DNA from: Trichoplax adhaerens
Taxonomy: Eukaryota; Animalia; Placozoa
Direction: 5' to 3'
Length of the DNA stretch: 64,000 nucleotides
Assembly (NCBI RefSeq): GCF_000150275.1
Contig: NW_002060967.1
Span: 496,001-560,000 of the forward strand
The first letter of the stretch is position 1; every line of letters starts with the position of its first letter. Both the position numbers and the translations under genes were made by a program. Under the pieces are notes generated by a model. The model was not told where the DNA came from. It saw only the letters and a program-made list of their open reading frames with translations, and did not search any database. Below are positions 1-64,000 of this stretch, piece by piece.

Positions 1-3000
1 TCTTCCAATCGCCATTGCTGATATTTGCTTTTTAATTCATTCTCATAATTTTTCATTTGAATGGATAATTCCTAAAATTTTCCCAGTTTTAAAATGGCAA
101 CGAATTAATTTAAGATCATGTTAAGGACGAGCTATTAATTTAAAAGCTAGGAAGAATCTGTACTGCAATAAGAGAAACTATCCAATGCTGCCTGAAAGGA
201 TTACTATGTTAGCTGATCTACTAATTCGCTGAGCACAAGTAAGATAGGTAAATATTGAGCTAAATAAGTACGTATGCCGTAAGTAAAGATTTTTTACGCT
301 GTAGCATGAATCTTTTACATGCGAAGATCTGATAGCAAGTCTGTGTAAAATTTGGATGCAAGCTATAGTATATTGAGCGATAACTTAAAAGTATTCGAAG
401 CATGGCTGCAGAGACTGGAAAGATTGAAGAGGCTGATTATAACCACAAGTCATCTATCAATTCTAATTAACAACTTTAAAATAGGGGAAATGTCCCAACA
501 TGGTCCTAATCGATGGTAGTGATAATATAGTAATAGAATATATAATAACCTCTGATAGTTTATGATCTCTTTCTGATCTTTCCTTAGCTAGCTCTTGCGT
601 TGTTGTATGCAATTTCTCTTGCATTTCTGCTAATTGTGCTTGCATGTTATTCCACGAATTTTTAACGTTATTAGTCATCGTATCGCCATTGCCAATATTA
701 TTGAGCTTGCTATTCAATGAAAAGAATAGTAGAAAAGCTATAAAAATGTCTGGAAATAAGCCAGTCAGCAATATTTTACCTTTGCATGGTCGTTTCTTCA
801 GCTGTGCCATCGTGATGTCTTCGTGCAATGTGACGCTGCAAGTAGACTCCATTAACAAATACTTTTTGGCAATGGACACACTAGAAAACAACGATACAAG
901 AGCATTTCATCTTCAATAAATAGGCAATTTATTTCATATTTTATACCCATAACTAACGAGTAGTAGGTAAATTTAGTATCTATAAATACGATACAACAGA
1001 TGAATTGATAAACAGGGTGGAATGCAGCCTAGTTTAAAAATTTTTACCTTATAATTCCCGCTAGCTCCTAAATTAACCATATTCTGATACATTTTAAGCA
1101 TTTTCTTCATTTTCCGTGTATCTTGTTTACGCTTATCTAGTTCTTCCGTTATTTCTTTTTCTTTAGTAGTTAAATTTTCCGTAGTCTATGAAGAAGCAAA
1201 AGTATAAAAATATCTTATTTTCTATTAACAAGTTTGATTGAGTTTTTGTAGGTCTTTGCAGTCCTGTATGTTGAAGCACGTAGAAAATTGCTTAGCAATC
1301 CATTTCTCATGATGGTAAATACACAATACACTTAAAACCTTTTATTTTCTTTCTAAATTTATTTACGATACTGTTTGCTACTGGATATAAAAGATTGCTT
1401 AATAGTGGATTTCTTGTTATAAAGAAAGTACAGAAGTCTCGAATGGAATTTAATTATTCTGAAATTACCCGCAATATACTAGGCTGCCACATGTAAGAAT
1501 TTCTACACCGAATTTGCCATCATGATAATTTAAGATTAAACTTATTTTATTTATTATTTTGTAGTTATCAATACTACTGTATGCTGTTCGTAAAATGACT
1601 TTGCGATCTTTTCATCATGATATTGAAGATACGACAATCGCAAATAGAACTCATCTTAATTATTTTGCAGCTGTAAATTTGTAATACTGCTGCAGTTAAA
1701 AATATCTATTCGCCATTATGATAAAAGATATAAGAATTTCAAATTTAACCTGTTTTCGTTAACTATCTTGCAGTTATTGGTAGTTTATTGCAAAGTGTAT
1801 AACTGTCTAGTAATTACTAATCATGTTGACATAATTGATGAAGGCATGGAAATCTAGAATTAATCTCTAACCTCAGTTAAAGAATTGATCTTGTCTTCAT
1901 ATCGCTTTATTTTTTCAGATAGAGCGTTTTGGGAATGCTATATGGTAGAATAGAGGCAAAAATTTTATTCATTTACTAGGAAAAATATTAGCTAGAGTTT
2001 AATATCATAAACCATTTTAACTTTCGAAAATTACTTATTAAAGAGAGTATTCGTGATTTACAAATAAAATTTGAACTATTAATATAGTTGCCAATAAAAA
2101 GATTACAGCAGGATTAAGCTATTGCAGCCTTACCAGAAGATATTCAATCACAAATTGAGCTAATTTAAAGAGGTCTACAAAGTTTTTTCCAACATGTTCG
2201 ATTCCCTATCATTGAATATAAACAACACATCACGGTTAAATGATAACGGTAATTCTCATTTTTATGAAATAGCTTAAGCAAATAAATACATTTTTATGGA
2301 GAAGAATTCCCTTTACACTACTGGGCAATCTCAATATTGAACATTGCTCTGCTAGATGATTCCAGCTATCTATTCTAACTTATGGAATAAGGCATACACT
2401 AGGACAGAGGAATGATGATAACTTACCGGCTCTAATTCTAAATTACAAAATGTCACGTTGATGATATTTTCCTGAAGTGTAGTAAAGCTAGGATTGTCCA
2501 AGTTGACTGCAGCTAAAAGGACGATAGTGGTGATATGATATAATTATAACAATATAAATGGATAATTGCGATTAATCTTCTAGCTAAAGATCAATAAAAA
2601 GATATGAATATGATGTTTGCAACAAGAAATAATTTAGCTATAAAGAAAGTCTATGATGCATCTATAGAGTTTGCTGCTAAAGACATTGGAAAAGTTGTGG
2701 AATTTATAGCATTAATCGTTTGTTTAATGAGAAAAACTGGTTAAAAGTCTAGTATTTGCTCATGAAGGGCTGCAGCTGTTTAAGATCGTGCTCTTTTTAC
2801 TTAATAAATATCAAAGAAAATTGTTTACACCTAAAGCTTAAAATGTTTGGTCCATGAGGAAGACTTAAATATATCTTGGAGCTTACTTGATGCTCGCAAA
2901 AAACTGCAGTCATTAAAAATTACGTTTGTCGAAGTCAATTAATCTTGTTTTGCAGAGGTTTGAAGAAAGTAGCGAGTTAGATGTAGATACTACTACAAAA

Positions 3001-6000
3001 TAACTCTATACTCTGGTAATGGTGTTGGATCATTATCAAGGACGGTAAGGAAAGGCGAGAGTATTCAGATCTACTTCTCCAACGAGGGGAGTTAGATATC
3101 TAGCTTTTTAAGGTAGTTATAAACTCTTATGCGGGTGATGATAATGAATTACTCTTAATAATGGCAACGATAGGAATTAGAGTTGCTTGTCTTCTTCCAA
3201 GAATTATAATAGTAAAGTATCTTCCCATATAATGCATAAACGAGAAGTTAGTTCTAACTAATGGGAGATTTTGCAATATGCTCTTGCCATGATGACGAAT
3301 TATTATCCAACCTCCAGAAATGCAAGGAAAGTATCGAATGAACTATTCTGGAAATTGGTAGCTGAACATGAGAAGAATTGTTAGTCTTCTCCCTGTTAAT
3401 AATAAGGTGCTGGATCTATTTATTCAAGTTACTAATTTACTCTATATGCACATCCTGTTGGAGATATAATGAACTCTTCTTGAGAAAGGTAACAAAAGGA
3501 GAGAAATCAATACTTTATAGGAATAAGGAGTTAGATCTAGCAATAGTTAAGCATTTCTATGTACTGTATTCTTATGTAATGATAATGGCGAATTGCTCTT
3601 GAGAATGACAAGAAAAAAGGAAACTACTGCAAAAAAATCCTGTTGGTCCTCCGATCTTCATGCAGCCCATCTTCACATCGATCTTACAAGATTGTTGACG
3701 GATATATACAGGACATAAGATGGAACAGAAATAGTAGACATACCGATTCTCATCCAGTCCACTCTTTCCCATCTCTTCTTGAAAGGAAATTGAGAGCCTA
3801 CAGCAGTAAATAGTTAAGATATAAGGTATTAGAATTTTGAGTTTAATTCACACCCATTTCAATTTACTCGTATACTCTGAAAGTTGCAAAGCAGTCCTTC
3901 ATGCCAACTTAGATTGATAGTATAAATTGCACTTATATGTACAGCTCTAAGTATGATTTGCTCAATATTGATTTGATCTGTTGTTAGTGAAGTAATCACG
4001 TTAAAGTATGGATATTTAGAATGTTTAGGTATGTAAGTTTTGATGTTAAGCTGCTGAAAGTTATCCAGTGGTCCTTCACATCAACTTATATTGATAGTAT
4101 TAATTACGCATATATGTCTAACCCTATGGATAGTTTGCTCAATATCGATACGATCTAGTGTTAGTGAAGTAATCGAGTTAAAGCATGGATATTTAGAATA
4201 GTTAGGTAAGTAAGCCATAATGTTTTAAACCTACCGCTAAATGAAGAATGAGTAGCATGAGTAAGAGTAGTTGCTTGCATATAAAATTTAAGATGATATT
4301 CTGCAATCGGATGCCTTCTGTACTATGCATATACCATTTATGATAATGAAAATCTGGAGTAAATCATAATTATTTTAGATTGATTACATATCCTTCTGTT
4401 ACTGTCCTTCCTTAAATTAACCAGAGAGCGATAAATTACTAGTAGTTCGTCTCTGGTTTAATGAGTGGATTAATAGCATAGCTATTACGGATAAAAATGA
4501 TTTATAGGATACAGGATTAAAGGTTTGCTACGTCACTTAGCCAGACTACAGGTTCTAACGTTAAAATATTTTCCTTATGGGATACCGTTAATGTTATTAC
4601 AACTATAAAGTGAGAAGATGAACCCTTAATGAAAAATTTAGGGAGTTGATGGTTGCCGTCTTTGATGTCATAAATTATTAATTTATTCAGGAGTATTGAG
4701 TTTATTCTAGAAGTCTTAACTAAATATCATAAACTAGCTTGAACAGGTTGACAAGCTATCAAAGTAAATCACTAATGCACAATTTTAATCCTTTTGCCGA
4801 TATTACAATAAATAAGTGAGAAGAGGAACGATGAACGATATATTTATAGAGTTTTCAACAACTATCTTCTATTAGCTAGACAATTTATTTAATTAGTTCT
4901 ATGGCTAGATTAACGGCTATTTTTAGAAATGGTATCTTTCCATGTTTAAAGTAGAAAAATTAAGTTGATGGTCGTTATTTACTGTGCTGTTGAAGGAGAC
5001 ATTAGTGCTATGCAGTCTAAACCTTTTCACCTCGGGTATACCGTTAATTTTATGGCTACTTTAGAATGGAAGCCAATTTTGAATTGATTTTGACTTTTCA
5101 AGAGCAGCGTAAACAAATTATAAACTGGATAGTAAAGAGACATCCGTATTGCACGGACAAAATTATTTCGCTTCGGGTATGCCGTTAATGTTATAAATTA
5201 CGTTGGAATAGTTGGAAATCGTGAGCCGATTTAGATTTTTCAAGAGCAGCATGAACAAATTCTAACCTGGACATAAAAGAGGGCTTCAATATTGAAAGTC
5301 TAAGTCCTCTTTTCGTCCTAAGTAGAATATCATAACCGCTATAAAATGAAAAGAAACATTGAACGAATGTTCGACTTTTCGGAAACAGTATAAGTAAATT
5401 TTAAAGTATACTTGGTTATAATCTAGGAGATCTGGATATCTACTTGGATTGATGTTTTTTTAGCGACAATCCCTTGATATTTCAGTATGATCGGCTGTTA
5501 GTCTTTAAAAATGATCTAATTCGATCACATTTTCTTAGTCTACTGATAATTAATCAGGCCAAAATAAACTAATTTAGACTAAGCAGTCGATATTGACAAA
5601 GCTTGAATGTTTAATATGTCATCATAAAGAATATGTGGTTATTTGATTGGAGTTTGGTTATTTTTGCTCATTAATTCCAATCCTTGCATGTTTCAATAAC
5701 ATGAACGATTGATCATAGGCTAGACGATTTGTAATTTTATAGGTAAATGATGATTGCTTACACTATGCAATCAATAGGATATCGCAAAATAAGCCAACGA
5801 TCACTAATTGAGAACTTTAATAAGAATCAAAAGAAATATTTGAAACTTTAGCTAATTCGATAGGATGATACTGTACAAGGTTATTTTTTACGCTCTCTAC
5901 TACTTTTTTGAATCAGGTGCAATTTTACGATATAAAATTTTCAAGTAATCAATCGTTCTCTTACCTGGTCTTACTTGTTGGCTACCGACTAGTCGACTTG

Positions 6001-6010
6001 CAGGAAACAT
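1..6010 (-). CDS. DZIP1: DAZ-interacting zinc finger protein DZIP1/DZIP1L (iguana), ciliary basal-body protein; 5' part only
   Basis: Phase-compatible GT-AG exons 6010-5965, 3797-3744, 2512-2427, 2205-2134, 1937-1872, 1185-1048, 880-780, 709-550 and 71-<1. They give MFPASRLVGSQQVRPGSQFPFKKRWERVDWMRIAAVNLDNPSFTTLQENIINVTFCNLELEPGIEHVGKNFVDLFKLAQFVIEYLLHSQ..., matching the Dzip-like N-terminal domain (human VDWRRL..TLQENIMNITFCKL..LAQFTIEYLLHSQ). A coiled coil and a C2H2 finger (CVHCQKVFVNGVYLQRHIARRH) follow. The first exon is the least certain. Confidence 0.9.
3950..4225. repeat. Diverged direct repeat (about 90 bp core, about 180 bp period) in DZIP1 intron 1
   Basis: TTTGCTCAATAT..GATCT..TGTTAGTGAAGTAATC..GTTAAAG(T/C)ATGGATATTTAGAAT occurs at about 3956 and about 4134. 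Confidence 0.8.
4560..5400. repeat. Decayed tandem repeat of about 140 bp in DZIP1 intron 1
   Basis: GGGTAT(A/G)CCGTTAAT-like anchors at about 4579, 5034 and 5176; TTTTCAAGAGCAGC at about 5095 and 5237 (period 142). Confidence 0.65.
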
Positions 6011-7704
6011 GATGAATTAATGCTCTGGATATATTAAATAATTAGAGTAGTCTTTTCCTTCTCGTCTAACAACCTTGCCTAAAGTCGAGATTACCCTATC
6101 CAACGTTAGGAATAGGATGATCAATTAATATCCGGTGCTGAGATTGTTCATCAAAATCGATTTCGCGTGTTATTCTCTCAATTTAATACCATCCAAATCA
6201 ATTTCAGTCATCAATCTCATTCTTAAGCTACCATTACACTCGTAATGGCTCATTTCAGCCACAATTTATTTACTTGATAATTTCCAACTACTTGGCCTTG
6301 ATTCCTATTGCATCGGATGATACCGTTATGATCCGGCGGGTTTAATTAAGCGTCTGATATATCGACTCTCCTTGGGACGGACATGATATACAGACGAGCA
6401 TCAGTTAACGTAGTTAATAATACTTCATTAACGATTCTATTTACCAAGGAAATGGATACACCTACCTTAGCTATGGTGCTGATGGCTAAAAGTGCTTAGG
6501 ATAGTAATAAAGTCAGCTAAAAAGGCTTGAATGTGTAGAAGATTGACAATTAGTTAGATATAGTGGCTCTACGTTAGGACAGGCTTGAGTGTATAGAAAA
6601 ATATACAGTTAGGTAGATATAGCGGTTATACTGGTGCTATGACTTATACAGATAGCCTGCTACCAGAGTCTACAATAGTAATATTGCGAACTCTGAAGGT
6701 GTGGATCTATTGGAAATATAGCTAACTAATATCGTGTTGACAATTGATCTGCCTTTTAAATTGCATCAGTATGGTAGATGAATTAGATGTTGGAAGCATG
6801 CGAGATATTTTTCTATAAGAACCCAATTTTAGCAGTTCAGGGATTTATAGCAATAACTATCACTATAGCTATCGATGCAGTCATTTTACGTAGAATTAAA
6901 GAGCTAGATGAATCTGAATTATCTGATACAGAGATGGCATTGTACATAGACTATATTTAGAAACTGGATTAAATATAACGCGTTTAGGCACACATTTCTT
7001 GTACATCATTATACGAAATAAAGAGATCGTTGTCAAGAATTTTATTTCGCAATAATTTGTAATGGTCGGCTTGATATAACGTAAGACTACTGGTTTCATC
7101 GTTCATATTACCAATGATGAACATTTATCTTGTATGCTGAAGCACGAAAATCTTAATTTCCTATATCTCTCCTTCATGCAAATATTACAATCTATTTACT
7201 ATTTGTAGGCTTTTCGTTTGCCACAGAAATTGAATTGACAAATACATGGCCATAAAGTCATTGTAGTTGTGGATTGACAAAACTACTAAGTACTATATCT
7301 TGTTTTTTTCGTAGAATAGAAATATTGTTTAATTTAACCTCTGAACTATGGCAGTCACCATCATATACTCTATAAAGCTATTCCATAAAAAATTTCCATA
7401 TTCTTTATCTAGCCATGCATTACTGATTACAGCAATATACAAATTCCAAGGTCCTGCATAGGCTACCATTTGTGAGGTATGTACTTTACTACTGTACTGT
7501 ATTTCCTTCCTACCAGTATTTGTTTTCATCAAAGCCTACCAGGATTTAATTTGTTGGAAAAAATTTAAATTGATTCAATAATAAAGAGACATGCGTATTT
7601 AGAAAATGATCAGTCCTTTTCAATCAGATCAAAACAATAATAATAACGGTAATCAATTACAATTAATTATCCGGTTGGGAGTGAACGCTAAACAATGGTC
7701 TACT

Positions 7705-7718
7705 GTTGCTATAGTAAC
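7705..7718. promoter_or_regulatory. Putative RFX X-box upstream of DZIP1
   Basis: GTTGCTATAGTAAC matches the X-box consensus GTYNCYATRGYAAC. It lies between the TPP2 3' end and the DZIP1 start codon. Confidence 0.55.
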
Positions 7719-7981
7719 AAGCTAGGTTAGAGTGAAATATTAGTTAAAATTGCGATAAATAGTAGAAAAACTGCTACAGGTGACCAATCTTAATTAATGC
7801 TATTTCCAAGCTTTTAACGTTGGCTGACAGCCATTAAAATGATACCGAAAAATATGAAGTCACAAAAAAATGTTTGCAATATTTTAATCAGGGTTACATG
7901 ACATTTCAAATTATCGTTTTTAATTTATTAATTTCTTGACAGGGTAACTCCTAAACTACAGTAAGTAAAGACACCAAACAT

Positions 7982-10900
7982 TTAGAACAACGTGTAATTT
8001 TTAGGATATTTCTTCAATATCAGACGCTTGTAACAATTTGCAATGTGATGCCAGTTCAGTTTCTCCAACATCTATTGGTATCAGAAAGCAACAAATTTTT
8101 AATAGCAGTGCATACCTTGTAGTGTAGTTATACATATAATTTTTACTCACAGTCGTGCTATATTCAGTTATAGTATGTATACCTTTGTGCCGTTAATCCA
8201 AACTCATAATTATTATTTCTGATAATGTATCATGTATTCAACAAACTATTTCTACTTGATGCAGTACTATCAATCTAAGGTTATTAATTTTCGAATAGAT
8301 CGTATCATGTAACTGGTTACTTGCACTCATTATCTATCAATCTAAAGTCAACAGTGGGATTATCTGGAGTAATATGCAGTTATACTATCCACATTGCAGA
8401 AATGATAACGAGTTCCCTTACCGCTATCATTTCTTCGTACAAGCGCTTTGTTGAAGAAGATTCTTTCATTTGGATTTGAAGAATACCTATGGCTCTTGCA
8501 TATTGTTTTAATGTTATTGCATGGACCAAAATAAAAGCAAGGGCCTAGGATATAATTTTTAATCGATGCAACACATTACATTGATGACAATCTAATGAAT
8601 TTAGTATCAATCATATAAGAAATTTCTAACATACCCTATGGTTTTTAAGGTCTATCCATTTAGATAATTCGCAGTAGACATCGTTCATAGCCGATACTAA
8701 AAGATAAAGGATAAATATTACGGTCAATTTCATGCCAATTTTTTATAATCCTGACCATACACTATTAATTTATCTAAATCACTACACTTGATAATGAGAT
8801 ATCAATAGGTTGTGAGATTTATACACGTATATTTCCCAAGGCAGCGGCTATAAAGAGTCTATTTTTTATCCAATGGGTAGATACAACCATAAATACAGAC
8901 ACGTTCATTATCGAAAAAAGCAAGTGTAATGAAAAATTCTCTAACCAGTCGCTTGATATCGAGCTGATTCTTCTTCTAGACCTATCGTTGAAATGTTATT
9001 AATACACAAGAACCAATTGCATATATTATCGTATGATACATTCTATCTTACATTCTAGTTGCTTAGCTAATAATCCCATATTCTTTCCCTACATGGCAGC
9101 GAGCAATTAAATGTGATGCAACGAAACGCTAAGTAATTAAAAATAAACTATCTAGATGATATAGTCAAGAGGATTTATACTTTGCATATTAGTGATTCGG
9201 TGAGGTATTTCTTCTTTTCGTCCATTTCACTACAATTACAAATATCGCAATGCATGTCTAAATAAGCTGTAAGTATTTCTGAAATAAAAGAAGCTCTTGC
9301 TATTGTAGGACAAATAAATATACATTACCTTTTCTTTTTAGCTGCATTTTCGGATAAATCTGATATCATACCATAAAAATTCAGTAAGGCATTTGTATCG
9401 ATCTAAAGAATTAAAATGAATTTGGTATATCATGGTGTCCAAATTAAGTTAGATTAATATAAAGATATGCTTCCATATATAACATTACCAAATCGATAAT
9501 GCACTGAGCTGCTTTTATAACATTTTCAAAAGCTTCAACGGATCCATGCTACATAATGATAGTATTAGGAGAGAGTAAGTCACAGAACTGTATTGTCTTC
9601 TAGTGTTATTAACAATAGTGATTAAAAGCTGGATATACAACACCCTTACTTTATTTGCTGCTACATCTAACATTTTCATTCTCTCAACTTTAAGCGAAAG
9701 ATCATCCTCGTACTTTTGTTCTAGGTCCTTGTACAGTTTATCTCCATGTTCAAAATCCATTCTATAATTGATATTTAACAGATTTGCTTTAAATATTAGA
9801 AAGATTTCAATCATTAAAAGTTATCATATGAATCAGCTTTAATAATGAATAAAAATATAAATAGTTTAAAAACCTGGTTAACCAGGATAACATAAATTTC
9901 TTATGTGCCGCTTCAAAATCATTGTTTGCCTATAATAATTATGGTGTATGGATTCCTGTTAGATACATAGCAAGATTTATGCATATAAACACAAATTCTG
10001 CAATACTAACGCTGTTAGAGCCAGATGAAGATAAAGGAGTTGTTCCAATGTTATAGGTAAATGGATAATTAAGCTGATGATAATTCATAAAGAACAAAAG
10101 TACTTGGTCTATACTTGCTCAAGAACAGGATCTTAATGACAGAATATTATATACTTTACCGATTTTCCACTACTGGAATAAGATATTGTTCCAGTTAAAT
10201 ACATTCCAGGCTTTGCACCCTTCGGTAGTCTATAAAAAGTATGAAAAGGATTAATCTAATAGTTAGAAAGTTTGTCTTTATAGTAAAATTGAGTTGTGAT
10301 TTAAGGAAGCAGTACATGATAAATGTATAGTTATTTGCTTAATAAAGTTTGTAGTTGGGAATATTATAGAATATCAGTGGCATTTTGTGTATATACATAC
10401 GAGTATAATAATAATGATAATTTGGCATACTTATCATCATCGAGAGGTGCGAAGTAAAGTACTGCAGTATTGTTCTTGTTGAGCCAATAGTTATTTGATA
10501 TTTTTGACCCTCCAGATAATGCTTTCAGCTGAGATGAATAGACATCTAACGAAACGGAATTAGCAAGTTTATGCTCTAAAAGTACTGGTATATTCTTTAA
10601 ACGTTCCAAGAGGTCTCGTTTGTCATGACGAACCTATTAAAAATTGGTTACCATTACAAAATGTTGATCATATTCTAGTACTATGAATACATAAGCGTAT
10701 ACATAGCGTGCTGTTTGCCGTGAAAAAATAGACTTACTTGTAATTTTAATATATAGTCCCCTTTGTCTAACTTTACTTTATACTAAAAATAAAAATGTAT
10801 CATCAATATTAATTAGCAAAAATTTTAGTTAATAAACAAAATGGCATTTTTGCAGACCTGATGAGGAAAGGCATCACCAGAAGCAATGTGTTGCTTGTTC

Positions 10901-13900
10901 TTATCGAATATCATCCAAAGTTGAGATTCATATAATGCCTCATATAGTAGATCGCTCAGTAATGAGACATTAGGACGCACTTCACATGAATTTTCCTTTA
11001 CCAGATTAAAATTAAATGGTTTCATTAATCAACATTCATGTAGGTGGTCAATAACAAAGATCTTTAACTAGCCTTTTCATGATCATGATTTTATAATTCG
11101 GTATTTATCACACGTATATTTACTAACTATGGAAAATTTATAATCCAATATATTTTCATAGATTTGTCTCCCGTTCGGTAGTAAATCTCTTTCAGTTAGG
11201 GGTTTTATTGTTGAAGAAATAGGCCTGTTAACGACGGTCATGGCAAAAAAGTTAAAAAAATGCTGAAATGCGCAAGTCATGCTAGAAATGATCTAAGTAA
11301 ATATCGCTTTGTTCAATTAACCTAATAGCTTCAGCCATATGGTCCAGATTGATGCTAATACTCATATTCTCACGTCGAAATGGAGACGTCACAGTTATTC
11401 TATGTATTCCACCGCAGGAGTGCTAGATAAGTTTTGAAAGTTTTTTGTTAGACATACAGATAGAAAGTAGGATAACTTTGCAAAATTGGCTAAAGTTAAT
11501 CATTCTAATCAAATCTCATACCATTGCTACGTTTCTTTCGTTCGGTAAAAGGCTGTGAAATGTTATAGCATACTTTATTTTTTTGCTCTCTCGTGTTGAC
11601 CACCAACTGGTCAAACATAACTCTAAAGTTTTTTCCCCCTTGAATTCAAGTTAGATTAATGATTACTTACATGTTGCAGAGCACTTAATACTACCGCAGA
11701 TAAACCTTTCTGACCTCAACTTTAAAAGTAATATTTTTAGTTTCTCCACAGCCTAATGCGACACGATTATTACTAAATTGATATTTAAATGACTTGTCCT
11801 TGTGTAAGTGCGACACATCTAATACCATGGTAAATTTACCACTCTCTTCGAGAGACGTTAGTGCTATTTCTAGTAGATTAATGTCAAAAACAAGCATACT
11901 TACTCATAGATGTGTAAAATATTATAGAAATGAATTTAAAGATTTTTGTAGGTACTTACCAACCCAAGTCGCTTTCGGTGGAGTTGCAATAAACATACGT
12001 TTAATCTGGCCTTTATCTAGAGTCAGGCTTTCTGATATGGGTGTTAACGGATCTCGAATACTGAAATTTAGATGAAATAATGTGTTGCTAAAATAATTGA
12101 AATCACGCCAATTTTTCAATGCTGCTAAACTTCATCATCCAATTATGATTATATAAGCGTAGATACCTTATTGGTTTAGTAACCGTGATAGGAATTCTAA
12201 ATAATGGGCCAAGTTCGATACAAGCGCTATCATATCCGCAGATCTATAAGTGATCATTAGGAGTTATAATCTAGTTATTACTATCAATTCTTACATTTAT
12301 GTAATATAATTTTGTATGAATTAGAAGTACTTATCATTCGCACAATAACCTCAGAATAATGCGCTCCTGGCCGAAGATCGCTAGTATCAACTTTAATATC
12401 GAATGACCGCGCTATAGATAGTAGTAAACATAAATATTCATTGATAACCAATCATTGACAATTACGAAGGATTAAATAACAGATTTAGATTTTATACCGC
12501 TATTATTCAACATGAAATATTTTGGTGCATCAATCCATGTTGCAGTGGGTACCAGAGAAATGCGATACTCTAAATTGGCTTTAAGTTTCAAATCTAACAT
12601 AAAAGTAGAGAATCGGACAGATCCTATATCAGTCGTTGTACACATATAATAAAGTTGAAGCAAAAAAATGAAAATCATTGCTACGCTTACCAAGTTCACT
12701 TTTATAGCACGGTCGAACTCGAACAGGTAGATAAGAAATTGAAGACGTTTCCTGAGGCTCCCTAAGGTATATACCTCGTTTATCATAGCTGCTGCCACAG
12801 GTGATCTAAGAATTTTAAAAGAAGGATGTTTAACAGTATGAATCGTTTTCAAGTTCCATAAAGTTTCATACCTCAAAATGGACGTTATTGTTGAGTTTAT
12901 CTACAGAATTTCGTATATACTCGAAAGCTTTATCAACCTGTGTTTTAAAATTTAGTCATACTTTTAACAATGTCATCTTACCAAGGTAAGTTATTGTACA
13001 TGAGATAGGAAGGCATTTGGAACAATTAAAATGTATCAGTAACGGAGAAGCTAACCTGCAGTAGGCCATAGCCCATGGAAAAATGATCTTCACCTGTTGA
13101 CGCAAATAAAGATCATACGTATAAGTATAGTATTGTAAGAAGCTAGTATACCTTCCTAAGGACAGATTTGATTTAAGTAATAGTTAACGGTAGAGGACCT
13201 GTGATTGATGATGCGGTATTTTCAACGGCACGACGAACGCTACAAAAAGTGATTAAATTCAACATAACGTCATTAATTTCATTCTTTCTTACTAAAAGTT
13301 ATACCTTTTAGTAGCACAGTCGTTAATTATAGGATAAAATGATGCTAGAGAAAATTTATACCTTGACGGAGAAAACGGAATTTGACAAGCTTTCAATCCA
13401 GATAATATAAGAGCTAAGGTATTGGAAAGATAATATGTATGATTTGTTTGTCATTACTGTATTGATTTGCAAATTATGACAACAAATGAGACTTACCGAT
13501 ACCACCACATGCATTCGGTGATGACATTGAAGTGCCATTCATGAGTTGTGAACTACTTAAGGTCCACTTAGGTACAGAAGCAATTGCTCCACCTGGAGCA
13601 CTAATGCTAACACCTAAGGCACCATCAATGCTACGACAAAATATTGTAAAAATTTTAATGTCATAAAATAACTGCAGCCAGTAGTATGCTACTAAAATTG
13701 TATCAGCGTTTACAGGTTCCATACAGCAGTACGTATAAAATATATAATAAAGTCATTTCAGTCAAATCTGAATATAACCAAATCAAAATAGCACTGAGGT
13801 AGCAGGTGAGGATTTATAAAAAATATTTATACCATGGTCCTCTGGATGTCCACGTATACTGCATACTTTGTACTCTTTCAAGCAATGAATATTGGGCCGC

Positions 13901-16900
13901 CATCATTTTAGGAGTAACGTGAGCTCCAACGCCTACAAATCATAAAATTGATGATTCATTCAAGATATTCGGTTATACCAACAAGGAACGTGGCTAACAG
14001 TAAAGTTGAGACTAGAGTTACACTTAGATTCCATTACTTACTGATAACACTAGAACAAGTACCGCCAGGAGATCCGACAGTTGACATTGCTGGCCCATTA
14101 TTACCAGCGCTTGAAACCATGATAATGTCATGTTCATCGACAAATTCATTACATAGCTCCATAATGCGTCTATATGCCAACAGATAACAGTTCTTGAGTT
14201 TATGCTTTGATGAATGTAGAGTACTACAACATTTATGAGATGCCTTTAGAGTATTTGCTTATTTCAATAGCATTAGTATACAGTATCTTCTGATATACAT
14301 TATTGATGATAGTTTTAAAAATTGTAAATGAACCATGCACATTCCTTTACCATGATATCGTGACATAGTGATGGATAACAGAGCATTATCAACCTTTTAG
14401 AGAATCTACGCATAACTGCATGCTTTACAAAGTCTCCAGCATGAAGATACTGCTTTAGCAGTTATAAGAAAAAAGCTTGACTTCAATCGAAGCAATAGTA
14501 AGAAGTTCTTACACTTCGCATGGGAATACTTATGGATGAGTTACGTGTTATTAGGGGAGTTTAGACTGTTCCACAGTTATTTAGCGGATAGAAATATTGT
14601 AACACTGAAATATTTCTAACAGCTAATCTTGTATAGAGTACTTAAGGTGCCGGCAATCAGAATATAAAATTAATCGATTTATGGCTATCCTTAATTCAGT
14701 AACGAGTAAGAAAATCTATTATACCCCTCATTTGGCTTTTGGCATGCTTCTCCATAGCTCATATTAATTAGGTCACAGCCATAGTTCTTACTTGCAATAA
14801 GCTATTTAATATAATATTTGGATGTAAGATTGCAACGAGGCCTATTCATGATTTGCATAAATGATGAGCATATTTAAGGCAATTTAATGAGGTAAAAGGT
14901 ACATACCCCGCGAACAATACCAGGTCCCGTTTCCATGGAATCTAATCTGGTGTCTCCAATTTTAACGGATAGGATCTGGTGACAGAATAGGAGTTGCTAT
15001 ACTAAGATTTTCATTAACATTTCATTGTACTTAACGTTGGTAAAAGATATACTCCTATTTATTCGAGAATTTAGCAGGATAATTTATAACGATACTAGGA
15101 ACAGAATAGACTGACGAATGTATTACTTGAGCACCAGGAGCAATTCCATTCTTTTCTGGTGTGCTTTCGAAATAGCCCGAAGTTATACAAGCTACATGAG
15201 TGCCATGTGATCCTAGAAGTATTATGCCATAAATGCAAAACTTTAATGTAAGCATGTACATGATTAATTTAGAAATTAAGGCCTTTGATAGTCTTGTAAA
15301 TCCATACACTGGAGTATCATTTATAATCTTAACAAGGTATAAATATGACATCAACTTGTACATGTTTGCAAGATAAATAGTTTCTGTTTACAAACGTCAT
15401 GTTTCTGTCTAGTAATGTAAGACATTTTTATGTGAGTTAAGTATGTAGATATGCTAACCTGCATTGGTTACTATCGATAATCGGTTTCCATCATCATATA
15501 CTGATATGGTATAATTTAATAAATCTGTAAGCAAAGAGAACAAAGGATGAGTATTTTTATTTGCTGTGAGCAACGAACTAGAAAGAAAGCTTTAAAAATA
15601 CTATTTCACAGATTTCTAATATGCGTATGGTTTGCTTAAAGTACTAATAAACTAACGATATTAAAGATAACGTAATACCGTTCTATTTGGAGCCATAGCA
15701 TGTATCACTACATTATATGTTTTATGCTTGATATTGCGGTAAGTAATGTGCAGAATAATATCTTGTTATAGTCCTATAATGTAATAAATTTTTTACCATC
15801 TTCGCCAAATGTTCCATATACGGGTTGTAGTCGAAATTCGGGCAAAACTGTACATTTGGATAGATTGCCAGTTTCTGTTGTGTCGATGACAGCTCTAGAA
15901 AATGGTGTAAAAATTTTAGTACGAATAAATCTCATTGCAAGTATGTTATAGCGGTATCTACATCATAAAATCAATAGCAAGGGTGTTTAAATTATTTATT
16001 TGCAATACATAAATCCAGAGTATCCTATGGATTGATACTGTGTTCTAGTTGTGTTTGCATGGTAAAATGGCTGAAAATCATTAATGATTAGCAGGGTCTC
16101 TAAAGTATTTATTGCCGATGTAATATACAGTATGTATTCAAAGTATATTTCACAAAATGGAAAGTCAGTGATATATAGCAGATCTGCAATAGGATCTCTT
16201 AAGTATTATTCCTAGGTTATAATAAATGAATTTAGAATATCCTATTGCTGATACTACGTTACAACTACTAACATGATAAAAAGGTTGAAAAAAGTCATTA
16301 ATCTATAGTAAGGTCTCTAACATATTTATATAAAATCATCCATAAATTTAAAGTATATCTCATTACCGATAGTACATGATAACTGCATTTATATGGTAAA
16401 ATAGCTATAACATATCCTTGATCAACAGCCAGTCTATACTGCATAGTAGATTATATATCCATTACTATACCATATTGATTCCTAATTCTAACTACCTCCA
16501 AACCGAACCATTATGGAAGACAACGCAATCAAAAATTGGTAGAGATTCATCGCCAATTTTATCTAAATTTTTTAATTGTTCAGTTCGCTGTTGTAATTCT
16601 TCACGCATAAGCTCATCTAGAAACGTCTAAAAATTATAAGAAGATGATATCAGACTTAAAAAATAAAAGGACGGAGCTGAACCTAGAATAGTCAATTTAT
16701 GCTTAAATTTTCGTATCGACCTGCTTTTGCCCTTTACTTTCAGACTGTTGGAGCTCTCTTATTGCATCAGCAGTACATTTGGAATGGCTAGGTGCCCATT
16801 TTTTCTTGCGATATTCTTTCTGTTTAATAATTATAGGCGTATACAGTATTATAAATTAGAAACTCCAAGGTATTTCTACTCCATATATTATAGAAAGAGT

Positions 16901-18293
16901 AGTAGGCTCGACGAAAGTAGGGCGCTGACGATCGATTCAATTCATTAATGAGATATGCTATTGCTATGTTAATCTAATACCGCTAAAATAGAAATTTATA
17001 TACAGTCACAGTTGGATGCCAATCTGCCGGTATTCAAACCGTTTTACCATTTTTAATATAGACTTCCATTAATTTGTAACAAATGCATAATGCTCAATAA
17101 TCCATTCTTCTAGCATAAGAATGACTATGACATAACATTTAATAGTATTAGGAAGATCAATGTCAATGGCTAATTGAAATTTTGTGAATCTGTCCATTCA
17201 TGCCTTTCCTAACATTGTCAAGTGGGCCGGGATAGAACTGGAATAGAAAGTATCCTATAAATTCATTTTACCTTGAGTCGATCGCAAAGTGGAGATGGGA
17301 ATAATTCTGTTGCATGCTTGATACCAAGGTGAAATTTACCGGTTGGATTTTCCCATTCGGCTGGAATCTACAGCATATTTCCACGGTATCCATAAATCAT
17401 AGTGATGGTGGATCAATTTTAAGTTGTCATAGGTCCACAGTAGAGCAGAAACAAATAAGGGTAGCAGAAGTAGTCGTTTTATTTTAGTACAGTCATCAGA
17501 GAAGGAAAATGATTACAACTACGGATTGTTGTTACAACATAGTGTAATCTGTATGAATTGATTGACCCCATGGAATGGTAGTCAGTCGGATTACCTGTAA
17601 TTTTCGTCCTGTTAATCCAGTTACGCAGCCATCATCGTCGATTGAAGAAACTGTTGAAGTATCGACATCACCGCTTCCAGTGCAATCAATACAATCGATA
17701 ATTTTACGTCGGCCATCACTAGTCATCTACAGTATGAGGGAAAAATGGAATCCATAGACGATTAACCAAGAGATTGAGCAGTTATTATGATGAATAAGTT
17801 TTACATCGAGTAGCATGAAGCAAGAAAAGAGTAAGAAATGAAGAAATGCCCTAAAGCTCATCCTGTACTCTAGGCATCATGAAACCTACTATAGGGCTGA
17901 AATAGGACTACAAATCAACGATTGATCGCTCTACCATACGACCTATGCGCTAATCCTAACAACTCATTTCCTTTCTAGTAGAGCAAATCAATACCACAGT
18001 ACATGCACTAGAATGATAAACTGACTACAGCAAAGGGAACATGTGCTGCAACCTCGATCAAGCTTGCAAGCGTCTCTCCAGCACGTGAGGACAACGATTG
18101 ACAAGAAATGCTTTGCAAATGTTTATCTGTTTACCTGTAAACCATCCGCTCCAGGATCAACACCGGTATCAAAGATAGCAATGATCGTACCTCGACCATC
18201 ATAGTCAGGATATTGGCGTAGAAATCGATCCGCTGCAGTTTCTTGCTTTGGCAATAAGTCTTGAAGAGGAAATTGGCTGCTAGGAGACGCCAT
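7982..18293 (-). CDS. TPP2: Tripeptidyl-peptidase II (subtilisin S8 family), roughly 40 exons
   Basis: Exon 1 (18293-18135) encodes [19 protein letters not shown]...[23 protein letters not shown] with the catalytic Asp. HGTHVA (His) is at about 15200, [18 protein letters not shown] at about 14100, and [15 protein letters not shown] (Ser) at about 13530. The last exon [25 protein letters not shown] resembles the human C-terminus; stop at 7984-7982, AATAAA on the - strand at about 7929-7924. Confidence 0.97.
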
Positions 18294-20065
18294 TGCTTCC
18301 CTTACAGGATAAGAGCCTTCTTTAGTAGACGGGCGGTTGTCTGGACGGACACCTGCTCTATTGTCCCATCTGGGCGGTTGCAAAGATGATGTATGGGCAG
18401 CAGGGTGCTGGTAACGCACCAGGGGTGTCATTAATTTTGCTTGTAGGCATTTCCACTCGCTGTAACTTATTATGGAGTATACTTCCCGCTTAGAACGGAT
18501 ATATGCCGTGATTTTGTGGTAATTACAACAAGGGATTGGGATACACGGAATGTTATGTTTGTATCGGTCATGATCGACCATATATCCTCCTATCCAGTTC
18601 CTTATGATAGTTAACAACAAAACGAATGTCAGCTAAGTTACGCTTGTACCAAGGCAACCGGATAGTGTACACTGTACATCTACAGTGCACAAGGAGAACA
18701 ACATGGACCGATTTGACAGTACCTCGTCTTCCATGATTGAGAAAGTCATGGGGGTGATTTATTATAGAACAGCTTGTATAGATTCAGCAAAACCTTTTCT
18801 ATGATGGAGAAACTTACCGAGGTGTTTTATTTGCTTCTCTTTTACCTCTTGGCCAATCTTCTTTAGCCATGGAGCAAAATTGATGTCACTCCAACAACAT
18901 TGGCTCAGGCAACATATTCTAGCGAAACAAAACGAATGTCACTTATGCGATATTATGACTTTTAATTCAAGTATAGACATTTTTTATTCTATATATTCAT
19001 ACTGTGCACTGCACAGTATAGCGCAGTCACGAATCACTGCAGAGTAGCTAAAGCTTCTTACCTCAATAATGTGTTGTCCTGCACAGTGTACAGTCGAGAC
19101 CTGAATGTCTGCTGTGCAGAAAGATAGATACAAATCAGAGCTCGCAATGGATTGAGCTTGCAAGCCCCAAATTTACTCTATTTATTATTTTTTTATTTGG
19201 TCCAACCACTCCAACGACAGTCTTCTCTGCACCATAGACTACTAATTCATAATTAATATTTTTTTAATTATAATTTGTTAATGATAATTAGTAGTCTATG
19301 TCTGCACAGACTCTGGAATAATAATGGTTGTCACCTTTACCTTGATGGCTAAGATAGCATGGGTGACACTCTTTTTACGGAAGCATTTTATTATCCTATA
19401 GTATGGTATGGTTGTCTTGTTGTACTAAACAAAACTAATGTCACCTGTGTCAGGTTCTTCCTGCAGTATAGGTGATATATTACTGTTTCTTTTATTGACA
19501 GTATTTTCGTTTGCACGAATTTTAAAAATTCTACTAGTCCTTGACAATAGTAGAGAAGAGAGAAATGAGATGATGACAGATTTGTAATCGATTGAGAGCG
19601 TGGAATGAATATGGAAAACAGAGCTTGCAAAATTTATTTATTTATTGGCTGTATAGCAGCTACGGTCTGTACGTCTGCACCGTCCATGCTTCCTCATCAA
19701 CCATGGCAATCTAGAGCAATAGTGCAAAATTTTTTAAGGGTTTTGTATGCGATCCGAGGTATGGTCTTGTACAATGTAGTCAGATCTGCATCGGAAATAG
19801 TAGTGGGATGACGTCATCAGTGGTAGTCCGTGACTATCTATAGATTCTAGAGGGTACTGTATCATACATAGCTAAGGGATGGATAATTAATTATCAGTGT
19901 ATCGGCGGAACTTTCACACCGGTCCAATTCCAGTTCCGGTTCGGACCGGTACAGCCTGGAGGTTACAGACTTACAGACACTGGCACGCCCGCTGATATTT
20001 CCAGCACGTGACCTGACGGTAGTACGGACTGCCCCTCGGACGACCATCGCCCATCCTCTTCGTCC
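18294..20065. promoter_or_regulatory. Divergent (head-to-head) promoter region TPP2 / TMEM164
   Basis: Start codons point away from each other about 1.8 kb apart, with locally higher GC near both starts. Contains the palindromic CRE GATGACGTCATC (19807-19818), CACGTGAC (20005-20012) and GTACA/CTGTA-type clusters (about 18664-18690 and 18999-19095). Confidence 0.6.
19226..19307. mobile_element. 68-bp MITE-like insertion with 15-bp TIRs and a 7-bp target-site duplication
   Basis: TCTGCAC (19226-19232) | CATAGACTACTAATT (19233-19247) ... AT-rich core ... AATTAGTAGTCTATG (19286-19300) | TCTGCAC (19301-19307). Confidence 0.75.
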
Positions 20066-23000
20066 ATGGCTATCATGGAGGCCATCGCAGAGTGGTTTCG
20101 TGAAGCTTTCGTCTCTGGTGTTGATTTTACCATAGAAGGCAATGGAGGGCCTGATTGTGTTAATTTAATGAGTATGCAACGTCGAATTATCGAGACGATA
20201 GCTTTTGTTGTTGTTTGCTCGTGGCTATGGCAGTATGGATATCGACGTTTCGATCTCTACCGTACACCACTACCTAAATCTCGTTTTGGAACTTCCGATC
20301 CATTTGGCAAGAGGTTGCTATTAGTTACTCTCTGTGTAGTCTTTGGCATGGAATTAGGCTTTAAATTTGCTACTCGACAAGTTATTTTCATCGTGAATCC
20401 ATGCCATGTTTTTACGACTATGCAGGTAAGATTGATGATGATAATCTTGTCCATCTTCCGCATCAAAATGGATACATTGGATCAAGTCGTACTTTGTACT
20501 GAGGGCAACGTCGCCATCGTTGCTACCTTGACCGATTTTGCGATAGTTTGCTTTCCATTTTTATGGATATCGGCTGAAATAATCGCTATCGATATCATAG
20601 CATGGATAGCTCTAAACAGTGATTAAATAGTGCATCAAGATTGTTTTGCAATTTATCTGCACTATCATTGCGTTGATTGTGTGGTAGGTTAGCTAGGCTG
20701 CTGAGTTGAAACTTACTTGAGCTGCAAAAGCATTTCATCGAGTGATTTTCAATCGTTATTTTCCATCGAATTTTTAGCTTATCCATCCGATAGTAAAGTT
20801 AGAAATACTGTGGCGATTAGCGATGCAATTACATGAAAGTCATGGGTAGATGATGGATGAAATAAGGTCATGATGATTTGGAATATTCTTACCTGTTATA
20901 CTCTACTCTCGTCTAGATCATGCAGATACTGAGCTAATAGAATTTTGTGTACCTAGCTAGCTATTGCGATCATGTAGAAGTTACGGAGTATTATAATTAG
21001 CTAAGAACTGCAAATAGCCATGAAATAATTTTTTTCAATCACTACAAGGACTATACGAGTGTAGCATGAATAGTTGCTGAGCATTTTCTAATCTTGCATG
21101 CTAAGGATGGATGAATTTGTTAAGTGCAATCACCTTCACCTACACTGCTTGCACCCTTGGCCATTTGTAATTGCATAGATTAGCAGTCAATGACCAGCCA
21201 GAGAGATAAACCTTTCTAGTCATCATTATGTCAACATGTTAGTGTTAGTTTAGGGGATGAAATACCTTTTGCAGCTCCATTTTTATCCTTACCTGATATT
21301 TGAGGTAGATTCATTATAAGGTACAATCCACTAAGTTATTGATTATAATAAGGTGAATACTGCAGATATTATGTTGGTAAATAGACTACAGTGTTTACTG
21401 ACTACGAATTAAGCAGATGATCATGATCAAATAACTGTATTTTCAGTCATGCAAACTGAAATGCATAATTGTATCCATTACTGTAGTAGAATACAATCCT
21501 ATGCTGCAAAATCCTCCATAGGCAGATGATAGCAATAAACTCTAGGTTATCTATCTGATTAGCATGAAATGACATACGATTATAGCTTGAAGAATTGTTG
21601 TTATCCTCCATGGATCGGAAGAAGTGCAGTAATCAGATTCATTATTTATTTATGCAGACGAATATAAGGACAAATTCCATAGCTATAAATGATTATGTTG
21701 TAAACATCAGTCTGAAAATCTAGAATGCTATACGAGTGCATAAACCATCAGTGAATAATACACATTTAATACCGTACGATTATTATTCATTAAGTATATC
21801 GTCAATATTTCAAATCAGAAAATATCACTTGTGATTCGTTGTTGGGATGATATCAAGTTAATGAAAGTGTCTGATATTTATTTTATGACTCCATAGATCA
21901 TTTTTATGATAGCCAAGCCAAGCCGAAGGGTTACATTTTGGTTCAGGTACATTGGAATTGAAATTCTAGCTCAATTATTTATTAATTAGTAACTGTCAAT
22001 AAAACAGTCAAGAAAAGATAGGTGGATTAGCTTAGCGTAGAATACGAACCTATCTGATCATAAAATTGAACTTCAATCTACTTGGCTAGGCTTCATATCC
22101 ATATGCTTTATGGAGCTTTTCTAGCGGTTGCTTTTCCAGTAGTAAACACTCGCTTTGTAAGTATATCCCAGTGATTGTTAACTGTAAAAATAGCTGACCA
22201 ATTATACTAAAATAGAGTGCCATTTTGGCCTATTAATAAATTAATTAGGACTTGCTTTCGCCCATGGCTAGTTTTGATCTTGTCATTTTCGTATAAGAAT
22301 TGTACGCTGTAATCTCCTTAAATCAGATCGCGATGAAATTCAAGTTTTAAAGTTCTAAAATCAACTGAAAATGAATCTAATCATTCTGTTTTCTGATTAT
22401 ATTTCTGAAACACTTTTAGCTTCATATGGAAGTGATAACGTATTGGATACAGCATATCTTAATCTTATTCATTGTTCCGGCCTATTTGATTTCACTAGGA
22501 GGTAAATAAAGCGAAATTAAGCAAATTTGCTTTCCATTCTTATCTTTATAGAGTTAGAATAGAAGAGGTTCTCCGTATTTCGAGTAAATCATTCCTTGAT
22601 CATGGTCCTTTGAGTCTTAATTTTACATAAGTGCTAAATGATGCCTCTGAAATGCTTCCTTTTAACATTACTCACACTATAAAATTTCCAATAGTGCTCC
22701 TTTATTATGCAATCAGATTGTCGTATCAGTATCTACAGTAGACTTCTAATGCTGACTAAAGGGGATTAATATTCCTTACTTGCGAATCATAATGGCAAAT
22801 TGTTATTATCTGGCATTGCTTAACAGGTGTATCAACTGTTTATCGTGAAAGATATCAGTTATACAGCAGTATCTTGACTATTCTTGCTATATTATATAAC
22901 GCTTCGTTTAGACGCTTCTGTACAGTTACAATGACGTAAGTTCATGATGCTATTGGATTGCTATACTAGTATCTGTAGTGAACTCTTGCCATTTCTACTT

Positions 23001-23555
23001 TGAAAAAGATTTACATTCAGTATGTACTCTTATAGAACGTCAAATTAATATAGTTTTATCGACTTTTGATTATCAGGTGTATATAGCGTAGAGAAGTGGA
23101 ATGATTGGAACTATGTAGCAATGGCCGCTGGTATATTCTTACCGTATAATATGATATTTTTGCAATTCTTGGGAGTGGTAAGCGTATAAGTAAATCTATT
23201 GAAAATAGACCAGGTAGTAGAGTATTCATTTATTGACTTTTAAAAAATGGGCATGCAATTTTTTTATGGGTGACACTGCATTAAAATAGGAATAAAATCG
23301 CAATTAGTTGGTGCCGTACTAGTGTGCATAATAGATATACTATAAATTAATTAAAATATTTTGGCTTTCTCAATATAGTACCTTGAAATCAATCTGTGTT
23401 CCATGGTCTGTAATGCTGTTTCCGATCCTTTTGCTGGACCCAATTATAAAATTTACGGCTTGCTTTACATGCCTTTGCTATCTATGTTTTTCGGCAAGCT
23501 AATGACTCTCTTATACTCTGTCTTTGTACCAATTGAGAGGGAAAAGAGCAATTAA
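20066..23555 (+). CDS. TMEM164: Transmembrane protein 164 (membrane acyltransferase-type), 6 exons, about 278 aa
   Basis: Exons 20066-20425, 21897-21946, 22090-22156, 22420-22501, 23077-23177 and 23379-23555 join in frame. Motifs GVDF..GNGGPDC, FGMELGFKFATRQVIFIVNPCH, FPVVNTR, YWIQH and NL..M.C.AVSDPF.GP.Y match TMEM164. Confidence 0.93.
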
Positions 23556-24769
23556 AATATAAGTAAGGTCACTGCAATTGTCAGCTCATTAGTTGTTCAA
23601 TAGCTTTGCATCGAACAAATTTAATCCTAGCAAAAAAGATAATCTGATGTCGTCGGCAACTATTCCGTAACATCAGTTTAAATAAAGTGAGAAGATATTT
23701 TCTTGTTTTCATGCTTTAATGTCTTGTGGGTGTAATAATTTACACGCGATGAAATCGCAGCACTGATCCATTTAGCAAATTTTCTTCGGAATTTAGTGCT
23801 ACTAATTTAACAATGACCTTACTAAATGAAATAGGTAGTTAAGAGATTTTGTGATTATGTCAAAACTGTTAGAATGTGCAAATGAAGTTTAGTGATTGTT
23901 CGGAATGTTGAATTTTGCATTGAATAATGAACAAGAAGCTGATTTTGTCAATTTAATAGTCTTGTAAGATTAAAATTAGCAATTATTTGATTTCTGAATT
24001 CGTAGATTGGAATAATGTTGGTATTGGAGATTAAATAGCATAAGGCAACAGGCGATTCTTGCCGTAGTTTCTAAAGTTTATCACTAATATCTTCTACTTT
24101 GTTGGTGTATCATTCAACAATAGGTATATTTGGTGATAAAGAGTTGTTTACTATTTTATAATTACGCTACACTTGTTTTAATTAAATACCTGCGTCATAG
24201 AATTATACATGAAATTTTTGTATATCGATTCAGTTATCATTCCATAGGATAGTGATTTATTTGATAACGCGTGTATTTTCGTTGATGATGTCAATACTTC
24301 ATTTTCAATAATTCCAATTTCGCTATCTAGCTTGCATCATGCGACATGAATTCGTATATGTTAGGGTAGGTGTGGTAGATTGAATTAAAGATACTGTAAC
24401 ATTCACTATATCAGAAAGGCAGGTATTTAGGCTTCATTTTATTTATAAATGCACAGTTCATATTTGTGCTATTTTTATATTAAAGTAAATGTTTAGATGG
24501 AAGATTTGATGGAATCTTATAAGCGGTTGAATGCCTTTAAATAATAAATAGAGATAGATATAACTCTTACAATGAGTGATCGTGTTTACATCGATGTCAT
24601 TTACATAATTATGACTTACATGTAAGATTGGATCGAATCTAGTCATGGGATACATAAGAAGTGAGAGTAAAGAGCAATTACAAATAAATCAGCTCGCTAA
24701 TTGGTATAGGATATTGCATGATACCTTTATAAAATTACAGATAGATACAAAATATGGATAGAGCAGAGT

Positions 24770-26420
24770 TAAGCAATAGTATTATTGACGCAAGAATTAT
24801 TTATTTGAACATCGAATGATCGATATGGTCATATATTTATTTAGTAGAAATTTAAGATCAGGTAGGAATAAAGTAATATTGAAATGAATATTCCTTTCGA
24901 TGCTAGGTGCATAACGATAATTCTTTCTAAGGTATTCTACTTTTGGCATTTTTGCTATCTGGATGCTTTAGTCCGCTTACTACTTTCGAATCTTAGTGTA
25001 TATGAGTAAAGCCATGCTATTTTATTCGAGCGTAAAAAGATTGATATGGACATAATGTATATGGTCATATGTTTGATTATAGTAGTGATTTAAGATCAGC
25101 CAGCACTAAATTATACATGATTAAAATTGGTATTCCGTTTGATGCTAGAGCCATAACGATAACTTTTTAGTGTATGCTAGCTTTGGTATTTCTGCGATCT
25201 TGAATATGTTACTTTAGCTGTTTACTGCTTTTGAATCATAATGTATATGCAAGTAAAGCCACGCTATTTTATTCAAAGGTAGATTGAGCAGGGACTTTTA
25301 AAAAATTCGATTGATCTAAGTGGCCATATTTTTACTACAGTAGCGATTGTTGTTGAAATGGATGTTTCATTTGATGCTAGATTCATAACGATAATTCCTT
25401 TTAATGCGTGCTACCCTATGTATTTCTAATATTTTGAATATGATAATTTATCTTACTTACTGCTTTCAAATTTTAGTGGAAACGAGTAAAGCCATGCTCA
25501 ATTATTTAAGCGTAGAAAGATATATATATATATATGTATGGCCATAATTTTGATTATAGTAGCGATTTAACATCAGTAGTAATAAATTTATACTGTATTG
25601 AAATTGATCTATTCGATGCTAGAGCCATAACGATAAATATTTTAATGTATGCTAGCTTTGGTACTTCTACTATCTTGAAATATGATATTTTGTCTGTTTA
25701 CTGCTTTTAAATTCTTAATACATGCGGATAAAGCCATACTATTTTATTCAAGCGTAGAATGATTAATATGGTCATTTATTTTATTACACTAGCGATTTGA
25801 GATCAGACAGGAATAAAATAATAACAAGGCGAAACCGACATTCCATTCAATACTAGCCACAGCGATAATTTCTTTTAATGTATGCTATCTTATAGATTTC
25901 TGCTATCTTGAGTATGATATTTTAGTTGACTTACAATTTTAAATGTTCATTTATACGAGCAAGGCTACGCTATTTTATTTAAATATAAAATAATCAACAC
26001 AGCCATTTATTTTCTTACAGTTGTAATTGAAAATCAGGCAGAAATAAAGTAATAACATATAGAAATGGATATTACATTCGATGCTAGAGCCATAACGATA
26101 ATTCTTTTTAATATATGCTACCTTAGTATTTCTACTATCTTGAATATGATACCTAAATCTGCTTACTGCTTTTAAATCTTGGTGTGTACAGGTATAGCTA
26201 TGCTATTTTAGGATTATTCAAGCGTGGAATGATCAGCATAATAGCATTTGTATTATAGTGGAGATTAGAGACTGGATAAGAGTAAAGTATTATTGAAGTT
26301 GATATTGCATTCGATGCTAAAGCCGCGATAGGAACGCTTTTCAACGCATTTCAGTATGATATTATTTACTTGCTTCCTATTGGAGCATGTTGTGAATCAA
26401 AGCATGTTAAATTTTCAAGG
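24770..26420. repeat. Diverged tandem array of about 235 bp, about 7 units, intergenic
   Basis: Anchor GATGCTAGAGCCATAACGATAA or variants at 24899, 25141, 25373, 25615, 25849, 26080 and 26313 (spacing 231-242 bp). A short (TA)n tract lies at about 25521-25535. Confidence 0.88.
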
Positions 26421-27129
26421 AAATAGCTTTTATTCACTTTGACTGGATTTCAAATTGATGACATTGATACTACGAGTACCAGCTCGATATTTATCCGAAG
26501 AAATAAAACTTTCATTTAACGTAATTAAATCCATTAATAACTAAAGAAGACAAAAAACGAATTGAATAATATAAGAGACACTATTTCAATAGAATAAAAT
26601 TAGTCATCTTCCATTTTATCCTTTCAAAGTTTAAATAAAGCATTTGCAATCTTTTCTCTTACTTCTATTCAACAAGACAGGGAGAAACGTTTACTTTTGT
26701 TAACCAACCTATGACTTGATTTCCTACTCCATTAGATATAATCGTTGTTTTCCGCCATAATTGGGTATTCTATGGTTAGCTCGACGTTTTATTGCTTTTC
26801 AACATGTTTATCTTGTAGAATAGAAATGATATTCGTGATCCATATTGATTTAAATGATAAACAAAAGCAAGTTATAGGAATATACAATCGTTTGAATTGG
26901 ATAGAATTGAATTTTTCTAATTCTATAATCGTCTGTCACTATTGAAAGACAGCATTTTAAGGCTATTATTGATCATCTTAGTTGTGGTATCTTTATAGGC
27001 TAGTCTACTTTATAGTTAAATTAAGTCAACAGCAGTTTTGTAAGATATTCTTTGCTGTATACATCGATTAAGATTTGAATTCAATGTCTTCACGGTAATC
27101 GACACTATATCAAGTTGTGTAAAATAAAT

Positions 27130-30023
27130 ATGGCTTTTAGTCCTAGTACAACAATTGTATTAGTTGTTTCTCTCGTTGCTATTATGGTCGTCATCTTGTT
27201 GGGCAACATTATGGTTTTACTGACATTTTATAAGCCTTTACATTCAACCAATTTGCCACCTAGTTTATTTCTAATTACTCTAGCGGCGATCGATTTAACG
27301 CTGGGCTTAACGTTACCTTTTTCTATCGTCACTTTGTTTCATTCAACCCGTTGGATTTTAGGCAGTTTTATGTGCCAATTAGTTGGCTATTTGAATTTAG
27401 TTTGCGGTATTCTATCTGTCCACACTTTGGCAGCTATTGCCTATGATAGGTAAGGAAATAACTTCTAGACTATGTTTAAATAAATTCTATTTACAGGCAA
27501 TCATCCTGCAGTTAGTTTACATAAAATGTTATTGTACTGCCTTCTCTTGATTTAATAAAGGGTTTCGGTCCTTGCGGTTTTGTTGATTCATTAAACAAAT
27601 CTAATCCTCTCAGGCGTGTTGACGATAAAAATATAATTTTCTATCCATTAGACAGTATAAATCGAGATATTAGTTTTCTAGAGGATTAAATATTCAGTCT
27701 TAATCTCTGTAGGCCATAAATCCAAGCATTATAATTTCCCGATTGCAGTCGCTTCGCCATTGACAGCTAGAGTTCTATTTACTTCGTGAAGGAATGAATA
27801 TTGTTCAGTCAAGATTTCAATTTATGTTGTTTTCTTGATTATGTTGAGAGGTGATTACGCATCGATAGACGGGTCTATTGAGCTCATTTAGACATTATTT
27901 TAAAGTATTCAATTAATAACTACCAATATGCAATTAGCGTATACTTGATTCGCTCATCCTTCATTTTCCACAAGTTTAATTCGATCTTTTGATTAATCTT
28001 AAACTATGGAACAATTCCTTATTTTGCAATTTGATTTCTGGTTTACTTTGACGTTAAAGGCTTTTAAATTTACTTTTGCCTTTGAGTAATAGCATTTCTT
28101 GGTACATGGTAGATTGCATAATCTATTCTTTCTTCTACTTAGTCTGATATTATGAATGATTTTGAAACTTTTGAGCTGCTTATCTTTTTTCAACATAAAT
28201 TCTGGTCTACTTTTACTTCCCCAAAAATGAGGTATAGAATTTATTCGCATTTAGTAGCGTTGATCGCTCGTCCACGACTTTTTCTATTCTAATTTGACAT
28301 TAGGATTGATCCGAAACCGTTCAATAGCTTTTTTTCTATCATGCTTTTTGTCTTATTTGGAGTTATAGAAACCTTCAGTTATACTGTTTCTGCTGATTTA
28401 TTCCATTCTTTAGCAAATAATAGGCTGGATGCTGAAAAAAGCTGATGACTTATACATATTCGACTTAAAATAAGCTATCATCAACTAAAATAATTCTAGG
28501 TATCGGCGTAAATGTGTATACTCTATAGGTTAATATCATTTGTTCCTTTGCACTCCAAATTCAATTAATGATAGTAAACACGACAACAAAAAAATGTGTT
28601 ATTATACATATATATATGTTACGTAACCTATGTTATATATCAATAGAAAATAACCTACAATTAAGTGAAACAATTCTAGATGTTATGTATATATACATTA
28701 TATAAATTAATATATACGTAAGTAACTAAATGCCATAGTATATATCTGTATTGATTGTCTTACAAGAATTTGTTGTTTTTGGGTACTAAATTCAATTTAT
28801 GATAGTTAGGGGAGAAAGTTAATAAAAAAATCTCAAATAATTGACGTAGTTAAAAGTTATGCTATAAGAAATTGAGACAATTCTACATCATACAAATTAA
28901 TACTCGTATAAGTAAATAGATACTATACGTAGTATATATGAATATCTATATCGATTGATGTACAAGAAGTTATTGCTTTTGCGCTCTAAATTCAATTTAT
29001 GATAGCCGGGAAAAAGACGATGAAAATCTACTAATCATTAATATACCTTGTAACATAACTATAAGATATGCTATCGTGAATTAAAGTAGTTGTAATTATA
29101 AACATTTACATTCTATAAATTAATATACGCAAAAGTAAATATCTGTCAGGAAAATAGCTGTATTGGTAAACAAGAATTTGTTGCCGTCGGAATTATGACA
29201 GTCATTAAGTAAATAGAAGGATGAAGAGTTTTTGTTATAACTGTTTTTCGGATAGATAAGTAATTAGTAGAACAAATCGAGAAATCTAGGGCTGAGAAAT
29301 GATTTAAGAGTATGATTTTGAAAATTACGGAAAGTTAATATTTTCTAATTCCAGATAACCGACTTGAGAGTTAAAATTCTCTTTGATCATAATGGTTGCA
29401 ATTTCAATCTCTTAATAGCTTGTCTTTTATCATTTAGATATGTAACAATTCAGAGTTTTCGTCGCCGATCCGTTCGCAAAAGTAAGAGGACAGTGGCTAT
29501 CCTCATTTTTATGTGGCTATTTGCATTATCAACTGGCGTTGGACCACTAGTCGGTTGGGGGAAATACGGCCATCTCCAAAATGAAACAACGTGCAAAGTC
29601 GATTATAATTCGAGTCCAAGTTTTACATTATTTCTTGCTGTTACCGGTTATGCTCTACCTTTAGTAATAATGGTTATTTGCTACAGTCATGTTTATCATA
29701 ACGTTAGGAAAGCGACCAAATCGATTACTCCGCTAATTTATAGCCAATCATTGAGTCAAATTATTTCTCACCGTGAAGCGAAAATACTCTATGTCTGCCT
29801 ATTGATGGTACTCGTATTTTTACTTTGTTGGTCGCCATTTGTAATTGTTCACGTACTTTATGCCTTAAAATGGCCCGTTTGTAACGAATTAAGAGCCATA
29901 ACATCGTGGATAGCGGCTGCAAACTCTGGTTGCAATCCAATCATTTACATGCTGATTAATACTAAATTTCGGAGATCTATTTTGCTCCATCTTCCTAGAT
30001 GTTATTTCTATAAGCGATCATAA
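27130..30023 (+). CDS. Class A (rhodopsin-like) GPCR, opsin-like without the retinal-binding lysine (placopsin-like), 2 exons, about 301 aa
   Basis: Exon 1 (27130-27449) has TM1 GN, TM2 LAAIDL, W.LG..MC and TM3 ..IAYDR. Exon 2 (29438-30023) completes DR|Y and has GWGKYG..TTCKVDY, CWSPF and NPIIY. TM7 reads SWIAAANSGCNPIIY. Confidence 0.9.
28520..29190. repeat. Decayed tandem repeat of about 200-230 bp in the GPCR intron
   Basis: AAATTCAATT(A/T)ATGATAG at about 28557, 28788 and 28988; CAAGAA(T/G)TT at about 28763, 28963 and 29171. Confidence 0.7.
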
Positions 30024-32889
30024 GACGAAAGATATTAGATCTAACGTAATATACATTATTATTGAATATTGTATTCGCCACAACAGCTGAGCTCATAGTG
30101 GCCTTAATATATAGATACTGTAATCTGTGATAATATTATCCTGATGCAATTAATCGTCCATGCATCTAGAAATTTGTCATTCTCCAATACTTATAAACAG
30201 CAATGCAACTTGATTTTATTCCTAAATTACTGTTAATGCACGGATGTTTCTGGTATTTCAATAGATTCAGTATTATTTTAATCTACTATTTCAGTGAAAC
30301 TAAACACCTTGCGATGTAAAAACTACTCACATTGTTGCTTAATCTACCATCTTAAATTGCGAACTGATTATATATAATTGATTGTTTACTGAATTACTGT
30401 ATGGATAAATTTTAATAGGAATATTCTGTACTGAAGCACCGTAGAATCTTGTTGCTTAAGTACTAACTTGATCATCGTGAATAGCAGCTGCTTTATCGTA
30501 GCCGAGCTTACAATTCTATTGATGTAAAGACTATTGATATTGTAAATTACCTTAATGTCACTTCTCATGAACTTAATCATGCATCAGTTTAAAAAATTTT
30601 GCCATATTCCAATGTCATAGACAGTAATGCAAAGTATATTCAGCAGTGCGTGAACTTTGATGATGTTTCAATGCATATAGGGTATATTTATTCTACTATG
30701 TCAGTAAATCATGCAGAATATGTTGTGATGAAAATTTACGGTTATAATTTGCTGAATCTGCCTATCTAAAATATTTAATTAGTCAATTAATGCCAGATTT
30801 CTGTATACACGTAGATGAATTTAAATACCTAGGTTCCGTGTTAATATAGAAGTTTATTACTGTAATTGAGTATTACTTTAATTTGGTAATTAACATGCGA
30901 ATAGCGGAAGCTAACTTTACTGTAGGTGTAATGACTCACCTACTAGGAGGAATTTTCGGAAAGCTATTCTGCTATTTTTACCTAGTTGTTATAACGATTT
31001 TAAGGCGGTAGTATCAGATCTGATATGATACTCATTATTATTTAAATGCTTATTCGCTAATACAGCTGAGCTTACGTAAGTAGCTTTGATGTCCAGATAT
31101 TTTCAGCTGCTTATTGTTTATGAAGAAATTTAAATATGTATCAATTCTAGAAAATTTTCCATTTCTCTTATATCATACTTATCCGAGACAGTTATGCAAT
31201 GTGCTGTTGCTAGCAGCACATAATCAAGGCTTAGATTGGAATTTTCAAAGATACTAGGATATTATTATTGTTTTGATCTTCGATCTCATTTTTAAATATC
31301 TGGAATACGTTGTGATGCTAATTGTTCCTTATATATAAATTCGTTAAAATCCGCTGACTAAAACATTTGATGGATCTATTATTTGCTAGAAGCTACATAA
31401 ATTAATTTTTTCTGCGCAGTTTTCATACCAAGGTAGTATCTTATAACAAACATACGCATACATTTGATTTGATAACAATGTGCTAACAACGAATAGCAGT
31501 GCTGACTCTAAGTATACGGTAATCATTCACAGACTACAGTAGTACTAAAATTTAGGAAAGCCGTTTACTGCATTTGCCTGGAGGCTATATCTAGCGGTAA
31601 ATCTAAGACCGTAGTATCATATCTACCAAAGTAGGATGATTATAATTATATAATTATCAGATTTTCTGTTCCCTAATACAGGTAGAATTAAGCAGAATGT
31701 AATCGCGTAGATTTAGTCTAGCAGTTGAAATGATAGAAAATCAATCTACAACATGATACTCTTTCTTTTGGCTGACTTGACGATATAATACTGAGTTTAC
31801 ACGTTCAATATAAACGGAGTTTTACAACTCCGAAACTGAATTACATTACAGTCCAGCGAAATCACTCAGTTTGCATAAAATAATTCTACAAGTATGACGT
31901 AGTTAATACCTTTTATCTTGAAACGACGTCAAAGCCATAAAATAAACAGCAGAATACAAGTAAATTGAAAAAGGCATACGATCCGAATCAAATTGTATTA
32001 ATATCACACTTCAATTCTGAATTATTTTTCACAAAAAGTATCATCGACAATGTTTGCTGTTTCATTCGTACTTTATTAGCGCTGACAGGCAGCTAAACTA
32101 ACAGATTGCTTTCTTGCTAAAGATCCTCTGCTAGTGGAACTTTACTGTAAAATTATTATATAATAGCATTAAAATGCACCAGCATTTAGAAACGTAAATC
32201 AATTATAGCTCGATATATAAATTACTAATGAAAAGTTGGAGCACATGGCTATAACAAGCCATCATATATATCTTAGAAAATTCTCTGTGTATTCAGGTAT
32301 ACTTTTGCTCATTCTCAAGGCTGATTTCATAAAAATAATCCGCAGTGCAATAGCAATAGTTATAATTTTGAGGAACAAAATTTGATACAACAAAATGAGA
32401 TCTTTCACTTATTCCATTGTCACAATTATGTCCTATAGCGTAAATTTTTTCTGCGCTACATTTTAAAGTTAAAGTATTATATTATGATATTTCTTGTCAA
32501 CATAAATAAAAAGCACAAACAATTGAAGTAAAAAGAAAATTGTAATTGCTATATGAGTGGTATCTAAAGGTTTGGCAATGTGGATGCCGTAAAATGCCAA
32601 ATGAATTCTTCGGAGCAATATGCAAATTACGAATATTTTTGAATGTTAAAAACTTTGTACATTTTGCTATAGCAAATTGAGTAAATAACCAAGATGTTAT
32701 GTAATACTAAGTTATATAATTTAGGTAATATATAAATACTATACAAAACAATAGAAGATTTTTAACTTTAGATACTAAATAATCTTTTGGGAATATACTG
32801 TACAAAAGCGACATTTCTCATCAGGAGCGCTTTATTGTGGAGTAAGACCTACTTAATAATTAGATAAGCACTGCGTGAAAAATAACATC

Positions 32890-35800
32890 TTATTTCCAAC
32901 GAGATAAAAAGCCAAATGATCCCATGTTTGATACGTTAGAGTCAGCCGAATTGTCTAGCTTTCGATTTTCTGTAGGATTAAAAATAGGAGTAATTGTCAT
33001 TACAAAAAAAATCAGTTAAGACTCAAGTAATATGAAGAAAAAGCTAATTGCAAAAGAGAAAGGTTAGAAGTTGCTGAATTCTCGCATTGAGACTACAGAA
33101 CCAAAACTCTTATATTTCCAAACCTACTTTTGATCTTTTCGGTGACAACGTTCTTTTCGTCATGTGTAAGTTTTAATAGTGTCGTAAGAACAGGTATAAG
33201 CTGCTCTTTTTCATCTCCTTGAGCTAAAACAAACTAGATTGTAGACGTATACATGGTTTAGGTATTAGTAGATCAGGGTGCTAAACGAGGCTAAAAATTA
33301 GGTTGTTATAGAAATATTACCTTCAAAATGATATTCTTGAGGTATTCCAGATTTGATAATTCCTGGCTTCTAGCTTGATTTCTTTCCAACCTGTCGATTA
33401 CAAAGTAAGTTTTAATAACATTAAACGAAATTTTTAATAGAAGAAAGTCATTTCGTAATTATATTAATCAATGGCCGCAAAGTAAAGCAAACGATTTCCC
33501 AGCAAATGAAAACGTTTCAATTTTTAGGAAGGCTAAATAATGATATGTATAGAAGTGCAAGACCTTCTGATTTCTTCCTTTAAGACTTTCGCTTGTTCTG
33601 TCATTACAGAACAGTGATCCTCACTATCTTTGAGTAACTAAGCAAAAAAGCATTATTTCAATGAAATCTATTATGATTGAGGTAAATAATAGATAGAACT
33701 AGATAGATTTACTTGACTTAAGTGTTCAATCTTTTGCTTTTGAACTGTGAGTTGCGCCTGGTTGGTAGCTTTCAATTGTTCAACTATATTCTCATCCGTT
33801 GGAGAATTTACAGTGGTTGCCAATGAACTACTTGAATGTTCTAAAGAAATGAATCAGTTTGTTATATTGCATTGCAATGCAAAGGATGAGAAACACAAAT
33901 TGTGCGAATGCAGTAAGTTTGAAAGATAAACTATGACACGAGGTACCTCCACTGCTATCTTCCGTTAATGAAAGGATCTTCTCTAAAGACGGCGCATTAT
34001 TTGTAATTGCATTCTTACGAAGGATAAAAAATTGTTAAAAATTAAATTTTGCTACCGAGAGATAATTCGATAATTATTTACTTGAATGGCAATCGGCTCA
34101 GATTCTATTCGATCATTTATCTATTAATAACAAATAAAATAGACATTATTCACAGTTTTGAAAAAGCGACATTTAAGCAAGCTACGACAAACCTCCACTT
34201 CCCCTTTATCATCTACTTTTTCATTATCTAATCGTAACTGTTGTAACTGATGTTGTATTTGTTGTTGTTGTAGTTTATACAACTTCTGATTTGCTTCATC
34301 TAACTGTATTTGTAGCTTCTCGATTTCCGCACCATGGTTTTCTTTCATTGTTTGCATTTCATCCTATGTTTGGCATTGTCCATATAAGATTAGGTTTTAG
34401 CGACTTACTTTTACTGTAAATATCATAATAACACACAATACGAATGCATACACACCTTAAAAGCAGCTGCCATAACTTCGTTACGCCTCATAAGATGGCG
34501 GACTGCCTCTGCTTGTTCTCCTGCAGCTAATGAGGCATCTGATGTCAACTGTTCTAGCTGATCCTTCCAACTATTCTCTTTTTCTTCTAGATGCTGAGAT
34601 AATGTACTGTGCCTTATTTTCAATTGTTCCATTTCACTTTCTATTTCCTCCTTATCATTTATAGCTTTATTCAAATCCGACCTTTAATTAATATCAAAGT
34701 TTTGATTATACAGTGCTATCACTGTTTGCTTCACTATAGAATTTAGGTTTAGTTGCTGCTTAAAACATTAAGATTTTATTACAATAATAGTACACGACAT
34801 GGAATAAAATGTTTACGCGGATATCAGCAAATTTTAAATTTTTTATACTGACTGTAATTTTTCAACTTGCTCTTTCAACTGAGAACATAATTGTTCAAAT
34901 TGTAGCCTAAATCAAAATATCAATGCATACGCGTATGTTAATTTTTATTGTTAAGCTGTATACGAGTATATAAGAGAGCACAATTATCAGATTGAAATAC
35001 CTTTCCCGCTTTTCATGATCTAATTGGGCCTGAATTGAGGATTTCGATTTCTGACTCTTTAAGACACTATGAACGCGAACTTTATAACTCTCATACTCGG
35101 TTCGCATTGACTCAAATGAGGCGTTACATTTATCCTTCTCGGACTGTACAGACGCTAGGTCAGTTTCCAGCGCATATATCCGTTCTTGTAATTCTTCACA
35201 AGACAAGTGGCCCTAAGGAAAGATTATCCATTAAAACCTTCTCACTGAAATAAAATTTCCTATTAAATGTTTACATTAATACCTTTTCCTTAACTTTATT
35301 CAATTCCGCGGACAAGTAGGCAATTTCCATCTAATGAAAATAAATTACTTAAGTTCAGTTATTGTTATACTACAGTACAGTAATTTATTATGCTCATTAA
35401 ATTGTATTACGGTATATAAAATACCTTTTGTTCTTCAATTTGTAATTTTCCTTGTTCGATTTCAGTTCTAAGATCGCTTTCAACTGATTTCTGCTCTGTT
35501 TCCTGAAATAAAAAGACAGAAGGTACAGGTTAACTATCTTGCATAAATAGCAAACGTAGAAATTTATCATACTTTGGCTTTGGCATTTGTTAATTCCTTC
35601 TTCATCATTGACCAGCCACCTTTTAATTTATTAAATTTTTCTTCAATAGTAGATTTGGTTTGCTGGACACTATCTGTTATAAGTACCCGTTAGGTAATGT
35701 CAGTGAAAAGATGATGAAATAAATTCTCAAACAATCAAGAGATACCTAGATTTATTTTAGTGTTTGCTACTTCGTCTTCTTTTTCTCTCAGTTTTTGATT

Positions 35801-38800
35801 AAGTTTAGATATTTGCTCATCTCTCTCTAAAACTTTCGTTTGTGATGTTTCGAGACTTCGCTTATAATCTTCCATTTCAAGATCAATTACTTTACACTGT
35901 TCCGCTTCCTAAAGGGAAGGTATCCAATTTTATGAATTGGAGATTACTACTACACTCACAAATTCTACAATACAAACCTTTGCGTATTCCTCAATTTGTA
36001 ACGTTAACAATCGTTTTTCCTCTTTTAAATTGGAGGTATCATTTTCGAAATCTTGCACTTGGCTATAAAGCTAATTGTGGTTACATGAATAACAAAATAA
36101 GTAAACAAAATACTGTAGCAGATGCACAATTCGATTTGGCAAAGAAGGTAGCTTATAGCTATGAAAATACATCAGCAATGAATTAATTACACCTTCTTCA
36201 AGGAAAATATCTTATATATGGTAAATTGCTTAAAACCGTTATTGTTATAACTCTTGATTATGACAATAGACTAAGATACTAAATCTAAATAGTATAAATA
36301 CGAAAACAAGTCATGCTAGATAAGAGACATCATTTGTTCACCTGTTTAATTTTGTCCTGTAACTCAACTTTCTCCGAGCTTAATGCCTTTCCTCTATTTT
36401 CTAGCTCTGAGCGAATGCTTTCTAATTTGCCGATACGTTCTATTAGAGACTGATTTGAAAAGAATATGTAAGATAATTTTTCCTTATATTTAATATACTT
36501 AGGAAAAAAGTACTAGTTTCATTACGGCCAAATCTTACATCTCTTTCTTTTACAGTATCATTAAGCCTGATTACTAAATCATCTCGAGTTACTTTCAGAT
36601 TTTGAAAATCACTGACAAGACTCTAGAAGTCAAAACAATATCTGATGTTAAGTAGTAGGGATTTACACAGTAAAATAGATTTTAACGATAATTAATAATG
36701 AGCACGAAAGGAATTTGATTTTATTTCCTTCCTGTGATTTACGTGTACGTCATGAGTGGGCTTATTTACCGTTTTATTCGAAAGCAGATCTTGTAAATCC
36801 TTTTCATATTGCAGGCACCTGAAATTAAGTGTTTTAAGTACTTTAATAGTCTAAATCTAATAGTCAAAATCCGCTTACCTGTCATTTAATTGTATTATTT
36901 TTTCGTCTTTGTCAGACAGTGTTTCTTGCAGTTGCTATAGAGAAATAAGAACAAAGCTTACTTGTACATGGATAATTTAACGTAAATATGAGAAAGCTGG
37001 CGTATTAAAAGTTTATAAGTCTTAAACCTCATATTGCTTTTTAAATTCCACTTTTGTTTCTTCGAGTTCCACACCTAATTGTTCTGATTCCTATGGAATA
37101 TTGAAATAAAATCTTTAAATGATGGATCTTGGCAAAGCATCGACATGTACTATTCTATAGAATCAGAGTGGTAAAGCTTACCTTGCCTGCCATCTGTAAT
37201 TGTTGGAACAGTTCGTCTCGCTCAGATGCCACCTTTTCAAATTCCGATTCTATTTTCTTCAACTAAAAGAAAAGTATTTCAAAAAGGTAGCAAATCGTTG
37301 AAACTTATAACTAAATATATTACGATTACAGCCATACGCGAATTTAAAGCTTTCAATCGGGCTTACGGACTATAAAATGACTACCTCAAGCACAGACTCT
37401 TCTAGGTTTAACTCTGATACTTCAAAATTTGATTTTACTTCTTGATACTTTTGTTCTATAATCTGATGTTCCTTTTTCAATTGTTCTACGATGCATAGGC
37501 AATATGATACTACTTAGTATCAATACGACTATACTAGTAAATGCTCATGCTAAAGGTAAGTTAACTGGCTAAGTACTGTTACTTGATAATAATTCTTGTT
37601 CTTTAGCATGATTTTCGATCTCGTCAATGGTAGCCTATCAAAAAAAGCATTTTTGAATTTAAAATATTTATAACTTTATAGAAAAGCATAGTATATACGT
37701 ATTTACTGTACATACAATACGCTCGCTTTCAAAGCTTATTTGTTCATTTAATTTTTGATTATCTGTTTCAAGAGCATCAACTTTTTCTTTGAGTTCCTAA
37801 ATATTTTATGATTACACAATTGTATACATATTAGTGGCATAAATATCAGCTTATTTAATAATACAAAGCTTCAATTGGATGACTAACATTAACAAGATCA
37901 TTCATATCTTTATGCTCTTTCGATTTTGATTCTGAGTCATTTGTAAGTTGTTCAGTAAGGTCCTAAAAAGTAACCATCGATACAAATTCCTTTACTTCAA
38001 TTCATTTTCTGCCATCTAATTTTAAATTTAACACAATAGAAAGGCAAACTTACAGCAACTTTTGCCTCTGCATCAGTTTTTTCTTGAATTGTATGTGAAA
38101 GCTCATCTCTTGTACAATGTAATTGTTTGTTGAGTACCTGAAAAAATGCAAATTTTTTCAATTTCTGATGGCGCTTTCATAGCGGATTTAAAAATTTCGA
38201 AATCCTATGCGCGTGTCTAAGATCTCACTTCTATGGTATTCTCTGCATCTTTGAGTGAATTATGTTCATTTGCTGATATTTGACGAAGTTCTTCAAGATC
38301 CTTCGATACACTCTCGAGGCGGGAATGATATTCCTTCAAAATTTTTGTATACAGGAGAACTTTAATTCTGTGGCTACCGGTATACTCTAAATCCAGTATG
38401 CATACCTCTTTAAGATTCGATTCATTTTCCGAGCTCGATTTACGAATATCGTCAAGTTCATCATTTAAGCGAACAACTTCGGCTTTTAGACTCTTATAAA
38501 TTCGATTTGAAGACGATATTATTGACAAAGTCTAGCAGATACGAAAGATGCCTTATACAAATTAGACCTACTTCACAGATAACATCTTTCTGTTCGGCTT
38601 GCTCTACTTCTAATTTCAGTTTTGATCGTAACTGATTTACCTCTGTCTTAAGTTCCTACACAAAATAGTTGAAGGGACGTTAACGATCTGGAAATAACAC
38701 TGCTTTACCGTTATACAGTACCTCTACACTTTCCATTAAGTCTTGTGCAGTGTTATCACTTGCGTTAAGTTCTGAAGCTAACCGTTCACACTCCTGAATA

Positions 38801-41800
38801 GAAATTTAACTTAAGGCGCAAAATATATTCAAATCTAATAGCTCTAGCTTACTAAGTTACATTCCCATATTTTTACTGTGAAAAGGCATTTTGGCACAAA
38901 CTTACCAAACCAGCAGACCTAAGTTCTTCGAGTAGATTATTTCTGTCCTGGGTAATTCTTCCTACATCGTTCTCTAAGGCGTCACGCTAGCAACATTTAA
39001 AATGCCGGTATGGATAAGTAAATTTTACATATTACACACTAAGAATGTACCATTTTAAGACATTATAAATTATCTATACCTGGGTTTTAATTTCATTCGC
39101 TTCAGTGGTAATATCTTTAAGATTTTGGTTTAATTTAATTAGATTTTTCTGCAATTCAGTGATGGAGTTCGCGGACTTTTCTATTAAGGTATAATTCATT
39201 AATTAATTAACTTAGTGGATGCGTTACAATAATATGAAATACTCACCTTCAATTTCTTTTCCTGCAGAGGCTTCATGCTTAAGTCGTGTCACTTCGTCCT
39301 AATTTATTGTAAATAAGTTCATTTTGCAATACTTAATTACAATATTAATCAAAATTATCTGCTTAAGCCATACTATGATCAGGAATGTATCATTTCAGAT
39401 TAGTTAGCGAAATTATTACGGATTACTAAAGGAAAATATAGAAAGCATACTATAAGCTTTTGTTCAGCGGCTTGTGACTCCTCTAAGTTCGATAATATGC
39501 TATCCTTATAAATCATGAGATCATCTAATTGCGCTTTCATCATCTATTCAAGAAATATCATCGATTGAAAGAATGATTAGTGATTACTACATCCAATAAT
39601 GTTTCAGCATAGTGGTAGAACGTTATTCTGACCTCATAATCCTCCGTCATAGCTTGAAATTTCTCTTTTATGTCTTTATCAGTATCTTCTTTTTCATTCT
39701 ACATCATGATTTAAGCATATTATTACAATATCGCTATATGCAATTTATCGTTGATGCTACAATTTCTATAGACGTTACAAACCGTGCGCTCAATAACTGC
39801 TGCTGTGTTCGCAAGATCTGTAGTTAAATTGGCGATTTGCTCATCTAGTTTCTATAATTGTAACGAAATTGATTATAAAATTATCATTACTAGCGTTCTC
39901 TAAGTTCATAAGGTGTTTGCAATTGTGGTAATTATTCAGAAGTGTATTAGCAACCTTGATTTTGTCATCGCGATCACAAAGGTCTTGCTGTTGTGAATCC
40001 ATTTTTTGACGTAATCCATTTATTTCTTCTTTGGTAGATAATAGCTTTTGTTTTAATTTCTGTTACATTAAATTAAGTTGTAAAAAATCAGTTTTACTGT
40101 TGCGTATATTGAACGAGTCTATTGATCAATATCCTTACATTAATAATTGCATTCTTAGTAGATGTTTCTTTAGAGAGTTCTTCAAATTTTGTGCTCAATT
40201 CTTCTTTTTCAACTTTATACTGATTAACTGATTCATTTAATTCCTAAGCAGAATGCCACAATATCTAGTTATCTAATTGTTGATTAATAAGAATTGCATG
40301 TAATTCTATTCCATAGGAAGTCCTTACCTCTACTAATTTAGATAGATCGCTAGAAACATTATCTTTGGCGTTTAATGCCACTATTAATTCTTCTTTGACA
40401 TTTTCTAATGACTCTGTTAGTAATGCTTTCTCTTGCGTAGAGTTATTTAAAAGCTTGCGTAATTCCTAGTATTGTTATTTTGTATCAACATTATCTACTC
40501 GAAGTAGTCTATTTGCTATGACGAACAATCGAAAGTTGCTAAAATATGAATTTCTAAACCTCAGTAACGGTGTCCATATTTTGTATGTCTTGACGTTCTT
40601 GACATAGTAATTGATCTTTTTCTTTTATCGACTCTAGCAGATCCTGTTTCGATGCCTGATGGATAAAAAAGGAATAGTTTAGAAAAGATATGTAATCTTA
40701 AAAATGTCGCAATAAAGCGAATAAATACTGCAGAAGTTACTTCGAATTTCTGAATTAAATTTCCATTGTTGGATTTTTCTTCTTGCAATTGAGTCTCTAG
40801 CTCGTTTATTTTTACTTGCAACTGTTCTATTTGTGACTGATAATAAAGATGTAGACTTTAATTAAGAAAGTTAATTTCCCTTATACAGTAAGCGTAAACA
40901 TTTACTGGATCATTTCAAGAATATATGAAATGATAGTGGGAATGCAACGATGATGAAAATTGAGAAGATTTGCGTAATGGCCGAGTAATAGTCTTCTGCT
41001 ATTAATGTAGGTTTACCTACGTAACCCAAAATTTGAGTTGACAAAATTGAGTAATTCCTTAATATGACCTACTTAACTACTACAATTAGCTGAGATCATT
41101 ACATTACCTTGACTTTGTCATCCTGATCACAAAGGTTTTGCTGTTGTGAATCCATTTTTTGACGTAATCCATTTATTTCTTCTTTGGTAGATAATAGCTT
41201 TTGTTTTAATTTCTGTTACATTAAATTAAGTTGTAAAAAATCAGTTTTACTGTTGCGTATATTGAACGAGTCTATTGATCAATATCCTTACATTAATAAT
41301 TGCATTCTTAGTAGATGTTTCTTTAGAGAGTTCTTCAAATTTTGTGCTCAATTCTTCTTTTTCAACTTTATACTGATTAACTGATTCATTTAATTCCTAA
41401 GCAGAATGCCACAATATCTAGTTATCTAATTGTTGATTAATAAGAATTGCATGTAATTCTATTCCATAGGAAGTCCTTACCTCTACTAATTTAGATAGAT
41501 CGCTAGAAACATTATCTTTGGCGTTTAATGCCACTGTTAGTTCTTCTTTGACATTTTCTAATGACTCTGTTAGTAATGCTTTCTCTTGCGTAGAGTTATT
41601 TAAAAGCTTGCGTAGTTCCTAGTATTGTTATTTGTATCAACATTATCTACTCGAAGTAGTCTATTTGCTATGACGAACAATCGAAAGTTGCTAAAATATG
41701 AATTTCTAAACCTCAGTAACGGTATCCATATTTTGTATGTCTTGACGTTCTTGACATAGTAATTGATCTTTTTCTTTTATCGACTCTAGCAGATCCTGTT

Positions 41801-44800
41801 TCGATGCCTGATGGATAAAAAAGGAATAGTTTAGAAAAGATATGTAATCTTAAAAATGTCGCAATAAAGCGAATAAATACTGCAGAAGTTACTTCGAATT
41901 TCTGAATTAAATTTTCATTGTTGGATTTTTCTTCTTGCAATTGAGTCTCTAGCTCGTTTATTTTTACTTGAAACTGTTCTGTTTGTGACTGATAATAAAG
42001 ATGTAGACTTTAATTAAGAAAGTTAATTTCCCTTATACAGTAAGCGTAAACATTTACTGGATCATTTCAAGAATATATGAAATGATAGTGAAAATGCAAC
42101 TACAATAGAAATTGAGAAGATTTGCTTACTTTACTGTCTTCAATCATTCGATTATACTTTTTATGTAAATTCTTTAAGTGGTTTTCACTTTGCTGTAGTC
42201 TATGGTTGCAACTCTGCAAGTATTTATTAAATTTTATTCAGTGATGAAGATATGGTAATATTTAATTGTAATGGAAAATTTTAATTTTCAGTAATTATTC
42301 ATTGATGTGATAGGCAATTGATAAACAATTTAAAATTTTTTGTTAATGTAATATGCCGATTGGAACATTGTTTATAGTTTGGTCGAATGCTTAGAGTAAC
42401 TAGATAAATTGCTATGTTAGCTTACATTAAGTTCTTCCCTTAGATTTTTATTTTCTGCCACCGCCTGATCTTGTTGTTTGATGAGGTCTTCATAATTATC
42501 AGAATGGCTCTGCTGTTGTTTAGTTAAGGCTTCATTTTTTTCACTTAATATATTAATTTCCTTCGTGATCACATCATTACTATCTTGAAGCTTTTTATTA
42601 GCGGTTTCCAATTCGTTCACTTGAATCGTTAGCGCTATGAAAACCGTATAGTGGGATTTAAAGCTATCGTTAATTATTATTACAATAAAATGCGATCTCT
42701 TCTATAATCATTGTGCCAATAAAACTTGATCGTGTAACAGTAAAGACGACTAAATATAATTATAGACCTTTTAAATAAGACTATCTATATGTAGTTTATA
42801 TCGGTAAAATACTAGTCTCTGATATCTCCACAAGCGCAATAAAACATGACTACGTGATAGAATATGATAACACCTAAATAGCACACCATTCGTCGATATC
42901 GACTTTGATACTTATAGTAGAGCAACACTACTTTCTATTAGTTAAAATAGGATAGTCAGTAAACGAGATATTGTACTAGCTAAAATGGGAACGAACAAGC
43001 GTTAGCGCAAGCGTCTAACATGCTCGTTCCTAGTATATTTTACCATAATTGATTACTAAGGTACATTATGTTACCATAATTCAATACTGTAAGTTTAGTT
43101 GATGTAAATTTTGTTATAGCAATTATTAAATAATAATGTTCGATTTATTTACCGTCAGCAGTAAATTTCAGCTTCTTCTTGCTAGTGACTTGCTTTTTAA
43201 TATATTGTATTAATTCTTCTCGCGATAGGGTATCCAGCTATATATGTTTGTATTTCAGAAATGTAAGTATCAGGACTGCGATATACTCCTTAATATTAAT
43301 GGTGTTCTAGTGCAATACTATGTACAAGTATCAATTATATTGTTTGTATCGTGAACAAAACATAATAATTCATAACTAAAAGAGATTAATTTATCCTAAC
43401 TAGAACTTATAAATACGCCGATTGAAATCGATTGGATAAAGCAATTTGTATTATATACTATCTTCGCATGGTTCAGAAACTAGTTTCACTTTTTTAATTT
43501 ACATTACGTAAGATACACGTAACTGCTTGCAAAAATTGTTAGAGATATGGAAAAAGTAGTTCGATAACATCATCTATAAATATCAAGTACAAATAATAAT
43601 GTCTTTAAATTAATACATCTATTACGTTGATATGTTATTGCGGCCTGTAACAAAAGATGTTGGCTTGATTTAATTCAATACACGGGTATCTTGCGGTATA
43701 AATTCTTTATAACTACAATACTGTTAGGGCTGTTTTTGCAAATACAGTATTTTAAAAATGGTTATACATTTACATTACGGTTACTATTAGCGTCGGTCCT
43801 ATACATTTTATGACGTTTTATCGTCATTCAGTTTTTTTAATAAATCTTGATTGAAAAAGTGATAAGATTTGAAATTTGAGGTAGTCTACTATTATATTTA
43901 ACAGTAATCAAGTAGAACAGTTGCTAATAAGGACCGCTATTTTACCGTGCTTCTGGCAGGAGTTGTTCCTCCACTTGAGCTATTGTTGCGGCTACTACCA
44001 GTCCTTTTATTGTCAACTTCATTTTCGTTGTTGCTCTAAAACAGTTAGATAGGTAAATTTTAAATCGATAAAATTTTAATTACCTATTTCTCGGATAATA
44101 TTAGTTGTACTGTAGAGTAGATTATATTCCTATATGGTAATGTAATGTCTTCATTTACCGATAGCGATATCTACTTTATTCAGAGTCTAAATTTTGGTTT
44201 CCCCTTTCCGGGCAAATTGATATAATATGATACGAGAGAATTGTTTAAGTTGTATATGGAATAGGTACTAGCAAGGAGTGCCATGGGCTACAAAGGTGTA
44301 AAGAAAATCCTTAACAATGTTACTGGAATCATGTCATATATCATGATGAATGTAATACAGCGACGTGCACTACATAAAAATATAGATGAAAGAATGGATA
44401 TTGTGTTTGTGCCCGATTTCAATTAGTCTTATTTGCCGATCAATTAATTTGAAGATTTACAGTACATTGTAATTCATTTACAGTCAACAACCATTCTCTT
44501 AACAGTTCAACTGATACATTAATTAAGGCATAATAGGCAAATTTTGGGTTGAGAATTCCGTTACAGTCTATAATAACTGAATACGTTTCCCATTTCGTAA
44601 ACTGTACAAGCAATAAATTCCTAGCCATTCTGCTATTATTATCTTGACATAATGATATATATATTTACTATCTATCATTAAACTGTACAGTTTTCAAACT
44701 TTCAATCTAATTGAGGTTAATACTGCAATGTATAGTAAAAATACCGTATCTGTGCAATACGTCCTACCCAATCCATAAAGTTTGGTTTCACTTTTCAACA

Positions 44801-47501
44801 GCATTACTGTAATGCAATCAACTCGATATGTTATCGACAACGTAAAACTCTTGTTGATATTATCAGTAATCGATTTCTAACTTTACAACAGAAGTACAGT
44901 AAGAGGCGAAGGTAGATCTTATCATAAAATGTATTTCCTCATCATTAATTCATTTCTTAAATAATAATCATCTAGCTCTCAAAAAGTCACTAGTGGTACT
45001 GCCGACAATGTCAATAATACCATTGCATGCTTTCAAATTGTTTTTTTAAAGATCCATTTCCGACGAAGACGAGATCATCAAAAATGCAAGTCAATAATCG
45101 TTCAACAATGTTTCTTCCTTGACTAATGTAATTTGTAACTGAATAAGATTTATTACAAAATGTTTTATGTTCATAAAAAATTTAATTTCGTCTTCAAGCT
45201 GATCTTAAAGGGTGAAATAAATATGAAAAGTAAGAGTTATCAGATATGGCCAAAGTCGAACGATTGGCCATACCTACCATTCGCATGTTAAAAATAATAA
45301 GAAAATGTGGCTATTTATGATCTGTCCAATAAATCTTTCAGCTTATATAAACTTATAGCAAGAGTAATTGTGGAAGTAGTCCTACATTCCGTCAATGTTG
45401 TATGGAGATTGTTACTGGCTAACTTGACTAAAAGGATCCTTTTAGTGGTAACCGTTTTACAACACAAGTAGTAGTACCGTACGGATATCTGTTATGTTAT
45501 GAACCTATTGAGTACATTCCTTGTTCGCTTGTTTCCGATGTGAATTCAACGATAGTAAGTCAGAGTCGACGTGGTATAGGTTATGTAGATTGTGAAAACT
45601 ACCTTGCATGGTATCTAATTTTATCACACAAATAAGGATGTGTACGTCTTGGATGACAACATTAGTCGGTATCTTCTTCTGAATGTGTCTCTCTTTTATG
45701 ACAACATTAGTCGGTATCTTCTTCTTAATGTGTACCTCTTTAGTGACAACATTAGTCGGCATCTTCTTCTTAATGTGTACCTCTTTTATAACAACATTAG
45801 TCGATGTCTTCTTCATGTGTACCTCATCCATGACAATACTAATCGATATCTTCTTGTTCGTTTGTTTCGAATGTAGGTTGAATTACAGCAAGGAACCATG
45901 TTCCATACCGTCCTTTCGATTTTAATATCATGTACTGTACAGGGCTGATTTTAAACTGGTTTATTGCAGATGTTATCAAGGGCCAACTTGAACTACATGG
46001 ATGTTACCGTAAGTCTTTTGTAACTGAGCTTGTTTTGGACGTGAATTGCAGCAAGAATTCATGTTATACATAATAATCAAGATTTTGATGTTGTGTATAG
46101 TACTGATTTTAGACTCATTAGGCTAACTTGAGCTACATGCACGCTGAACGAATGGTGTCCCATTTCATAACCAGTAAAATGATATGTCTATCAACTATGA
46201 CTTCATCAATCGATATCCTCTTAGCTTGTTTTAAACATGATTGGAATTGTAGCAAGAGTCTATACTACATTCAATACTCAACCTGTTAATGGCATAGACA
46301 TGATTGATTTAGACATAGGGAATGATATGGCCTATTAACTATGACTCCATGAATCGATATCTTCTTTAGCTTGTTTTGGACGTGATTTGAGTTGCTGCAA
46401 GAGTCTAGTTGTCTATTCAAATGTAGAATGTTGATGGCATTTCCCGGAGTGATTTTAGACTCGTTTATAGAGGATATTTGTCATGGGTTAACTTAAACCA
46501 CATGAGTGCTATCATTATTTCATTCTAAAATTTATGCTATGTCCATGTTGGATATCCATTCAGATAGAGTCGATGTTGTCTACGACACTGGCGACTTTTG
46601 TCAACTACGTCTTACCATGTTGACGATATTGGTCATTGGGCAAGATGTCACTCTGTCTATTTTCTCGTGATACTGTATATCGAATCTACTTCATAAGGAA
46701 TCCTAGCCTATTTTACGTTTATTTGGAGTGATGTTGATTTTTTTCTCCATTCTGTTACGACATCGATTGATTAATTCAAGTCAAATACCGTGAGGGATGG
46801 ACTATCGGGTATTTCCAGTATTTACTCGTCTATGAAATGGTATACAATGTGGGCAAGTATGGATTCTACTAGGGCTAAGTGAACTTTTCAATCATTCATC
46901 CTGGTGCATGATGACATTGATGATTACGTTTCATTTTCTTCTTATTTATGGCCATAACGATCATTTTATACAAGTTTGAACGGTATCCTTGTCGATTTTA
47001 CTCCTCTTTGACTAGTGGAGTGCCTTGTTTCTATTCAGTGAAAGTGCAATTTTTTTTGTTTTTCATTGGGCTCAATGAATTGATCCACTGAAAGGATCGA
47101 GAATGTTGGTCAAGTGTAACTTCATAGACTGTCTACTTAGTACTATTTCATTGCATTACTTTGCTAGGGACTCATGGCTCTATTAGTACAAGGTTTTGAA
47201 GGTGTTTTCATGCTGGGAGAACAGAATAGACAGGAGAGAAATGGAAGTGAGTATTGAATGAAATCAAGTCTGTAAACATGGTGCGTCCGACTTAGTAAGG
47301 GGTTTTTACTCATTCATCGACCTGACTACCATCCTTTCTCATGCACTAAACTAACAAAATAAGTAGACTTTATTCCACATGCAACAACAGTCAAGATCGC
47401 TCTTGATCCTGCAGGTCAATAAGATGAAAATAGCCATGGATTAACATTGCAATAGCTACCTTTTCTTGTCCAGAAGGTGGTTCTTTGCCAGCATCCGCCA
47501 T
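32890..47501 (-). CDS. GCC2: GRIP and coiled-coil domain golgin (GCC185), multi-exon
   Basis: First exons are 47501-47460 (MADAGKEPPSGQEK), 44035-43946 (..GGTTPARST) and about 43217-43153 (LDTLSREELIQYIKKQ, compare human LETLPKEDLIKFAKKQ). Long heptad-rich exons follow, including EYESYKVRVHSVLKSQK (human EFESYKVRVHNVLKQQK). The C-terminal GRIP domain reads NLEYLKNIILKFV..EKEQLIPVLTTLLKLTHDEK; the protein ends GFLSRWK* at 32892-32890. Confidence 0.92.
39955..42125. repeat. Near-identical tandem duplication (offset 1152-1153 bp) of five GCC2 coding exons
   Basis: Copy A 39955-about 40970, copy B 41108-about 42125. ORF-track entries 40031 and 41184 translate identically; 40561 and 41713 are nearly identical. 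Confidence 0.97.
45638..45855. repeat. 45-bp minisatellite, about 5 copies, in GCC2 intron 1
   Basis: Unit approximately ATGTGTACCTCTTTTATGACAACATTAGTCGGTATCTTCTTCTTA, starting at 45638, 45683, 45728, 45773 and 45815. Confidence 0.93.
45850..46500. repeat. Decayed repeats of about 150-200 bp next to the minisatellite
   Basis: CTTGTTTT..(C/T)GTGA..TTG.AGCAAG-type anchors at about 45860, 46030, 46225 and 46370, plus GATTTTAGACTC and AATCGATATC repeats. Confidence 0.6.
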
Positions 47502-47606
47502 GATGGCTGGTGTCCAGTGCTGTACCTGTCATGCAATTCGACTGACACTCCAGTACTGAGTGACTCGCGTTCGCTTCACTTCGCTAGGCACAACAATCAT
47601 CCTGCT

Positions 47607-47755
47607 GGTACCGTACCGTACTGTACAATGCACTCTGTCATTTGTGTACTGTACACTGTACTGTACTGTACTGTACAGTGTACAGTACAGTATGACGTCT
47701 ACACGTTAATATACTGTACAGTACAGTACTGTACACTGTATGTACAGTCCAGTAA
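47607..47755. repeat. (CTGTA)n/(TACAG)n self-complementary cluster in the GCC2/TRAPPC1 divergent promoter
   Basis: GTACTGTACACTGTACTGTACTGTACTGTACAGTGTACAGTACAGTA... with inverted arms GTACTGTACACTGTAC and GTACAGTGTACAGTAC. Confidence 0.85.
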
Positions 47756-48457
47756 TAATGCACTGGAGTGACCACCGCGGTGGGTGTGAGCCCTGCAAAT
47801 TCCAACGCGTCAACGTGGTAGAATGATGTCACAGTCGACAGTCGGCCGCAGATGCTTGACAATGAAGAGACATGACAAGTCCTAGCTACCGTACCGTCCG
47901 TAAATATGCAGTGTCTGACTGTCTGCTGCCGTCTTGATCAAAAACGATGTCATCCCTATCAACATATCCAATGTGATAGTAAACAGGATGGTCGGGCCAG
48001 GGAAGCAAGCCAGTGTATGACATTCTTTTTACGCACTATCACTCATTCTATCAGGGAATTGGCTAGCAACATGGAGCATCACTAGCAAAAATAATGTCGT
48101 AATACGGCCTACAAATTAAACTAGCAAAATCGCTATGGGTGACATCATTTTTGTACTGGTAGGAGGCACAAGAGTACCAGTACTGTAACCGTCCCAGACT
48201 GCATGTCACATGATCGTACCCGTCACCACAGCTAGGTTGACGTCCAGTTGAGTTGAGCCTCCTCTGATATCCTTGGTAACTGGACGCCATTTTTGCTCCT
48301 TGTTCAATGTCTTGCAACTATTGCTGGAAAAAAAAACACTCTTGGTTAGCGCTATAGACGACCGTTCAAGACTTCATAAAGCTGTAGAAAACAGATAGTT
48401 CAATCAATTTAGTGAAGAACATCAAGTTAAGCTTGTAGTGGAGTTGGTGGTGCAGTT

Positions 48458-50896
48458 ATGGCCATTTATGATTTTTACATTTTCCATCGAGAAGGTACTT
48501 GCATCTATTACTGCCAATGGCACGGCAAGAAACCGCCATCGCCGTCGGTGACAGAGGTAAATGCAGTATGGATAATGTAATATTGATGCTTTAGCCTCTA
48601 GTTGAACTCTTCAGCCATAGCGAGTTGGTGATAAGACACGTCAGATCAGCGACATACTAAATACGAAGAGCAAATGCATTGGCCAACTTTTGACACCGTT
48701 AGACGTATTACTATAAAAGTGTCGCTTAGCATGTTCTACTAGGAGTACAGTAATAAGATGATTGGAAAACGACTAACGCTAGAACAACTGGTAGTGAGTG
48801 GAAGGGAATGATAGAAAGCAATCTACTGTACTGTGTTGGGCAAGATTTTCAACATTTACCCTGCCTTTCCCAGCCAGATAAAGTCTTTTACTGCTATTGC
48901 CTGGCCGGTAGAAAATACTTTAAAATAAAATAAATAAAATGAACCGAGATACTGTAAGTGGTACATCGACCATACTGCAAAGACTCCTATAGTATGCCTA
49001 CTCATATACAACATTGTATAGAAATTGTATATTGTAGCTACTTTGAAATCGAGAATGATCACATCAGATTGGTCTAGTTCCACAGATTGCAATGGAGTAG
49101 AAATCATTTCTCTAGTTTTTCTGGGGGGTTTCTAAGGGTACTGTGGCTACATTTAGGAAGACGCATCTGCAGCCTTAGAAGAACGGCAAATCTAAAATAT
49201 TGGGATCTACATGGAGAAGACATACTTGTACACTTGAACTAGCCAAGATTGCGTTTTACATAGTAAATTATAGTGTAGCTACTAGTTCCACAGATTACCA
49301 ATGGAGTACAGTAGAGATTATTTCTCTAGTTCCTCTAAAAGGTCTGTAGAGTACAGTAGCTACATTCAGGAATGACGTATTTGCAGTCACAGGAGAAGAA
49401 CAAAATCCAAATGTTAGAATCGACATTGAGAAGACATACTGTACAACTGCTACATTTGACGAGGCAAGATCACATTTTAGATAGTGAATTATGTTGTAGC
49501 TACAGTTATAAGATAACAATAAAGTGGATCAACAATCAAGTTCGATGGCTAATCGACCACATCGGATTCGTCTACTTTCACAGATTGCGAATGGAGTACA
49601 GTAGCCACATTTAGGAAAACGCATCTGTAGTCACAGGAGACAGGAATTTCAAATGTAGGGATCGACGCAGAGAAGATGTACTGTATCACTCTGACACTTG
49701 AACTAAGCAAGATCGTATTTTAGATGGTCAATTGTATTGTAGTTGTCTGTCTCCTTAAAATCGAGCGACTACATCATCTACATTATCACAGATTGAAAAT
49801 AGAGCACTGTAGCTATAATGCAAACCTACAGTCACAAGACACGAATTGATAATATCGTCAAAATCAATAAAACAATCAATCACCAGTGTCACGACAATAC
49901 GGCAATATAGAATAGATAAACTTTAATGTCAAATTGGCTAAGCTATGGCCTTGAAAGATAATTATTATAAAACTACTGTGCATACTGTCTCTGCTTTCTC
50001 ATCTGCATTGCTCAATCGAATGCATTTCAGGAGCATCCTGAAACAATTGAAATAAAATTCACATTATTAAATTTTACATCTTTCTTCAACAGCATAATTG
50101 CAAGCTGATGTATGGTTTACTCTACTCACTGAAATCATTCGTACTTCGAATCTCACCCACGGATGGGTAAGTTAGTGCTACTTATTCCTCGATCGATAAA
50201 AGATACTCGTGTAGATATATATATACAGTACTGTAGTACTAGAATTTGTTATATCTACCTGAAATATAACGGTACTATTGTAATAGTCACTGCAAATTAA
50301 AAAAAAATTCAGCTACTTTGTAACATAACAAAATTAAGGAAAACCAATTTCCATGTTAACACATTAAACTTTGATGTGTATGTAATTGAAATATTTTTTA
50401 TTAGTATAGCAACTAGACGAAAAAATAGAATCACCTTAATTTGTGTGCATTTTAATTCTTACATCATTTAGCAAGGATCAATTTTCCAGTTACCGGACTA
50501 GTAAGTATAAGTTAAATTATTATGAAACTCCAAGTGGAATAAAGTTTGTCATGACTACCGATTTGGGTGTTGGTAATATTAAAGATATTATGAAAAGTAT
50601 ATACAGAAAGGTAAATCAATTATACAATTGAATAAACACATTAACTTCAGAATAAATATAGAATAGGATAAACTACCATTCCTAAGTGATAGATCTGGAT
50701 ACGTAATGCCATTTGGCTATGTCCTATATATTATACATAATAGCTGAATTTTGTTTCTCTCTTATTTTAGATTTATGTGGAATATCTAGTCAAGAATCCA
50801 TTTATTGATGTATCAAAGCCGGTTTCTAGTGAATTATTTGTTTCTAAACTAGATGCTTATGTAAAAGAATTACCCTTTTTTGAACCCAAACAATGA
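48458..50896 (+). CDS. TRAPPC1: Trafficking protein particle complex subunit 1 (Bet5, longin/sybindin fold), 4 exons
   Basis: Exons 48458-48556, 50093-50166, 50472-50610 and 50771-50896 give MAIYDFYIFHREGTCIYYCQW..KLMYGLLYSLKSFVLRISP..YRTSKYKLNYYETPSGIKFVMTTD..IYVEYLVKNP..SELFVSKLDAYVKELPFF. Confidence 0.96.
49010..49830. repeat. Diverged tandem repeats of about 210-290 bp in TRAPPC1 intron 1
   Basis: CACAGATT..AATGGAGTA-type anchors at 49081, 49289, 49579 and 49787; shared GAGAAGA(C/T)..ACTG/ACTTG and ACTTGAACTA segments. Confidence 0.8.
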
Positions 50897-51815
50897 AATT
50901 GGCCTCTACAGTAGTGGTTTGAGAGTAGCATCAATTTAATGATATTGCAATATATCTTTGAGAGAGAAAAGAGGATAGACTCCAATAATACTATGTACTG
51001 TATCACACTATGTATCTGCTCTAGGACGCTATCCATTTTTGATGTATTAAAGTTGGAATTACTACTTTGAAGCCTTGTAGACGCATACAGTATTTGAGCA
51101 CTAAAGTGATTTATTCCAAGCTTGTTACAATAATTGTCGTAGTAGAAAGATTGGTAATTTGAATGTGCACATTGCTGTGTTTTTAATGGATAGAATGGGA
51201 CTGATCAAGTGGGTATACATTGTATTAGCATGTTCAATGGTGTTGTATAGTTATCTGATGAATGCATCAACAACACAAATGCTTGTGTGTGCGTTCAGTA
51301 AGCTGTTTACTGTGAAAAACCTTCATTTTAAATTTTGTACAGTATAGTAAAATGAATATACTAAGTTAAGATACGAAAATTGTTTGTTATGATGTTTTAC
51401 GTAGAATATAAGGTGTAATTTTAATTGTTTATTGATATTCACCAAACGACTAGTTTGAACAATTATTATACATTGTAAAATAACATTTGGCTAATTTCAA
51501 AGCAAGTTTACACAAATTTTCCAGCGCTGTAATGAACAAAAGTAGAAATACTTTTAAGTGTAATCATACTGCGCTGGGTAGCTTAAAATAAGTATGAATT
51601 AATTATATGATGTTCTGTTGATACTTTTTTACAATAAAGTATACTATCAGATAAGGTAAATAAAATCTTGACATAGTCTATGTACAGTTGAATTTGTCAT
51701 TACGATAAAACGTGGTTTCAATCCGGCTTGCTAATCCGATGGCACAGTTGCCTTGATTGCAAAAGACAGAGTGCTAGAAATCATAAATTAAAATTAGCTA
51801 CTGCTGTAGGGAAAA

Positions 51816-54482
51816 CTAGGATTGCTCGTTTTGCTGTTCCAATATACGATTGGTAGATATTAGTATTCGAGCGGTCAGCATTGGGCAGTTACAAAAGTAA
51901 ATTTCTTCCAATAAATGAGGCGGTAATCGAGAAACATCCAATTGGCTGTTATCAAAACAAGGTGTATACAGATATTCCTCGGTTGTTTTATTGTATCTTA
52001 CGGTGAATTCCAGTCCTAAATTGATAAATGAAGTAATAGAATAATTTTAAAATTATTTTATAAATTATCTTTTACGATCTGATGGCTGTATTATGCATAG
52101 TTATCATATGGGTACAACTTCAATGCTAACATACTGCTTTGACAGGATTTATTTTACTTTGATGGATTTTATTGTCAAACCTTTTAAATCTTGTGATCGA
52201 ATTTTGAATACTTCTTTGTCCTTATTAACACTACTAAGGGGTAAGGGCTCAATATCTAATCGATTAAACTTTTGATATGCTTTGATAGTCATCGCTTGTT
52301 CTTCGATAACGTGCTAAATAAAAATTGTTGATTTTTAATTTATATCTCATCAAAGTATGGTACCCTTGCTATTTCTAGACAACAAGGATAAGCGTACAAA
52401 GATAGGATATTGATTGATTTTATTCTTTCATTCTCACCCTCATCGCTTCAGTGTCAGGGCTTTCAATTCTACTGTTGCGCAAGTTGTTTAACCTTTCTCT
52501 AGCTTTATTTAATTGGTGCTGCAATTTCTTATTTTCATCCACTACAGTTTGCATTTTGCTATGGTGACACTTGAAGTTCATTTCAGTTATGATATGCAAC
52601 CGATGCAGGTGATCATTTAAGAAATTGTATCTTGTTAGCTAGTCCATTTAGTATCCAGTATTTAACATACACGTATTAACGTCGCTTATTTCTATTCATG
52701 GTAGATGGATTATTACACTGGGTACCGATAACTTACCTCTAACGCGTCTGTTTGTGAATGATTCTGTTGATCATTATTATGCGCGTTGTCTCGGCTATCT
52801 TTTACACCTTGTAATTGCTTTTGCAGGTCTTGCTTTTCATCGATGATACTTTGTAATTTTTTTCGATATAATTCGATTTTTTCATCAGATACTGTAATAA
52901 GCAAAGATTGACTTTCAATTTAATTTGATTCTTTATTATACATTGTGGTATTGGATCACTAGATTAGATGCGTGTCTACATCTGCGATAGAATACATCTT
53001 AATGGAAGTAATTGATGTACAGGATTAGGAAATCCTTTTTTGTTCAGTTCAGTTCAGTTTGAATATACCTATATACTTATGTACTACTATCCTTTCTGCT
53101 ACTGCAGTTGATCATTTTTATTTACGATAATAAACACAATATATCAAGTGTGCTGTATCATATGGCATGAAAGTTTCAACTCAGATCAACATCACCATGA
53201 TATGACAATTTTCATATCAACATCGTGTGTAAGACAGGAAAAATAAATACTCAATACTGCACTTACCTCGACAACGTTCTTGACAATCTAACTCTAATTG
53301 ATGATAGCGTCGTTCGGGTTCAGTCTCTCTGGTTTCTAAAAGTTTTTCGAATAATGCGCGGAAAGTATTTTCATCGGAAGGAATGGATTGATTTTCCTAT
53401 TAGGTAGAGCATAACATTGCAATGGCTTATCACTTTGTAAGTACTGATTTATTTTATGCAAGGTGAAAACAGTGACGCACGTTTGACACAGTTTCAATGA
53501 GCAATATTGGATTCAAAGGTTCAAAAATGGTTGTATTCCATTTGTACACGTATTGATCGTACATTGCATAGACAAATGTGGGATCAAGTGCATTACGACG
53601 GAAAAGAGTTACTAGTTCGGGGTATTTTCTCATCTAGTATAAGGCCTTGTATTAGAATCCTGTTAGTAGGGTTTTGATTGGATACACTTAGGACATAGAT
53701 GTATTGGTAGTCGTATGACAAGATTACTAATAACATAAGGGCATAGGTTATTCAATATACAGTACTGTAATGGCAGTGGTACGATGAAATGACTAATGAT
53801 GTAACAAGAACGACATTGATTGATGTACTGTTTTTTATTTCAGGGATAGATGGATTGATGGAAAGCTACGTTCAAAATCAAGATATCATCTTGGTGGTTA
53901 CAAGTAGGCTTTTCACTTTTATTGCAGAGTGATTTCAAATGAACTCTGTATTGTGATGATGTAGCGAACAATTTGGACAAGTCTGTCTACTGGTCAAGCG
54001 ATGCATTGATTCAATAAACAACAATATTGTAAGCATTCATTGGCGTCCTACGTTGTTGATGGAGGCGATTGGATGATTGATGAATAAGCGAAAGACTATA
54101 CTGTACGATGAAAAGAAGAGATGATGTTGATCGTTATTGTAGGCTGTGATGTGTGTTACAGAGTGATTTAAAATTGGAATGATGTATCAGGAATAGCCTA
54201 GGACAAGACTTTCTACTATGATGAATGGATGCATCCACTGTGTATTTTTCTACACGATCGTGAGGGAGTTTTGGACTGGGACAGGAAACTGCAGTACTAT
54301 CAAGGCAACGAAACGTAGGACGAATACTCCAAGTTATTTGAAGCGTATTTCCCACTGACCTTGGTCGACTTTGAAGTTTTCCTTGATTGATGTCTATTTC
54401 TTCTTGCCATTGGTGAATTTTCATGACTGGAGTCGAGAGGACGCTTGATCCTAGTATACCTCCTCGAGCTGCTGGTGGCCAT
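51816..54482 (-). CDS. Probable monopolin subunit Csm1/Pcs1 (plant TITAN9) homolog: basic N-terminal tail, coiled coil, C-terminal RWD-type domain; 6 exons, 290 aa
   Basis: Exons 54482-54360, 53396-53267, 52891-52737, 52569-52438, 52313-52181 and 52015-51816 total 873 nt in frame. The coiled coil begins LFEKLLETRETEPERRYHQLELDCQERCRVSDEKIELYRKKL. The C-terminus is AYQKFNRLDI..EVFKIRSQDLKGGLEFTVRYNKTTEEYLYTPCFDNSQLDVSRLPPHLLEEIYFCNCPMLTARIL. The gene model is solid; the family assignment rests on remembered motifs. Confidence 0.7.
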
Positions 54483-54551
54483 TTTAACAATTTGAATAAT
54501 TTTGAATTTGACCGCTACCGTTAAAAAAGTTCCACAATAAATAGAAATGCT

Positions 54552-54857
54552 GCTGTACAGTGTACAGTCCACTAGGGGACTGAGCTTACGATACATTGTA
54601 CTGTGCCTGCAGACCGTGCTACTGTAGTACAGTATTTTTGGAGGATAAATACTGTACTGCAACCACTGTACACTGTACGAGACTGCAACAGAGGGTCGAG
54701 ACAGACAGGCGCATAGTACAGTCGACAATGTACTGTACATTGTACTGTACACTGTATACAGTACAATGATTGTAGGCGTGCTTGTACTGTACTGTACACT
54801 GTACAGTACAGTACAGTACAGTACAGTACACTACACTGTACATTGTACTGTACAGTA
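54552..54857. repeat. (CTGTA)n/(TACAG)n self-complementary cluster in the Csm1-like/WWOX divergent promoter
   Basis: For example GTACTGTACTGTACACTGTACAGTACAGTACAGTACAGTACAGTACA at 54784-54830, with many more CTGTAC/GTACAG words from 54554 onward. Confidence 0.88.
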
Positions 54858-55421
54858 TAATCACCTTAGCCGCAAAACACAGTGCTGCAAAATGGCGATT
54901 TGAAGGGAAACAACAGTCGTACCTTCTTCTGCAATGATTTCAAATCTGCAGGATACTGACTGAATTCTAGTTTGAAAATTGCATCGATTGCTCCTTCATC
55001 TATCTTTTTATATCAAATGACAGGCAAATTTGACAGCTTGACTACAATTTAGAGCGCCTTACACCACTCCAATAACAACCGCCTCACACTCGTACACTAC
55101 CGTACAGTCTACAGTCTACAGTATTTTGTGGCCAATGTGGACTGTACTAGCGTATCCAGCAACAGGATACGACTGGTCTGTCATAGACTCACGGTCGCCA
55201 TCGCCATACCAATGCCTTGTACCTGGCCTGTTCCTTCAGCCAGTTGGCTGAAAAGTCAGTCCATCCATCCAGGAGAAAGTAGGCACTACTTCGTCAACAG
55301 TATCCATTCAAAATGGCCAAGTAGGCAAAGTCGACACAATTCATTGCTTTTACTCATCATCATCATCTGCCACAGTATCGCCATTCATTGATCATCTTCA
55401 TCACAAGTAGGAGGACCAACG

Positions 55422-58400
55422 ATGCAAGTGTCTAATCTTTATAGCAACGACGCTGACACAACCAGTTCGGATGCTGATTCAGATCCTGAATTACTACCTG
55501 GCTGGGAGAAAAGTAAAACATCGACTGGAAGAACCTTTTACGTTGAGTGAGTTCTACAACATCGTTATCCATCATTCTACAGCCAGCATAATACAGTACT
55601 CCAATACAGACTGCATCATCATTCTTCATAACTTCTTTCAGTGTTCATTCCCTTGGCCATTTTCATTCTATTCAGGTTGCATCGTCTCACCGGCTATTAT
55701 CAATCTCATCAGTCTATCATGTAGTTAGGCTGGAGTCCTTTGCTAAATACGCATATCATGATACAATTGACTTTTGCTTTTGTAACAACAAACTTTTCCA
55801 TGCATAATATGTATTGTATTGATCTACAGTTCGACAGCTAACTCAATACTCTAGTAGCGACTGGATGATTGTTATTATTCCTTTTGGCTTGGGCTAATCG
55901 CTGATGCGTTTAGGCTAGAAATCAATTACTGTACTTATACGAGATTGACTTCTGCCTTCTTGTACTAGTCATGGCATAACAATCATTTACATCGAATGAA
56001 TTCCGCTACACCTGCACTGTATTTGCTTTTATCCAAGGTTCTACAGCGAACACAATACTCTAGTAAGAACTGCATGATGGTTGTTGTGATAGTCATAGAC
56101 TTACCCATTTTCATTCTGGTTAGGCTAGGTTGGGCTAGTCTCTGCTACGATGATGACGGCATATTTGTACCATGGAATGAGGCATTGATCCGGCTTAAGT
56201 CCTTTGCTAATCGGCTTCTGCCCTCGTATACAAATAATGTCGTCGTTGATATGAATACGATGTGATAATACTATTAGCCTGATTGTCATAACTCTTAAAT
56301 CAACAAATGTGATAACCCTTAAAGCTTCTCCATGTAGCCAGGATTCTGATTCATTTCAATTTAGTGTGCAATTACTTTCATGGTATTAAAGTCATCATGT
56401 AATCAAAGAATGTTGTCAATATGCAAAACAAGTACACATCAAATCCACGCATTAACCCCATGTTCACAGTCAAACTCACTTTGGCTTCTCCTGGTAGCCA
56501 TAATTCTGTCTTAGTTGCCTTCCCCTTGTTCTCAACCAATCTGTATTACATTACTTGTATGCTTGTACTACGTAAAAGTAATTTTGCAGTAATAGGATGT
56601 TGTCAAGGCTATTAATGATACTCATATAAATGGACTTTATCTTCATTTCTTTATCGTTATAATGTACACGTTTACTATTCTGTACAATGCTAACTGAAAT
56701 ACTGTACATGATTGTCTTATTGATAGCCATAATACTCAAACGACACAGTGGGAACATCCGCAACGTAGCCACAAGAAACCGCATCAAAAGATCGGTAATG
56801 CACCATATACTAATGCTAGTGTAATTATGCTTTAATGTTGACAATCTTCACACATCAAGAAATCATAATAGAGCACTCTAGTTGCACTGTATGTTGTATT
56901 CATTCAATCATCCGTTGCTTAAGTTAATCATGAATGATCATCTTAGTCCATGCCTTATGCAATTCTCTTGTTGCACCGTATGTTGTGTTCATAAAATCGT
57001 CCATGGTATCAACTTACTGCTATTCTGTAGGTTACTCGTTCTTTGTGTTAATAAAGGTTAGCCATGCCAATTAGCAATTCAATAATTCCAATTCTAATCT
57101 CAGATTTACCATTTGGCTGGATTCAAATCAAGAACGAAAATGGTACAATTCTCTATGTCAAGTAAGTTGTTCATTAAAGTGTTACTCCAAAGTCATGATA
57201 GAAATGAACTACTGTAATCATAATCAATACGATTCCAAAGAGTTGATGCATTTTAATACTGTTAGAGTATGCAATAAAATTATTTAAATTAGGTAGCCAT
57301 CAAGATATTCTTGTAATAATTTCGGTAATCGCATTTCAACAATCTTATTTAGTCAAAGAAATCAAAAGAAAACCTATGTAGATCCAAGATTAGCTTTTCG
57401 AATGAAGAAAAATCGCCGAGTATTTGATGCTGTTTCAACATCAATGGACGTCCTACAGGGTAGAAACTTATCCGGTGGAATTGCACTAATAACTGGAGCT
57501 ACTAGCGGAATTGGTTAGTTTGTGGTCTTACTAGGTCTAAAATTAGTAATTTTATTCGATTTGCTGCTTTTGAGTAGTTATGAGCCCTTTGTATATACGC
57601 GTAAAGTGTATATAACCTTAAAATCTCAATTTAAAGCTAGTACATCTGATCTAGTATAAATTTAGGAAAAATTTTAATTCATTACGATAGATAAGGGAAT
57701 CATGGCTTATATTATTGTTATTTAGCATATAAAATTATGAATAATTCGTATTTATTTCCATGTATGACAATGAATACCGTCAATGGTTATACACACACAA
57801 TCAATTAGTATGTTATTACTTCATAAAGACGTAGACTACTGGGCAAATAGATAACTTCAAAATTGATTAGTAAATTCAACATATCGGATACATGCTAAGT
57901 GCAGCCTAAGCTTATTTTTATCATGTAAAACTTGACTACACTCATAGATTTATTAGAATATTGCTGCTCGATCGATACTGGTATTACATTCTAGCTCTGA
58001 TATCATTGCTAGTAAATGATTGATTATTGTCTTATAGCCAAATTGCTGATCAATGTTTAGGATTTGAGACCGCTCGAGCTCTCGCACTGCATGGGGCTTT
58101 AGTCATAATGGGCTGTCATGATATCGTAAAAGGATCTATCGCAGCAAAGAAGATTACAAAAGAAGAGGTTCATCTACTCTTTAAATTACGAACAATTAAG
58201 ATATGAGACCTATTCGTACAAGTTAAAAAAATGAGGCAGTTACTCATAATTTCTATTTGCAAATACTTCCCTTCTACTACTGTACATAATTATAGCAAGA
58301 CTTAACTTTTTATATTTTCTGCCCTAATTATTCTGTGTTTTCATAGCCTCTGGCGAAGATTGACGTTATAGAAGTAGATCTATCGTCTTTAAAGAGTATA

Positions 58401-59438
58401 GCATGCTTAGCTGATGAAGTTTTAAAAAAATACAGGTCGGCAACTTTATGGGATTACTACGTGAAAAATTACCTTGACTAAGGTCTGATCAATCTTGTAT
58501 TACTTGTATCATTCAGGCAATTACATGTAATCATTTGTAATGCTGGTGTATTGGGATTACCGTGGAGACTAACTACGGACGAATTGGAATACACTTTTAC
58601 TGTGAATTATATTGGTCATTTTTATCTCGTAAAATTGTTAACTGAGCTTCTTATTTCCTCCTCGCCGGCAAGAGTTGTTGTTATTTCTTCTGAGTCTCAC
58701 AGGTCTGCTGAATTATGCTTGTCAAACATTCACATATTATCGCATTAAGAATTGACGTCTTTTGCATTGCAATTTCATTTTAGATTTCCCACTACTGATG
58801 GAAGTTCGTTTAATGTGGAAAATATTCTACCTTCAAAACAGCAATTTATCCCAATGGAGGCTTATAATCAATCCAAATTATGTGGAATATTATTTAGTAA
58901 CGAATTCAATCGTAAATATTCATGCTACGGTGTGACATCGAATGCGGTTCACCCAGGCAATTTATTGCCAACTTCGCTATGTCGAAATTCATGGTTTTAT
59001 ACAATTTTATTTTTATTGGCTAGGCCTTTTGCTAAGTCTACTGTAAGTAGCATTGCTAATGAATGATATAGATGTATTCGATATTTCGCAGTACGCTAAA
59101 GTTATAAGAACCTCAACAAATTTAATATATTAAGATCAACAAGCTTGCTACTACTCGTATCCGTATTCCACAATTAGTATAATTTTATAATATGAAATTT
59201 GATGGATAGTTTATTTCTCTCGTTTTAATTGTTATAATCATTTTAGGTGCAAGGTGCTGCTACGACTACTTTTTGTGCAGCAGCTAGAGAGTTGAATGGT
59301 GTTGGCGGTTCTTATTTTAATAATTGCCAACGCTGTGATCCATCGCCTGAATCTCAAAATGAAGAGTTAGCAAGAGCTCTATGGAAATATACTGAAAGTT
59401 TATTAAGCTGTAGAACGATTCGGTTACTTCCTCAATAA
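55422..59438 (+). CDS. WWOX: WW domain-containing oxidoreductase, 9 exons
   Basis: Exons 55422-55546, 56727-56794, 57104-57161, 57353-57513, 58061-58167, 58347-58435, 58517-58702, 58784-59042 and 59247-59438. They encode WW1 ([30 protein letters not shown]), WW2 ([15 protein letters not shown]), the SDR motif [20 protein letters not shown], the catalytic YNQSK, VHPGN and QGAATT. Confidence 0.97.
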
Positions 59439-61029
59439 ATTAATAAATTCTGTATTTATAAATTATTATGAACCATTTCCTCGATCATGAGTAGTCAAAT
59501 GAAATTCTTATATGCCACCCAAATCCTAAACTACCACCGTATGTACATATTTTATTGGATAAATAATTATTTGCTGTGTTATTGATACAGTATATCCTGA
59601 TAGTTATTATTGTTATAATTAGAGATAATAAATATCCACTATAATCATGACAAATTACTTAATGAATACTATGTAAACGTGTATCATTTTATTTGCTGTT
59701 AATGCATCAATTTTATACCTCTTAACTGACTGAAAATAAAGCTGTTTCTACCTAAGGTGCTATCTGAATCGGATCAATACAAATATATCATTAATTAACG
59801 GAGATGATAATAACAATAAAAGCATAATCTAAGGCGGTAATAATTAATCAACACAATAGATGACAAGTACGAGTAATAGTAACAAAAAGTTTAGAAATTG
59901 TAAACTAAGCTATAAATCGTAATAGGCTTATACCTTATTTCTTGCAAGTAGGAAAGCGTGCAATCGATCTTGTAGTTCATCAGGATATTTTTCAAAGTTG
60001 GTGAGCGCCAGTATTTACTCGTATAAACGAAAATAGGTACTCTTTCTTTTGTACTAGTACTTAGAATACTAGAATTAGTGTCAATCTAGTACTCCATGAG
60101 TAACTCACTTTAAGATGCATCTGGCACATTGCTCGATATAAAATTTAGCTTGTTTTGTTTTAACGCGACACAATCAATGCTTGGCTTCACTACGTTCAAA
60201 TTTAAATAAACTCGTGTCGAAAAATTAATCAATGTGACAAGATAGCCATTAAAAAGATCACTTGCTATTACATGATGTATATATTTATTTATTGTAATCC
60301 ACACAATTTTTACTTATCCAGAGATAATATGCATTTCTTTACAAGACCATTCCTGAAGTTATAAATCATTATTTATATAATTAATTACCTTATTTACAAC
60401 ATCGAGATAGACAGCGCAAAGTGAGTTCTATTGCTTTAAATGTTATGACATTACTATGCATAAAACAACTTGAAGGCTCTTCCGCTTAAATTAAAAAATA
60501 ATAATGACAGTACAGTCATGAATGAATGCTTAAAAAGCGTTTTAGCTGAATGTATATCATGCAGTCGTTTAGTAAGAATTTCTATAATTACAATGATACT
60601 AGTACATAATTTAAACCTGTTTTTATCATTTCGTAAAACCATCATTGCAATTATACACATAAAATGCAGAGGCTCAGCACTTGTCATGGTTAAATTTATG
60701 GACAAGGAAAACGTGAGCGAAACTTGAACATTTGGTAGTTTCTATTAGGGTTATTAACTGTAAATGTCCGATGCTCTTCGAATAGTATTAAGTACGGCGT
60801 CCACTCATTGCAATTGCTGAAAAATTATAACTTCTTTCAACTAATGTAGTTGTTTCACAATTTAATAACAAGTCGAAGTACTAATTGAATGATAATTAAC
60901 GTTAAAATAATTCATTTTTCGTGACATTTAAAATATCAAAAATCATTGTACAGTAGTTTGGTTTCACGCACATTGAAATATGCAAAATGCAATTATTATA
61001 ATGAAATACGACGAAAAGCCAACTTTAAC

Positions 61030-64000
<2,971 letters not shown>

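What the first reader, a model, noticed from the sequence alone, without database searches (positions are those of the whole stretch)
51816..54482. Probable monopolin Csm1/Pcs1 homolog in an animal genome
Seen: six phase-compatible GT-AG exons encode a 290-aa protein with an Arg/Lys/Ser-rich N-tail, a long coiled coil and a globular C-terminus. The ORF track shows only fragments of it and none of the C-terminal domain. Known: fungal Csm1/Pcs1 and plant TITAN9 have a coiled coil plus an RWD-like domain with the pattern Y..LTGL.I...F......L.F.L....f.YtP......LP.YL.eeI.F, and the plant proteins end with a CP.F..R-type helix. Here the pattern reads AYQKFNRLDI..VF......GLEFTV...EYLYTP.....LPPHLLEEIYFCNCPMLTARI. 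The N-terminal LLETRETEPERRY...QERCRVSDEKI also recalls the fungal coiled-coil start. Csm1 cross-links kinetochores through Dsn1 and tethers rDNA, and no ortholog is recognised in human, fly or worm. Inference: this early-branching animal retains a monopolin-type kinetochore or rDNA clamp. I cannot check whether this ortholog is already catalogued.
Basis: partly seen in the sequence, partly recalled or inferred. Interest (0 to 1): 0.85.

Follow-up and report, generated by a model that had tools for sequence, protein, structure and literature searches.

The report
Placozoan Csm1-like kinetochore clamp gene
This is a real, expressed six-exon Trichoplax gene for a 290-residue coiled-coil protein whose C-terminal domain most resembles the yeast and plant kinetochore cross-linker Csm1, but a 2019 survey already scored Csm1 as present in Trichoplax, so it is a confirmation, not a discovery.

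Summary
Six GT-AG exons on the minus strand (54482-51816) give 873 nt, 290 aa plus a stop. Spliced contigs from four public runs in three studies show all five junctions, including the AAG acceptor.

The window is Trichoplax adhaerens. The gene is TRIADDRAFT_61676, "uncharacterized protein". Its public 246-aa model skips exon 4. The 290-aa model equals TrispH2_008118 of Trichoplax sp. H2 letter for letter.

The Csm1 reading is probable but not proven.
- Against: Pfam Csm1, HMMER against 1.84 billion proteins and against PDB sequences find no relative outside Trichoplax. Two single-sequence AlphaFold2 models are unreliable in the C-terminal domain.
- For: in the ESM Atlas the last 115 residues land on Csm1 clusters, by language-model features (0.89, 0.87, 0.82) and by ESMFold structure (TM 0.76).
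- For: a Trichoplax Spc24 control lands on Spc24, not Csm1.
- For: Spc24, Spc25 and Mad1 genes lie elsewhere in the genome.
- For: a parallel homodimer is predicted (0.73 against a best control of 0.00).

Plowman et al. 2019 (Table S1) already score Trichoplax as Csm1-present, Dsn1-absent and Dsn1-N-absent. The novelty is therefore low. What remains open is the receptor of this clamp in an animal with no recognised Dsn1.

The parts
54360..54482 (-). Exon 1: ATG at 54482-54480, residues 1-41, a Ser/Arg/Lys-rich tail predicted to be disordered.
   Evidence: Joint 53396/54360 in contigs of X10 and X14. The contig 5' ends lie at 54491-54510.
53267..53396 (-). Exon 2: residues 42-84 plus the first base of codon 85; start of the coiled coil (LLETRETEPERRY...).
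   Evidence: Joints. Helix from residue 50 in both AF2 models.
52737..52891 (-). Exon 3: residues 85-136; coiled coil, then a short Asn/Gln-rich break at about 122-131.
52438..52569 (-). Exon 4: residues 137-180, second coiled-coil segment. It is missing from the public T. adhaerens model (P0001).
   Evidence: Present in the contigs of all four runs. Present in P0005 and absent from P0001. The acceptor is TTCAAG.
52181..52313 (-). Exon 5: residues 181-224 plus one base; end of the coiled coil and first strands of the C-terminal domain.
   Evidence: These residues lie at the predicted dimer interface.
51816..52015 (-). Exon 6: residues 225-290 and the TAG stop; the rest of the Csm1-like alpha/beta domain and the C-terminal helix.
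   Evidence: 100% match to P0001 residues 182-246. Atlas neighbours of residues 176-290 are Csm1 clusters.
54483..54860 (-). Short 5' UTR and upstream region with three CTGTACAG palindromes (54553, 54799, 54848); probably the promoter.
   Evidence: Contig 5' ends at 54491-54510. The motif occurs 9 times in the window against 0.68 expected. The promoter role is inferred.

Best explanation
The locus is the single-copy Trichoplax adhaerens gene TRIADDRAFT_61676. It encodes a 290-aa protein with three parts: a basic, Ser-rich disordered tail (1-49), a two-segment parallel coiled coil (50-197), and a C-terminal alpha/beta domain of about 95 residues (about 198-290). It is most likely a very divergent member of the Csm1/Pcs1/TITAN9 family, the RWD-like core subunit of monopolin. 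It is probably the gene behind the Csm1 = 1 entry for Trichoplax in Plowman et al. 2019. The inferred mechanism is as follows. Two chains pair in register through the coiled coil, placing two globular heads side by side. Each head binds a short peptide motif on a partner. The dimer, or a higher assembly through an unknown Lrs4-like bridge, then cross-links kinetochore units or repeated chromatin. Shown here: the gene structure, its expression and the single copy number. Predicted: the homodimer and the likeness of the domain to Csm1. Inferred from other organisms: kinetochore or nucleolar localisation, peptide binding and cross-linking.
For: Gene model and RNA. Identity with public proteins and the organism name. 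Single copy. Atlas search of residues 176-290: the three best feature hits, and the fifth, are clusters that carry PF12539 Csm1 (0.89, 0.87, 0.82, 0.78; 188, 175 and 152 shared features). The best structural neighbour is a Csm1 cluster (TM by query 0.76, 106 residues aligned), followed by a chlorophyte 'Monopolin complex subunit Csm1/Pcs1' cluster (0.71). Specificity control: the RWD region of Trichoplax Spc24 gives Spc24 clusters (0.94, 0.93, 0.92; 27 of 30 hits) and no Csm1. Spc25, Spc24 and Mad1 are encoded elsewhere in the genome. Homodimer prediction for residues 45-290, two copies: score 0.73, best of 3 controls 0.00. That mark was reached by 21 of 30 proteins solved as pairs of one chain and by 0 of 23 solved as single chains; on eukaryotes 17 of 29 and 0 of 30. 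The runs agree in at least 64% of their contacts and partner pLDDT is at least 71. The contacts are parallel and in register (183-183, 186-186, 190-190, 193-193), and the heads pack on the helices. Foldseek on the first AF2 model put yeast Csm1 chains at ranks 1, 3, 4, 5, 6 and 8 of 350,542 chains, though the best E-value was only 0.23. Literature: Table S1 of PMC6823300 scores Trichoplax Csm1 = 1. A Tetrahymena CSM1 ortholog was accepted on comparable evidence, TM 0.67 to 3N7N plus an HMM score.
Against: There is no sequence-level support. Pfam PF12539 does not hit the exons, the joined public protein or the six-frame genome. phmmer against PDB sequences lists no Csm1 even at E <= 10. HMMER of the last exon against 1.84 billion representatives, two word-based searches and a metagenome scan find only the two Trichoplax proteins. 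Both AF2 models have pLDDT of 30-45 in the C-terminal domain. Foldseek on the second model shows no Csm1 in its top 50. All Atlas feature scores are under 0.9, which the tool calls a lead only, and features plus structure count as one source. The dimer pass may come from the model's memory of Csm1-like structures and is not specific to Csm1. I could not confirm that the Trichoplax entry in the 2019 table is this gene. Trichoplax is scored as lacking Dsn1 and the Dsn1-N motif that co-occurs with Csm1 elsewhere.
Confidence: 0.72

Rival explanations
1. It is a different RWD-type or RWD-like coiled-coil protein. It could be a divergent kinetochore subunit such as a Zwint/Kre28-, CENP-O/P- or Mad1-like protein, or a placozoan-specific one. 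In that case its resemblance to Csm1 reflects only the shared helix plus small alpha/beta domain architecture.
For: The fourth Atlas feature hit is a Mad1 (PF05557) cluster at 0.78, not far below Csm1. Human KMN chains and Spc24-Spc25 globular domains appear among the weak Foldseek hits of both models. No Csm1 profile hit was obtained.
Against: Csm1 clusters take ranks 1, 2, 3 and 5 by features and ranks 1 and 3 by structure. The Spc24 control shows that the method separates RWD families in this genome. Canonical Spc24, Spc25 and Mad1 are found at other loci by the same Pfam six-frame search. The Pfam models of those families do not hit this protein.
Confidence: 0.18
2. It is a lineage-restricted coiled-coil protein with no relation to kinetochore RWD proteins, and the Atlas neighbours are chance.
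For: It is an orphan at sequence level. The Atlas states that shuffled proteins get a first hit of 0.8 or more a third of the time, and that none of its statistics were measured on parts of proteins. The best PDB sequence hits are coiled-coil noise, such as HAUS1 at E = 0.049.
Against: The shared-feature counts of 188 and 175 exceed the 170 mark that, per the tool, 9 in 10 same-family hits reach against 1-2 in 10 chance hits. Features and ESMFold structure independently point to the same rare family. A published curated survey expects one Csm1 in this species.
Confidence: 0.1

Closest known systems
Csm1 (S. cerevisiae) / Pcs1 (S. pombe), core subunit of monopolin; Pfam PF12539; structures 3N4R, 3N4X, 3N7N, 5KTB
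   Same: An N-terminal coiled coil is followed by a C-terminal alpha/beta head of about 100 residues. A parallel homodimer with paired heads is predicted. It is the nearest family by language-model features and by ESMFold structure.
   Different: The Pfam or HMMER signal is absent. Trichoplax has an extra 49-residue basic Ser-rich tail and a longer, interrupted coiled coil (290 aa; yeast Csm1 is shorter as I recall, which I did not test). No Lrs4/Mde4, Mam1 or Dsn1-N partner is recognised in Trichoplax.
TITAN9 (Arabidopsis) and other non-fungal Csm1-like proteins (Dictyostelium Cenp-68, Tetrahymena KiTT16, Nematostella and Amphimedon Csm1)
   Same: These are divergent Csm1-like proteins found only by sensitive profile or structure methods. 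The two best Atlas feature clusters for the Trichoplax domain are green-algal and plant Csm1 clusters, in which only 16-27% of members still hit Pfam Csm1. TTN9 is centromeric and binds DSN1 (PMC12362390).
   Different: No experiment exists for the placozoan protein.
Spc24 / Spc25 / Mad1 C-terminal RWD domains
   Same: They share the coiled coil plus small RWD-like head architecture and the kinetochore context.
   Different: These families have their own genes elsewhere in this genome. Their Pfam models do not hit this protein. The Spc24 control does not cross-hit Csm1.

Membership tests
Csm1/Pcs1 (Pfam PF12539) | Significant match to the family profile (gathering score 22.6 bits) | tested here: not met
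   No hit at E <= 10 for single exons, the joined public protein P0001 or the six-frame genome. The control genomes are all prokaryotic, so that genome search is uninformative. In the Atlas, only 16-38% of the members of the three best-matching (algal, plant and ascomycete) Csm1 clusters hit this model, so failure is common for divergent members.
Csm1/Pcs1 | N-terminal coiled coil followed by one C-terminal alpha/beta globular domain of about 100 residues | tested here: met
   DSSP of the two AF2 models gives helices at 50-121, 132-169 and 176-197, then 3-4 strands and a terminal helix. Confidence is high in parts of the coil only (residues 50-120). It is low in the head (pLDDT 30-45).
Csm1/Pcs1 | The C-terminal domain is nearer to Csm1 than to other RWD families (language-model features and ESMFold structure) | tested here: met
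   Csm1 clusters score 0.89, 0.87 and 0.82 by features, and TM 0.76 and 0.71 by structure; Mad1 scores 0.78. The control is specific. Scores under 0.9 are leads by the tool's own standard.
Csm1/Pcs1 | Predicted fold superposes on solved Csm1 structures (3N4R, 3N7N, 5KTB) | tested here: inconclusive
   With the first AF2 model, Csm1 chains rank 1, 3, 4, 5, 6 and 8, but the best E-value is 0.23 and TM is 0.2-0.44. With the second model there is no Csm1 in the top 50. Both models are low-confidence in the domain.
Csm1/Pcs1 | Parallel coiled-coil homodimer with paired heads | tested here: met
   score 0.73 against a best control of 0.00. The mark was reached by 21 of 30 proteins solved as pairs of one chain and 0 of 23 solved as single chains (eukaryotes 17 of 29 and 0 of 30). 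At least 64% of contacts are shared between runs and pLDDT is at least 71. Contacts are in register. This is a prediction only, may come from the model's memory, and is not specific to Csm1.
Csm1/Pcs1 | Conserved hydrophobic cavity on the head (Sc L161 / Sp I241) that binds Dsn1-N/Box 1, Tof2 and similar motifs | not testable with these tools
   No Csm1 sequence or alignment could be obtained by reference, so residue equivalence could not be established. The definition is taken from PMC6823300.
Csm1/Pcs1 | A Dsn1 with the N-terminal acidic-FF-basic motif in the same genome | tested here: inconclusive
   The six-frame search with PF08202 (MIS13/Dsn1) found nothing, but it rang nowhere, so it is uninformative. 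Table S1 of PMC6823300 scores Trichoplax Dsn1 = 0 and Dsn1-N = 0.
Csm1/Pcs1 | An Lrs4/Mde4 bridging partner; kinetochore or nucleolar localisation | not tested
   Lrs4 is not detectable outside fungi even with curated profiles. Localisation needs an experiment.
Spc24 / Spc25 / Mad1 RWD | Match to PF08286, PF08234 or PF05557 | tested here: not met
   There is no hit in this protein. The families match other loci: C1392:818631-818960, C1412:7849031-7849388 and C1413:1802180-1803041.

The most novel reading that the evidence does not exclude
Trichoplax keeps a Csm1-type homodimeric clamp although it has no recognisable Dsn1 and no Dsn1-N motif. The placozoan protein would then dock on a different receptor: a cryptic Dsn1, another KMN or CENP-C peptide, or a nucleolar or SUMO-protease partner. 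Its extra basic N-terminal tail may contribute. That would give an animal system in which monopolin-type cross-linking of kinetochore units can be tested.
Probability: 0.25. Interest if true: 0.55.

Novelty: already known. Interest (0 to 1): 0.3.

Why it matters
Csm1 is now inferred to be an ancestral eukaryotic kinetochore protein that most animals lost. A 2022 review still states that no monopolin ortholog has been identified in metazoans (PMC7614391). The 2019 survey, however, lists Nematostella and Amphimedon in its text and Trichoplax in its supplementary table. This report ties that table entry to a concrete, transcript-verified gene. It also corrects the T. adhaerens model, which lacks a 44-residue exon. 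It gives experimenters a defined target for asking whether a monopolin-type clamp works at animal kinetochores. It does not change the picture of which lineages have Csm1.

Tried and rejected
- Pfam exon by exon and on P0001 gave only coiled-coil noise: CCDC138_cc, INO80E, DUF5798.
- PF12539 and PF08202 six-frame searches of the genome gave no candidates and the controls were silent, so they are uninformative.
- phmmer against PDB sequences with P0001, exon 6 and exon 5 gave HAUS1 and GldN noise, a picornavirus VP3 at E = 1.7, and nothing.
- HMMER of exon 6 against 1.84 billion representatives returned only P0001. Three weak hits to repetitive proteins (P0002-P0004) were rejected as low-complexity matches.
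- Two word-based searches returned only the two Trichoplax proteins. One call failed on an E-value limit.
- A metagenome scan gave no relative.
- AlphaFold2 without an alignment on P0005 and P0001 gave heads too poor to use. I did not run pdb_via or pdb_via_wide, because these tools leave out stretches under pLDDT 60, which is the whole domain.
- The second Foldseek run did not repeat the Csm1 ranking.
- The search of earlier findings gave no relevant note.
That is memory, not a test, and I give it no weight.

Full report
**Observation.** Reading the minus strand of 51600-54700 and joining the proposed exons in a script gives six exons:
- 54482-54360
- 53396-53267
- 52891-52737
- 52569-52438
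- 52313-52181
- 52015-51816

They total 873 nt, which is 290 codons and a TAG. Every intron begins with GT and ends with AG, and the phases fit.

**RNA evidence.** Twenty public runs hold the stretch or part of it. I laid four of them on 51700-54600. All are kept as contigs.
- Contigs of X10 and X14 span all six exons.
- Contigs of X8 and X11 span part of the gene.
- All five junctions are exactly those of the model: 52015/52181, 52313/52438, 52569/52737, 52891/53267 and 53396/54360.
- The weak-looking TTCAAG acceptor before 52569 is used in all four runs.
- Contig 5' ends lie at 54491-54510, so the ATG at 54482 is the first one in the transcript.
- Low-depth contigs over intron 1 are unspliced RNA or DNA carry-over.
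- Contigs cannot exclude rare isoforms.

**Handling of the spliced model.** The exons were joined only inside scripts, to check the frame and to compare with a public protein. All whole-protein searches used P0001 and P0005, public proteins that the tools returned.

**Identity of the gene.**
- HMMER of the last exon against 1.84 billion representatives found one true hit, P0001 (100% over 65 residues).
- The word-based search names P0001 as TRIADDRAFT_61676, "uncharacterized protein", of Trichoplax adhaerens, on a 660,745-base contig. It also returned P0005, TrispH2_008118 of Trichoplax sp. H2, 290 aa.
- P0001 (246 aa) is the same protein without exon 4.
- P0005 equals my model letter for letter.
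- The genome has 105.6 Mb in 1414 contigs, and the window lies at 496001-560000 of contig C1390. This fits T. adhaerens.
- The gene is single-copy.

The public T. adhaerens model therefore skips a 44-residue exon that every transcript contig contains.

**Sequence-level tests of the Csm1 idea all fail.**
- Pfam Csm1 (PF12539) hits neither the exons, nor P0001, nor the six-frame genome (uninformative because nothing rang anywhere).
- phmmer against all PDB chain sequences lists no Csm1 at E <= 10, with P0001, exon 6 or exon 5 as query.
- No relative outside Trichoplax appears in 1.84 billion representatives, in two searches of the 5.8-billion-sequence library, or in JGI metagenomes.

At sequence level the protein is an orphan.

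**Evidence that does point to Csm1.**

*ESM Atlas.* The Atlas holds P0005. For residues 176-290, feature hits 1, 2, 3 and 5 are clusters that carry PF12539 Csm1:
- 0.89, chlorophyte, 188 shared features
- 0.87, streptophyte, 175 shared features
- 0.82, ascomycete
- 0.78, "Monopolin complex subunit Csm1/Pcs1"

A Mad1 cluster scores 0.78. By structure of the Atlas's own ESMFold model, the best neighbour is a Csm1 cluster (TM by query 0.76 over 106 residues). The third is a chlorophyte monopolin Csm1/Pcs1 cluster (0.71). The tool counts both searches as one source and calls scores under 0.9 leads.

*Specificity control.* I ran the Trichoplax Spc24 RWD region, found, through the same search. It returned Spc24 clusters (0.94, 0.93, 0.92; 27 of 30 hits) and no Csm1. 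The method therefore separates RWD families in this genome.

*Rival families elsewhere.* Spc25, Spc24 and Mad1 are found at other loci by the same six-frame Pfam search. This excludes the reading that this gene is one of them.

**Fold test with my own models: inconclusive.** AlphaFold2 without an alignment gave good confidence only for the coiled coil (pLDDT 70-92 at residues 50-120). The head scored 30-45, in both P0005 and P0001. The secondary structure does repeat between the models: a long helix, three to four strands, a short helix and a terminal helix.
The best E-value was 0.23.
- With the second model no Csm1 chain appears in the top 50.

I give this line little weight.

**Homodimer.** ESMFold2 folded two copies of residues 45-290.
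- The score was 0.73 against a best of 3 controls of 0.00.
- The mark was reached by 21 of 30 proteins solved as pairs of one chain and by 0 of 23 solved as single chains. On eukaryotes the counts are 17 of 29 and 0 of 30.
- The runs share at least 64% of contacts and partner pLDDT is at least 71.
- The contacts are parallel and in register (183-183, 186-186, 190-190, 193-193).
- The heads (201-203, 216-230, 267-280) pack against the end of the coiled coil.

This is the arrangement described for Csm1 homodimers (PMC6823300). The pass supports binding but does not show it. It may come from the model's memory, and it would also fit other coiled-coil RWD proteins.

**What is known.**
- Plowman et al. 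2019 (PMC6823300) searched 109 proteomes with curated profiles. [quoted passage not shown]
- Their Table S1 scores Trichoplax adhaerens as Csm1 = 1, Lrs4 = 0, Mam1 = 0, Dsn1 = 0 and Dsn1-N = 0. The presence of a Csm1 in this very species is therefore already catalogued.
- The sequence file is not held, and no paper names TRIADDRAFT_61676. The link to this gene is my inference. It rests on the gene being single-copy and being the only candidate.
- A 2025 plant paper says Csm1-like proteins occur in "eukaryotes except most animals".
- A 2025 preprint accepted a divergent Tetrahymena CSM1 on a TM of 0.67 to 3N7N plus a 36-bit HMM score. That is comparable in kind to the structural evidence here.

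**Mechanism.**
- Shown: a spliced, expressed, single-copy gene.
- Predicted: a parallel coiled-coil homodimer carrying two Csm1-like heads, preceded by a basic Ser-rich tail with NLS-like runs.
- Inferred from fungi and plants: each head binds a short hydrophobic motif flanked by charges, and the dimer cross-links copies of its partner at kinetochores or in repeated chromatin. In fungi the dimers are themselves bridged by Lrs4.

Which partner is bound in Trichoplax is open, because neither Dsn1 nor its Dsn1-N motif is recognised there.

**Verdict.**
- The family assignment is probable (about 0.7) but rests on language-model and predicted-structure likeness plus a published table, not on a significant profile match.
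- The function is inferred.
- The novelty is low, because the presence of Csm1 in Trichoplax is already published.
- The useful by-products are the transcript-verified 290-aa model and the missing exon in the T. adhaerens annotation.

Noticed in passing
window 52438-52569 (minus strand): The public T. adhaerens protein model TRIADDRAFT_61676 (246 aa) omits this 132-nt exon. All transcript contigs and the Trichoplax sp. H2 model include it. This looks like an annotation error rather than an isoform, but contigs cannot exclude a rare skipped form.
   Followed up: yes
window 54553-54560, 54799-54806, 54848-54855; also 47671, 47714, 44683, 45935, 35144, 22918: The palindrome CTGTACAG occurs 9 times in the window against 0.68 expected (0 of 100 shuffles reach 9). 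Three copies sit just upstream of this gene's transcript start, among many TACAGT-like repeats. It is probably a placozoan promoter motif. Another first-stage note (s1-801296) describes the same clusters.
   Followed up: partly
window 50443-50631 (plus strand): An exon of a convergent neighbour matches Pfam Sybindin (PF04099, E = 4.4e-10), a TRAPP-complex subunit. The transcript contigs of X10 and X14 run more than 1.2 kb past 51700. They probably merge the overlapping 3' ends of the two convergent genes.
   Followed up: partly
window 52524: The contig of run X10 reads G for A on the plus strand. On the coding strand this is TTG to CTG, Leu to Leu, a synonymous variant in exon 4. The H1 and H2 proteins are otherwise identical over all 290 residues.
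   Followed up: partly
window 53397-53516 and 53839-54490: Low-depth contigs in the RNA runs X8, X10 and X11 cover parts of intron 1. One X8 contig reads from exon 2 through the acceptor into the intron. This is unspliced RNA, DNA carry-over or an alternative 5' end.
   Followed up: no
G000:C1400:1468455-1468613 and 1486348-1486506: Two identical-length weak matches to the Spc25 Pfam model (21 bits, just under the cut-off) lie 18 kb apart on another contig. They are separate from the clear Spc25 gene on C1412 and may be a duplicated RWD-like exon.
   Followed up: no
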